A DNA stretch of 57,412 nt, filler included, from Circinaria calcarea (taxonomy: Eukaryota), in assembly GCA_051942165.1 (NCBI GenBank). It is 3 parts of 3 records of this genome, joined end to end, with 100 filler letters (N's around TTAATTAATTAA, not from the genome) between each part and the next. Parts side by side here need not be neighbours in the genome. Positions count along the whole stretch, not along the records: positions 19,202 to 38,286 come from JAVECS010000218.1; 2 more parts are not named here. The stretch is one strand, 5' to 3'. A program made the translations under genes and the position numbers. Under the pieces are notes generated by a model, which was given only the letters and a program-made list of their open reading frames with translations, ran no database searches and was not told the origin of the DNA. Within the stretch, counting starts at the first letter, position 1, and each line of letters opens with the position of its first letter. This document shows, piece by piece, positions 1 to 57,412 of this stretch.

Positions 1-907
1 ATATTTCTAGAGCAGAAAAAACCGGGGCGGGAAAAAGGAGGATGAGGATGAGGATGAATAAATACAAGGCACCCGAGGTCGGGAAGGGGGGGATTTAAAA
101 CGAAAATTCAGAGTTTTCCTTTCTTCCAACCAGTCACTTCAACTCGAACAAAGTGCCATGATCAAAATCTAGGTCGTAGGAATTTCATAATAATTGGGGT
201 TGGGGGGGGTTGGTGTTCATGCTCTACGCTTTAGTTAGGGGTGGCGAAACCTCGCTTAGCTGGCGTCTTGGCGTCTCTTGGCGTATAGGGAAAAAAACCA
301 TTCACGGCACATAAGTTTTCCTCCTTAACGATTTAGTTTCTTCAAAATATACTGCGTAGAGCCATCGTATTGCTCGTGCCCTCACATTACCACAGACCTT
401 AGCTATAGATACTTTTCCAGTAAAGTACTCTACAGCCTCACAGGGGGTTAACTTTTTTCCTTTTGAGTAAAATGAATGCTTGGATTTTTTTGGATTTTTT
501 TTGGGATTTCTTGCATCTCTACAAAAAAGGTAGTCGAGCCATCTATCAATCAAAAGAAAGAGACAATGCCCAAGCGCTGAAGCTAGAAGACCGAGGACAT
601 TGCATCCTTTCCCTTTTTTTTCTCCGCAAAGATACACACATGCAGCGTTTTGTAATGACTTGCGACGAGAAAGAGGAGCTTTTTTGCGGCAAGGGGGTAT
701 CTGTGTAAATAAAGCGACAATTGCTTATGCCGAGACCAAGGAAGATCTGAAATGAGTTGTAAGCTCCAGATACACTGTCGTCTGCTGAAAGCAACTAAAA
801 AGCTACCAAGTCATCCACTCAACATCCTTTGTAAACTCCCAAAGATCTGCCATGGTGGTATTTAAGAAATCCACCGAGGTGGGAGAAGCTGGGCTGGGAT
901 GGAATCC

Positions 908-3900
908 TTAGATCGGAATACCCTACCTATACGTTAGGACCAAAATTTCAAGCCAAAAACCAGGGAGACTTACGAAAAGGAAAGCCAATTCCCTTTCTCC
1001 CAGCCTACCGATGCTCTGGCTAGCTTTCTCATCCAACGCTCCTTCTATGACCGCTCGCTTCTTCTCCTGCAGGGCAATGATACGGTCTTCCACAGTATTT
1101 GGCACCAGGACTCGATGGACCTGCACCGTTTTTTTCTGTCCGATACGATGGGCTCGATCAATCGCTTGCTCTTCAATGTATGGGTTCCAAAACGGATCAA
1201 AGAGAATAACCTGAGAGGCGGCAGTCAAGTTCAAACCAGCGTTGCCGGCTTTCAACGAGACCAGCAAGATCTTGCAATCCTTCTTGTCGCTAAAGTCAAT
1301 CACGGCATCATTACGCGCTATGGCACTCATACTCCCGTCGTACCTTTCCAGTGTTAGTCCAAGGGATTGACATGATTAGCAGTTAAAGCGTGACAACATA
1401 CCGACGGTAGCCCCAATCCTTCTTCTGGATGGGGATCTCGAGAAGATCGAGCAATGAAGTGAACTGGCTGAAGATAATTGTCTTCTCGCTTTCTTTGCGT
1501 TGTTGAATGGAATCCAATATCTCCAACGTCTTCTCGATCTTTGCACTGGTCACCCAATCCTTCTCGAGACGCTTAAGATACTTGCGGCGAGCCCTTGCAT
1601 TCTTGTGGCTCTCAGCCTTGAGCTGTGCAAGAGTCTTTTTGACATGATCATCCGCCTTTCCCTTGCCCTTGATCGTTGATTTCTTTTGCTTCTTGGCCTT
1701 GGGCTTCTTAGCCGACCTTTCAAAGGGGGTGTTGCCTATACGATATCCTTCTGTATCGGTATCATCGTCGTCTTCAACATCGTCATGCACAACGAAGCCA
1801 CCCAAGTCATCTCCCTCATCGCTATCGGATTCAGAGTCGCTATCACTCCCACTGTTTTCTTCAATGTCAACTACCGCGCCGCCCACATCCAAGCTTTCCG
1901 CTTCAACCGCTTCTGGCATATGTACTTTTTTGAAGGAGTTGTAATCCGTAACTTTACTTGGTTCGACCTTGCCGCGACAGTTTGGACATTTCACCGCGTG
2001 GTTTCCCTCGCCTTCGGCGATAGCTTGCGAGGGATCTTGAATCTTCGTAAAACATTCCGAACAAGTACTGTGACCGCAGGGAGTAAAGATGGTAGCGTTT
2101 TCTATCGTGTCCATACAAATCGGACATTCGATCGCACCTTGACTTTTGATCCGCGCGACTACATCAGCGCCAAGGCCCTTTGCGAGTTCGAGCATGTCTT
2201 CGACCGAAACTCCTCCTGTAGCCCCACCAGCACTTATGCCAAAATCCTTGATCAAGTGAGGGTGGCAGCAAGCTTGTCGGAGACGCAAGAGGAGGACAAG
2301 AGCATTGGAGTAATTCCTCCCAAGCGTTCCGGCTCTGAGATATTTACTCACGGTTAACTGTGTTTGGGTCTCCAACGCTCGGTAAAACTGTTCCTCATCC
2401 TCGCTGAACACGGCATGTTGGATTTCAGTGACGCGTTCTGGTAGTTCCAGTATCGGCTTTCCATCTATCATAGACTTCTTGGTGCGGCGAAGGAGGACCG
2501 CTTTTAATAAAGCTTGGAGTTTCCTCATCGCTTGGTCCTTTGCACTTTGACTCGAACTCTTAAGCGGCCTGGTAAAGTCCTGGAAGTCGTCAGCCAAAAG
2601 CAAGACCAAAATTTACAGCCCAACTTACAACACTGAATCTTTCGTGTGAGTTGTATGGCTTGATACGCAGGAAATTGATCAGAGAGTATAGCTCATTAAC
2701 GCTGTTCATCATCGGAGTTCCGCTCATACAGATTCTGGTCAATGATTGTAATTCGAAGGCGGATTTGGCTGCTTTCGTCGATTTGTTCTTGATACATTGT
2801 GCTTCGTCAAGAATCACCCTATCATGACATCCTGTCAGAGAAAAATAGTGGTTATCAGTCATCACTTCTCAGGGCTACTCACCGATACCACTTGCATTCA
2901 TCTCCTAGAAGAGTGAGACGATCGTTTGCACTCATCGGCCGCCAATTAGCATTTCCTTTCTTCGCCATGTCGATTTCCTCTTTGCGTTTCAACTACAGTG
3001 CGTTAGCAAGATATGAGGCGGCCGTCCTGATCATAGCTTACTTCAGCAGCGAGCGTTCCATAGGTGGTAAGAACGACGTCGTATCTCTTGATCATCTCCC
3101 AAGTTATGTTCCTTCCTCTGGAGTGGTAAATATACGTGCTCAAACGATGCTCCCGCCCAGGCTTAAGACGCAGGTCTATCTCTCTTTCCCATTGCTTCAG
3201 AAGGGCTACCGGCGCCACGATCAAGGTTGTTTTACGATTCGGGTCTGTAGACTTCCGTGTGACCATCAAAGCGATGGCTTGCACTGTCTTCCCAAGGCCC
3301 ATGTCGTCAGCCAGGATACCGCCCTTGTTTGAGCCTTCTTCCATTTTTTGTAGCCATGTAAGCCCGAGCTTTTGGTGCTCGTACAAGGGCGAGGTCACAC
3401 TCATAGACTCCGGCGTTCCTACTCGGCTATTTGGAGGTATGAATTCATCTGGCCGAATGTTCTCGAATAGAGTCCTCATCTCCGCTGCTGTCCTGCTTGG
3501 GTCGCCTGTGATATTCTGAATGCGTTCAACGTGTTCTTCGTAGACTTCACGACTGTGAGGATTGTTGACATTAACCATGGCACCGTATGTACCGTTGAAC
3601 AGGTGGTTATTCGTAGTGACCTGTTGAGAGCCAATAGGGTAGTCTATGTCTAAGTCGATAATCTCAGGATTCGTAAGTGAATCTGGCATAACCTGACCGT
3701 ACGGGTTACTGTGGCTATTACTGTATCCCTGACTGTAGCCGTTACCGTATCCAGAAGTTGGTGCCGAATAAGCACTGGCCTGTGGGTTTAGAAGATTGCT
3801 AACCCCACTCACTGCGCCCGTCAGCACGTTCGATATGCCTTGACCGGCTGCGTTGAAAGCGTTTGACCAGCCATTCACCGAGAGACTGTTGATCCCGGTG

Positions 3901-5027
3901 TTGTAGGCATTCTGATACGAGTTATTGGGAAGAGCCAACGGTGCGTATGACCCTTGGAAGTCTGTTAGAGGGGTCTGGTCTATGTCCGTCCAACATTCTT
4001 TTCTGGCAGATCCACCGTTATTCGCATATCCTTGATTCCCAACCCAAGCTATAGGGTTGGAGGGTGAAACGCTTGGTTGAAAGCTCGTTGGCCCTAACTC
4101 TACTACATCACTGTTCGGGTGTTCCAGTTCAGCATCGGAGTCGTCATCGCTACCTAAATCGATAAAATTTGAGTAGTCGTTTGGAGGTATTTTGCTTGCT
4201 GTAACCTGACCTTCCCTCTTGATAGCGGATGGATTAAAAGTGGGCATCCCGCCAACGCTCTCTTTCGTCGGGTTAGCAGGGGTCTGAGAGGACGAAGGTA
4301 GCTGCGGCGGACGGAAGCTTCTGGCAGTATCAAAAAATGGATGCGTTGACGTGTATGAGGTTGAGCCTTGGGTGGTTGAACTGGCTGATGAAGGTCTGTA
4401 CGGCTCTTCCTGTAACTCTAGAAGTCTAGCGATGTGCTCATCTTGACGCTCCTGCTCTACACGGTCTCGGGCCGCTTTCTCAAGCTTCTTCTGCTCTTCA
4501 AGGACCTCACGCATCTCATCTTTAGGATTAACACCCAAAAGCCGGAAGAGCTCCGGATCGTCCGAGAGGTCGAAGTCTAAAGATGAAGGGGTGGTTGTTC
4601 CTGTTGGAGCTGGACTTGGCGTTATTCGCATAGACTTGCCATCACGACCAGTAGAGAGGCGGTTTGAAAGGTCCATCGACTCCCTGGGTCGTTTCCTACT
4701 CATGCTAGGTAACGTAGGCAATGCCGGTGAGGACCCTGTTGAGCTCTGTTCGGAGTTCGAACCAGCTACAGAAGAATCACCGGTATGTACACTCGTTGAA
4801 AGCCGAGGAGTTTGTAATTGCATGTTATTGCTCAGAGGTGGGAAACTCCACTGGGGTTCTTGAGCCCGATAATTTAGGTCCATCACGACTCCATCAGAGG
4901 CAAAGTGACCATTGTGGTCAGAAGCGCTACAAATGTCGGGATGGTGAGGATCAGGCTCACTCGCAGCGGCTGACCCTTCTTGTACCGGCGTCTGCTGCCC
5001 TAGGTAACTCACAAATGGGTTATTCAT
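908..5027 (-). CDS. SNF2-family ATPase/helicase with inserted RING finger (ULS1/RIS1/Rrp1-2-like, RAD5/16 group); 6 coding exons
   Basis: Motif I region GGILADDMGLGKTVQAIAL, motif II VILDEAQ, III SGTP, RING CPIC..CGHSTCSEC..CPNC, and HELICc SLKAGNAGLNL..QAIDRAHRIGQ. Introns (minus) 3041-2993, 2882-2819, 2628-2580, 1401-1344 and 973-923 restore one frame ending GIPI* at 908. The long disordered N-terminus has SIM-like FIDL/IIDL motifs. The start at 5027 is uncertain. Confidence 0.9.
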
Positions 5028-6909
5028 AGTCTGACTGCACTGACAGGTACAGGCCTAAGTTCACAGACTACCCTTATCGCCTTGATCTTTTCAAAGGCCT
5101 TGCCAATCACAGAAGCGTCCAAAGGACCAGGTATCCGATCTAACCTTCCCTCCGGCAAAGCGTTGAAAGCTGCACTCGTCACAGGAAATTCGGGGATCCT
5201 GTTGGTACTAGCGGATGTCAGAGGTATAAACTATCCGCCGACCGCTCCAGGTAGCTGTTAACAACCGTTGCAATAAAATGCTATTTTTGGGCCCTGACTT
5301 CTTCTTTGGTAGAGTGGATCTCCCCCCTCAGGCAGTGGAGCTCCGCTAAGGTTTCACTTCACTGTGATGGCGATTGGATGTAGGGCGATTCGACGAGATT
5401 CTCTTTTGTCAAAAGCCACAGCCTTTGGTCCTAATGCAGCTGGTCCGGTGTGAAATTCTAGTGGATTTGTTATGGCTGGTTGATATGGCAAGTTGTCGTC
5501 TTTATTGGCCATGGAGATAAGGGGATGGTAGACTGGAGGAGAGCTTCGACATGGATGTGAGGGTACGGGGCTGATGTCAGGCTTGGCCGCTGTCAACCCC
5601 AACTGTTAACAACCGAGAACTGAGCATTCATCTGAAATCACTTCGCATGTAGGATGAAGAGGGCAGGCACCGACCTCAGGAGTTCAATGTCGGAAAATTC
5701 AACCTTGATGGTAGCCTTGGGGGGTGTTGAAAGGGCCACGGAACCTAATTATCCTGGTTGCAGGTGCAGGATACCTCAGGATAGGCAAAGGCTCGAACGG
5801 GTCGGTTTAGGCGTGCCGTCGACGTGGCAGAGACAGTGGGCACTCTCTACTGAAGGAGGGAGGAGGGCAGGAGAGTTGAAGTATTCGCGCGTTGAAGGTC
5901 TGCTCGCTACCAGAACTGCCTCCAAACTCGTATGACGCGCCGTTCGTTCACCCCAATTCCAATGCACTCACTTGCACTTTCTGAAGCGAAGGGAACCTTA
6001 CCGAAGCCACCTTAGCCTGGCGCTAGATCCTGCCCTTTCCTTCCTACGCTAGACAGGAGGCCTTACAGGGCCGTCGGTGAGTGTTGGGTCATCATTCGCA
6101 TTGAGATTACCCGTGACGATCAGTCTCCCGGCTTCAGTGCCCGGGTAGTGGTGGTGGTGGTGGCAGCAGTCTTCTACGCCGTTCAGGAAGGGGCGGCATT
6201 CATCCATTATACGTACAGAGAAACACAACTCCTGAGCTAGCAGCGGCGACAAAGAAACCGGGCGACAACCAGCCCGCTTGATTGTTCGCACTACCTTCCG
6301 GCCAACGAGGCTGTTGTGCAATGCGAAGACGACGAATCCGCTTCTCATCCTCCACCCCCGCTAAAGACTCGCGCCTCTGCCACGCCGGCACAGTCCCAAG
6401 ACAGGTCATGGTCACCTCAAGATGCATGCAGCCTTCACGGAACTAGAATTTTCTCGAGGCTTCACTACCTCGAAGGGCTAAGCTGAATTTCGTGGAATCG
6501 TTGGGATCCAAAGGAAAAGCTGGACAGCAAACACCCAAGCGCCCCGGCCCTGAAAGTGAAATCCTTGCCGATATTTACAACCAAGCAGGCAACACAACGA
6601 ATATCTTCGCGTCGACGGCCTCCACCTCTTCGATCTACCAACTTACAGTTACAGCTCGAGCTAAAAGGTCCAGACACAAGCTTCCGTCCTCCAATCGAAC
6701 CTTACCCCGACTCGAAAACACCGGTGGATGGAGCCCTTGCCTAAACTGCTCCATTTCGGCCCATCACGGCATGATACGAGTGAGAAGTGTTGAGCCAGTC
6801 GGAAAGGAGTCGGAGGCGGTAGAATATCAGAATGCTCATCGTCGACATCCCATAATAAATCAGGTCAGATGTAGACTTGACAGGGCGTGTTGTTGTACCG
6901 AAAGCAGCA

Positions 6910-9900
6910 TCATCCACTGTGTGATCGCAGCAATACCTAGTTGAAGGTTAGTGACGTATGGGTGTAAAGTTGAGAAGCCAAAGAATCATACCCGCTCCAG
7001 TGGATCCTGTTGGTCCATAGTAACTAAAGCCGGGCTTTCCAGAATACCCATATCGAGGGGCCCCGTGGTCGTGGTAGCACGATTTTCGAGCACCGGTCTC
7101 TGAAGCTGGTGCGCTAAACTTGAGCCGCGAGAGTGGGATCCAGAATTCTTCGTCGGTTCCGGGGGATCGTCTTTTGCAGACAGCCTAGGTTCTGTACCAC
7201 GTTCCAGAAGCTTCCCTCCTAGTGTAGCACACTTGAGGATGGTCTGCATCATCTGGTTCTGCTTCAAGGGCTTTGAAAGATATTCGTCCATTTGGGCTTG
7301 GATACACTTTTCTCGATCGCCCAACATGGCATGTGCCGTAAGGGCAATGATCGGCGTCCGGACAAGCCCTTGCTCTCTCTCGTAATCTCGAATCTTTGCA
7401 GTGGCTTCAAAGCCTCCCATGATAGGCATCTGCACATCCATGAGGATGACGTCGAACCTCCTCTTTTGAATGGCTTCAAATGCTTCGAGGCCGTTGTTCG
7501 CAACAGTGACACCATGATGGTACTTCTCGAGGATCTTTACAGCAAGCCGCTGGTTGACCTCATTGTCTTCGGCAAGGAGGATATCGAACGATTTCATGTG
7601 GTCGGATATGGATGGAGCAGCTCGACCTTCCAATGCCGGAATCATGCCATTCCCAAGGTCGATCAGCTTGCAGGGCGTGGTCATATAAGAGGTGATGCCA
7701 AGGTCTAAAGCTGATTTCATGCTGACGGAAACAACGGGTGCCAATAGCACTATGGGAACATACTTGAATTCATCAACATTACGAAGCTTGACCGCAGTAT
7801 CTATATCGTCGACCAATATAGCGTCGTACGCGTGACTTTTGGACTTTGATGAAGTATTGTGTAGTTCGGGCCGCGGCGCTTGCTTCTCCGTACTTACAAC
7901 TATTGGAATTAATTCCAATTGCCTCAGCATTGCCGTAACTTGGGTAGCGTAGCGAGTTCGCCCCTTGTCGATAAACAGTACCCGGTGGTTCTTGTACGGT
8001 TTCAACTGCGTTGAGAGGCCGGCAGTGTCGAGCGGCGCAAGTTTGACCACGCATGTAAAGAAAAATGTACTACCTTGCCCGTAATTAGACGTTACCCAGA
8101 CGTTCCCGCCCATGAGATTGACTAGCTTCCGAGATATCGACAATCCCAATCCAGTGCCGCCGAATCTCCGAGTGGTGGAGCCATCAGCCTGCTGGAATGT
8201 GTCGAAGATTAGATTAAGCTTGTCCGACTGTATACCAATACCTGTGTCAGCAACAGAAAACTGGAAAGCGTACTCGTCAGGAGCGTGCTTGATGTCTGTG
8301 GTGCCGCCGATAACAAGTCTAACTTCACCATGTTCGGTGAATTTGATAGCGTTGCCAACAAGGTTAAGAATGACTTGTCGAAGACGGAATGGGTCCCCGA
8401 TCACATAGTCAGGAACCGAGCTGTCGACCTGATAAGCCAGATCCAGGTGTCTATCGTTCGCTCTCACGGCCAGGGTCTTGAGAGCATTGAATACGGTCCC
8501 CCTCACAGAAAATGGAATTGCTTCTATCACCATGCGATTTGCTTCGATCTTTGAGATGTCCAGTATATCATCGATGATGGTTAACAAGCTATTTGCCAGA
8601 TTATGGACAATATTCAGCATCTCCCGCTGATATTGCGTCAAATCCGTATCCAGGGTCAGCTGTGTCATGCCGATTATACCATTCATCGGCGTTCGAATCT
8701 CATGACTCATGTTTGCAAGGAATTCGGACTTGGTCCGGTTGGCAAATTCGGCAGCTTCTCGGGCACTCGTATTTCTTTGAATGCTATCCCTGAGGCTCCA
8801 AACCATCTTATTGATCTTTCGCTTCAGCTCGTCCATCTCCCCGGAAGCATTTACGGTAATCAGCTTTGTAAAGTCTCCATAGGTGGCTGCGTCTGTTATC
8901 TCGCCAAAGGCACGAACCTGCGAAGTTAGATTCTCCGCCATGGTATTGACGTCTTCCGTGATCTCTTTCCATCTGCCTCGAACATTATCAACGTTGGCTT
9001 GTCCTCCCATCTTCCCGTCCACACCGACATCGCGGGCGACCCTCTTCAACTCACGCGCAAAGGTGTCTAACTGGTCGACCATCTCGTTAATGGTGACCTT
9101 CAGTTTGAGAACCTCGCCTTGAGCCTCGACCTCGATCTTCTGGCTCAGATCACCTCGGGCAATGGCCTGAGTGACATCGGAGATTCCCCGTACCTGTGAA
9201 GTTAGGTTGTTCGCCATGATGTTAACGTTATTCGTCAGCTCTTTCCACTTGCCCTCCACGTTTTGCACCATCGCTTGACCACCGAGTGTACCGTCGGTGC
9301 CGACCTCACGAGCCACTTTACTCACTTCAAAGGCAAAGTTGTTAAGCCTGTCAACCATGGCGTTGATGGTGATCTTGAGATCTAGAATCTCGCCTTTGAC
9401 CTCAGCCTTGACCTTTTGACTTAAGTCGCCTTTGGCCACAGCTGTAGTTACTGATGCAATCTCGCGCACCTGGGTTGTCAAGTTCATAGCCATGACATTA
9501 ACACTTTGAGTCAAATCTTTCCATGTGCCCTGAACGTCATGAACTGTAGCTTGGCCGCCGAGTTGCCCGTCGGTACCTACGGCCTTTGCAATCTTAGTTA
9601 CTTCTTGGGCAAACTGCCTCAACTGGTCCACCATGGCATTGATGGTTGTCTTGAGCTCTAGAATTTCTCCCTTGCAGGATGCCTCCACCTTCTGGGTCAA
9701 GTCGCCCTTGGCTACAGCTGTGGTAACTGTGGCGATATCCCGAACTTGGTTTGTCAGGTTGTTCGCCATGGCGTTAACGTTGATGGTAAGATCGCTCCAC
9801 ATGCCCTTGACGCCCTCGATCTGAGCTTGGCCGCCGAGGACGCCTTCGGTACCCACATCACGGGCAACCCTCGTGACTTCTGTGGCAAATGTTCTTAGCT

Positions 9901-10999
9901 GGTCCACCATGGTATTGATGGTTTGTTGTAACTGCAAAATCTCGCCGGAAGCTTTGCGCTGTATCTTCAAGCCCAGGTTTCCTTCTGCCACGGCGGTAGT
10001 AACATCTGCGATTTCCCTGACCTGAACCGTCAGGTTTTCGGCCATATCATTGACTAGACGCAATCAGAATTTCTCTACAACCTGGTTGCGATAGGACTTC
10101 GTACCGTTCTTTGTCAATTCCGCCCAAATACCACTGACACCGGTAATCTGAGCTTGGCCCCCGAGCTTGCCTTCTGTTCCTACTTCCCTAGCGACTCTTG
10201 AAACTTCACTTCCAAATACCTGTAGCTGGTCCATCATGGTGTTGATTGTGTGTTTGAAAGTAGTGATCTCAGGATCCATCTCCACCTCATGTATAAGAAC
10301 CTTGTGGCTAAGATCTCCATTGGCAACATTGGTGATGATGGTGCCAATTTCCCTCAAGGCCTTCTGGAATGCTTCATTTGCTTGCTGGTGTTTGTGGAGT
10401 TCACGCTGTAACGTGGTGATATCCTTATGCTCCACGCTGACGGAGATCTGCTCAGCCCGCTCTTGTTGCTGATGGACTCGATCACAAACGCTCGCAATTG
10501 TCTCCCGCTGACTCTTGATTTCGTTTGATTGTTTCTGGACGTGGTCTCGAAGCTGCTCGAGCTCTTCTTCCGTAAAACTTCTTTGGCCTCCGTGACCGTT
10601 TTCTCGTACCGCCAGGAGATTGGACACCCGAGCATGTCGAGCTGAACTGGTCGATCCTTGACGTGCTGGTGTACTGATGTGGTCTTCGGCTGCCCCCACG
10701 TGCTTCAGATCGAACGGTGACGCCGCAAGTCCGAACTCACTCGGGGTATCCGGTAAATTGTGGGTAGTTGTAGACTTCGCTTTAGCCTCAAGGTATTGGA
10801 CCCTCGCTTCGAGCGCCGAGAGCTCCTTTTCAAAGGACCGCTTCGCAAGGCTGTCAGAGCCCGGCAATTTGGCCTTGGCCTTGACTACCCCATTGACCGA
10901 TGCAAGCTTATACTCGGGCGGGTCGTAGGGGGGAGTTGCACCTTTAGCAAGGTTTCGGATAATCGCTGTTGCAGCGGCAAGCGTCTCGTCTTCGCACAT
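6910..10999 (-). CDS. nik1: Group III hybrid sensor histidine kinase (poly-HAMP, HisKA, HATPase, receiver); osmosensor, NIK1/OS-1 orthologue
   Basis: Repeated ~92-aa HAMP units (..[28 protein letters not shown]), H-box [16 protein letters not shown]-box [11 protein letters not shown] boxes DTGIGI and GGTGLGL, receiver [13 protein letters not shown] at 10999 (MCEDETL); introns 10104-10054 and 6991-6937; last exon VLLRSHSG*. Confidence 0.95.
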
Positions 11000-12210
11000 G
11001 TTGACTTGTCGGGTTGTAATTACCAGAGCATCGGGTAAGGTATGACCGACAGTCGGCTTTCCTGAATGGATTCCAGGTGAACGGCAGGGGAATAAGCTGG
11101 ACCAGGCTGCCCACCGTTCCAAGTCACGATTGGATCCGGCCGGTGCTGACACGAGGAGCGCGAGGATCGTATCGTCTGGCCGAGATCCAGCAGCTGCAGC
11201 AGATGACAGGAGACTCGCAGTGCGACCAGACGGAGGTCGGGCAGGTAAGGTGAAGAGGGCTGAACTAAGAGATGAATGGGCGGGAGAAGGGAGATTGAGA
11301 TCGTCCTACCCCAGGCCGGACCCTGATATAGCGTCAAACTCGGTCATCCGTCAGAGATGTGGTGGGTGAAAGAAAGTGCTCCGAAGTACCGACTGCAAAG
11401 TAGACTGGATGAAGCCTTCAGCACAGTGAGTGTATGGACTGCTCCCAGAGAGAGACTGACTTCCGAGGGGGAATAGGGAATAGATTGATTTGACGCCGTT
11501 ATAGCTCGGGCATGTCTTGGCAATGCTCCCCACGTAGCCACGCTTAACTGCACTCGGGCAAGCCAATAGGACTTCTGACCCCTATTGATGGACATCACCT
11601 GTGGAAGTCATACGTCGGAAGCACGATACTGGCCCCCATCTACGAATCTACTGGGATTTTTCATGACTGCAGCTGCCCGAGCGAGTGTCTTCGGGTATAT
11701 CTCTCGGTGTGATATGACCGATACCATAGTCGACTGCCCGAGCAGCTGCTGTCAAATAGGCAACTGACACTATGACGGTTGTTGCACCGCAGGTCAACGC
11801 TGATAGAATCGTTGCATGTGCTTATGCGAGGGAGCAGACAAGGGGAGCTATCCGGGCTTGGGAAGACCACAGTAATAGGGCAAAGGTCAATCGACTGCGA
11901 ACCCTAGGGTCTATGCGCCTCGTTCGCGCCTTAGAGAAGCGATGGGCGCTAGGGGAATGGTGAGTGGTGAGACGGGAATTCGGGCACAATGGATTAATGT
12001 GCTCGACTGGTTAGACAAGATCTTTGTCCGACCTCTCCGTGATCAGTCGTATCTGGCAATCTACACAGCTGCCTCGACGGTACAAGCTGTGCTATTTCCG
12101 CTTCTGCTAAAGTCTCGGCTCTACCTTAGCCAAGCATCGTAGCACTCGACCATGCGTTTGGCCAGCCCCTTATGGTTACACATCCCCATCCACTACTTCT
12201 TGCTCTGACT

Positions 12211-15200
12211 TCACATACTCCTCGTTGTCCGTCCCCCTCCTTTCTGACCTTTCCTACCGCCTGCTGCCTCGCTTCTCCGTCCACTCCGGGTCTTTTTAAC
12301 CCATCCCGGTCCCGCCGGCAGCCCTTTCGCCGCACCCCGGTCCTCATACTCACTGTCTTCCGGATCCACCGCATCGCTGCTCACCGTGAGGTCTACGACT
12401 TGAGACCCGACCGGTATCTGCGACGCGCGTGGAGTGCTCATGGTCTCAAAATCCGATTCTCCGTCGTTGGAGCTCGCCAAGACATCCGCGACGGAGAAAG
12501 AACGCTTTGTCCGCTGTGATTGAGACTGCGATTGTGCCTGTGATTGAGATTGAGACCCTGGGAGTTTTGACTTCTTGACTCTCGCGCGTTGAGAGCTGAC
12601 AACGGGGTAGTCGTCTTCATCATCGGAAAGGGTGAGAGCTATACGAGATTTGGCCGTGGAGTCTACTTCCTCCGTTACTGGGAATTCATCCAAAAGATCC
12701 GAGTTTACACCATCCAGCCCGCCTGTTCTCGTAGGGGCATGAGTAGACTGAGCTGTCTTTTCTTTGCCTATTGCTTCCGGATTTCTTGGAGGTGGTGAAG
12801 GATGAGAGAAGAGTCTTTCGGGGAGGGTCGTTTGATCGAAACCGAACTTCTTGGAGGGGTCCGATGAATAATCATTTCGAATTTCATCCTCCTCATATAG
12901 GCTGTTGGACATGTCTTGGCCATTGACAAAGCCGTCTTCAATTTCCTGACGAGACTGCAATTGAATTGGGGAGGATATCTCCGGGAGCTCAAAATCATCT
13001 TGTTCAAGGTTCGATGGTGTCACACGTGTGGCAGCCAACGTATCTGACATTGGTTTGCTGCCTTGTTCTGCTGGTGGGCTAGAGCTGAACCCATTGAATT
13101 TCGGCGATAAAGCAGGATAAGAATCATCCTGTGCTAGTGGTTGGTTAGAATGGTCTGCTAACACATGTTTTCCGAGTTCACGGTCGACGTCAGAATGCAC
13201 ATCAGAGCGGAAACCGGCATCCTTGATCAAGATAGAGATCTCCTTTCGAGTTTCTTCTGTAAGCTCAACGTATCCTCCTCGCTGATCAACTTGATCAATG
13301 GCTCTTTCGACTCTCTCTTGATAGGGTAGATCGCCACTAGTATCCTTGACCCAATCTTCCTGCGGTTCTGCGTTCTCTTCCCTGTCATTTTCGTTAGGAG
13401 ATTGCAAATTCTCGTCAGCATCCACCGTGTTTGACAGATCAACAGTTTCAATTATCGGCTGGAAATCTTGGCGCGATAATTGCTCATGAGCGTTCTCGGC
13501 AGGCCTAATAAGCTTTGGCTCGATCATTTCTTCGAAGCTGAGCTCAATAAAGCCATCTTCGCCTTGTATATCCTCGGATTCGTCGTCTGGTACTTCAAAT
13601 TTCGAGTAGATTCTTTGCCCTGTTTTCTCATCATATAGCTTCGCCTTGGTGCTGGGTCGATCTTGTTGCGCTAGGGTCATTTCGAATCTGTGGTTTTCTA
13701 ATATCCTGTCAATTACAGCAGTCCTATATGTCGACACTTGAGGCTGCCAGCTTGTCTCCTGTGACATTTCTAGTTGCTTGAATGCAATGACTGCTCCAGG
13801 TGCTGCAAGATCTTTGGCCAAAGTAGCATAAGACGAAAAATCTGCTTGAATGCTCGATAGACCATTCACCGGCGCACTCTGGTTGACCGGTGCTGCAGAT
13901 ATGTCATGTGCGTCTCGCATAAGCTGTTCGTCGACCGCACCCTGATATTCGTCACTCGGAGTCTGATGTATCGCCTGCTCTTGATCGTTATTAATGCCAT
14001 TGGTATCTGTGTTATCATTACCATGCTCTTGCTGTTCCACTGGAGTTCCGTAGTCTTCATACTGCACTGTATTTTCATCCTGAGCGTAAGTCCTATTTCG
14101 CTTCCGCTTTTTGCTCCTACTCATACCAAGCCCACCGCTGGAAGTATTTGAACGGCCTTGCTGCTGCGGGTCCCATCTCTGAACAAAAGGAAACGGCGGT
14201 ATGCTCAATTCAACCCCATCATAACAACATTCAACGGCCTTCAGAACTATCTTATCCTTCCAGTTGTCATCTCCATCAGGGGAATTACCCCTTAGATTAG
14301 CTACTGACAAATCTGTAGAGTTGTTGTAAGACTGCGGGACCAGTCTAATGTTTTCCTTAAGCTTCTCTCGCATCTTTTCCTCATCCTTCTGGCTTTTTGG
14401 GGTTCGCAAGCCCAAGGAGCCGAACAGCAACCGTCGTGAACTCGCAATGTCTAATTTGGCCCGTCGTCGGGGAAGTTGTGAGTCTATCACTGTAGCCTGC
14501 GATGGATGAGAACTCTCTAGAGCGTTGAGATGATCGTTCTCAATCTTGGAAATATGAGAAACGTGCGTCGTGTCCTCTTGGTCGGCATAAGCTGCTGCAG
14601 TAGGGGTACCGTCTCTCTCTGTAGCTGATATAGCAGGTATTTTCGGGTCAGGGGCTGCAACCTCCAAGGACACATGTTCTTGGCCATCTGCTACCACGTT
14701 GGCACGATCTGCCTTGGTTGAGGGCTCAACTTCGACGCCGCCAGAGGCTATGGAGTCAAGAAGTAACTGTCTCCTTGCTTCGAATTCTGCACTGGTATTC
14801 AGCTCCTCTCCGCTTGGTTTCTCTAATGTTGCGAATGCTGTTGTCGTTTCCCACTTTGATCGCCTTTCCGAAACGATTGAATCAAGATTCGTGTCATTGG
14901 ACTCCGGAATCTCAATTGTGTTAGGATCCGATAGCTCGGAAGGCGGTTTCTGGTCCAGTAAGTCTGACTTCGTAGCGTGGGGTGGCAATATTCCAATCCT
15001 CTTCAAGTGCTGGAGCTTCTTACTCTCCCTTCGTCTTTGGTTACGCCTTTGGGTCTGCCTTCTCCCCAGTCCTGGTGGTCTATGAGCAGGGTTGTGCTGC
15101 GCATTATTCGGACTGTTCTCAGAAGCTGCTTTGGCGTCGGGGCGCTGTTCATACTTCTCACTATTCGATCTAGGGTCCCGAGCTGAGATGGAAGAGGATT

Positions 15201-16602
15201 CTGGAGATCTAGAATCCGAGCTGCTTGTAGAAGACGAAACTAGAGAAGAGGAAGTCTCGGAGCTGTCTGATTCACTTGCAGAAGACACTATAGAGCTAGA
15301 TTGCTCTGGCTCCGAAGAAACCTATTCTATATCAGTCCACCAATATTATTTTAATTTAAAGCTAGGCCATAGCGGCGGCATTCAAGGTATGGGGTTGCCA
15401 CAGTCACTAACCTGACCACCAGGCTCGACATTTTCCTTGTTTGACTCGCTTGAGTTGCTTTCAATTGCCTCGTTAAATTCGAAGTTCTCGTCCTCAGAAT
15501 CCTCACTGCCATCGGCTTCCACTATAGTAGCGGGGGTCTTTGTTTCATCTTCTTGGAATCGTACGCTTTTCATACTTGCGCTCGAGCTCCGTCTACTGGT
15601 TTGCTCTGGAATCAGCGATCGGCGTGTAAGGCCTTTTGCGCTGTTTGGCCGCGACTTCTTTCCTTGCAAATGCGTAAAGCCCCTCTCGACCTGAGGTTCA
15701 GGCTGATCTTGATAATACTGCTCTAGAAGTGGATTATGGTATTCTCCAGGGTATTGCCTACCATTCTCGTCCACAAGTTCCAAGATACCTTCCCCTTGTA
15801 GTCCTAAACCCTGCTGTCCTCTCCGTCGACGAGATCTTGTAAGTCTACCAGAGGTCCGCGCGGTTTCATCTGGATGGACTGTCCGTTCGGCATCTTCCAA
15901 TAACCAAAGCCCATCTTCGTCGACACCGTCAGTCAGTTCGTCCCTGAGATCGTCCAATTCTGCTTCTAAATCTTCACCATATTCAGCATGGGGTGCGAAG
16001 TCGTCATCATCAGTATTGCCCTCAGGCTCGCCAAGATCAGGACTCGCTCTGACGAAAATTTGCGTATTGGTCTCTGGCACACGGATATGGGCCTCAGCCT
16101 CTTCCTGCTCCTCATCATTCATAAGTCGTATTCGCTTCCTCGGTGGGATTCGTATGCTTGGTCTGTCCGCCCGCCGGAGAAAGGGCCGACCAAACGATAC
16201 GCCGTCGATAAGATGTCTACCGTCAGCGGAAATCTGGTGCCTACCAGACATCTTACGGTAGCGAAGATCGGTCGTCTGTAACGGCCTTATCCTGTATGGA
16301 GCGGACCTTCAGAATCATTCTGCCAGAGACCTTCCAAAAGCGACTTACGTGACTTCATCGTCTTCTTTCAATATCTTGAGTTCCGAGAAATGTAGGCATT
16401 CAAACCCTCGAACCTCGACGATATAGTCTTCCAAGCCCCATTCCTCTGCTTCCAATGGTAGGATTTCATTGACCTGTTCTAATAGTTGGGATATGGTAGT
16501 GCTGGCTTCGTTGACAGTGTAACCAGGACGGAAGCCCCCAACTGTCCATAAGACCTGGACTGGTGGCAGACCATGCCTCTGCACGGTCAATTGCAATCTC
16601 AT
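12211..16602 (-). CDS. Large low-complexity nuclear protein, probable coilin homologue (coilin-N-like domain plus coilin Tudor-like domain); 3 exons
   Basis: Introns 16348-16292 and 15411-15322 join three ORFs in frame. N-terminus MRLQLTVQRHGLPPVQVLW..TISQLLEQV..ILKEDDEVTIRPL; internal PGAVIAFKQLEMSQETSWQPQVSTYRTAVI; Ser/acidic and basic NLS-like tracts. Gene existence is well supported; the coilin identity is by remembered motif similarity. Confidence 0.75.
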
Positions 16603-16851
16603 GGTACGTGTATTAACAGTACAAAGGGCAGGTCTGGTTAGATATGATCCATGACCATGTTAAAGCACCCTCTGTAGCCAACCTGAGTTAACTTGTGTAG
16701 ACGCGGGGGATTCACATGAAAACTACGCGAAGCCGCTAGCCCTTATAATCCACCGCGTTACAGTCACCTGTGATCTACAGGGCTATGTGCTGCCAATTAT
16801 CAATGGTGCCTTAGGCATGAATTTAATCATGGGGTTGGTCATGGTTCGTGC

Positions 16852-17937
16852 CTATTTTGCTGCTTTTGACTTAGGTCTATCGGCATGTTTAGTCTTTGTA
16901 GAACTATCAGTATGGCCGCCTGTTAGAGTAGACCTGAGCTGAACTGCTCCCCCGCGCCGTTCTGGACTTTCTCGGAGGTTGTGGCTTTTACTTCTAATAG
17001 CCTCTTGCTCCTGCAATGCTTCTTCCTCCCGATCACTCAACAAGGTCCCCTCGATGGTCAAGAAGCTCTTTTCCCGATCCGAGGTCAGCGATGTGTCCAC
17101 ATCTCTAATCCTGAACCCCAACCGCCCCTCTACCTTGTTACCGTTCTCGTCTTCAAAGTACCCTTGCGTGTCCTGACCGTCATTCGTCGTTTGCGGCTCC
17201 TTTTGGCCCTTCTCACCTCCGGACGCTTCCGGCTCTGAAAGATTTCGAGCTTGCTTTGACTTCTCTTTCGACCCTACTTCCAATCCACCTTCTACCCATC
17301 TCCAGCTCGTTGGTAACCTCTTTCTTTCAATGCTCGCATTGAACAGGTTCCAACACACCAAGCCTAGATGACCCTCATTCTGTAAATTGACCCAGCCTTC
17401 TGTCCATCCGCCCTTTTGCGGCTTGAAGATGAGGAAATCTGCCGTGACCCAAACGAAGCTTGCTGCGTACTCGTTAACCGAGCGCGCCAGTACTGGTTCT
17501 TGCTGAGCCCCTGGTATTATGTCCCTTGGGTTTTCTGATAGTTGCGGGTTGCTGTATGATAGGACGACCCCTCGGAAGGGGCGGTGGTACGTTAAGATGA
17601 GAGGTGACAGGTGCTCAGCACAAATGCCCTGAAGGGGATAGAGCTGGGATATCGGTGAAAGCGGTAGGAGAAGGGACGAGGTCTGAGTATGAAACGGTGA
17701 GTGATCGGCTGAGTTGGATAGTAGGGAGGGATCCGAGCTTCCTCTGGTGGAATTTGGTTGTTCACTCGACCGCCGCTTTTTGGTCGGAGCCTCACCGGCT
17801 TCGAGATCTGGGTCGGCATCACGCTTGCGCTTTCTCTTTTCGTTCTTCTCCCGTTGCTCTGTACCATCTTTCACATCCTTTGCTTTCTTATAATTCTTTT
17901 TCCTCTCTTTTCTCTGGACGTTTGGCTCTGTTGACAT
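16852..17937 (-). CDS. RPA43: RNA polymerase I subunit RPA43
   Basis: SPFHTQTSSLLLPLSP..HLSPLILTY..GVVLSY..FVWVTADFLIFKP..GWVNLQNEGHLGLVCWNLFNASI is the fungal A43 pattern; Lys-rich N-terminus; first ATG at 17937; single exon. Confidence 0.88.
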   Translation of the reverse strand: MSTEPNVQRKERKKNYKKAKDVKDGTEQREKNEKRKRKRDADPDLEAGEAPTKKRRSSEQPNSTRGSSDPSLLSNSADHSPFHTQTSSLLLPLSPISQLYPLQGICAEHLSPLILTYHRPFRGVVLSYSNPQLSENPRDIIPGAQQEPVLARSVNEYAASFVWVTADFLIFKPQKGGWTEGWVNLQNEGHLGLVCWNLFNASIERKRLPTSWRWVEGGLEVGSKEKSKQARNLSEPEASGGEKGQKEPQTTNDGQDTQGYFEDENGNKVEGRLGFRIRDVDTSLTSDREKSFLTIEGTLLSDREEEALQEQEAIRSKSHNLRESPERRGGAVQLRSTLTGGHTDSSTKTKHADRPKSKAAK

Positions 17938-18176
17938 ACTGGACAATTCTAATCCAGTTTTTCTTCGCACTTTTTATGTTCATAGGGCCGAACTCTTTTC
18001 TTAGCTTCATGCATATGCAGGGATTCGAACAAGTCGCCTCGGCCCTGACGATCATCCGCATATCATTGACGTGCGTTTCTACATATCAGGACACTTTAGA
18101 GATGCGCCAACTCCAAATACCTTTGGACAGGAACATATAATGGGCTTTCGAGCAGTAGATCACCTTCATCAATGTG

Positions 18177-19101
18177 ATGGCTAGTTCTCTTCTTGCGTAC
18201 GCTGGCTGGACATTCTTACCCAATGTAAGGAAAACATTCCTCTTTCGCATCAATGCCTCCGAATCAGGTTGTCGTGAAAGAAGATATCTAGAGAGCATGG
18301 ATCTGACTATCAACAACTCATAGCTTGTGACTGGTTGGATTCAGACCATCTACTACGGCGTCGTCATACGGGCTGGCGACCCTAAGCCGCAACCCGGCAC
18401 ACCTAGATACCAGAAGCATCGGCGGCGCATTTTCATCACCGTCATTCTTGCATACCTTCTCTACACAGTATTCGAAGCAGACTATGATTTGCGGCGAAGC
18501 GGCGACTTCTACCAGTCCCTTGGATTGCCTCACGATGTGGATGACAGAGGAATCAAGTCTCGCTTTCGAAGACTGTAAGGATCCCACAATTCCCGACTCA
18601 GATCTCCCGACCATCTAATGGTCCTCTTAGTGCCGCCCTACACCACCCAGACAAAGTCTCTGCTTCGGAAGATCGAGCGACCTCCGATGCCTACTTCGTG
18701 CACCTCAAACTTGCCCAAGACACCCTCCTCAACCCAACGAAACGATTCGCTTATGACCGTTTCGGCCCCGACATGCTTCAATGGCAACATTGCTCCTCGG
18801 TCCGCGATTATCTTCTAGCTGGCCTACAAGCATTCGCGCCTCTCTATGTTGGCTCAGCCGTTTTCATGATCCTTCTCGGCGTAGCAGGCTATTTGCAATG
18901 GGGACGTTTCGTAAGAAATCCCATCTCCCGCCCTGCTTTAGGCCAAACCCCGTTTTCAGATCCAGCTAACCCGAACCCCCTCTGAACCAAAACAGTGGCG
19001 CTACCTAACCTTCACCTCCCTCCTCCTCCTCGAACTCCACACCCTCACCCGCCCGTACCACCCACCCCTCCTCGCCAAACTCCTTAACCCCTTCCTCCAA
19101 C
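18177..19101 (+). CDS. Membrane-associated DnaJ (J-domain) co-chaperone, interrupted by the assembly gap
   Basis: Exons 18177-18224 (MASSLLAYAGWTFLPN), 18324-18574, 18631-18910 and 18996-gap. Splicing reconstitutes DFYQSLGL..IKSRFRRLAALHHPDK..LKLAQDTLLNPTKRFAYDRFG (HPD motif) flanked by hydrophobic segments. An acidic frame at 19204-19311 after the gap may be its C-terminus. Confidence 0.88.
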
Positions 19102-19201
19102 NNNNNNNNNNNNNNNNNNNNNNNNNNNNNNNNNNNNNNNNNNNNTTAATTAATTAANNNNNNNNNNNNNNNNNNNNNNNNNNNNNNNNNNNNNNNNNNN
19201 N
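19102..19201. other. Artificial contig-joining spacer (N44-TTAATTAATTAA-N44)
   Basis: Exactly 44 N, then TTAATTAATTAA (stops in all six frames) at 19146-19157, then 44 N; identical to the spacer at 38287. Confidence 0.97.
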
Positions 19202-19863
19202 GTGGAGAGGAGGGAAGGGATGATGGTGGGGTGGTGGATATGGGGGATGAAGATGCAGACGAAGAAGAAGAGGAGCAGGAGGAGGATAAAGTGGGTGGTA
19301 GTGATCGTTGATTGATTATTATTTTTAAAAAAAATGAAAAGATCATCTACCCCCCTTTCCATTTCCAATCATTCGGCTGGAATGGCAGGCACTACGACTT
19401 CTCTACTGATAAATATCATAAGATACATCTTAACTGTACAAACAAGACCTAAAGGCTGCTTGACGAAACCCCCTTCCTCAAACTCAAAACTCAAACTCAA
19501 ACTCGATCACGCCAGTTCCGTCCCTCGAGTTCGAGAAAGCCAACTCAGCTCAGCGTTATCAAACGGGCTTCCTGATTTTGAAAAGACGGGGGTTCTACAG
19601 AGTAGGTGGGGGGGGGGAAGGGGGGAGCGTCTGGGTAATTAGCGGCGCATTTTTTCTTTGAAACCCGTCTGGTTGTTTTCTCCAATATTACTTTCACAAT
19701 ACAACACAGCAAAGTTATAGAGGACAGGACCAGAGATGGGATTTTTCTGAATTAGGTTCCCATAGGAGCACCCAGGAATGGGGGACTGCACTGAAAAGGA
19801 AAAACAAAGCCGCTGCCTTTGAAGCCAAAAATACACGATAATTGCTTCTACCTCGACCCCCCA

Positions 19864-22650
19864 TCACCCCATTCTCTCCTCCCGCCTGGCCGGCCTCTCC
19901 GGGACATTCACCCCCCTCGCTCTCAGACTCTCCACCAAAGCCCAAAACTCCTCCTCCCCCTTCCACCCCCTCGACCCGTTCCGGAACAACGCCCTCTCAT
20001 CCACGACGTCCCTCACCAGATCCCGGACCAGATCCCACTCCTGCACCTGCGCCAACGCCCTCAGGACCCCCAGCAGCGCGATCCACCCGGGCGTTTTCCC
20101 TTCCGCCGGCATGCGGCGCAAAAAGGCGAGCATCTTTTCGATCTCGCCGACGCGGCTGTAGCCTTCGATCATGCGGTCATAGAAGACGTGGTCGGTTGGG
20201 GACTTGTCGAGCCGGATGCGCCGCCAGAGGCTGTCGATGGCGGGCAGGTTGGGCGGCGCGGTGGAGAAGTAGTGCGTGATGAGGATGGTGTAGATGTGCG
20301 GGGAGGGCTTGATGTTGCGGTCGGTCATGCGGGCGAGGACCGCTCGGGCGGCGGCGAGGTTGAAGGAGCGGGGGGAGAGGAGGCTGTCGAGGATGGTGCT
20401 GTAGGTGTAGGTGTTGGCTTCGATGCCCATGTCTTTCATGTCTTGGAAGATCTGCGAGACGGCCTTTTGTTGCTCTTCTAGACTTTGGGATTGGAATGAG
20501 CTGGTAGGGTTGCGGAAAAGACCATCGAGGAGGATGGTAAATGTTACTACGTCTGGTTGACAATCAGATTTCTGCATTTCTTGCAGGATTCGCTGGATTT
20601 CGCCTCTCAAGTCCTTACGAACGGCTGGTCGGAGTAGAATATTGAAGGTTGAGATGTCTGGCTTCACTTTTTGCAAGTTTGCCCACCGCAGAACCGTTTT
20701 GACAGCGTCAGTCTGATTCAACGCTATGAGTCCGGAGATCACTGTATTTATTGGAATTATAGAAGGCAAAAGTTGGTCCTGCTGAGAATCGGTCGTAGTG
20801 TCCGTATTTTGAGGGAGTATTGCGTCGGGTCTAGGCACGGTGTGCGTCGTTGACTTTTTCCATGCCCTGCCCAGTTCTTCGAGTGCTTTTAAAGCAGCTT
20901 GCCAATCCCTGCATTGGAGCAGACCGCTCAGATACATCCTCCACAGTTCGTTCCTGATCCGCACACCACTGGTCTTGATATTCTGCCAGAGAGTTTGTAG
21001 AGAGGGTAAGTCTCGAGCTTTCCTGCATCCATCCAGCATGGCAATCCAATGCTCCTCATATGGCTTACAGCCAGCCCGAACCATAGTATTCCAGACATCT
21101 ATTGCTTTATCTGGACGGCCTAATGCGGTGAAGCTTGCAAGGAACTCTGCGAACGCTTCACTGAGCATATCCGGTTCCACTTCATGATGTTCAATCTTTC
21201 GCTTCATACGGTCCCAAAGCTTGGTAGCATATTTGAGATCGGACTGTTTGACTGCTTTCCGTAGATCCATCGACAGAGTTGAAACTCTTTGCTTCTGAAT
21301 TGTGCTTGCAGCACTATCCTGTAGCTTTCGTATGACGGGTCGGGATTTCTCACAGAATTCCATCCTATTCTGCTCTTGCTCAAGTGTATTTCCTTGTACA
21401 TTATTCTGGAGGTGGTCCCATTGGTCCGTCAAGCGGTGGACCATGGGTAAAGGAATTTCCTCCTTTACAGCACAAGATTGTAGTATGGCATTGTCCAACT
21501 TGCTGCCTTTGATTAGCTCCACAACAAAACCCGAGAACAGTTGAGATCCAGAAAATTTCAAGTCTTCGGAGTTTCCAATCATCTCAATGTCACGTAGAAA
21601 TTGGCATGTCATGACAGCGGCTATTGCAGTGCTTCCAGCGGTGGACTGCATAGGACCTTGGGGAAAGAATTGGGTAAAGCGATCTCTAAAATCTTCAGGT
21701 AGAGTCTCACAAGACGCGACCACGTCTTCAGTGCTAGGCAATCCTGGCCATCCACTCAGCCCTGGAGATAATGATGACACTTTGTAGATTGGTATTGATT
21801 CCTTTGCTAGAAGCCTTTTTCTAGTATCTGGCCCTGATAGAACGCCAAAATTCTCCACATACACTTTCCAAACTTCAAGTGTATCCTTTAGTAAGCTTTC
21901 ACCAGCCCTCTTTTCAGGGTCATGAGAAGGGATGCCTTTTCCATCCAGTGTGTGCTCGACACGGCTATACGCACGCAGCAACTGCCATAGCACAGAATTC
22001 CACCAATTCCCCATCAAGCCATGCCGGACGTACCTTCCAATCACCTCCCCCGGTGTTGGAACAAGGGAAAGATCTGAAGGATTTGAGCGTCTCTCGACCA
22101 CGGCAAAGAGTAGATCTCGAAAAACGGTCTCCACTTCCAAGTTCTTATATTTTCTTATAGGTTTATCAGGAGCCTGAATGCCAAATGATGGCAAGTTCTC
22201 CAGAGCAACCCATACTTTTTCTACAGGCGCTTTCTCTATATAGAGCATGCCTCCAAGTAGAGCAATATCATCCTTGAGTGCTTCAACATCGTTCTTTCCT
22301 GCAATAAGGGTTGCATTCAAAGTTTTTGAATAGCGAGACTTTAAGGGTAACGTTGGCATCCGACGTTGCGTTGATGTAAAAAGGTCCTCAAGGAGGTCGT
22401 TTGTGACGGTAGACTCGACTTTGCGTTGGCGCGGCCTGGTTAACTGCTTGCGATGCCATCCTTGTGCTTCCGATTGAGGACCGCTATGAGCTTCCCTTGG
22501 TTGCGATTTGGGAGCATCAGTGCTGCCTTGTGGTTCCGGGTTTTTGAAGGAGATGAAGCTGCGACACTGAGGCTGGGACTGTCTTCGCGAGAGAAGAGTT
22601 CGAGCATTGATGGATTGTCGACAACGTACACATATGTATGGAGTGCTCAT
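19864..22650 (-). CDS. Pentatricopeptide repeat (PPR) protein, probably mitochondrial
   Basis: 928-aa single ORF; Arg/Ser-rich N-terminus (MSTPYICVRCRQSINARTLLSRR) typical of a mitochondrial presequence; ~35-aa PPR motifs PDISTFNILL, PDVVTFTILLDG, ANTYTYSTILDSL, PSPHIYTILITHY. Confidence 0.88.
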   Translation of the reverse strand: MSTPYICVRCRQSINARTLLSRRQSQPQCRSFISFKNPEPQGSTDAPKSQPREAHSGPQSEAQGWHRKQLTRPRQRKVESTVTNDLLEDLFTSTQRRMPTLPLKSRYSKTLNATLIAGKNDVEALKDDIALLGGMLYIEKAPVEKVWVALENLPSFGIQAPDKPIRKYKNLEVETVFRDLLFAVVERRSNPSDLSLVPTPGEVIGRYVRHGLMGNWWNSVLWQLLRAYSRVEHTLDGKGIPSHDPEKRAGESLLKDTLEVWKVYVENFGVLSGPDTRKRLLAKESIPIYKVSSLSPGLSGWPGLPSTEDVVASCETLPEDFRDRFTQFFPQGPMQSTAGSTAIAAVMTCQFLRDIEMIGNSEDLKFSGSQLFSGFVVELIKGSKLDNAILQSCAVKEEIPLPMVHRLTDQWDHLQNNVQGNTLEQEQNRMEFCEKSRPVIRKLQDSAASTIQKQRVSTLSMDLRKAVKQSDLKYATKLWDRMKRKIEHHEVEPDMLSEAFAEFLASFTALGRPDKAIDVWNTMVRAGCKPYEEHWIAMLDGCRKARDLPSLQTLWQNIKTSGVRIRNELWRMYLSGLLQCRDWQAALKALEELGRAWKKSTTHTVPRPDAILPQNTDTTTDSQQDQLLPSIIPINTVISGLIALNQTDAVKTVLRWANLQKVKPDISTFNILLRPAVRKDLRGEIQRILQEMQKSDCQPDVVTFTILLDGLFRNPTSSFQSQSLEEQQKAVSQIFQDMKDMGIEANTYTYSTILDSLLSPRSFNLAAARAVLARMTDRNIKPSPHIYTILITHYFSTAPPNLPAIDSLWRRIRLDKSPTDHVFYDRMIEGYSRVGEIEKMLAFLRRMPAEGKTPGWIALLGVLRALAQVQEWDLVRDLVRDVVDERALFRNGSRGWKGEEEFWALVESLRARGVNVPERPARREERMG

Positions 22651-22917
22651 TAAATTCCTTTAGCTATACACCTCAATAGGGAATATATTGATGCATAGTG
22701 AGCCTTTCGTCAAGCTTGGATTCGAGGCCAAAAGATCTCCGCGCTTGGCGTTCATCATCTACGAAAACGAACTTTCTTCATCGGCTTATCAACTTCCGTA
22801 TGAGCTCGGGGCATCCATTATGTGCATACTGAGGAGCCTAGCAAACTTCCACCAGACTTCACCAAAATCCGGCTTCATGATCCTTTCTAGAAAATGATAT
22901 AATCGCCGTCGTACACC

Positions 22918-24954
22918 ATGAGTAGCTTCGTCCCACGCCCTCCTTACTCCGAGGCGGAGCTTGGGCGTCTCTACCCCAAAGGCCTTCATCTCCAACTCGT
23001 TCAAATTGTACGTCGGATCAGACAGTCTCTGCTTTTTCTTTCACAATGTAGAGATACTATTGTGCTCATAACTTGAGAGTGCAGTGAATAGATGCTTATT
23101 CAATTACTATAGCTACTTCGACATGGTGATTACTACGGGAATGAACACAGTTGGGATGACGGAGACCTGACTGCAGAGTGTAGGTGAAAGAAGCCCTGTT
23201 TCTTCAAGATTTCAAAATGTACGTTCCTCAGATGTGTCTGGGCGAACCCTTAGCTGACGTGACCATAGGCAGGTCTTCCTCTATGTAAGTAGGCTTGGTC
23301 CGTGGATGGTGTATGAGCAGCATGCCTTGACAGTTTCTCAAGTCTGGCCATATTGCAACGCTGCTAAACGAATGTCTAACGCTGCAATGACGAAAACGGA
23401 TTGGTCATCGTGGGATTATATGGAATGGCGGAGACGCCTAGAAACATTTGGAAAGGACGACGGACCAGTTATAGCAGCTGGACCAAAAGGCGAGGTTGAT
23501 GGAATATGGTAATGCCCATCAAGACGATGTTTCCATGAGCCTCTCTTACACCCGACAGTAATTTGGGCGAGCTCACAGACAAGGGTCGTGAAACCACCCT
23601 TGCACTTGGACAACGCCTCCGCCATCTTTATGTGGATCAGTTGAACTTCATGCCTAAAGTTATAGCCAGTGCAGACATGATATATTTACGGGCTACTCCA
23701 ATGCCTAGAGCGCTGGAATCTATGCAGCAGTGCTTCTGGGGCATGTACCCTTCCACCGCTCGAACACCCTCGTTTCAACCGCCAACCATCATCACGAGGA
23801 CTCCTGCGGACGAAACGTTATTCCCGAATGATAGTAATTGCCGGAGGTTCAGTCAACTGAGCAGTGCATTTGCACAACGTACCGCAGATCGATGTGAGTC
23901 TGTCTGGAATGTGGCATACGCATTTGAGGGCTATGAGCTATCCATCGTAGCTAATGCACGCTAGGGAATGGTTCCAAAGAAATGGACTATCTCAATTCAC
24001 TCATCTCCAAGTGGATGCCTGTGGGTGCTGAGCGAGTGGCGGTGGACTCACACCCACGACTTTCTGGTATCATGGACACTATAAATTCAACTCTCGCACA
24101 TGGACCTGAAGTACGTCTTCCACCAGAGTTCTACGACAAAAAAGGTCGAGAGGCAATAGATAAGATTGCGGTAGAGGAGTGGTTTTCCGGGTACAAGGAA
24201 AGCGCAGAATATCGTTCCGTTGGCATCGGAGGTTTGGTTGGCGATCTCGTCTCGCGTATGACTGGCAGCGTAGAGCGGAACGGTAACGACGGACTGTTAG
24301 AAGTCGGCGGCAAAGATGACGAGCTAGGTAAGGGTAGAAACAACGAAGAAGGTATCCAATTCGCTATCAGCGGATGCCACGACACCACATTGGCTGCAAT
24401 ACTATCTTCATTCGGGGCTTTCGATGGCGAGGAATGGCCACCCTACACAAGTCATCTAGCCCTTGAGCTATTCAGGAAAACGGAGGCCCCTCGTACAGAT
24501 ATCGTCAGGGGTAGAACCAGTTTCGATGATGGAGTTCGGGTCAAAACTGCAAATGATCAGAATCAAAGTTTTTGGCGCTCCCTATTTGATCGGGCGAAGA
24601 ATCAGAATCTCCAAAATGTCCCAGGCCCTGAAGGAATGGCAAGGAAGACGATGGATGAACTCACTGCTGAGCAAAAAAGTAAATTAGACGGTTATTACGT
24701 TCGTATAAGATTCAATGACCGGCCGATGACGATACCTGGATGTAAACTGGCGGGAAATCACCTAGAGGGTGATGAGAGTTTCTGCACGCTGGTATGGCAA
24801 GGGAATCTCTTCTGTGTCGAGTTTTATTGACGCTTAACAGGAAGCTTTTAAGCGCATAGCGGATAAGTTCACGCCGAAGAACTGGAAACAAGCTTGTGTT
24901 ACCAATTTGGATCAGCCTGCTTTTCCAGCGGTTGTTGAGAAAGCTGGATACTAG
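22918..24954 (+). CDS. Histidine acid phosphatase (branch 2, ACP6-like); 8 exons
   Basis: Exons 22918-23007, 23113-23125, 23184-23218, 23269-23284, ~23343-23508, 23559-23893, 23965-24791 and 24841-24954 give LQLVQILLRHGERSP (RHGxRxP), GELTDKG and SGCHDTTL (HD motif). Confidence 0.9.
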
Positions 24955-25152
24955 ACGGCAAATCGGGGTAAACTATGGCTAGAAAGACAGGCGCATACTT
25001 GCATATAATCGTGGTTCATGTTTTGTCCCTCGTGGGCTAGAAGGGTTTGTAGCATCAATGCTGCCTATTAGCATCTGTGTATAGACTATCAATATATGGG
25101 ATGTAAAACCAGATGATTAGCGGTATCTAACCTTCATGTGGATTGATTCTTG

Positions 25153-26289
25153 CTAGGTCTGGAGTAGCCCCGGGAATAGAGGGTATTGCAAGTCGATGCT
25201 CAAGGCAATGCCAGCCTGCTCAAATGCTTGTGACACGCACGACGGTGGAACCCATGCGCCATGGTTCTCTTCGTCTCCCTCAATCTCTCCCAGACGCTCT
25301 GGCGAGAAGATCGCGACTGCCTGCAATGCAGGCAAATGTGTCGGCTTCAGGAGTGCCATAACCGTAAGCCATCCCAATTCATGTACCTCCACAAACCGAT
25401 GATGTGGGGCGTCGTCATAATAAACCTCTAGCTGCTCCAGCTGCGCAGGGAGTTTTTCATGAATATTTTTCGCAGGACCAAAATGCACCCCCACAAGAAA
25501 GACATGAAATAGTCTCAAGAAGGTTAATGCAGTGAAGTTGCTGAAATCGATCGGGGGGTTGTATGGCATTCCTTTATTGTACTGCCAACGCCGAGTCATG
25601 CTCAAGTGCTTGAGTGAGTCCTTCTGGGAACCTAGAGCACGGACAAAAGCTGCGGAATCCCATTGAGGGAGGGTTTCGCCTGCAAACTGCCCACTCCATT
25701 CTCCTTGATCCACCTCGTAGCAGAGCTCTTCTAGCGCCTTGGGCCAGCTCAAGATCTCCGTCAGAGCATTTTCATGAGCGCCGCAGTGTAGCAATCGCAA
25801 GACCTTGACGCGAGAAGCGCCAGCATTCTTGGGTAATGTTGGTGCATAACAGTTGTTGAAGTGGGAGATCCACAAGGTGTGTATGACAGGAAGGCAAAAG
25901 AGAACCTTTAGAACTTCAATGGAACTATTATCCATATTCGCTGCAACCGATCGGACGTACCGGCCCAGAGTTGGTTTGGCCCTGAGAACGTGGAGAAAGT
26001 GCTTCAAGTGTTGATCGCTGTAGTCCCGAAAGTTGTGCCCTCGAATGAGGGAGATATCATTGAACATGAAAGGTTTCACCAGGCCGTGAAGTCGATGGCA
26101 GGCTATTATGAGCGGCTGAAGACCTTGATTTACCCTGAAGCAAAGTCTCGCGGCTCTGGTAGATTCAATTGCCCATTCTATGAAGCAGGTAGGTTTTATT
26201 TCGGACGTCGAGGTATTTTTCAAGATAGATACAAGGGAAGAGATGACTCCGACCAATAGCTCATCGGGAAGATCGAGAAGATTTGCCAT
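25153..26289 (-). CDS. F-box protein with degenerate LRR-like C-terminal region
   Basis: N-terminal LLDLPDELLVGVISSL (F-box start) followed by LxxLxL repeats (VKVLRL, LEELCY, LKHLSM, LTFLRL, LEQLEV); 378-aa single exon. Confidence 0.75.
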   Translation of the reverse strand: MANLLDLPDELLVGVISSLVSILKNTSTSEIKPTCFIEWAIESTRAARLCFRVNQGLQPLIIACHRLHGLVKPFMFNDISLIRGHNFRDYSDQHLKHFLHVLRAKPTLGRYVRSVAANMDNSSIEVLKVLFCLPVIHTLWISHFNNCYAPTLPKNAGASRVKVLRLLHCGAHENALTEILSWPKALEELCYEVDQGEWSGQFAGETLPQWDSAAFVRALGSQKDSLKHLSMTRRWQYNKGMPYNPPIDFSNFTALTFLRLFHVFLVGVHFGPAKNIHEKLPAQLEQLEVYYDDAPHHRFVEVHELGWLTVMALLKPTHLPALQAVAIFSPERLGEIEGDEENHGAWVPPSCVSQAFEQAGIALSIDLQYPLFPGLLQT

Positions 26290-26750
26290 GTCAGCTTCTG
26301 CTATTTATCTGATGTTGTTTGCAGTCAGGATTCGATAGGGGTCAGGCATTTATGTAAGGCTATTTCGTGCGAGGTAATCGACGCTGGTGTGCAAAAGTCG
26401 TTCCCGTTGATTAACAGTCTCGTAAGGTAAATATCAGTAATATCAATAGCTTCTAGGCTATCTAAATCGGCTGTACATATCTTGCCCATGAGAGGTACTC
26501 CGAATTATTTTGTTGCTCTCGGCAGCATTTCCTGCTCATGTGCCTCGAATGTTATCGAAGACTTCTTTGCTGTCCAAGTGGGATGCTCCGGAATTTGGTG
26601 GCTTAACCCCGAGCGCCAAGCCTCCGCGCATCAAATCTCAGTGTTTACTTGCGACTCAGTCAACTGCGGTTCCATGTTATATCGACCCCACTAGATTAGA
26701 TTTGATCTGGCCTTTGGTTCATCTGCATTGATCAAGACTGTTGTATAAGG

Positions 26751-28485
26751 ATGGAGATAGTCCAACATTTTCCAAGTACTCCGACATACTGAGCCAGTTG
26801 AGTGCCGCCAACTGCTGATGCAACTTGAATAGCAAGGCGACACTCAAGCCCTTCTCCATACGGCGATCTTGTCGCCTCAATCTATGAGCTCGACTTGGTT
26901 CTTCGGTCTTCAACAGATGGCAGGATCTTGCGTACTATTAGGTTACCTAACAATCTTTCTGCCCGATGCGAACACCTTCGATGGCTTCCACGGTGGGCAA
27001 AGGGGACACAAGAATGTCAAGACCAGCAAGATCAAGTTTCTTCGAGTTCGCGACTCTTGGTAGCGGACGAAGATACGATACTTGTCTACGACACAGGAGA
27101 CGCTCACTGGCATGCTGAGATTAGGGGGGCATCAAGTAACACGGGCAGGATTAGGAATGTCGAGTTCGGCCACACAGCTGATGAGGTTCTGGTTTTTTCC
27201 GACTTTGGCGTTAAAGCAACTATCTGGTCTCTAAATACCAGTCGGGGAGTCGAAATAAGAGATCCCAAATTTCCTAGCTCCGGTCATAGCTTCCGCCCAG
27301 AAAGCAGTCATCTGGCCATTCTTACGCGGCCTTTAACTCGAGACGTTGTGATGATACTTGCCCCTTTTACGCGAGAGCTTGTCCACAGCTTTACTCTCGC
27401 GACAGTGGACGCTCAAGGATTGAAGTGGAGCCCTGACGGAAGATGGTTGGCAACATGGGATGCCTCGAGTGCAGGCTTTGCAATATACGTCTACACGGCA
27501 GATGGGTGTCTCTTCACAAGGTATATCGCAGACCAAAATGCAGACTGCATAGGGCTTGGAGTTAGAAGTATGGAATGGGATCCCTCCGGTAAATACCTTA
27601 TCGCTGGATCACATGAGAATGAGATCACCTTGCTAGATGCAAAGACTGTAAGCACAATTTTGAGCTAGAACTCTTCATGGCCTTTATGTGCTGACAATGC
27701 TGCAGTTCAGCCCCACTGCTAGATTCTATAATGCCGTTGCTATAAGCGCCCCCAATTCTCTGGTCTGGCAGGAGCAAATCAACGCAGCGGGAGAGCGCAG
27801 CTACACACGTACTTCTCAATCAATCTGTGCACCAACTAGGTCTAACCAGGCGTCATTGCTAACTGGAATCTCACAACTCAGCTTGAACGTGGATGGGTCA
27901 CTTCTTGCCTCACGGTCTGCCTCTACGCCATCAACGATCTGGATCTGGTCTCTTGGTTCTCTAATCCCAGTCGCCATATTAATACATCATTCTCCGGTGA
28001 AAAGCATACAATGGCATCCTATGAGGCCAGATCTGCTTTTGATACATTGCGTGGCGGAAGGTACAGCGTTATACCTATGGAGCGCTGACTGGTCTACGCC
28101 ACGAGTCCTGAAGCTTCCTCTGAAAATAGCTTCTGGATCATCAGAGGGAAGTTGGATTCCGACAAGCACCGATGGTAAAACTAGATTGCTGTTTGGGGAT
28201 AGCCAAAGCCGCGTCATCTGCCGTATTTTTGATGAAGGCGAAACTTCAGAATCGCCTTTGCCAGTACTGTTGCCCATATCATCACACAAATTCAGTGCCG
28301 CAGGGCCGGAGGACATGTTCGATGAAGGAAACTCGATGGATCTATCGCCGATTAAACTCTCCACCAATCATCTCACCAGGGTAATTGGAGCGCCTGAGGA
28401 GTTCAATACGTTTGGCGGGAATTGGGATTCAGAAGATATGGAAGACACGTTTGATTTCAAGCAACATCCTGCCATGGCGCGTTGA
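26751..28485 (+). CDS. WDR8: WD40 protein WDR8/WRAP73 (spindle pole body-associated in fungi); 3 exons
   Basis: Exons 26751-26775, 26833-27647 and 27706-28485. MEIVQHF..SPYGDLVAS..LVLRS, VLVFSDFGVKATIWSL, EIRDPKF, LKWSPDGRWLATWD, YVYTADG, LGVRSMEWDPSG and PSTIWIW match the WRAP73 family pattern. Confidence 0.8.
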
Positions 28486-28941
28486 GATGGTATGGAGAAT
28501 GGGATGAGGCAAATCGGTGGATGAGTTTCTCTGGGCCGGGGTCAAGGCCTTCGTGTTTACTTCATGCATAATGTTCCTGCGTTGATACCCAAAAATGAGG
28601 TAGGATTAATCAGAGATTCTGTATGGGAGGCGTTTTTGCTATATTCGGGCACTACCTACGTTATCTCCCATTTTCTTTTGGGTAATGCCAGTACTCCGTA
28701 GGTGTGTGATGGTGACTGAAGGACTAGAGTCATTTGCTTAGATCATCCCTTAGAATACTGCGCATTGGTATTTGAAGAACCTAAGATATGTTAATGCCCA
28801 AACAGATAAACAATACGATTACTCCGTACGAAGTATCTTATCTTATTTGTGAGCCAAATTCACCTAGACATCCAGCCTTACCATAGGGCTATGCTAGCTT
28901 GGTGCAATTGAAAGGGCACCCAGATGACTTGGCAATTTTGT

Positions 28942-28960
28942 CACACACACACACACACAC
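28942..28960. repeat. (CA)9 microsatellite
   Basis: CACACACACACACACACAC about 75 bp upstream of the ATG at 29035. Confidence 0.95.
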
Positions 28961-29034
28961 CCAACGGAATTCGGACAAACCTCAGCTTCCGTCTGCACAA
29001 ACCACGATAAGATAACAAACTGAACACAGCAACT

Positions 29035-30776
29035 ATGCCGGTGAAAACCATCTACATTGTGCGTCACGGGGTAAGTAACATGCAGAACAGCGAACCATTT
29101 TCCCTTGGAGAGGTCTGCTCCAAGACAGGGTATATATGACTTGCTAACACCTCCAGTTCCGCGGCAACTGGATCACGCACCCCCACACCGGTGCAACTTC
29201 CGCCCTGGTTCCCTCCCCCACCGGCATCGACTCCGACCCAGCGCTCTCGAGCTATGGCGTCGGGCAAGCAGAGGAACTGGTGGCTGCGCTGCGGGCGATC
29301 GAGCCTCCGATCGATCGCATCTACAGCAGCCCCTTCTACCGCTGCATCCAGACGCTCGCGCCATTCCTGAGAGCGCTGGGTCGGGAGGGCGCAGAAGCAG
29401 GAGCCATTCTCGATCCTGGATTAGGGTATGTAACTGATTGACTCTCGTCCTTGACGAGAATGAAAAAACGCGGTCGCGCTGACGTTCACTGCAGGGAATG
29501 GTATGGAACCGCACGATTCGACCATCCCAGTCCTGCCTCGCCCGCTCTCCTTCAATCCCTCTTCCAAGATCTCTCGCTCCGCTTTACCCCCTCCATCCTG
29601 CCCTCCCCGCGCGGTGAAACGATTCCCGAGCTCCATGATCGTGTGGCCTACACCATGAAGTGCATCTTGGCCGATTGCGCCCGAAATAACGTCGAGACCA
29701 TCCTCATCTGCACACATGCTGCAACCATCATCGCTCTCGCGCGTGTGCTCACGGGGAAGGTGCCCGTAGATAACGAAGAGGAAGACTTCCACACGTACAC
29801 CTGCGGCATCAGCACGTTCATCAGCAAGGAGGAGATGGCGAAGAGGCAGGATTCGGCGGTGGTAATCTCCGCGGACGTAGAAGAGACCTCTGTACCACAA
29901 ACGTCGGTGAAGGAAGTAGTACCAGCCACGCGAGAAGATGGGCTTCCTCCTGGTAAAGAACCGGTACCAGAAGCCTGGTCCGTCCCACCAACTCCTTATC
30001 CCGAGATCCAAGCCTGGACCCCCAACCAGCCCATCCCCTACACAAACTGGCGCGGCACCGGTCTCAACGGCGGCTTTGTCTGCACCGTAGACAGCGACTG
30101 CGACCATCTCACGCACGGCGCAGAACGTCACTGGTAAGCACTCTTCCCTCTCCGTCTGCACCTACTCTATTTTCCTTTTTTCCCCTTAATTCTAACACCC
30201 AATTCTCCTTGGCTGGAATCCACGCAGGAACTTCAAGGATACTGCGTTCAAGTATTAAATCTTGACTCATTCTCTCTTTATTTTCCTTTGGTCCCAACAA
30301 ACCTCTTCACCCCCTAATTTCCTTGGCTCGGGCAAACCTTCGTCCTTCGGTTCCTCCCTTCCCCTTCTTTAAAAAGGGCATCTCTCCTAGTGTGTTATTT
30401 GAATCATTCACCTTTGACACCGACGTATTCGGAAACCCTTTTAGGCATTTTGTCGACTGCGAGTTCAAGCAATGAAAGTTTGAATTGAAATTGGAAAACG
30501 GAAGGCATTCGCTCATTTGTTTCTATGGGATCCGTTAGGCATTTCTCCGGCGATGAGGCGTTTTTGGATCCCGATTCCGATCCTGATCTTGATCCTCATT
30601 CGGGACATGAGGCGGCAACTGAAGGCAGTGGCATTAGATCTGGTTACGGGACTGCGGTGCATGATCAGGCAGACGGTGTTGCTGATAGTGATGTGGGCGA
30701 GGGCGGGAAGGATAATGCGAGTGCGAGTGTAAAAGATGATTCCAATGCGGTGGACAGGGCTAAGCCGAAGCTTTAA
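29035..30776 (+). CDS. Histidine phosphatase / phosphoglycerate mutase family protein (TFC7/tau55 N-domain-like) with candidate alternative last exons
   Basis: Exons 29035-29070 (MPVKTIYIVRHG), 29157-29425 (DPALSSYGVGQA, IYSSPFYRCIQT) and 29495-30133 (GEWYG, LICTHAATIIALARVLTG, DCDHLTHGAERH). A phase-2 donor at 30134 can join 30228-30258, 30445-30475 or 30539-30776. Confidence 0.88.
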
Positions 30777-31199
30777 GCGTGCACATCGGAAAGAACTCGT
30801 AACTTTTGGTTTCTTCTACAGGACCAGTTTTATCGGACTGGGGTTGGGTTGGGTTTACTTTTCTTCCTGATTGATTGCTGCAGTATAGTATGGTCTCCTA
30901 CAGAGGTACCTAGACTTTAATCTGATGATATCCATGTCAAATGTACTTGCATGGAGGTGATTGTTCATCTACTAGGAGTTTATACTGTTGTGGTAGAGTG
31001 TGTGAATACTGGTACTTGGATTCCGTAGCATGGTAGCACATAGGGAGATCTGTGAATTGTCTTGACAGTTTGTATCGTTCCTTTCTATCGTAGTCCAAGC
31101 TGGCAAGGCTATCTAGCTACGCCATATGTAAACATGCTCCACAACGAACAGTCATGGGTAACGCTCAAGGATATCAGAACTTTTCCAGTCAAGCAATAT

Positions 31200-31871
31200 C
31201 TAGTAGAAGAAGCCAATGATTTTGCCGGCCACATGCTTTCGCCTCGCCTCTTCGTGGTCCATGATGCCCGATGAGGTAGTGAGGACAATGTATCCGAACT
31301 GACGCGAAGGCAGCAGCTTGACGACCCATTTCTCAAAGTCCCCTATGCGAACATTGTAGCGGGGGGAGATGACGCCGGTTTTGTTGAGTCTATGGTGCCG
31401 TGAGTGTTAGGACCTTTTGAGTAAGGGGGTGAGACCTACCGTCCGTTGAGCTGGATGACAATCTTGCCAGATCGGTGGTCATCGACTTCTTCGAATTCAC
31501 CAATATAACCTGCAGAGTTGAGCATTAGCATGTCACGGTAGATTAAACGTTTGTACATCAAGTGTGTAAAATCAGTGAACGTGTAAGATCTTCCGCCAAC
31601 CAAAAGAGGATTGATATATCGGGAACTTAAAGGGCAAAGGACGTGTGGTTATGAAGGAATTGAGACCATTGCCTAGTTATCATCCCGAAAGAAAAAATAA
31701 AACACTCTCAGACTACGCGAGAAAACCTCCCCACATACCGTGTCGCTGCATGACGCTCAGGAACTTGACAATGACCTTGGAGCTCGGGCGGATAAGCACC
31801 TGGCGCTTTCCGGCTTTTTCGGCGTTGTTGATGGCGTTGAGCGCATCGTTGAGGACACTGGTCTTGACCAT
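31200..31871 (-). CDS. RPS22: 40S ribosomal protein uS8 (S22/S15a); 3 coding exons
   Basis: Exons 31871-31739, 31509-31440 and 31389-31200 give [87 protein letters not shown]. Confidence 0.98.
31528..31689 (-). ncRNA. snR44: Box H/ACA snoRNA, snR44 orthologue, in RPS22 coding intron 1
   Basis: Hairpin-H box (AUAUCA, 31617-31612)-hairpin-ACA (31533-31531) plus 3 nt. Pocket 1 is GAUAACU..UUUAA and pocket 2 is UCUUACA..UUUAA, each 3' guide starting 14 nt before its box. They complement 18S UUAAA-U-C-AGUUAUC and 25S UUAAA-U-A-UGUAAGA (rRNA sequences recalled from yeast). Yeast snR44 is intronic in RPS22B. Confidence 0.88.
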
Positions 31872-31925
31872 TGTAGCGGTGGTGTGCGGATGAGATTCTC
31901 AACTCGATGGTGGGAGGTGAGGTAT

Positions 31926-32110
31926 CTGTAGGACGGGGCAAGAGGTAGATGTTAGCCATCAGGAGCCTTGAGCGCAAAGAGTGCCCTGGACGGAGGGTTC
32001 TTCAGCCCATTGTCGTAGGGAGAGGAAGCGGATCGTGTATCCTATGGAGATGAGAGATAGCACGATTGCTCCTCTCAGGCTACTCGAGATGCTTAGCCTT
32101 CCTAACGTAC
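31926..32110 (-). promoter_or_regulatory. RPS22 5'-UTR intron containing stem-loops
   Basis: Donor GAG|GTACGT at 32110, branch GCTAAC at 31956-31951, acceptor CTACAG at 31926, 55 nt upstream of the ATG; inverted repeats at 32020-32076 and 32077-32099. Confidence 0.7.
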
Positions 32111-32371
32111 CTCGTGGTTGTAATGGAATGTCACAGATGAGGTCAAATTGCCGTGCTGAATTTTAGGATCCTTTCTCATGTTCGGGGATTGAGTTGAGTG
32201 ATGCGCTAGTACCCAAGCGCGGCAGGGGGCTGTAACCCTTATCCGCCGATAAGAAATCGAAAGCGTCATTGCCACCGCTGACTCTGTGTATCAAGTGTAG
32301 GTACTTTGTTCCTAGATCTTTTAGATACTTACAGCATAACTACGCGCCTTGATTCTGTGTGATTATTAGCC

Positions 32372-33409
32372 ATGCTAGAAACTACCTGCTGTACATGTGC
32401 AGCTCTACTGTCCCAGATCGAACCACAATACGATGAAAAGACTGAGAAGCCGGTGGCGCAAGACCGACGGTTAGACTGTTGTGGCAGGGTTATCTGCGGA
32501 AAGTGTATAGCTGTACGTTTGTTTTTGAATCATCTATTTGTTGGATCATTGTTGACTGGCTATCGCAGAAGAACAACCGTTTTGCAACCTACTGTAGGTT
32601 CCAGTGTATCGAAGCCACCTAATGTACACCCAGTCTTAATATGCTTGTCAGGTCCTTTCTGCCAATTTTCGTCTGCCCCGTCTCCTCTTCCTCAAGGACT
32701 TCGTGATCCTCCCGCATATTCTCCACCGCCATCCCCGAGGCTTTCGTATGCTACTCTGGCCTCACATCCCGTCAACGACGAAGCCCCGCCTTCATATTCC
32801 TCTCTGACTGCACCAATAAAACCACCGAGCGATACTAAAGACGCGTCATCTAGCTCTGATGCTGCGCCAGACGTCTTGCATTTCCTCCATCCGACCGATA
32901 CGATCAACTCCTTGTCACTCGCCTACAACACCCCTGCCTGGGCTCTGCGGCGCACTAATGGACTCTTCGCCGACCATCTCCTTGCTGCACGACGGACCAT
33001 CCTAATACCGGGGAAATTTTATAAAGGTGGCGTAAGTTTAAGTTCGAGGCCTGTCGAAGGTGAAGAGGAGGAGGTGAGGAGAGGAAAGGTAAGGAGGTGG
33101 ATGGTGGCTTGCAAAGTCGCGGAGTAGGTGCTTTTTCTTGCCAACCCTCTATTTTAGCATATGGAGTCCTGAGTCAGTGTAAGAACTAATGACAATTTGA
33201 GTTTGACCCCTTCTTTTAGATACGACGTTGCCCTGCTCTATCTCGAACAAGCCGGTTATGATCTCGACCTAGCAATCGAAGCCTACAAGGCGGATGAAAA
33301 GTGGGAGAAGGATCATCCAATGGAGAGTAACGTGAAGGGCAAGATGAAAAGCCCGAATCCGGCAAGACGGAAATACGGTGGAATGGGTATTAGCGGACAG
33401 TTATCATGA
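32372..33409 (+). CDS. Intracellular protein with RING-like Zn finger, LysM domain and UBA-like C-terminus; 4 exons
   Basis: Exons 32372-32512, 32569-32593, 32652-33123 and 33220-33409. Cys pattern CCTC..CCGRVICGKC..YCPFC; LysM HFLHPTDTINSLSLAYNTPAWALRRTNGL..RRTILIP; UBA-like YDVALLYLEQAGYDLDLAIEAY; no signal peptide. Confidence 0.8.
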
Positions 33410-34350
33410 AAAAAGTAGATATATGCGAGCATTTGGAGGAAAGTGTACAAGGTAGCTTTGCATGCATATACAGGCGTTTGAGGAGGAGCTTGTTCCAGGC
33501 TATGATGGTATCAATATAAAGGGGCAGACCTTCAAAGCGATCTCCTTCAAATCAGTTTTGCGACCAGGAATGTCACCTGGAGAGATATACAATAGTATCT
33601 GGACAAGTTTGACTGCGGAATTGACACCTCCAACGCGATCTTCTCCAGGTCAGTCATGTGAATCCGCGGGTTGACGATGTACTAAGATGGTATTCTCCTT
33701 CTGTCATTGATTTATAACTGTCCCGATATGATGGAGAGGATGAAAGACCGCGGAAAATCCCTCTTGGGAGATATAGTCCGGTTGCTTTTCTCAAGATATA
33801 ACGGAGCCACTGGAGAAATTCGTCTGTAACTGTCCCTCCTCCACCAGTCTGCGGCAACTAAGTGCTTAGCGGGTGGTCTCAGCGTCCAGCGCTTCAGCTG
33901 CCTTATGAAGAGCCCCCACGGCGCGCCGAAAACTCCGAGTGTAGTTTTGCTTATTCCGTACTCCGTATGTGAATGCGAGAAAAGGATTGTCTGTAGTGTA
34001 ATTGATAGGGAAGTCGGCCGTGCGTGCAGATTGATTCATTGGAAGTGCTGTCATAGAGGTCCCTCGTCCTAACCTCCACCTACCGACCGACGGATTCCTT
34101 CCCCCGTCACCTATTGCGACAGGGCATACGCTAAGGAGGATTATCATTTCTCGCTTGCGCCCCAAATCTGAACGCCGGATTTTGATTTGTAGATCAGCCT
34201 CGACCACACATTCAAAGCACGCAGGGCTGCAGCAGCCATCAATCTGTTTCCATCTCGTGAAGATTCTTGACACACCACATACCAAAGCGATTGTCATCTG
34301 GTTGTTGGTACTTTGAAGTTGCCCGGTAGTCTGGATCAAAGGACAGGAGG

Positions 34351-37300
34351 ATGAACGTGAATCAAGTGCTCGAGAGCACGCTCTCACCAGGTGAGCTTCC
34401 GCATATGGCCAAGTCTTGGTTATCTGAGCTTTTCAACTGACTCCTGTGCTCAAGATGCGTCGACACGCCAGAATGCGGAGCAGCAACTCACGCAAGCGGC
34501 TGAAGTTGATTTCGTAAGTCCTCCCTGCGCTCCAAGTTGGACTAGGTGACATCCTTTAGGAGGTATTGAGCCTAACAAAGTTTTCCAGTCGGGATACCTC
34601 ATTACCCTTGCCCAAGAGCTTGCCAACGAACAAGCTCAACCGCACATCCGTACCGCTGCAGGTATCGCCCTCAAGAATGCCTTCTCTGCCCGTGAGTATG
34701 CTCGGTTACGGGAAGCTCAGCATAAATGGATACAGCAAGTCGATATCCATATCAAAAATTCAGTGAAAACCTTGGCTTTGAAAACACTGGGTTCTCGAGA
34801 TGGACGTGCAGGCCAGTCGGCCGGACAGTTTGTCGCGTCGATCGCCGCGATAGAAATACCTCGAAATGAGTGGCCGGAGTTGATGCCGGCTCTGGTGCAA
34901 AACGTAGGGAATGGCGAAGATCACTTGAAGCAGGCATCCCTTACGACAATAGGGTTTATCTGCGAGACCGAGGATGTAACTTTACGGGATAGCCTTGTAC
35001 AACATTCAAACTCCATCCTGACAGCTGTAGTACAAGGAGCACGCAAAGAAGAGACGAACTTGGAAGTACGAAATGCTGCAGTAACCGCATTATCAGACTC
35101 TCTGGAATTTGTCAAAACGAATTTCGATAATGAAGGTGAACGAAACTACATTATGCAAGTTGTTTGTGAAGCTACACAATCCGGCGACAGTCGGATTGAA
35201 GCTGGAGCCTTTGGATGTCTCAATCGAATCATGGGCCTCTACTATGACAAGATGAAGTTTTACATGGAAAAAGCGCTCTACGGGCTCACCATCATCGGAA
35301 TGAGGAACGAGGAAGAAGACGTAGCAAAGCTGGCAGTAGAGTTTTGGTGCACAGTATGCGAGGAGGAGATAGCTATTGAAGACGACAATGCTCTCGTATG
35401 TGAAACTGGTTTTGGCAACGCGTGATTTACTAACCACGTATGCAGGCACAAGCAGAGGGCTCTTCAGAGATGAGGCCTCATTACGGATTCTCCCGAATTG
35501 CTTCTCGTGAGGTGATACCCACTCTTCTCGAACTCCTTACTCGGCAGGACGAAGATGCTAGTGATGAGGACTACAATATATCCAGAGCAGCGTACCAATG
35601 CCTACAACTCTTTTCTCAGGCTGTTGGATCAGACATTGTGGATCCGGTTTTAAAGTTTATCGAGGTGAATCTGAAGAGCTCTGATTGGCATAAACGAGAG
35701 GCTGCGGTTTCTGCAATTGGAGCAATCATGGACGGGCCAGAAGAAAAAACATTGGACCCAATTGTGAGGCAAGGTTTACCAGTACTTCTGGAAAAGATGC
35801 GAGACCCAGCCGTTCAAGTTCAAGATGCAGCTGCACATGCTATAGGTCGTATATGCGAGAACATCCCAGAGTCTATCGAGCCTCAAACCCAACTGCCAAC
35901 TCTCATCGAGGGGCTCTTTGGTGGCCTTTCAAGTAATCCCAAGATGGCCGCATCTTGTTGCTTTGCCTTGATGTGTCTTGCAGATAGATTTGCTGGAGAG
36001 CCCGGATGCCAAGAGAACGCTCTGTCGCCTCATTTTCAGGGGAGTGTGACGGCTCTGCTAGCTGTTACTGGGAGGTTGGTCTTTCGCTTCTGTCCTTGAG
36101 AATCCGTGTACTAACGCAGGAGCAGGCCCGAAGCCGACAACCAGCTACGTATGGCTGCCTATGAAGTACTCAACACCTTCATCACAAACGCAGCAAACGA
36201 TTGTCTCCCTATCGTTGCCAAACTGTCTGATGTTCTCTTGCAGCGTCTCGAGGACACCATACCGATGCAGCAGCAGATCGTAAGTGTTGAGGACCGATTG
36301 ACTTTGGAGGAAATACAAACCAGTCTTGCCAGTGGAATCATGGTGAGTTTTCTCTAGTCAAGTAATTGCCGTAGAGTCTCATAATTAATCCGATGCAGGC
36401 CATCATCCAACGTCTCGAAGGCGAGATCAAACCCCAGGCGGATCGAATCATGCACGTGCTACTGCGACTACTGAGTAGCGTAGGTCCCAAGTCGAGTGTC
36501 CCCGACACGATATTTGCAACTGTTGGGGCCCTTGCAAACGCCCTTGAAGGGGACTTTGTCAAATACATGGATGCTTTTGTGCCATTCTTATACAATGCCC
36601 TCAATAACCAAGATGAGCCGAGTCTTTGTTCGATGGCGATCGGTTTGGTCAGTGACATCACGCGCTCCTTAGGGGAGCTCGCCCAGCCTTACTGTGATTC
36701 ATTTATGAATTCTTTGCTGCATAACCTAGGAGTATGTAACTGCTCACATTCACGAACCTTCAAGTACTTACTCTGTGTAGAGTACCGCATTGAGCAATCA
36801 ATTCAAGCCTGCGATCTTGCAGTGTTTTGGAGACATCGCGCAAGCCATTGGTCCTCACTTTGAAGTCTACCTTTCGGTTGTAGCGACGGTCCTGCAGCAA
36901 GCAGCGGGTGTGACGGCTAGCCCTGACGGTGCATACGATATGTTTGACTATGTCATGTCTTTGAGAGAAGGTATCATGGACGCCTGGTCGGGCATCATCC
37001 TTGCGATGAAGCAAGGAAAAGGTAAACTGTCTCTCGTGATTTTTCAGCACGACCAGCTGACAGTTTTTAAGCCCAACTTTTGGCTCCTTACGTGGAGTCA
37101 ATCTTTCACCTACTCGGCCTAGTCGCTCAGGACCATAACCGAAGCGAATCACTTTTAAGATCGACTATGGGTGTCATAGGGTATGTGTACTTCTCATCGT
37201 GAGTTGGTGGTATAAGCGCTAATTGGGCCGTAGTGATCTCGCAGATTCGTTCCCCAACGGGGAGTATGCCAATCTCTATCATGCCACCTGGATTACCCAG

Positions 37301-37417
37301 CTGATCAGGGAAACCCGACAAAACCGAGAATTTCAGCCTCGTACAATTGAGACCGCTCGATGGGCTCGCGAGCAAGTCAAGCGTCAGACTAGTCATCAGG
37401 GACACTTGATGTCTTAG
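34351..37417 (+). CDS. KAP95: Importin subunit beta-1 (karyopherin beta), multi-exon
   Basis: MNVNQVLESTLSP..RQNAEQQL..IRTAAGIALKN; NEWPELMPAL, ILTAVVQG, NFDNEGERNYIMQVVCEATQ, AVEFWCTVCEEE, WHKREAAVSAIGAIMDGP, KPAILQCFGDIA, LREGIMDAW, TARWAREQVKR; multiple short GT-AG introns. Confidence 0.96.
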
Positions 37418-38286
37418 ATCGCAATGGCCAAAACCGGCTCCCTAATCGCCTTACCACGGGCCGTTGGACTGGTGGATTACGGACAACACGGCTACGGACA
37501 ATACACCAACGAACGCTAAAGAATGCAACCAGGGTTCAGCATGGAGAGGACGACATCCCAAGCTTCAATGGATCTTGCGAAACCACTAGCCAAGTCTGCC
37601 AATGGACAAAACCGGTCCTCATTCCCCCTCCCCCGAACCCATCCAGACGTCCCCACCACCCAGAGCACAGCATGAGCTTAGCAACAAGCACAAGCCTTCA
37701 CGTTCAGCACGAACCCCACATCTATTCTACCCACTCAACGACCGTCACGTCCAATGTGTACATATAGCACAGAACCAGCACTAGCATCAAAAACCAGCAT
37801 CATACCCAAAGTCCCGTTTTGTCAGTCGGCGGAAGCACATGTCCAACTTTTTCACGTTATGTTTTCCTATCGCACAATAGCACCTACACCGAATCATGTA
37901 TGCCCCAAATTTAATGTATCCTGGGTTTCTTCTAGACCTGACTCCCCGCTCGAATTCTGTTCTAGAAGGACGGTGGGACTGTTTTTCCCTTGTGACCCCT
38001 TGGGCGTTCCCCTATGGAGTTGGAACTTGTGGAGAGACGAGGTAGATTAATGCTCGACAAGAATGACAACGAAGGTTTTTTTGCTATTGAATGAAAGCGT
38101 CCGGTCGTATAGGTCCAAATCGTCGTTAATCTAATCTACATCCACCTCTCTCCCTTTGCCTACCCTACAAGTCCATCTTAACACATCCCATCCTATCCTA
38201 TCCCACCCAACCTACCGCTCTCACCTGAATTAAAATCAATACATATATAAATCTCCAAACCCCACCATTCCTTCCCCTTCCCTACC

Positions 38287-38386
38287 NNNNNNNNNNNNNN
38301 NNNNNNNNNNNNNNNNNNNNNNNNNNNNNNTTAATTAATTAANNNNNNNNNNNNNNNNNNNNNNNNNNNNNNNNNNNNNNNNNNNN
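38287..38386. other. Artificial contig-joining spacer (N44-TTAATTAATTAA-N44)
   Basis: 44 N, TTAATTAATTAA at 38331-38342, then 44 N. Confidence 0.97.
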
Positions 38387-38436
38387 ACTGGGTACTGGTG
38401 TACAGTTATTTCTCTGTAGCGGGTGCTGTTTGATGG

Positions 38437-38780
38437 ATATGTATGTGTATTCCCAAGTCCATTGCCAAATTGACTTGTCAGGATATTCGGAAAGGTTGGT
38501 TTGGGAAAAAAAGAGGGGGGGCGGGGGTTCCCGCCAATGCTGGAATGGGAAAACTCTCTTTCTAGCACCGACGGTTATGGTGGGGGTGTGGAGGGTCGGT
38601 AGGGTATGAAGTTGAAGAAGGTCCATCCATTGGTTATGTTTGTACTCAAAGTCCATTGCCGGATGACTTGTCCGGGTATTCGAGAGGGGAGTTGAACGGT
38701 CAGCCAATGCTGGAATGGGGGAAACTCTTTCTAGTACCGACGGTTATGGTGGGGGTATGAAGTAGAAGAGGGCCCCATCC
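38437..38780. repeat. Degenerate two-copy tandem duplication (unit about 150-190 bp)
   Basis: AAGTCCATTGCC at 38455 and 38649; GCCAATGCTGGAATGGG..CTTTCTAGYACCGACGGTTATGGTGGGGGT at 38533 and 38703; GGTATGAAGTWGAAGA..CCATCC closes both copies. Confidence 0.85.
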
Positions 38781-38848
38781 CTGGTGATGGCAGCCCGAAA
38801 TTTAAAGAAACGAGACCGTTCTTCGGGACCAAACTTGTAGAATGCCAA

Positions 38849-40201
38849 TCAGACGAGATGGTCAATCGAGGCCCGCGTATATCTCGAGACCTAGGCTGGT
38901 TAGGATGGGTTTGTAGAGGAAGTTCGCAAGCGAAAAAGCCACTTACGGTCTCGACTTCTGAAGATATATCATGAGTGACCTTGATGTGCCGTGCGTCGGT
39001 TTGGGGTGAAGTCTCCAATAGCTCGTCGCTGCGATCGTATTCCCAGCTGGTGCGCCTTGGGCTTCCACGGATGAAAGTACGCATACCGGTCAGTCTCGCC
39101 GAAGGAATGACCGGAAGGTTTCCCATCTCATGCTCTTCCCGAGAAACTGTCATCCAATTCCAAAGCTTTTTTGGGGTGTAGTACCATTGCCTTGCTCCCT
39201 GAGCGTCACCGCTTGAACCGTCGGACACGAAAAGGGATCGGAACGCGGTGAAGGAAACCATGGAGATTGCAATGCAGCACTCGACATATTCCAAAAACAC
39301 AAGCCAAATCAAATTGGCACTTAAAGTAACATTTCTGACCACAGCAATGATAATCATAATCATGCTAAGACAAAGGAATACACCCAGGCCGAGCTTTTGG
39401 AGAGGCTTAAGCTTGACTTTCCACAAAAGCCAGATTGGAATCGTCACGACTGTTTGAAATCGGTAAGTACCTGAATAGCTTCTCAAGGAGGCGGGAGCCA
39501 CTCAACTCATTACATCTGTTAAAATATCTAAACAAACGACCGAGGTATTGAGCAGGAAAGACCTTCCCATACTAATCTCTTGTATACATTTCACTGTTTA
39601 GAATTAGCAATATAACCCATTAACATTTAAAAGAGACTAGATGAAACCCACAGCCCGAGGTAAGTCCAAAGCGAGGGCATACGATAAACTGGTAACAAAG
39701 GCAATACCCAAAAGAGAGTACGGTTATTCCAACGACGAACCTCCAATAACGAACCAAACCGTTCAGTCGGTCTATTAATCGTCTGAAGAGGCACAGGAAG
39801 CAAAACTTGACAGAATATATAACAGACCAAGCCAGGGACAAGTGTGCGTATAGGATCTTCTGGTACAGCGATGTCTGTTGCAGAAATCCCGGCGGCAACG
39901 TCACCGCGGCAGGATCGAAAACCAGTTCCACAACCAGGTACAAATTCGGTAGGAGTTTATAAAGGAGAATAGTTGCAGCAATGAGGCAAATGCATCCAAA
40001 GCCCACAAGGAAATCGTCAAGAAGTAGGCGCCGTTGAATACGAAATCGAACCACCGTCCGAGCTATAGCGGCAATGATTGCAATACTAAACAATGTTCCG
40101 GAGACAACCTGACGAGCAATGAGCCTGTTATTCATGGAGACGGCGCCTAGTAGCCTAACCTTGAACGTCGATTCTGTAATTTCTTCTGAGTAAGCCATCA
40201 T
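38849..40201 (-). CDS. PTH11-like integral membrane protein (fungal rhodopsin-domain GPCR-like, no CFEM), multi-exon
   Basis: ARTVVRFRIQRRLLLDDFLVGFG, WSVIYSVKFCFLCLFRRL, VTIPIWLLWKVKLKPLQKLGLGVFLCLS, WLVFLEYVECCIAISMVSFTAFRSLF. Splicing 38946-38891 gives last exon VSRYTRASIDHLV* ending 38849; internal exon borders are only partly resolved. Confidence 0.82.
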
Positions 40202-41436
40202 CTTCCCCTATCGCAGGTTCTGATTAAATTGGGTGAGCAGGATCAAGTTAATTAGGATGGATAGAAAGCCTTTGCACCCTAACGACAAGAAAAGCAATAA
40301 AAGTAAGGGTCTCAACCATCTCTTAAAGGCCCCAAACCAGTTCACCGAAAATACTAGACACGGTCATGGAGGGTGCCTGCCACCGATTGCGCCCATTTAC
40401 TTGGATCAATAATGGTACCTTGCTGGTATTCTCTCCGCATTCGGTCAAATGGTTGTCACACCTGCTGATCTCCTGCAAGCGTTGTAATCTTTCCACGTGG
40501 AACCACAAACATGCATGAAAGGCTCGTTGTTGCTGGATAGGTTCCCAAGATATTCCATAGATGGCGTAGAAAACCACCGAGGACCGATAAATAAAGGGCA
40601 AGACAGCAATAAAAGTATAGCGATTTCTAGCAATGCTTACGCAGACTGAATAAAGTCTTGTTCGATGAATAAACAGCAACCTTGCAGTCGATAAAGACCC
40701 GTACATCATACTGAATTGTGGTGGGGCAATTCTGTCTGTTACTCGAAATGCATACCGAGTGTAACCCCCCCAATGCCTTAGCTCAGCCTCGACGCCCCAG
40801 CGTTGCTTCTTAGCTCTCGGCATTGCATTTAGATTGTGGTCAGGTTACTCCGTACTTGGTTATTGGCGCGGCGTGGACGAGGGTACTTGTCTGTTATCGC
40901 ACACATCGCTTACTTTGAATTGTCCCGGAGATCCAGCGTGCGAGCTTAAACGCATTGTTGACCTTTCGCGTGAAGCCCGGTCGTACAAGTAGGTGATACA
41001 AAATACCTAGGGCATAAGGTGCGCAGCGGAGGAACGAAAACCAGTAACTTTGTATAGCTTACAGAGCTATACTTATCCCGATTGGCTCTTGCGGGGCCAC
41101 AGCGTATTTTTGAGTTTTGTAGAATACGAAATATGTATACCTTAAGCTGTTGCTCAAACGTCATGGACCGTGCACGCCCCAGGGTAGTACTGGCATTAAC
41201 AAACTCTTAAATCTGGCCAATCAGCGGAGAAGAAAAGCCCATTTGCATAGTAATTTATGCGGGGGAATTAGAGCCGCCCTTGCTAGTATGGTGTCACAGC
41301 TTAAGGGATATTCAACACGAAAAGGGATCGAAACGTGATGTAGGAATTAATCGATATTGCAAGTCAGCATCAGGGTATTCGACTTGATTTCAGAGAGTCT
41401 ATTAAAGTTGAGAATAAATAGCAGATTTCCTTCCAT

Positions 41437-42867
41437 TCAGCCTCTCCTGCTGCCTTGACTCCCGGCTACGTCGACATCCCCATAATTGGTCTGACAAGAT
41501 CGCCGTCTAACCTTTGCCGCCCTATCCACCTGATCCCATAGAAGTACCTGCGGGAGAATGTTGCACAGCGCGTCCTTGACCATTACCAGCCTCTCGTCTA
41601 TCCCATGGTCGATGATGTTCCTGACACTCGATCGGAAGGCGCGTAAGTCATTCGGCCGTTTAAAACAGTAGGAAGCCATCTCCGAACTCATAAACCGCGT
41701 GATGTTTCCGGAATCTTGCCAATGCACCCAGAGCGATGCAAAGTTTGCATCGGCCACACAAGAGAAAGCTACCGAATCGGTCATTTCACGCCCCTCCTTC
41801 CCTCTTGTGTAGTTCAGAAGCGTTTCGATGGAGTTGACGCAGTGAGAACCAGTCGCCGCATTTTGGTTTTCCGCGACCCAGTGCGTCCCACCGCGAGAGG
41901 AAGACTTGAACTCGACAGCAAAGAAGGGCCAGTAATTAGCGGAATTGGGGTGGGCGTAAGAGTCGAGGCGATTATGCCGCATCACCCCGTACTCGGGAGT
42001 GTTGAAGCTGTTGCGTGGGTAGCCGTAGTGAAGGTCAGGTTTCGGTGTGACGATTGGGGGAAAGTTGAAGCCGAGGACACGGGGGAGGGCCTTCTGGTCA
42101 AATGGTATGTTGGCACCGGTGGCGACCGCGTTGTCATAATCCGCCTGAGTAGGAAAAAGCGAGGTTCTGTTGAAACCAGTCCGTGTAATCTCCTCGTCTG
42201 CATTGTCTAGGGCAGACAGCTGTTTCCGGATGAAAAGGATTTCCTCATCTTTGAGACCGGGAGAAGTGCGTTCTTTCTCAATGATCTTCTGCGCAAAGCT
42301 ATGTATTGGTGCAGGTATGGACATGCCGTAGGAGTCGATGTAGACTGAGTGACTCTGAAGCTCATCTCTATACGATGGTGATTTCACTCGGTTCGATTGC
42401 TTGGAATCTTCCTTTGAATCGGAAAACGATGTGCTTGCGGGGAATGAACTTTGTGAAATCGGGGTATAACAGGCTGGTGGCACTTGTGTGTAGGGGATAA
42501 ATGACGGTTCGACGGTCACATCCAATGTGGATCCTGCAAGGAGCGACTGAGGAGATAGAGGCTGTTGGAAGCCGCGAGCCTTAGTCGTTGGTTGAGCACT
42601 CCCAGGCCTAAGCGCTTTATCTGAGCGACCATGTCGGGCTTGACTCATATTGGCAATGAGAAAGCTATCGGAACGACTTGACTTACGGTCCGAGAAAGGG
42701 GGAAGCTCTGCCAGCCACTTATCAACAAAGTCTGGCGGCGAAGAGGAGGGCTTTTGTCTCTTGGCGGCTGCTTGTTGGTTGTTCGTATCGTCAAAAGGGT
42801 CGAACTGCAGAGCTTTCCTTTTCAGCGGTCGAGTTGGTTGAGGGCATTGGATTTCAGAATGTGGCAT
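41437..42867 (-). CDS. Fungal PD-(D/E)XK nuclease-fold-like protein (DUF7924-type) with disordered N-terminus
   Basis: TPKPDLHYG..PFFAVEFKS..AENQNAATG..VAFSCV..ASLWVHW..FRSSVRNIIDHG gives a PD..ExK..Q signature; single exon; ATG at 42867 (the ORF track starts at 42906). Confidence 0.72.
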   Translation of the reverse strand: MPHSEIQCPQPTRPLKRKALQFDPFDDTNNQQAAAKRQKPSSSPPDFVDKWLAELPPFSDRKSSRSDSFLIANMSQARHGRSDKALRPGSAQPTTKARGFQQPLSPQSLLAGSTLDVTVEPSFIPYTQVPPACYTPISQSSFPASTSFSDSKEDSKQSNRVKSPSYRDELQSHSVYIDSYGMSIPAPIHSFAQKIIEKERTSPGLKDEEILFIRKQLSALDNADEEITRTGFNRTSLFPTQADYDNAVATGANIPFDQKALPRVLGFNFPPIVTPKPDLHYGYPRNSFNTPEYGVMRHNRLDSYAHPNSANYWPFFAVEFKSSSRGGTHWVAENQNAATGSHCVNSIETLLNYTRGKEGREMTDSVAFSCVADANFASLWVHWQDSGNITRFMSSEMASYCFKRPNDLRAFRSSVRNIIDHGIDERLVMVKDALCNILPQVLLWDQVDRAAKVRRRSCQTNYGDVDVAGSQGSRRG

Positions 42868-43439
42868 GATGGTGCTCAAAACGTAGAGGAACGAAAGACC
42901 TATCAAGATGTGAAATGGGCAACATTGCCGCCAAAGAAACTACCCATCTGATGATAGGTGATAGTTTCAGTAAGTGGAAAAGCTAGCATGGAAATCACCA
43001 GAGCCAATTATATTATCAATGGCTGTTAGCATGGGCAAAGCTGAAACAATCGCCAAACGCCACCGTCCAATTTATAGGTTGAATATGGAGGCGTTGTTTA
43101 AGCTTCGTATATCCTGGGATGGGGCTGTTTTCTGGAACTTTTGCCTAAACGAATTCCCCTTTTGCACGTGATTATTGCTCTTAAGCGCGTTTAAACCCCC
43201 ACTCTATTCATAACTCGGCTACTCCGGCTACGCCGCTGAGGTTTATAAAATACCTATTACGCAAGGAAGCGGCAAGCAAGCTGCCAGCAGCTGCTCGTAG
43301 CAAAAGGCTGAGTGAGGATTGAAAGGGTGAGGATAAACATAAGGGCACGGGAGGGAATCTACTATACGACATGAGTGAATTTGCTTTGGAAGCTCAAATA
43401 GGGTCTGCTAGATTTTGATATTCAGGGTATTTTCCAGCC

Positions 43440-45017
43440 TCAATCCCAATACTTAATCGAACCATCCAAACCCGCCGTAGCGACCTTACTACTCTCCTGC
43501 GGATGCCATTGGGCACAAATCACCGGCCCATCGCTCGCCACCATCTTATGCCACATCTTGCAAGTCTTCCAGTCCCAGAAGCAAACATAACCTCCACTAT
43601 CCCCACTCATTACAAATTGCCCGTCCGGACTGATGCTCACATCGATCGCGTATCCTGCATTGTTATGCCCTCTGAAACTCTTCTTTCTGTTTTGTCGGAA
43701 TCGATCCGTAGAAGCGTACACGACGATTTGGTTGTCGCCGGATTGGAAAGCGACGTATTTCCCTGATGGGTGAGGGGAAGCGCGGACCATGCTGTACATG
43801 TAGGGTTCTGCAATGAATTTGATGGGCACGGGAATATTATATTCCCAAGCTCGGAGAGATTTGTCGTCCGATGTTGTGATGAAACGGCGGTCCTCGTCAA
43901 CAAAGGTTATGGTGTTTACGGGGCCAAGATGGTGATCGTATTCTTGGGTCATTTCTCCAGAACGAGTATCAAACTGGACAATTTTCTTGTCGGACATGCC
44001 AGCGAGAAATTCGTGAGAAGAGGCTGGGGATGGGTTGAATCGGATGACATGGGGAATTTTGCCAGTTGTAAAGCGAGATATACATTTACCATATTCGGTA
44101 TCCCACAGCTTCATCTGGCGGTCATAGGAGGCAGTAAGGAAATGTGTTCCTGGGGCATCGAACGTGGCATCCGTAACCGACTTGGTATGTCCAGAGTAAG
44201 TCCGCAGGAGTTCGCGGTTGTGGTAAACGTCCCAAATCTTAACTTTACTGTCGGCGGACGAGGAGAGGAGAAGGTGTCCAGAATTTGGGAAAAAGCGAAG
44301 GGCGGTAATTGCCTTATTATGAGATTTCCAGGTGTGTATTTGTTTCTTTGGGTGGTAGTTTTTCTGCGTCCCAGGTTCCCTTCGAAGATCGATATCTAAG
44401 TCTTGGGGGACATGCATATATGTTCGGCCTTGATAGTCGAATTCGGCAGAGCCATGGAACTCACTGTTTTCGGTATTGGCAATATCATCTAGATAGTCAG
44501 TACCCGCTTTACTCATAGCCATGTGATTTGCGGGAACAATAGCTTCTTCGATATATTCCTCGTCACTGGCTAATTCCTCCCCCGCTATAGCTGCCTCGTC
44601 CTCATATGCTTGATCCTCGTTTTGGTACCTCGCCCAAGGGCCCAAATATGCACCTTCACCGTCAATGATGCTGGGATCTCCCTTCTTCTGTCGTTTCCTG
44701 CGCATTGCCTCACTAGCGGCCTTTGAAGGCTTCATCTGAACAACATCTCTCCCTCCTAGTTGCTGGGCTTTCACCACATCTCCGACGTAGGCACCATTTG
44801 TGCTAGGATCTTTGGTATAACCTAGGCTCTGGAATGTCCGATGCTGTGTCGTGAAAGTAGCATCGCTGATGACCGCCTCTTCGGCATACCCGGTGAGGAC
44901 ATTCTTGCGCTTCAAGCCGCCAGTCTGGAATGGGTTTGCGGGCCCTTGCACAGGCCGGGATATATCAGCGTACGGAGCATTGTAGGTGAGTGCTTGCTCA
45001 TATTGATCTGCGGGCAT
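43440..45017 (-). CDS. PRP17: Pre-mRNA splicing factor PRP17/CDC40 (WD40)
   Basis: GPANPF..KNVLTGYAEE, YLGPWA, DYQGRTYMHVP, HLLLSSSADSKVKIWDVY, QEYDHHLGPVNTITFVDEDRRFITTSDDKS, FRGHNNAGYA, WHPQESSKVATAGLDGSIKYWD; single exon. Confidence 0.96.
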   Translation of the reverse strand: MPADQYEQALTYNAPYADISRPVQGPANPFQTGGLKRKNVLTGYAEEAVISDATFTTQHRTFQSLGYTKDPSTNGAYVGDVVKAQQLGGRDVVQMKPSKAASEAMRRKRQKKGDPSIIDGEGAYLGPWARYQNEDQAYEDEAAIAGEELASDEEYIEEAIVPANHMAMSKAGTDYLDDIANTENSEFHGSAEFDYQGRTYMHVPQDLDIDLRREPGTQKNYHPKKQIHTWKSHNKAITALRFFPNSGHLLLSSSADSKVKIWDVYHNRELLRTYSGHTKSVTDATFDAPGTHFLTASYDRQMKLWDTEYGKCISRFTTGKIPHVIRFNPSPASSHEFLAGMSDKKIVQFDTRSGEMTQEYDHHLGPVNTITFVDEDRRFITTSDDKSLRAWEYNIPVPIKFIAEPYMYSMVRASPHPSGKYVAFQSGDNQIVVYASTDRFRQNRKKSFRGHNNAGYAIDVSISPDGQFVMSGDSGGYVCFWDWKTCKMWHKMVASDGPVICAQWHPQESSKVATAGLDGSIKYWD

Positions 45018-45737
45018 CTTTCTTTCGATTTGGAGAGCAGAGTCAAACGGGTACTGAAACTTTTGGAAATGTTTCCACTAGGAACTACCCGAGGCTTAGT
45101 GCTGCTGAGAACCATTTACTTCAGCCCTACAGTAGAGCTTATTTCCTTTGCCGAAGGAAGCAGGGATGATATGGTACGGAGTCATTGGTGTATTTTGTAT
45201 GATATAAAGTGGTATAGTCCTTTGAGTGCTTCTACCTTATCGTCGGGATTTACGGACAGACGGTTCTTCTACCAAATGCACTTGGAAGGAGGCAACTGGC
45301 GAGAAATGAGACTGAACAGGTAGCAGCACAACCTGAGGGCGTTGCAATCGGCATTGTGTACTGTGTTCAATGAGGGCTTACACTCCGCAATCTGAAATCT
45401 ACCTTTAAAATCGGTTTGATTTGGAGATTCAAAACACAAGAGATCCGATGAACCGTCGGAATGGGTATTACACGCTCCCCATCAAGGTCTTTGGTAAACA
45501 GCCTCATCCGAATGACGCGCCTTCCATATTTATTCCTCCACCGTAGTCGTGTAGCCGCAAGGACACCTGCCGTCTTTCCTTCTAACCTGTCAAGCTAATC
45601 TTCCCTAGAAGATTATCCCTTCTGAACCTCACGGAGATTACCTGAATTGTTTTGTCGAGTATAGCGTCCTTGTTGCTGCTCCTGCGGGTTCAGGAATAGC
45701 TACCGTACTTCATACTCTTGCTTGCCTCCTCACGTAG

Positions 45738-46378
45738 TCAATGTGATTCATCCCGTATCAGCGCAACGATCATACTATATAGATAGAAGAAGAACATGAC
45801 CAGATGAAATCCAAGCTTGATGAAGGACTCCTAAATGCGATTGACAACCCAGTTAGCCTTCTAAAGTAGGCCCTTAGGAGCATGACTCTTTACCTTCTTA
45901 TGTACGTTGAGCTTCCTAAAGATTTCTGTTGCATCAAGTAAATGTTGGTTGTCGAATATTCTACTACGCCGTCAGCATGCTCCATGACTTCTTCATCGGG
46001 GTATGTGCCTACTTTTTGGCATTAAACACTAGGAGCGGTAGGTTTAGGATCAATGCAATCCAGTAACCGTTGATAAGGAAAAGGAAGGTTAAGAATGCAT
46101 GGACGGCCGCTTCAGGGATTATGTAGGTATTGAGTCTATTGCATAGGTCGATGGGGTTGATGTAATCGCTGTTGAGAGAAGTGAAGGCTGTCAGCCAGGG
46201 CACTCAATAGAATTTGTAGACGAGTTACGGCGATAGAAAATACAGTTGGCGGCCGAAGCCCAGAGGGTACATACCATTCGAGGTCACTGTACATGATGGT
46301 AAAAAAGACTTGTAGAAACAAGTTCACAGCATTTATTAGTACCGCCAACAGGTACAGCCATGCTTCACCGGACATCAT
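45738..46378 (-). CDS. ERV14: ER cargo receptor cornichon/ERV14; 4 exons
   Basis: [97 protein letters not shown] (stop 45740-45738). Confidence 0.95.
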
Positions 46379-46820
46379 TATGGCTGATTTGCTCTTTTAC
46401 GGGCTAGGAGACCTTGGACACAGCGCTGATCCAATGTTTGGAGAAGGAACTGTGGGAATTCGACTCTGAAATGCGCTGCCTCAAGCACTTCACATCCAGT
46501 TGCGGTTTGTGAGCCGGTCGCTTTAGGTGGTAAAGATCAGATCGACGTCAGGCAGCTGTTCGGAAGATAAGAGCGAGGACTTTGGAGTATTATGGGAACG
46601 CAAAAGAGATTGCAAATACTCGACAGAATAACAGCTGTGATGATCGATTGCACCTTTACGGTCTCGTGAGGTAAAAAGAAGCTGGCGGCGCAGTCTGTCC
46701 AAGAAGGGCAGGGGGTATCCGCCAGTTTTTCACATGTCTGTTCAACGCCATTATCAACCGGGTCTATGGTCTGATAAAGTGATGTTCAGGAGCGATAACA
46801 TCAATAGTCGTTCTATTCAT

Positions 46821-48312
46821 CTACAAGTCTCTCTCTGATGCTAGGGGTACTTGCGCAAAGTCCCGTTTCATGAAGGCTGTTAGCTCTATCAAGCCCTGTT
46901 TCAAGACGTCTGTTTGGCACACGAAGCCAATGCGGACAAAACCTCTGAAGTCCTTTCCATTTCCGAAGCATAGACAGCCAGGACAAAACATCACTCCTGT
47001 CGTGCGATGTAGCAATTTGCATAGTGCCACATCGTCCACCTCCTGCCCTTGCCTCGAGAACTTGACAAACGCAGTAGTACCGGCAATTGGCCTGATCCAC
47101 TGGCACGCCCATCTATGATCATCGATAAAACGCTCGAGGATACTCAGATTGGTCTGCGCAAGCTTTATATTCCGGCTAAGCAGGCTGTGAATACAATCCG
47201 GGCCTAGAGCGAAGCTTGCGATTTGGTCGTCTATCTGGCTGACAGAAATTGTGGTATAGTCCCTTGCCATTGCACAGGAGTCAATGAGTGCACGAGATCG
47301 AGAAGCTATCCAGCCGACCCTTATACCGGCTAGAGCGTATGCTTTGGACAAGGATCCCGTCGCTATAGTCTCTGAATACCCCATTGATAAAATCGAAGGG
47401 GGGAAGTGGGGGTCCATTGGGGAGATTGCATGGAAGAGCGGCCTGTATACTTCGTCACTCAGTATAATAAGCTTCCGTTCCTGTGCAATGGCCACGATCT
47501 GCTCGAGTAAGCTCTTGTTTATAATTGCACCGGTAGGATTGTTCGGGTTACTGCACGTCGGTGTTAGTTGCTTCCTCTTTGTAGAATTGTCATCAAACTA
47601 CTTAATGATGATCATCTTGGTTTCCGGGCGTATCAAGCCTTTTAATTCCCCGATATCCAACTGCCAACTTCTATCTTCACGTGCCCTCCAGAAATTCACA
47701 TCTGCACCTAAGCTGGCAGGTACCGAGTAGAGTTGCTGATATGTAGGGTAATGACAAATGACATGATCTCCTTTTCCGATGAGTGCGTAAAGCAACATGA
47801 AATTAGCCGCAATAGCTCCAGGAGTAATCAGGATATTCTCCAGCGGCAGTGGCGAAGCCGCCTTGGCCGAATATAGTCCAGCAAGATTAGACCTAAGCTT
47901 TTCAGAACCACGTATAGCCCCATAGGTAAGCTTCGTAGAGGGATTGATGATGGATTTAGTTTTGTCTTCGGAAAGACTCTGTAAGTCCGCCATTGAGATG
48001 GAAGCAGCGCATGACTCAGCGATATTAAACTTTGCCGTCGTTTCGTAATCATCCATCCACTTGAAAAAGGTAATGTGTTAGCCCGTCCGTTTTCACCGAG
48101 AATTGAAGATCAAAATAGGATCTTTCCTTTCAAGTATAGGAGAACATAGGCAACCTAAAGATAGCATGGTACAAGCTTCGGGCTGAAGTCTCATTAAATA
48201 TGAGGCATTGTGTTTCTTAAGAAATCACAAGATAGCATGAGATATGGAAGCTCCCTTATACAGGGTAACGTACCTGCTCGACCTTAAAAGGTTCGATTAG
48301 GGGGACTGCCAT
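46821..48312 (-). CDS. PLP-dependent aminotransferase class I/II; 3 exons
   Basis: MAVPLIEPFKVEQ|WMDDYE (intron 48273-48060), ITPGAIAAN, NNPNNPTG (intron 47601-47551), LSDEVY, PLP-lysine motif GSLSKAYALAGIRVGW. Confidence 0.92.
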
Positions 48313-48884
48313 ACCGTGTCTTGAGCAAATTAATTAAGGAATAGAAGATTTTTCATTATGATATTCTCCGGTTGAACAGAAGAGCAAAGGTTCAACTATG
48401 CGCTTGGTAATCAAAGAAAGGGACCACTTGGCAGAGTGTTTGATTGGTTCATCGTCGTACGTCCCATAGATTTGGTTGAACAGCGCCAAAAGAAACAAAC
48501 ACCTATGGAAAGCCAGATCACGTGGAGATTTCGGGCATATCTCCGCCAAATCTGGGGAAATAGCGGACCAGTAGATACGCTTGTCGTTCTTAGAGTTATG
48601 CATCTATTCTTTCCAAGTCATGCAAGTCATCGCCTCTCTGGTGTCCCGCCACTTTATTTACTATCTTGCGCCATCCCGGCCTCTCTTCACCAGTCTCACC
48701 AACGGCAGGACAGAAGAGATTACTGTGTACAGTACGTTTAGATATCCCGAGACTCAGCATACATATCAGACCTAGTTGAGATTTTAGTATATTTAGAGAC
48801 CTTGACTTCGCCGATAGAACCCCCGTTCTAGGCATCTTTATCCACCTTCGACAACTACTTAAAAAATCGGGCCAGGCGACTCAC

Positions 48885-51800
48885 ATGCGCCCAACAGGGG
48901 CTGCCTTCGTGGCCGCAGGGTTATTGAGCCTATCGTGGGTAACAAACGCTTATCGAAACTATTCAAGAGCAGATCTCCTACAATCCAGCTTCTCCATCCT
49001 CGAAGATCGGCCGGAAGGTTGTCCACCATGCCCGTCATGTTTCAACTGCAACACCCCATCTGACACCTGCACCCAGTATGCCTCATGCAACAAATACAAT
49101 GGCAAATGTTCATGCCCATCTGGCTTCGGAGGAGATGATTGTTCGGAGCCGCTATGCGGCTCGTTGGCAGACGGTACACAAAGGTCACCTAGAAGGAAGG
49201 ACCAGAAGTACTGTGAATGTAAAGAAGGATGGGAAGGCATCAACTGTAATGTCTGCACGGACAATCAAGCCTGTAATGCCTTGATGCCGGAGGGAGAGGG
49301 CGGAGTTTGCTACAGGCAGGGAGTCGTGGTCAATCAGAATTATCAAATGTGCGATGTCACCAACCAGAAGATATTGGATCAGCTCAAGGAGCAGAAGCCA
49401 CAAGTAACATTTTCTTGCAACGCCGAGGATGCAACTTGCGAGTTCCAGTGTAAGCTCCACCTTGCGGATATTGAGGATTACGCTAATCCCTTATAGTCTG
49501 GGTTGATCAGGTTGAATCGTTTTACTGTGCTCTTGATACCTGCTCGTGGCAGGCTGAAGTCAACTACAATCAAAACTCCACAACATACAACTGTGAGCAC
49601 ATCAAATGCAAGTGCATACCTGGGAGGATGCTTTGCGGAGAAGAAGGTTCTATCGACATCGGCGACTTCCTTGACCAGTCTATTGTCGGCCCAGCATCTT
49701 TCTCTTCGCTATCTACCGAAGGCGGTAGCAGCAGGGATGGTAGCAAGTTCGAGGAGCCGGCGATGAATGACTTGATCAAGAGTGTCTTTGGAGACGAAAG
49801 TATCACCCTGAATTGTAATGCTGGTGAATGCCTTTATCGCACCCAAGTCCCAGGATATGAAAGACCAATCCCGAAGATCAACACCCCATTGATCGCTGGG
49901 GTCATTGCCGGGTGCGCTTTGTTTGTGGTCGCTGTGGTCTTGCTCGTCTGGTATCTATCAAGGAGATCATTCAATGGACGGGGACCCATCTACCTGGATG
50001 ACTCGGACGATGAGAATTCGAAGATGATGGCAGACCACAAGCCTGCCTCCCTCCAATTCGAAAACGTCTCCTACCATCTCAATGGGAAGCAAATACTTTC
50101 CGGAATCCAAGGAATTGCGCAACCAGGCCAGCTCATGGCCATCATGGGCGCATCTGGGGCTGGAAAGACTAGTTTTCTCGACATTCTTGCCAGGAAGAAC
50201 AAACGTGGTGTCATTGAGGGTCAGTTTTATGTCAATGGAGAGAAGGTCATTGATACCGAATACCGGTCGGTTGTTGGTTTCGTTGATCAGGATGATACGA
50301 TGCTGCCGACTTTAACAGTTCACGAGACCATCATGACAAGCGCCTTACTCAGACTACCCCGAGACATGGGTAGATCTGCTAAAGAGCAGAAAGTTGAAGA
50401 GGTCGAGAAGCAACTGGGTATTTATCACATTAGGGACCAGTTGATTGGCTCAGAGGAAGGCAAAGGAAGAGGTATCTCCGGGGGTGAAAAACGACGAGTG
50501 GGTATAGCTTGTGAGCTGGTGACGAGTCCGAGCATCCTCTTCCTCGATGAGCCAACTAGTGGCCTCGACGCCTTCAACGCTTTCAACGTTATCGAATGCC
50601 TAGTAACTCTCGCCCGAAATTATAATAGAACCGTCATTTTCACGATTCATCAACCTCGATCAAACATCGTCGCTCTCTTTGATCAACTCCTGCTCTTGGC
50701 TAAAGGGAGAGTTGTCTACTCCGGGCCATTTTCCGGATGTCAACAGTACTTCGACAAGATTGGCTATTCCTGCCCACCTGGGTTTAACATCGCCGATTAT
50801 CTTGTGGATCTGACCATGCACGCGGAAGCAGCACGTACAACCTCTGATGAAACTGTGTCACAACCCCTGAACGGAGCCAATGACGACACACGGACAGTGT
50901 CTAGCAGCATGAGAGCAATAAAATCTATTGCCAGCGCATCAAATGTAAGCGTGGACAATAGCAGCTATGGCAGCCAGACGGAGTCACTCTTGAGACCTAA
51001 GAATATGCGGCGACAGTCTCTCAAGCAACAGCAAGATCGCAAGCTTTATTCACGAAAGAAAAGCGGTCTTGAAACACCGGATACGCCTCGAACTGAGGAT
51101 GACAGCCCAGACGCCATCGATGATCTTGAAGCTTCACTCAAAGTTTCCAAAGCTCGTGGCCAAGTACCGCCCAAGATTCCGGAAGATCCAGATCAGCCTC
51201 TTCCACCTGCTTCAGCTCTGGGCACTGATTTGGATGATCTGATAAACCATTATGCCACTTCGGAAGTTGCAGCCTCGTTGCATGATGACATCCAGGCTTC
51301 CGTTCGAAGTGCGACCTCTGTCAATGGATCTGCGAATGGCCAGCCAAATGGTGCATCGAAGTCCGGGACGATGAAAAGCTACAAGCGTATCGGACGCCTC
51401 CGCCAGTTTGTAATTCTTTCACAGAGAACATGGCGGAACCTATACCGGAATCCTATGTTGATGCTTACACACTATGCCATTGCAATCCTCGTTGCCGTCA
51501 TGTGCGGTTTCCTATTCTACGGCCTCACGGACGACATCAAAGGGTTCCAGAACAGGCTTGGTTTACTATTCTTCATCCTCGCATTATTTGGATTCAGCGC
51601 TTTGACCAGTCTTACAGTATTCTCATCTGAGCGACTTCTCTTTGTACGGGAAAGAGCTAACGGGTATTACTCGCCAATCACTTACTTTGCCGCCAAGGTC
51701 GTGTTTGACATTGTGCCTTTACGCCTGATCCCGCCAATTATTCTGGGGGTCATTGTTTACCCTATGACAGGCCTGGTACCTGCGTGGCCCGAGTTCCTGA

Positions 51801-52275
51801 AATTCATGTTAATCCTGGTTCTCTTTAACCTCGCCGCAGCGGCTATCATCTTATTCATCGGCATTGTATGCAAAGACGCAGGCGTTGCCAACATGATTGG
51901 GAGCTTGGTCATGCTGTTCAGTTTACTATTCGCCGGCTTCTTGCTCAACCATGATGCCATTCCCAAGGTGGCCTTGTGGCTTCAGAATGTGAGTGTTGCC
52001 TTCCTCGTTCCAGGCAGACTTGAAGCTAACAGTCGTAGCTATCCATATTCCATTATGGATTCGAGGGTCTCATGATCAACGAAGTCAGAAGGTTGACGTT
52101 GGTCGAGGAGAAGTACGGATTACAGATTGATGTTCCGGGTGCATCGATCCTGAGCGCGTTTGGCTTTGATGTACTCGCCCTCTGGAACGATGTCATCGGG
52201 CTTGGCGTATTCTCCGCCGTCTGGATCGTGGTCGCTTATGGCGCGATGCATCTCCTTTTGGTCGAGAAGCGGTAG
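48885..52275 (+). CDS. ADP1: ABCG half-transporter with N-terminal EGF-like Cys-rich lumenal domain (ADP1); 3 exons
   Basis: Signal peptide, [10 protein letters not shown] and EGF-like [14 protein letters not shown] segment, Walker A GASGAGKT, signature [20 protein letters not shown], then the ABC2 membrane domain; introns ~49450-49495 and ~51989-52038. Confidence 0.95.
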
Positions 52276-53005
52276 TCTAGAGGCTTCAGTGAAAGCCTCG
52301 ATATTACCATGTAATTATAGTTTGATAGTGGACTCTTTCTTGGGTCCGGGGATACCCATTTCTTTTTAGTCGATATTGGCCATGGTTTTCCTGTACTCTG
52401 ATTATCCAACGGTCAATGACAGCGCCAGAGTTAGTTACCCTCCGCCCTGACTGAATAAGGTAATGACAGTTAGTTAATTAGACTACTGCTGTACTCTTTC
52501 ATGGCTCAAGTTGACTGGTTCTGGTAAAACAACCGCAGATCCGGAATAATTGATTGTTACCGTCATCGCCTTTGTCAATGTCACTTGTTTTCATTCTAGA
52601 AAATAACCACGAGTAAAAACTGCTGGTGGTTGGTGAATCACGTGATGGCGGAAATTAACTTCCGTCTTCCACCCTTCCACCAAGCCTTGAGTCTGGGAAC
52701 CAGCCTTTCCCTGCCGTGACTGCCGGGTTTGGGTTTGGGTTCTGGGTTGCTCGGCTGCAAGACCGCGTAAGTAGCACATACGGTGGCTGTGAACGAACCT
52801 ACGGTAGATTTCAAACGTTGAAAGAATGGGAGAGTTTTTATGTTTAGGGGATCAGAAGGGGATTTCCGGTTATATACGGATATCATGGATTTATTTTTTA
52901 TAAATCTGTTTCATGGACCAAAAGGGGGAAGGGGGTATCTCAACTGCAATGCCGCTGCCTCCGTTCAAAAACTTCCATTTGCTTGCGCCTCCCCATGCCC
53001 CAGAC

Positions 53006-54455
53006 CTACTTGACATAGACGTCTATGTAGTCCATGTCGCTCAGTTCCGTATCGCCCACCCTAGTCGGAGGGTCAAGGCGCTCCCCATCGAAGACGAGAT
53101 AGACGTCTTTGTCGGGTTCGATTTTGTTTGCCCCTCGGAAGGCACCGATGATGCGGGACATCAAGGTCGACTATCGAGATGTCAGTACTCTGTTTCGCAA
53201 AGCCCCGAATTTGAAGACATACGGGCTTAACGATGAGCTTAAAGTCTGCGAAGCCTTTAGCCTTGAGGATGATCTTCACCTGCTCCTCTTGCTGCGGCTG
53301 CTCTTCCGCTGGCTCTTCCGTATCCTGCTCGTGGGTAGTGACGCTGGGGTCTTCCGCCTTGGCCTTCCTTCGGTCTTCAAACATCTCTTCGGTCATAGCC
53401 TCCATGTGTATCTGCCGGTTCTCCTCCCCCAAGATATCCTTTTCACCCTTGGTGACGATATTCCCGTCAGCGTCGACCCCAATCCCTAAGCTCTTGCAAC
53501 TAGTAATATCAAACAGTCGCTTTCCTCTCCAAGTCAAGACTACGGTGCTAGAGAAGTCCGATGTGAAACTCTGTTTCTGACACCAGGTCACACGGACTTC
53601 TCTAAGCCGCTGAGAGAGCCTTCGATTAACGATCAGTGGTAGTGTGTTCGGTATATTTGAAGTAATAAGTATCGATATGACCGGTTCCGGTAGAGGCGGA
53701 GGAAGGGGCGTAGGTGCATGTACCGCAGCCAGCTGATCGATAGCTTTACTTTCCAATGTGGCTGGAGGATCAGGAGTTGTGGTTGCAGAAATGTCAGCTT
53801 GAAGACGCTTCCGCCTAGCTTTCTCACGTGCCTGCCGCGCCAGTTCGGGAAACTCTTCATCTGACAGTTCGAAATCATCATACTCTGAAGGTTTGGTGAC
53901 CTTGACAGCAGTGACCTCAATGTCAGCTTCATCTTCATGTGCCGAGTCAGGCTCCTCGTCGTCACCGAGATCTATAATTTTCGATTGCAGAGTACGCTCA
54001 AGCTGTAATTTGGATGTTGCAATGGCCTCTTCGTAACTATGGACTAAAGTCTTCGGTGCCGTGACCGGCTTTACAGGGCTAGTCGATCTGGATTTGACCA
54101 TTATCTCTGTCTTCGCATGGCTGCTCTTTGGCCCTGTGCTGGTAGCAACAGCTGTACCATCATCGTCCCCGTCGTAGTCATCCAAATTCTCATCCTCACT
54201 CTCATCGGCGACGCGCCTCCTCTTTTCCTCCCGCTCCTCAGTCCCACCCCGAGCTCCCGATTCTTTTTCCTTTTTGGCCAGTCTTCTCTTCCTCCGGAGT
54301 TCTTCTTCTGCAGCGATTGTGGCATAAGTCTGGCTTGACCTATGAAAGATATCGGTTGTAATTGGGGTAGCTTGAGGTCTGGCCCAGGCTGGTCTGTTGA
54401 AGAGCTGGCGCTTGAGAGGTTTTGGATTGGGTATTTCATTCGAAGATGCTGCCAT
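53006..54455 (-). CDS. rad60: SUMO-like domain protein Rad60/Esc2 (RENi family); 2 exons
   Basis: N-terminal LFNRPAWA, SIM-like KIIDLGDDEE, SLD1 ISILITSNIP..VLTWRGKRLF, and SLD2 completed by intron 53222-53171: VKIILKAKG..VKPSTLMSRII..YLVFDGERLDP..VGDTELSDMDYIDVYVK*. Confidence 0.85.
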
Positions 54456-54737
54456 GATAATGTCAAGGATCCCAAATGCTGGTATCCGGGCATCGGTCAA
54501 TGAGTACGGATACCGCCGTCAAATTAGCAGGTACAACAGTGTACCGTTATGAACTGAGGTCAGACCGGATAAACACCACATGCGAATTGTGAAATCGCGA
54601 AACTCAATTCGAGGTGGCTCGAGCTCGTTCTACTAATACGATTAGGGCTGCAGGATTCTAGGCCCGACGGAGAATTATAACGGCGCCTGCTCGCTTCGAA
54701 AGAACTGCCTAATCGAGAGGAAAGTTCAAACGGGGTC

Positions 54738-54820
54738 GAGCGGAAAATGGGCGGAAAATGGACGGAATATGGGCGGAAATGGGCGGAATATGGGCGGAAT
54801 ATGAGCGGAAGATGAGCAGA
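54738..54820. repeat. 11-bp minisatellite (consensus GGGCGGAAWAT), about 7.5 copies
   Basis: GAGCGGAAAAT GGGCGGAAAAT GGACGGAATAT GGGCGGAAAT GGGCGGAATAT GGGCGGAATAT GAGCGGAAGAT GAGCAGA. Confidence 0.92.
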
Positions 54821-55794
54821 GGCCCTTCTGCTCAGTCATCCTTCAAGTCTCGGGGGGAGTCCGTACCCTCAACACACGATATCATTGCCGAAGTGCATTG
54901 CTGTTAGGACAAGGTGAACTGATAATATATCACTGAGGTTTTCGTGCTTTCAAAGGATCGATTTATGCACCATGTCTCAGGACTCACTCATGATCTCACT
55001 TTTGAGAGGAAGGTAGGCATTGAACCAAGGGCAACAGAAGCCTTCATCTTGAAGTTCTAAGTAAAGCTGAAGGCTACTGGGAAAGATGCAGGGCGCCGCC
55101 AGATCTAGAAGATACCAATCCTAGATAGCTATCATCCAATTACTGGTTCGACTATGTGCAATTGTGTAACTGGCGGTGTTTGCCAGAACATGGAGCTCCC
55201 GTGGAGAACTCGGAGCTAGATTTGTTCCCCTCGTTCCCGTCAGGAGAATCATGGCATCGCTGGAGTTTTGGCAGCCGCATACTAATACCGCATACTATTG
55301 CCGCACACTACGAATTGATAGGGTTCCAGCATCCCAAGGCTACAAACAGCAGGAGTGAAATCTAATCAACAGTCCCTACGGTATGGACCTTGTGTAAGGA
55401 AAACAAACCATAACAGCTCTGCATGTCGAGCTGACAATCCTTTTATGGATCTTTCAGAATACCAGAAGCCATTAAAGAGAGAAGTCGGTGCTCTCGGTTT
55501 GACTTGCTGGAGTCCTCCGATCGATTAACGTTCAGATGGTGGTTCGTTGATCTTAATAGGGGAGCTAATGAAGCACCTTTGCGGCAAGGAACAGTGCCTC
55601 TGATCCACTTGATTTAATATATAAGCGGCGAGCAGATATTGACTAAGGTAGTTCTTATGTGATGCCTGAAGAACACCAGAGAAGCTGAGCTTACTCCTAC
55701 ATAGCGCTCACTGGCCCACTCAAGGAATCAACTGCCTCACCTGCAGAGTGCACTCTTCTAGCAGACAAAAGTTTGCAGTGACTACGTTTCCGCC

Positions 55795-57177
55795 ATGTCT
55801 TGGTCTCCTCCAACAAATTTGACCGAACAGTATGTTGCCGTCATCGGTGCTGGGACGTTGGGGCGTCGAGTTGGGCTGGCTTGGGCTGCAAAAGGGGGGA
55901 AAGTGAAGGTGGTGGATACCAAACGCGACGTTGCCGAGGAGGCGTTGAAATGGATCCAATCGCAGTTGCCAGACCGGTCCCGAGCGGTCAAAGGTACACC
56001 GGGCCGAGTATCCATTGAGATGGATGCGCAGAGAGCCGTTCAAAACGCGTGGATGGTTGTCGAGTGTGCTCCCGAGATTGCCAAGATCAAAGTTGACCTC
56101 CTCGGGCAATTGGACTCATGGTGCCCCCCGGCGACTGTTATTGCGACCATCTCCTCCTCTTTCAAGAGTAGCGATCTCATTGGTAATGTTAGCGAAGCTG
56201 GTCGAAGGCGAGTACTCAATACCCACTATTTCATGCCTCCTGAAATATCACCGGTTGAAATAATGTCTTCCGGTCATACCAATCCCATGATTATCCATTT
56301 CTTGGTGCCTAAACTCCGCGAGATTGGCCTTGATCCAATCGTGGTTATGAAAGAGTCCACTGGTTTCATCTTTGGTCGTATTTGGGCCGCCACGAAAAGG
56401 GAAGTGATGATGGTACTGGCTGATGGCATTGGCACACCTGAGGAAATTGACAAGCTTTTCCGGTACAGTTTTCAATCACAAGGGGCCCCTTGTGACCTTA
56501 TGGATAGAATCGGCCTCGAAACTGTCTGTAACATCGAGGATCATTATATTGAGAAGCGGAACAACATCCCCGCTTATCCTGTTGAGTACATCCGCAAAAA
56601 TTACGTTGATAAAGGCACCCTTGGTATCATGACTGGGAAGGGCCTTTTTGATTATCACGAAGGTTCGCCCAAGACTGATCAGGGTAAGCAGTTATTGCGG
56701 CAGCAGCTACTCGGCGCATGGGAGCTTGTCGAATATTCGGCCTATCTGAAAGATGATCCTTCCTCAAAGGTCTATCCAATGGGGAAGGATGCCCAAGGCA
56801 TAATCATGTATACTCATACAGGATACATGTCCGCTCAACTTCAGATGCCGGGCCAATCGCATTTCAGAACCAACGATCTTAATGGCGCCACCAGAGAAGA
56901 GTTTGCTGAGGCTGGCAAACACTACCTGGCGTACACAGGTCCTTTTTATTTGGACGAGAGTGGGGAGGAACCTTTATTGCACCACCACATGAGCAATTGC
57001 AGCTTCCCCAACTGGCTCGGCAATACACAGAGACGCCTCATAAAGATTGCAAAGGAAGGTGAGGATGATTATTTGACCTTGGGTCCTGAAGGTGAAACGA
57101 TGATCATGGGCAAGATAAGGACTGTACGCCTGGTTTGGCGGAGATTGTCTGAAAACCATGCGGTTCGTCGAGGATGA
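55795..57177 (+). CDS. 3-hydroxyacyl-CoA dehydrogenase family protein fused to a C-terminal lipocalin-like domain
   Basis: Rossmann VAVIGAGTLG, VVECAPE..K, NTHYFMPP..VEIM, ESTGFIFGRIW and GAPCDLMDRIGL, followed by LLGAWELVEY..PMG..GIIMYTHTGYMSAQL..YLAYTGPF..SFPNWLGNTQRR (Lipocalin_5 pattern). Intronless; TATATAA near 55618. Confidence 0.88.
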   Translation: MSWSPPTNLTEQYVAVIGAGTLGRRVGLAWAAKGGKVKVVDTKRDVAEEALKWIQSQLPDRSRAVKGTPGRVSIEMDAQRAVQNAWMVVECAPEIAKIKVDLLGQLDSWCPPATVIATISSSFKSSDLIGNVSEAGRRRVLNTHYFMPPEISPVEIMSSGHTNPMIIHFLVPKLREIGLDPIVVMKESTGFIFGRIWAATKREVMMVLADGIGTPEEIDKLFRYSFQSQGAPCDLMDRIGLETVCNIEDHYIEKRNNIPAYPVEYIRKNYVDKGTLGIMTGKGLFDYHEGSPKTDQGKQLLRQQLLGAWELVEYSAYLKDDPSSKVYPMGKDAQGIIMYTHTGYMSAQLQMPGQSHFRTNDLNGATREEFAEAGKHYLAYTGPFYLDESGEEPLLHHHMSNCSFPNWLGNTQRRLIKIAKEGEDDYLTLGPEGETMIMGKIRTVRLVWRRLSENHAVRRG

Positions 57178-57339
57178 AACATGAAGGATAGCCACCAAAA
57201 AATGCTACACTCTGGTTCATTCAATTACAATGTTGGAAGATACTTAGTTACTTTTGAAGCTACTTGCAGCTAGAGGACCTGTTACCTTCTGAGGCCAATG
57301 GATCGTTTTCAATGTCCAACCATCTTCGCCCTCCACGAA

Positions 57340-57412
57340 TCCCCTTCCCTTCCCTTCCCTTCCCTTTCCTTTCCCTTTCCTTTTTTTCCCCTTCACCTCC
57401 CCTCCTTTACCC
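57340..57412. repeat. Polypyrimidine low-complexity tract, (TTCCC)n-like
   Basis: TCCCCTTCCCTTCCCTTCCCTTCCCTTTCCTTTCCCTTTCC at the end of the window. Confidence 0.85.

Follow-up and report, generated by a model that had tools for sequence, protein, structure and literature searches.

In this study, we analysed a stretch of Circinaria calcarea DNA of 57,412 nucleotides, filler included (the window), and found on its minus strand a gene that probably encodes the Pezizomycotina counterpart of coilin and of the S. pombe protein Mug174, a nuclear and largely disordered scaffold. The protein would be a variant form of that counterpart, and its function is proposed by analogy. We favour this reading because the Pfam Tudor_Coilin profile matches the protein above its curated cut-off and nearly end to end, with no rival Tudor or SMN family; because the same profile matches the homologous segment of orthologues and a Tudor-type barrel is confidently predicted; because the N-terminus is predicted to be ubiquitin-like, the fold predicted for the coilin N-terminal domain; because the order of domains (ubiquitin-like, disorder with NLS, Tudor) is that of coilin; because in 38 of 246 family members fewer than 25 aa follow the Tudor domain, which is the canonical layout; and because the gene has been conserved, with 617 representative clusters, and a close relative transcribes and splices it. 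Against it stand the failure of the Coilin_N profile to match the window exons or orthologues, Tudor_Coilin scores that lie near the threshold, with 25 of 34 orthologues below it, the absence of an RG-repeat box, a size about 2.5 times that of human coilin, and the wide occurrence of the ubiquitin-like fold.

Gene model and transcript evidence

The first-pass annotation had proposed a three-exon gene of about 1400 aa, and this model holds. In-silico splicing of the window gave a 4245-nt CDS with a single terminal stop, read from 16602 to 12211 and encoding 1414 aa. The gene is made up as follows.

12211..16602, minus strand: whole gene, three exons and two introns (ORFs, sequence, in-silico splice)
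16349..16602, minus strand: exon 1, ATG at 16602, 84 full codons and 2 nt (matches DUF7357 model positions 1-78 at E 7e-30)
16292..16348, minus strand: intron 1, 57 nt, GTAAGT...ACAG (sequence; DUF7357 profile contiguous over the junction)
15412..16291, minus strand: exon 2, 880 nt (DUF7357 model positions 80-131, E 3e-19; composition)
15322..15411, minus strand: intron 2, 90 nt, GTTAGT...ATAG (sequence; skipped by an RNA contig of a close relative)
12211..15321, minus strand: exon 3, 1036 codons plus stop (stop at 12213..12211; open frame)

Upstream of the ATG at 16602 there is no other in-frame ATG before a stop. Exon 1 encodes the beginning of the predicted ubiquitin-like N-terminal domain; exon 2 holds the end of that domain, an NLS-like motif, and acidic and Ser-rich disordered sequence. 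Intron 1 is supported by the DUF7357 profile, of which positions 1-78 are matched by exon 1 and positions 80-131 by the start of exon 2, and by the GenBank model of Sticta canariensis (P0016, the closest named relative, 1426 aa), which reads through the junction. Support for intron 2 comes from one biocrust metatranscriptome contig that joins 15320 to 15412 with a single substituted letter between them (depth 4.56, side 42). RNA was matched at a likeness of at least 90, and the contigs, being 90-95% identical, represent the transcript of a relative rather than that of C. calcarea itself; they stem from a single run and cover a share of 0.07 of the stretch, exon 1 and intron 1 lying outside this cover. 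The metatranscriptome contig shows transcription and splicing of the gene in a close relative.

A second RNA joint, from 15592 to 15762 (side 29), has no explanation and is probably spurious. The RPA43 gene adjoins the coilin-like gene.

Domains and conserved motifs of the protein

The features of the product are listed below in their order along the protein.

16138..16602, minus strand: N-terminal domain, residues 1-136, split by intron 1 (predicted beta-grasp at about 1-93 plus a conserved extension)
16123..16149, minus strand: IPPRKRIRL, basic motif closing the N-terminal domain (translation; 72-sequence conservation)
14983..15072, minus strand: conserved basic motif GLGRRQTQRRNQRRRESKKLQHLKRIGILP (translation; orthologue consensus)
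14341..14469, minus strand: conserved two-helix module (…SSRRLLFGSLGLRTPK…), the SSRRLLFG helices (AF2; nearly invariant columns)
14158..14262, minus strand: WKDKIVLKAVECCYDGVELSIPPFPFVQRWDPQQQ, the most invariant linear motif of the family (80-sequence conservation; AF2)
14095..14112, minus strand: KKRKRN, second NLS-like motif (translation; consensus KKRKRN in orthologues)
13507..13842, minus strand: Tudor-like domain, residues 872-983 (Pfam Tudor_Coilin; the motif noticed earlier lies inside it at 13711-13800)
12214..13506, minus strand: acidic C-terminal tail, 431 aa (sequence, translation)
12385..12399, minus strand: VVDLT followed by Ser/acidic residues, at residue 1353, SIM-like (translation)

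The N-terminal strings, the Ser/acidic tracts and the VVDLT quoted in the first-pass annotation are all present in the translation, and its quoted 30-aa motif is the exact translation of 13800-13711. That motif had been assigned to the Tudor-like domain of coilin, an assignment that the Pfam search bears out: in exon 3, Tudor_Coilin (PF23086) matches the indicated segment at 31.6 bits against a cut-off of 27 (E 2.1e-7), over 99 of the 105 model positions (4-102), whereas SMN, TUDOR and other Tudor families gave no match in this exon at E<=10. The profile also matched orthologues from several fungal classes at the homologous segment (7 of 8, 20 of 34 at E<=1, and 2 of 20 in three sets). Scores among the orthologues were near the threshold (12.9-31.8 bits); in the set of 34, nine reached at least 27 bits and 25 fell under the cut-off, 14 of the latter having no match at E<=1. 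The AF2 model shows the Tudor region as a confident beta-barrel (pLDDT mostly >90) of the Tudor/chromo-barrel/LSm type, and a Foldseek search of the PDB with the 336-aa model gave no match at E<=0.001. A local profile of the Tudor domain matches 321 stored family proteins, so that this is one homologous domain family-wide.

At the other end of the protein, the N-terminus is a full-length member of DUF7357 (PF24054), a fungal N-terminal domain without a described function. Exon 1 matches this family at 104.1 bits and exon 2 at 69.8 bits (cut-off 27), and it was matched in 34 of 34 and 20 of 20 scanned orthologues. The AF2 model of the closest named orthologue predicts a ubiquitin-like fold, and Foldseek aligned this N-terminal model with ubiquitin/SUMO structures at E about 1e-3. 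Coilin_N (PF15862) was not matched in the window exons and eight orthologues at E<=10, nor in 34 and 20 further orthologues at E<=1; the earlier likening of the N-terminus to the coilin self-association domain is thus unsupported at the level at which it was proposed, the family being DUF7357. By the language-model features of the ESM Atlas, the N-terminus lies near Coilin_N clusters at 0.78-0.81, under the 0.9 level, and Coilin_N is the sole Pfam family among the Atlas matches listed for it when DUF7357 clusters are excluded. This link is weak, and we treat it as a lead only. PDB sequence searches with the N-terminal profile, as well as with exon 3 and the whole-family profile, returned only insignificant or low-complexity Ser-tract matches. 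The model suggests that the N-terminal domain has the fold class of the coilin N-terminal domain (ubiquitin-like) at the same position. Ubiquitin-like folds are very widespread, and a shared fold alone is weak evidence. What is new for DUF7357 is that it is predicted to be a ubiquitin-like fold, placed at residue 1 in proteins with a coilin-type Tudor domain.

Like coilin, the protein has a disordered middle with NLS-like basic motifs: composition and charge blocks mark about 520 aa there as acidic and rich in Ser, and AF2 gave low pLDDT between the conserved modules. P135, P136, R137, K138 and R139 of IPPRKRIRL are nearly invariant in 72 sequences, and this motif is likely an NLS; IPPRKRxR and KKRKRN are both conserved and may serve as NLSs. 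The GLGRRQTQRRNQRRRESKKLQHLKRIGILP motif (consensus VPPGxGxxxTxKRNQRRRxxKKLxxLKxxGxLP in 72-80 orthologues) is a putative NLS or RNA contact. In the two-helix module, the AF2 helices span model residues 8-18 and 27-40, with a pLDDT of 83-90 for the block, and a local profile of residues 663-767, which span this module and the WKDKIVLKAVECCYDGVELSIPPFPFVQRWDPQQQ motif, matches 321 stored family proteins. Ten residues of the WKDKIVLKAVECCYDGVELSIPPFPFVQRWDPQQQ motif (W, E, C, L, P, F, P, F, Q, W) are invariant in 80 sequences, and the regular expression PFPF.QRW occurs in 108 of 153 full-length-like relatives. With a pLDDT of 48-59 the motif is unfolded alone in the AF2 model, which suggests that it is probably a docking motif. 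No RG box was found in the 1414-aa protein, where one RGG, six RG and ten GR dipeptides are scattered.

The tail that follows the Tudor domain had been put at about 500 aa; it measures 431 aa, and part of the family lacks it. It carries 80 D/E against 48 K/R, with the small conserved motifs IKDAGFRS, SPKFNGFSS and GPGWVKK. In the 246 family members compared, the tail is at least 300 aa long in 180 and shorter than 25 aa in 38. As the Tudor domain closes the protein in some members, like in coilin, the tail is an add-on. Of 153 full-length-like relatives, 111 contain the pattern [VIL][VIL]DLT, at a median relative position of 0.95, and it lies inside the tail of 118 of the 180 long-tailed members. 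VVDLT is SIM-like and may bind SUMO.

Comparison with known systems and alternative explanations

It had been stated earlier that coilin was long thought absent from fungi and that Mug174 had been proposed as its fission-yeast counterpart, and the literature bears this out: before the structural prediction for Mug174 no coilin orthologue had been identified in fungi (PMC9666668), and the coilin behaviour of Mug174 was then shown experimentally (PMC11347179). The recognition of Mug174 dates from 2022-2024. Mug174 forms nuclear foci, binds Tgs1 and is required for snRNA TMG capping, its N-terminal segment being required both for localisation and for Tgs1 binding (PMC11347179); it has two distal folded domains with disorder between them (PMC9666668), and its link to coilin was missed by ordinary BLAST (PMC11369484). 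Coilin is described as a ubiquitin-like domain, disorder with an NLS, and a Tudor domain (PMC9556525, PMC9666668); the ubiquitin-like fold of its N-terminal domain is a prediction, and the RG box of vertebrate coilin carries dimethylarginine and is bound by SMN (PMC9556525). Fission yeast has two proteins with a coilin-like N-terminal domain, Mug174 and Eas1 (SPAC18G6.13), and in the TEaM assembly Eas1 partners with Tgs1 and Mug174 (PMC13473130).

Coilin, Mug174 and Eas1 were compared with the window protein through Pfam profiles and published descriptions. Animal and plant coilin shares with it a ubiquitin-like extreme N-terminus (modelled here, predicted for coilin), a long and poorly conserved disordered middle with NLS-like motifs, and an extended, atypical Tudor domain of about 105 positions that the coilin Tudor profile matches; coilin ends at this domain, and so do the short members of the family. 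In contrast to coilin, the window protein has an N-terminus filed as DUF7357 and not recognised by the Coilin_N profile, lacks an RG box, is much longer at 1414 aa, and adds the SSRRLLFG helices, PFPFVQRWDPQQ and the acidic tail with its SIM-like motif. Mug174 is likewise fungal, likewise has two distal folded domains separated by disorder, and, like the window family, was not tied to coilin by ordinary BLAST; the window protein differs from Mug174 as published in its long tail and extra modules.

The presence of two fission-yeast proteins with a coilin-like N-terminal domain means that this domain alone does not identify coilin (PMC13473130), and the window protein might accordingly correspond to Eas1 instead of Mug174/coilin. 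We consider this highly improbable: Eas1 is described there as sharing only the amino-terminal region of Mug174, whereas in the window protein a coilin-type Tudor domain is present as well, and N-terminal searches yielded only the DUF7357 family and fragments (among the best 150 of 617 matches in the largest). It is about equally improbable that the Tudor_Coilin match arose by chance or composition and that the region is another small beta-barrel. Scores within 5 bits of the cut-off, the 14 of 34 orthologues without a match at E<=1 and the want of a significant Foldseek match would fit such an origin, but 99 of 105 model positions are colinear, a long internal loop included, the match recurs at the homologous place in orthologues of different classes, and a Tudor-type barrel fold is predicted with no competing Tudor family.

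A stronger competitor, though still an unlikely one, is a Pezizomycotina-specific nuclear scaffold in which only the Tudor domain is coilin-type, through domain-level homology or shuffling, the N-terminal ubiquitin-like domain being its own, and whose role lies outside snRNP maturation, for example in SUMO-linked chromatin, rDNA or ribosome biogenesis. The N-terminal domain is indeed a separate Pfam family without a Coilin_N match, and the conserved SSRRLLFG helices, PFPFVQRWDPQQ and SIM-like tail go unmentioned in the coilin literature examined. Yet a ubiquitin-like domain at residue 1 followed by a coilin-type Tudor domain is exactly the order of coilin, the short members of the family stop at the Tudor domain, and among the Atlas matches listed no named Pfam family other than Coilin_N lies near the N-terminus. 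The Ser/acidic tracts resemble ribosome-biogenesis proteins by low complexity only and RPA43 is the neighbour, but low-complexity matches are not homology and one neighbouring gene is not functional evidence.

Proposed mechanism, family breadth and significance

As a coilin/Mug174 counterpart, the protein would consist, in order, of DUF7357, about 520 aa of disorder, the helical SSRRLLFG module and the PFPFVQRWDPQQ motif as two conserved modules specific to the family, the extended Tudor domain and, in most lineages including C. calcarea, an additional acidic tail with a SIM-like motif at its end. Human coilin and Mug174 suggest by analogy that the N-terminal domain may mediate self-association and dock partners, for example Tgs1 or a Nopp140/Srp40-type protein; that multivalency and phospho-regulation may come from the disordered middle; and that the Tudor-like domain may hold Sm-core snRNPs, with the outcome that snRNA maturation (TMG capping) would be concentrated in a nuclear body. 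The tail SIM might add SUMO-dependent valency, which is the most speculative step. We infer from this scheme that moulds and lichen fungi may form Cajal-body-like condensates. A more ambitious, joint proposal is that DUF7357 is a divergent coilin self-association domain and that nearly all Pezizomycotina, among them Aspergillus, which is said to be without canonical Cajal bodies, build a Cajal-body-like snRNP/TMG-capping condensate on a coilin of 1200-1700 aa, with a SIM contributed by the tail and with docking by the invariant PFPFVQRWDPQQ in place of the RG-box interactions of animal coilin. We offer it tentatively, as possible but on balance doubtful; if it is true, SUMO, and not SMN-dimethylarginine, would be the second valency of the fungal body.

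If the protein is the coilin counterpart, moulds, major pathogens and lichen fungi would have a testable scaffold for Cajal-body-like bodies, and DUF7357 would gain a function. Of the parts of coilin, the ubiquitin-like domain, the disorder and the extended Tudor domain would then be kept, and both the RG box and the sequence signature of Coilin_N would be dispensable.

The family is large and comprises 617 representative clusters at 50% identity (14-sequence N-terminal profile, E<=0.001). These cluster matches include 566 at 1e-10, of which 272 are at 1e-30, and 51 between 1e-10 and 1e-3, which may include remote relatives; the best 150 of the 617 are all strong family members. Lecanoromycetes, Aspergillus, Penicillium and Talaromyces are among the sources of named members, the pathogens Aspergillus fumigatus, Histoplasma and Blastomyces being represented, and all named members among the matches listed are labelled hypothetical or DUF7357. 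A 2026 omics paper calls the T. marneffei protein A0A093VAG7 (UniProt) 'Coilin'; a search with the N-terminus of Talaromyces pinophilus returned no protein named coilin and no T. marneffei among the best 120 of 300 matches. In the literature searched, we found no description of a Tudor domain in the DUF7357 family and no extension of the coilin/Mug174 recognition to filamentous fungi, and the text of PMC11347179 contains none of the terms fungi, Aspergillus, Neurospora, Pezizomycotina or Ascomycota. The advance is incremental rather than surprising. Many family proteins already carry Tudor_Coilin in public domain tables: PF23086 is precomputed on 22 of 88 and 76 of 120 relatives among the matches listed.

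Gene structure and the Tudor domain

The first-pass annotation had placed a three-exon gene at 12211..16602, and this minus-strand gene proved genuine: after splicing, its 4245-nt coding sequence yields 1414 aa with a single stop at the end, and the 30-residue motif picked out there is the exact translation of 13800-13711.

Exons and Tudor domain of the coilin-like gene
16602..16349, minus strand: exon 1 (sequence, in-silico splice)
16291..15412, minus strand: exon 2 (sequence, in-silico splice)
15321..12214, minus strand, stop at 12213..12211: exon 3 (sequence, open frame)
13842..13507, minus strand: coilin-type Tudor domain, residues 872-983 (Pfam PF23086, 'Coilin, C-terminal Tudor domain')

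Both introns are short, with fungal-type GT...AG borders. Intron 1 is supported because the DUF7357 (PF24054) profile is continuous over it (model position 78 ends exon 1 and 80 begins exon 2) and because the junction is identical in the GenBank model of P0016, from Sticta canariensis, the closest named relative. In a biocrust metatranscriptome run, one contig lacks intron 2; it comes from a relative 90-95% identical, whose contigs also span much of exons 2 and 3, with none over exon 1 or intron 1. A metatranscriptome contig of a related organism (side 29, depth 3) joins 15592 to 15762, omitting 169 nt within exon 2; this joint, whose borders on the coding strand are unlike those of an intron, probably arose as an artefact of assembly or of divergence.

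The proposed coilin Tudor domain passed the profile check. PF23086 matched the window protein over model positions 4-102 of 105 with 31.6 bits (curated cut-off 27; E 2.1e-7), and exon 3 gave no other Pfam family at E<=10. The score is near the threshold; the match recurs at the homologous place in orthologues (seven of eight in a Pfam scan). Among 34 orthologues, 20 matched at E<=1 and nine reached the cut-off; two of 20 short-form members also matched, and precomputed matches are listed for 22 of 88 exon 1 relatives and 76 of 120 relatives found with a Talaromyces pinophilus query. Since a local HMM of the Tudor region detected the domain in 321 stored proteins, the patchy Pfam signal reflects sensitivity, not absence. 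A canonical Tudor domain has 55 residues; the coilin subtype is favoured by the length of about 105 positions and by a match that stays colinear across the loop.

N-terminal domain, tail and probable relation to coilin

Residues 1-136 are a full-length DUF7357. A coilin N-terminal domain had been proposed here; its fold and position are indeed as in coilin, but the Coilin_N profile (PF15862) gave no match at E<=10 in the window's exons and eight orthologues, nor at E<=1 in 34 and 20 further orthologues. With DUF7357 clusters excluded, the ESM Atlas rows shown for the N-terminus score 0.78-0.82 and consist of one plant cluster without a name and two of Coilin_N; these values lie below the trusted level, and the family agreement, three among the ten best rows having a family, cautions against reliance. 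The specific lead to Coilin_N is weak, and homology to coilin's domain is putative. In the first strand, position 2 is an invariant arginine throughout the DUF7357 family, and an acidic residue is conserved before the last strand. In human coilin, the N-terminal domain is predicted to be ubiquitin-like, and its surface residues R8 and D79 are reported to drive multimerisation and R36 to drive Nopp140 binding (PMC9556525). In alignment A3, of the family's N-terminal domains, Talaromyces and Aspergillus members carry 30-45 additional residues in the strand 2-helix loop of the ubiquitin-like domain (columns 28-95) and a second insert ahead of the invariant WGLEDY.

Past the Tudor domain, the predicted acidic tail is present and somewhat shorter than the 'about 500' aa estimated, at 431 aa with a net charge of about -32. 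A [VIL][VIL]DLT motif followed by Ser and acidic residues, which we take to resemble a PIAS-type SUMO-interaction motif, occurs near the protein end (relative position 0.95) in 111 of 153 full-length-like relatives. For the 246 stored members with both N-terminal and Tudor domains, the tail is at least 300 aa in 180 and shorter than 25 aa in 38, half of these (19) having 0-4 aa past the Tudor domain. Twenty of the 246 are about 670-850 aa long and end 0-5 residues past it (P0092, P0228, P0239, P0248, P0281 and others); the sole named member of this subgroup, Periconia digitata P0092 (707 aa), ends directly past the last Tudor strand. The 670-800-aa group looks genuine, while truncated annotation may account for some Aspergillus models of 850-900 aa. 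Lacking the acidic tail, these short forms match the canonical layout of coilin exactly. Three lichen-fungus orthologues (P0044, P0065 and P0066, from Pycnora, Candelaria and Candelina) carry a significant RPT domain (PF13446, 41-56 bits) in their tails at about residues 1220-1310; the window protein has none.

We consider it probable that the gene is the Pezizomycotina counterpart of coilin and of fission yeast Mug174, in a variant form. The observation behind the first-pass annotation is confirmed and its interpretation partly supported. Beside the Tudor match and the layout of the short forms stands the silence of Coilin_N, and the main rival, a lineage-specific scaffold with only the Tudor domain in common with coilin, is unlikely. 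Less likely than this scaffold, and each very improbable, are a paralogue of the type of Eas1, the Mug174 partner with a Mug174-like N-terminus, and a spurious Tudor match, which the near-threshold score favours and the recurrence in orthologues speaks against. For a coilin/Mug174 counterpart, any mechanism would be borrowed by analogy from human coilin (PMC9556525) and Mug174. Mug174, which binds U2 and U5 snRNAs, forms nuclear foci; its N-terminal segment is required both for localisation and for interaction with Tgs1, and TMG capping depends on the protein (PMC11347179). In the TEaM assembly it acts together with Tgs1 and Eas1 (PMC13473130).

Conserved modules, distribution and novelty

Between the N-terminal and Tudor domains come about 520 acidic and Ser-rich residues, then islands conserved in 72-80 orthologues.

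Conserved motifs of the family
End of N-terminal domain: IPPRKRxR, conserved in 72-80 orthologues
Middle region: basic motif T.KRNQRRR..KKL, conserved in 72-80 orthologues
Middle region: two-helix module SSRRLLFG.LGL (pLDDT 83-90), conserved in 72-80 orthologues
Middle region: W.DKI...VECC.DG.ELS.PPFPFVQRWDPQQ, the family's most invariant stretch
Middle region: KKRKRN, conserved in 72-80 orthologues
Tail, past Tudor domain: DAG[FW]R, conserved in orthologues
Tail, past Tudor domain: SP.F.GF.SS, conserved in orthologues

The most invariant stretch is unfolded in the structure model (pLDDT 48-59) and resembles a docking motif. A short helical CUE/UBA-like segment lies between the N-terminal domain and the Ser-rich region in some orthologues of Eurotiomycete and Sordariomycete type (P0011, P0013 and P0015); it is evident in their sequences, with a weak Pfam CUE match in P0013 (E 0.075); the window protein and the Lecanoromycete consensus are without it.

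Among the matches listed, exon 1 relatives reach 76% identity, the nearest including the lichen-forming Lecanoromycetes Sticta, Trapelia, Xanthoria and its allies, and the more distant Xylona, Coniosporium, Periconia, Talaromyces and several Sordariomycetes. The T. pinophilus N-terminus as query returned 300 further proteins, the best 120 including Aspergillus (fumigatus, nidulans var., niger, flavus), Penicillium, Histoplasma and Blastomyces. In a library of 1.84 billion proteins, an N-terminal domain profile built from 14 sequences matched the representatives of 617 clusters formed at 50% identity. Named relatives among the matches listed are 'hypothetical', 'uncharacterized', 'unnamed' or 'DUF7357 domain-containing', with one 'Clumping factor B'; none is named coilin.

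Text search found no literature mention of DUF7357/PF24054 or PF23086/Tudor_Coilin. Coilin literature touching filamentous fungi, Neurospora or Aspergillus, judged mostly by titles and abstract openings, yielded no description of a coilin orthologue in filamentous fungi, which also go unmentioned in the searched main text of the Mug174 papers and review. An omics screen labels Talaromyces marneffei UniProt A0A093VAG7 'Coilin' (PMC13689312), a protein that may belong to this family. Tudor_Coilin is already marked on many family members in public domain tables, and the coilin link was therefore latent in databases. The kind of protein is already known; what is new is that DUF7357 goes together with a ubiquitin-like fold and the architecture of coilin, that short forms with the canonical layout exist, and that the family has conserved extra modules and a SIM-like tail.

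Neighbouring genes

The immediate upstream neighbour of the coilin-like gene, about 250 bp away from its ATG and likewise on the minus strand (16852-17973), codes for an RPA43 OB-domain protein of RNA polymerase I (PF17875, E 1.9e-27). Among the matches listed, six relatives (P0041, P0071, P0073, P0086, P0089 and P0091) combine PF17875 and PF24054 in a single protein, most likely as fused gene models of one conserved neighbour pair. Two abutting open frames occupy 6986-11305 (minus strand). The larger (6986-10063) encodes a group-III hybrid histidine kinase with HAMP repeats, HisKA, HATPase_c and a receiver domain, presumably of the Nik1/Os-1 type; the other (10064-11305) has no Pfam match and may be the N-terminal exon of the kinase gene. 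A pentatricopeptide-repeat protein (19864-22659, minus strand) and a SNF2-family helicase fragment (3003-5054, minus strand) represent ordinary fungal housekeeping genes.

Follow-up and report, generated by a model that had tools for sequence, protein, structure and literature searches.

A splice-site choice may direct a Huf/Tfc7-type histidine phosphatase of Circinaria calcarea to the peroxisome: a PTS1-type last exon and a conserved mini-exon without a targeting signal

Cryptic peroxisomal isoforms of glycolytic enzymes generated by alternative splicing have been described for the GAPDH of Ustilago maydis and the PGK of Aspergillus nidulans (Freitag, Ast and Bolker 2012, as cited in PMC9549241, PMC4207609 and PMC12316961), and the 6-phosphogluconate dehydrogenase of Candida albicans is dually localised by alternative splicing as well (Strijbis et al. 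2012, as cited in PMC9549241). A phosphatase with a PTS1 is also on record, namely Ptc5, a PP2C phosphatase of Saccharomyces cerevisiae that is routed via mitochondria (Stehlik et al. 2020, in PMC9549241). The gene described here resembles the GAPDH and PGK systems, as far as these are outlined in the citing papers, in that a single gene with a splice choice at the C-terminus would give one product with a PTS1 and another without it, following a conserved logic of dual localisation. However, it encodes a Huf/Tfc7-type histidine phosphatase and not a glycolytic enzyme, and the form lacking the PTS1 has a conserved mini-exon of its own, which shares its initial W-x-F with the PTS1 exon and is present twice. 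The Candida enzyme, in the summary given of it, is comparable in that the peroxisomal signal is included or left out by alternative splicing, and differs in the enzyme concerned. Ptc5 is likewise a protein phosphatase with Pex5-mediated access to peroxisomes, but its fold is unrelated and, according to the same source, its route leads via mitochondria instead of depending on splicing. The mechanism proposed below would belong to this known kind, cryptic peroxisomal targeting by alternative splicing. Full-text literature searches, with most subscription journals outside their reach, yielded no paper that places a Huf/Tfc7-type histidine phosphatase in peroxisomes, and the 2012 study by Freitag and colleagues or its supplements may list further candidates. 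Such a phosphatase is also absent by name from the peroxisome proteome tables of Histoplasma (PMC13343957).

The window, which is the whole stretch of 57,412 nucleotides analysed from the assembly GCA_051942165.1, filler included, contains the gene at 29035-30776 on the plus strand with four exons. Exon 1 (29035..29070) runs from the ATG to an RHG motif and ends at a phase 0 donor, GTAAGT, while exon 2 (29157..29425) and exon 3 (29495..30133) encode the first and the second half of a His_Phos_1 domain (PF00300), the latter with 100% identity to the public protein P0001 and ending in the TG of a split Trp codon. From here the last exon is reached through the phase 2 donor CAC TG|GTAAGC at 30134 (30134..30139), and three acceptors follow. 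Acceptor a (CAG, 30225-30227) opens mini-exon a (30228..30258), which reads W-NFKDTAFKY-stop, and acceptor b (TAG, 30442-30444) opens mini-exon b (30445..30475), which reads W-HFVDCEFKQ-stop. The most distal one, acceptor c (TAG, 30536-30538), opens exon c (30539..30776), which reads W-HFSGDEAFL...AKPKL-stop over 78 residues, with the -PKL codons at 30765..30773 and the stop at 30774-30776. All three exons have the same phase and an acceptor of their own, and they complete the same Trp codon. The donor, acceptors, exon coordinates and peptides given in the initial annotation all agreed with the sequence when it was read again, and a list of the AG dinucleotides bore out that each acceptor is the first AG after the branch-like motif assigned to it.

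The predicted products comprise 324 amino acids with exon a, 324 with exon b, 393 with exon c and 315 if the last intron is left unspliced, in which case the reading TGG TAA ends translation directly after the Trp. Only the reading through exon c ends in PKL; those through a, through b and into the retained intron have no PTS1. The distal-acceptor product matches P0001, the NCBI entry for the metagenome-assembled genome named Circinaria calcarea, letter for letter over its 393 residues, and this sole public model uses exon c alone. Splicing to acceptor a would remove an intron of 94 nt, which compares with 86 nt for intron 1 and 69 nt for intron 2, and the intron up to exon c measures 405 nt. 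The branch-like motif of acceptor a is the canonical CTAAC (30192..30196), as in introns 1 (CTAAC) and 2 (CTGAC), and the motifs of b (TTGAC) and c (CTCAT) are weaker. An RNA gene or snoRNA within the long intron was ruled out (best Rfam match E = 0.53 with 16 bits against a gathering score of 86), and an unusual RNA fold was not found there either, as the intron is no more stable than its shuffles (z = +1.08).

Our main reading, which we hold with a probability of roughly 0.6, is that acceptors a and c are both used in C. calcarea and that the choice between them sets the localisation of the protein. The C-terminus of the phosphatase would then be determined by the 3' splice site of the last intron, whose donor lies inside the conserved Trp codon (TG|G). 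Use of the distal acceptor (30538) would add exon c, a disordered tail of 78 residues whose -PKL would be read by Pex5 and bring the enzyme to peroxisomes. With the proximal acceptor (30227), exon a would contribute nine residues and a stop without any signal, leaving the protein in the cytosol or nucleus, and retention of the intron would likewise lead to a stop right after the Trp. Most of the product may be the a-form without PTS1, with the peroxisomal c-form as a regulated minor form. The initial annotation had termed a, b and c alternative terminal exons; a more fitting description is three 3' splice sites that compete within a single last intron, because nothing observed calls for separate poly(A) sites.

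Both halves of the domain match His_Phos_1 above the gathering score of 21.7 bits, exon 2 with 35.1 bits and exon 3 with 25.4 bits. The RHG motif occupies residues 10-12 of P0001 and a second His, H176, is invariant in 18 sequences; we take both to have catalytic roles. In a profile search of solved structures the closest matches were the Huf protein YNL108C of S. cerevisiae (2yn2_A, E = 7.1e-50) and the phosphatase domain of Tfc7/tau55 (6yj6_C, E = 9e-46; 2yn0_A, E = 1.5e-45), followed by Sts/UBASH3 at about 1e-15. The RHG motif and the domain end ...G-E-E-x-x-W-x-F are common to these best solved relatives and the window protein. The match to Tfc7 spans residues 1-259 of the 435-residue chain 6yj6_C. 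In Tfc7, the C-terminal half that follows the phosphatase domain binds tau95, and this TFIIIC-binding half is missing in the window protein. The aligned part of the Huf chain is without a c-type tail or PTS1. Since the Tfc7 match stops at residue 259 of 435, the protein is predicted to be a Huf/Tfc7-type histidine phosphatase domain only and not the TFIIIC subunit tau55, so that of the earlier label "TFC7-like phosphatase" the phosphatase domain stands and the tau55 subunit falls away.

Exon c is orthologous to a tail that runs through the whole family, W-x-F-S-G-D-E-x-F...[SA][RK]L, and that occurs in named Leotiomycetes, Lecanoromycetes, Dothideomycetes and others. In the named proteins the domain ends in ...G-x-E-R-x-W and is followed by x-F-S-G-D-E-x-F, a variable stretch and, most often, -SRL. 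A canonical [SAC][KRH][LM] end is present in 42 of 56 distinct protein tails and in 39 of the 52 distinct tails of the loci compared, and the non-canonical tails are mostly near-canonical (PKL, PRL, GKL, TKL etc.), with few that are not PTS1-like (STL; PCA in locus L026). The -PKL of the window itself lies outside the strict consensus [SAC][KRH][LM]. P0193, the closest relative found to carry exon c (57% identity), ends in ...AVDRAKSKL as compared with ...AVDRAKPKL in the window. According to the Histoplasma capsulatum study, mNeonGreen-PKL goes to peroxisomes, so PKL alone suffices for import, and FatD and UaZ are Pex5-dependent matrix proteins of this fungus ending in PKL (PMC13343957). Because the PTS1-type end is conserved throughout the family and -PKL alone drives import in another ascomycete, the case for a peroxisomal signal in exon c is stronger than the initial annotation had assumed. 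The tail belongs to no Pfam family, and in the AlphaFold2 model of P0001 (alignment A1) the pLDDT is below 50 for residues 316-393, so that it is predicted to be disordered over its whole length, as would be expected for a flexible arm presenting a PTS1. For the same reason the model offers no structural explanation for the shared W-x-F...F start of the exons. The comparison identifies exon c as the ancestral tail, conserved together with its PTS1-type end.

For comparison, 80 metagenome loci were fetched with alignment A1 and then classified. The classes comprise 58 loci with an intron, 18 in which the Trp is contiguous with the tail, three that end before the c exon and one without the motif; the 18 contiguous cases are either intron-less genes or cDNA-like contigs. 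A phase 2 intron in the Trp codon was counted in 62 of the 80 loci, 59 of them with a c exon in reach, which gave 42 distinct introns including that of the window, and the Trp-codon intron is evidently old. Its donors are nearly always GTAAG or GTGAG, with which retention stops translation after the Trp, and this accounts for the 49 of 111 classified database proteins that end there. Among these proteins, 28 are c-forms, 16 are a-forms and six read into the intron; P0002 and P0003, which are 78% and 77% identical to the window protein, both end at the Trp. The a-form models at NCBI, possibly predicted ab initio, belong to Zymoseptoria tritici, Fulvia fulva, Pseudocercospora eumusae, Hortaea werneckii, Cercospora berteroae, Recurvomyces, Cryoendolithus, Elsinoe and others. 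Even two Cercospora species are annotated differently, C. kikuchii with the c-form and C. berteroae with the a-form. The disagreement of the annotations between species would follow from the choice in the last intron, which would give different ends, and the 16 to 28 split among the 111 proteins fits the earlier expectation that gene predictors report one form only.

Counterparts of exon a were found in several of these loci. Some 50-60 nt inside their phase 2 intron, the first AG leads into W-x-F-K/N-D-A-E or a similar sequence, after which a stop comes. The readings are W-SFKDAEMF-stop (L015/L064), W-GFKDAEYL-stop (L034), W-GFNDAEIF...-stop (L023), W-RFQEAVY-stop (L035), W-GFKDADC-stop (L040/L042) and W-GFRDADC-stop (L048), and the c acceptor of these loci lies 40-70 nt further on and gives HF[QS]GDE...[STY]KL. 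At the DNA level the mini-exon core TTCAAGGATGCTGAG aligns with TTCAAGGATACTGCG of exon a in the window, where T-A replaces the A-E of the FKDAE consensus and K-Y is added; this exon a is the most divergent of its group. The proteins of the mini-exon loci are 40-48% identical to that of the window over the best segment, and neutral intron sequence should not stay alignable at such a distance, which argues for constraint on the mini-exon. Loci with longer introns (239-446 nt) and tails like those of the named Dothideomycetes have a longer a-type exon, W-x-F-x-[IMV]-E-..., with which the 16 a-form models also end, so that "a-type" as used here covers FKDAE-type and x-[IMV]-E-type mini-exons, of one origin or two. 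In five related Dothideomycete-like loci the first 13 codons of this exon contain five variable sites, all of them synonymous and in third position, and over 23 codons of the same exon the variable sites number 3, 4 and 13 at the first, second and third codon position, respectively. In L019, L021 and L079, moreover, insertions and deletions in the a-type exon come in multiples of three, and the stop is unchanged.

An in-frame mini-ORF that reads W-x-F precedes c in 20 of the 28 distinct introns of at least 100 nt as opposed to one of the 14 shorter ones, and is absent from the other eight long introns, including those of 279-281 nt in L028, L032 and L033. In the one short intron with such a mini-ORF, that of L053, the donor and the AG are 8 nt apart, and this case seems spurious. 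Of the intronic AGG sites, 22 of 63 read W-x-F against a background of 3.55% (67/1888), for which the binomial P = 1.6e-16 overstates independence because the counted sites are related by descent. Eight L036-type loci, nearly identical to one another, lack the a acceptor and have TAT where L040 and L048 have TAG; the mini-exon can therefore be lost by a single base change and is dispensable in some lineages. Taken over these lineages, the alignments mark exon a as an old, conserved and presumably alternative mini-exon. Lack of conservation in orthologous introns had been named beforehand as part of what would refute the proposal, and here the two mini-exons part: frame, acceptor and restored Trp of exon a are kept in other lineages, whereas none of the 80 fetched loci has a counterpart of exon b, which is seen in the window only. 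The three-way switch of the initial annotation is not borne out in this respect.

Exon b agrees with exon c in its acceptor and first codons over ten bases, and its 3' part resembles that of exon a. The DNA similarity between b and the start of c (score 20) was reached in 3 of 1000 shuffles and that between a and b (score 18) in 18 of 1000, whereas a and c show no DNA similarity (792 of 1000 shuffles reach the score). Exon b thus looks like a mosaic copy with a c-like 5' end and an a-like 3' end, which probably arose later in the lineage of the window. An intronic block of about 50 nt upstream of exon a (30165..30214) is repeated upstream of exon b (30276..30328) with a score of 31 that was reached in none of 300 shuffles, and this repeat together with the mosaic nature of b indicates that the last intron grew by local duplication. 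A fourth copy of AG|GCATT at 30503..30509, a partial repeat of the c acceptor, would read W-HSLICFYGIR-stop. That exon b is also in use as a spliced exon appears rather doubtful. The pattern W-x-F-x(1,2)-D-x-x-F, which was defined after seeing the data, is absent from the 1400 other AGG sites on the two strands of the window, and [HN]F-x(1,2)-D-x-x-F occurs three times in 114,820 six-frame positions, taken to be a, b and c. As regards the earlier view of an exon duplication, the conservation across lineages shows that exon a is not a chance open frame, and a descent of a from c by duplication finds no trace in the DNA.

These features of the intron are also what an exclusive use of exon c would leave behind, with exon a as a decaying ancestral mini-exon and exon b as a dead duplicate within an expanded intron of 405 nt. 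The public model P0001 with c alone, the loss of the a acceptor by one substitution in the L036-type loci, the deviation of exon a from the FKDAE consensus, the confinement of b to the window and the signs of local duplication are all in keeping with this. On the other hand, both a and b have kept the AG, the Trp-restoring G and an open frame of identical length. Moreover, of the three acceptors it is a that has the best branch motif, its intron would have a typical length, and the spliceosome must skip it to reach c. We therefore regard sole use of exon c as unlikely.

The proximal acceptors could also act as decoys that tune the level of the c-form mRNA through unproductive splicing, a long 3' UTR and possibly NMD, without a working second protein. 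With exon a or b the protein gains only nine residues, about 520 nt of extra 3' UTR would be present in the a-form mRNA, and the same truncation already results from the retained intron. The peptide of the mini-exon itself, however, is conserved, with synonymous-only variation over 13 codons in five loci, FKDAE common to proteins of 40-48% identity and an unchanged stop position in L019, L021 and L079, so that we consider pure decoys quite improbable. Even less is to be said for exon a as an internal cassette, in which a weak donor AA|GTATTA at 30252 would place a 24-nt in-frame insert, NFKDTAFK, before exon c (or b). Length and phase 2 would fit, and the model P0187 of Elsinoe fawcettii joins an a-type to a c-type exon, but GTATTA is without a G at +5, the other FKDAE-type mini-exons have no donor at that place and all but one of the 16 a-form models terminate with the mini-exon, which makes a cassette very improbable. 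Finally, that a and b are short open frames after intronic AGs with a merely fortuitous resemblance to exon c is hardly credible: in a BLOSUM comparison with the start of c, 1.8% of the control AGG sites score as high as a and 5% as high as b, and a has no DNA similarity to c, but the conservation of exon a across lineages and the lack of the shared pattern at the 1400 control sites speak against it.

Beyond the joint use of acceptors a and c, which remains our preferred reading for C. calcarea, a wider history can be outlined tentatively. The gene would carry an old PTS1 switch by alternative last exons, common to Lecanoromycete-type and Dothideomycete fungi, in which the mini-exon arose from the start of the PTS1 exon and was duplicated once more in the lichen fungus to give a three-way choice, and the product would be a conserved, hitherto undescribed phosphatase of peroxisomes, with splicing determining how much of it is peroxisomal. 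In its full extent we hold this history to be possible, though less likely than not to be correct in every part. Compared with the systems described so far, what is new is the protein family, the dedicated and conserved mini-exon without PTS1 whose start resembles that of the PTS1 exon, the occurrence of this mini-exon in two fungal classes and the extra copy found here.

To our knowledge, few cases of conserved alternative splicing with a consequence at the protein level have been described in filamentous ascomycetes. If the main reading is true, the gene would provide a clean and comparatively supported case of this kind, and fungal peroxisomes would contain a conserved Huf/Tfc7-type histidine phosphatase whose delivery is tuned by the choice of a splice site.

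The phosphatase gene lies convergent with the gene of ribosomal protein uS8 on the minus strand (31200-31898; Pfam Ribosomal_S8 matches on two exon pieces), and the stop codons of the two genes are only about 420 nt apart. A (CA)n microsatellite is located at 28936-28955, about 80 nt upstream of the phosphatase start codon, and the flanking open frames at 27664-28485 and 32363-33127, both on the plus strand, gave weak WD40-type matches and a LysM match below threshold. Within the phosphatase itself, the 393-residue product P0001 carries an acidic and proline-rich insertion of about 45 residues (window 29820-30000, residues ~215-275), which is common to its close relatives P0002 and P0003, is missing in the other 15 sequences of the family alignment, and has low pLDDT in the AlphaFold2 model.

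The last intron of the phosphatase gene in the window contains a fourth AG|GCATT copy at 30503-30509, 34 nt upstream of acceptor c, which would read W-HSLICFYGIR-stop and belongs to a short direct repeat whose two units span 30492-30509 and 30526-30543. In the post-Trp introns of 11 of the metagenome loci carrying the orthologous gene (L016, L017, L019, L021, L024, L025, L027, L059, L067, L070, L079), the hexamer TTACGA, embedded in CTTACGA[CT], was found 18-26 nt upstream of a-type and c-type acceptors alike. It occurs 19 times in 3812 nt of these introns, compared with 13 times in 96,558 nt of the rest of the same loci on both strands. The hexamer is distinct from CTRAC, the common branch motif, and in reverse complement it is similar to the TGGTAAG donor; the last intron of the window's phosphatase gene does not contain it.

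In P0187, an annotated protein of Elsinoe fawcettii, the a-type and c-type exons are joined in a single reading with the C-terminus -PML; either the mini-exon is used as a cassette there or the join is a prediction artefact. At the a-type acceptor about 57 nt into the intron, the loci L036-L039, L041, L043, L045 and L046 have TAT, whereas the near-identical loci L040, L042 and L048 have TAG, a difference of one base. Because of this difference, the mini-exon W-GF[KR]DADC-stop is reachable in some loci and unreachable in others, which is a natural loss or gain of an alternative splice site.
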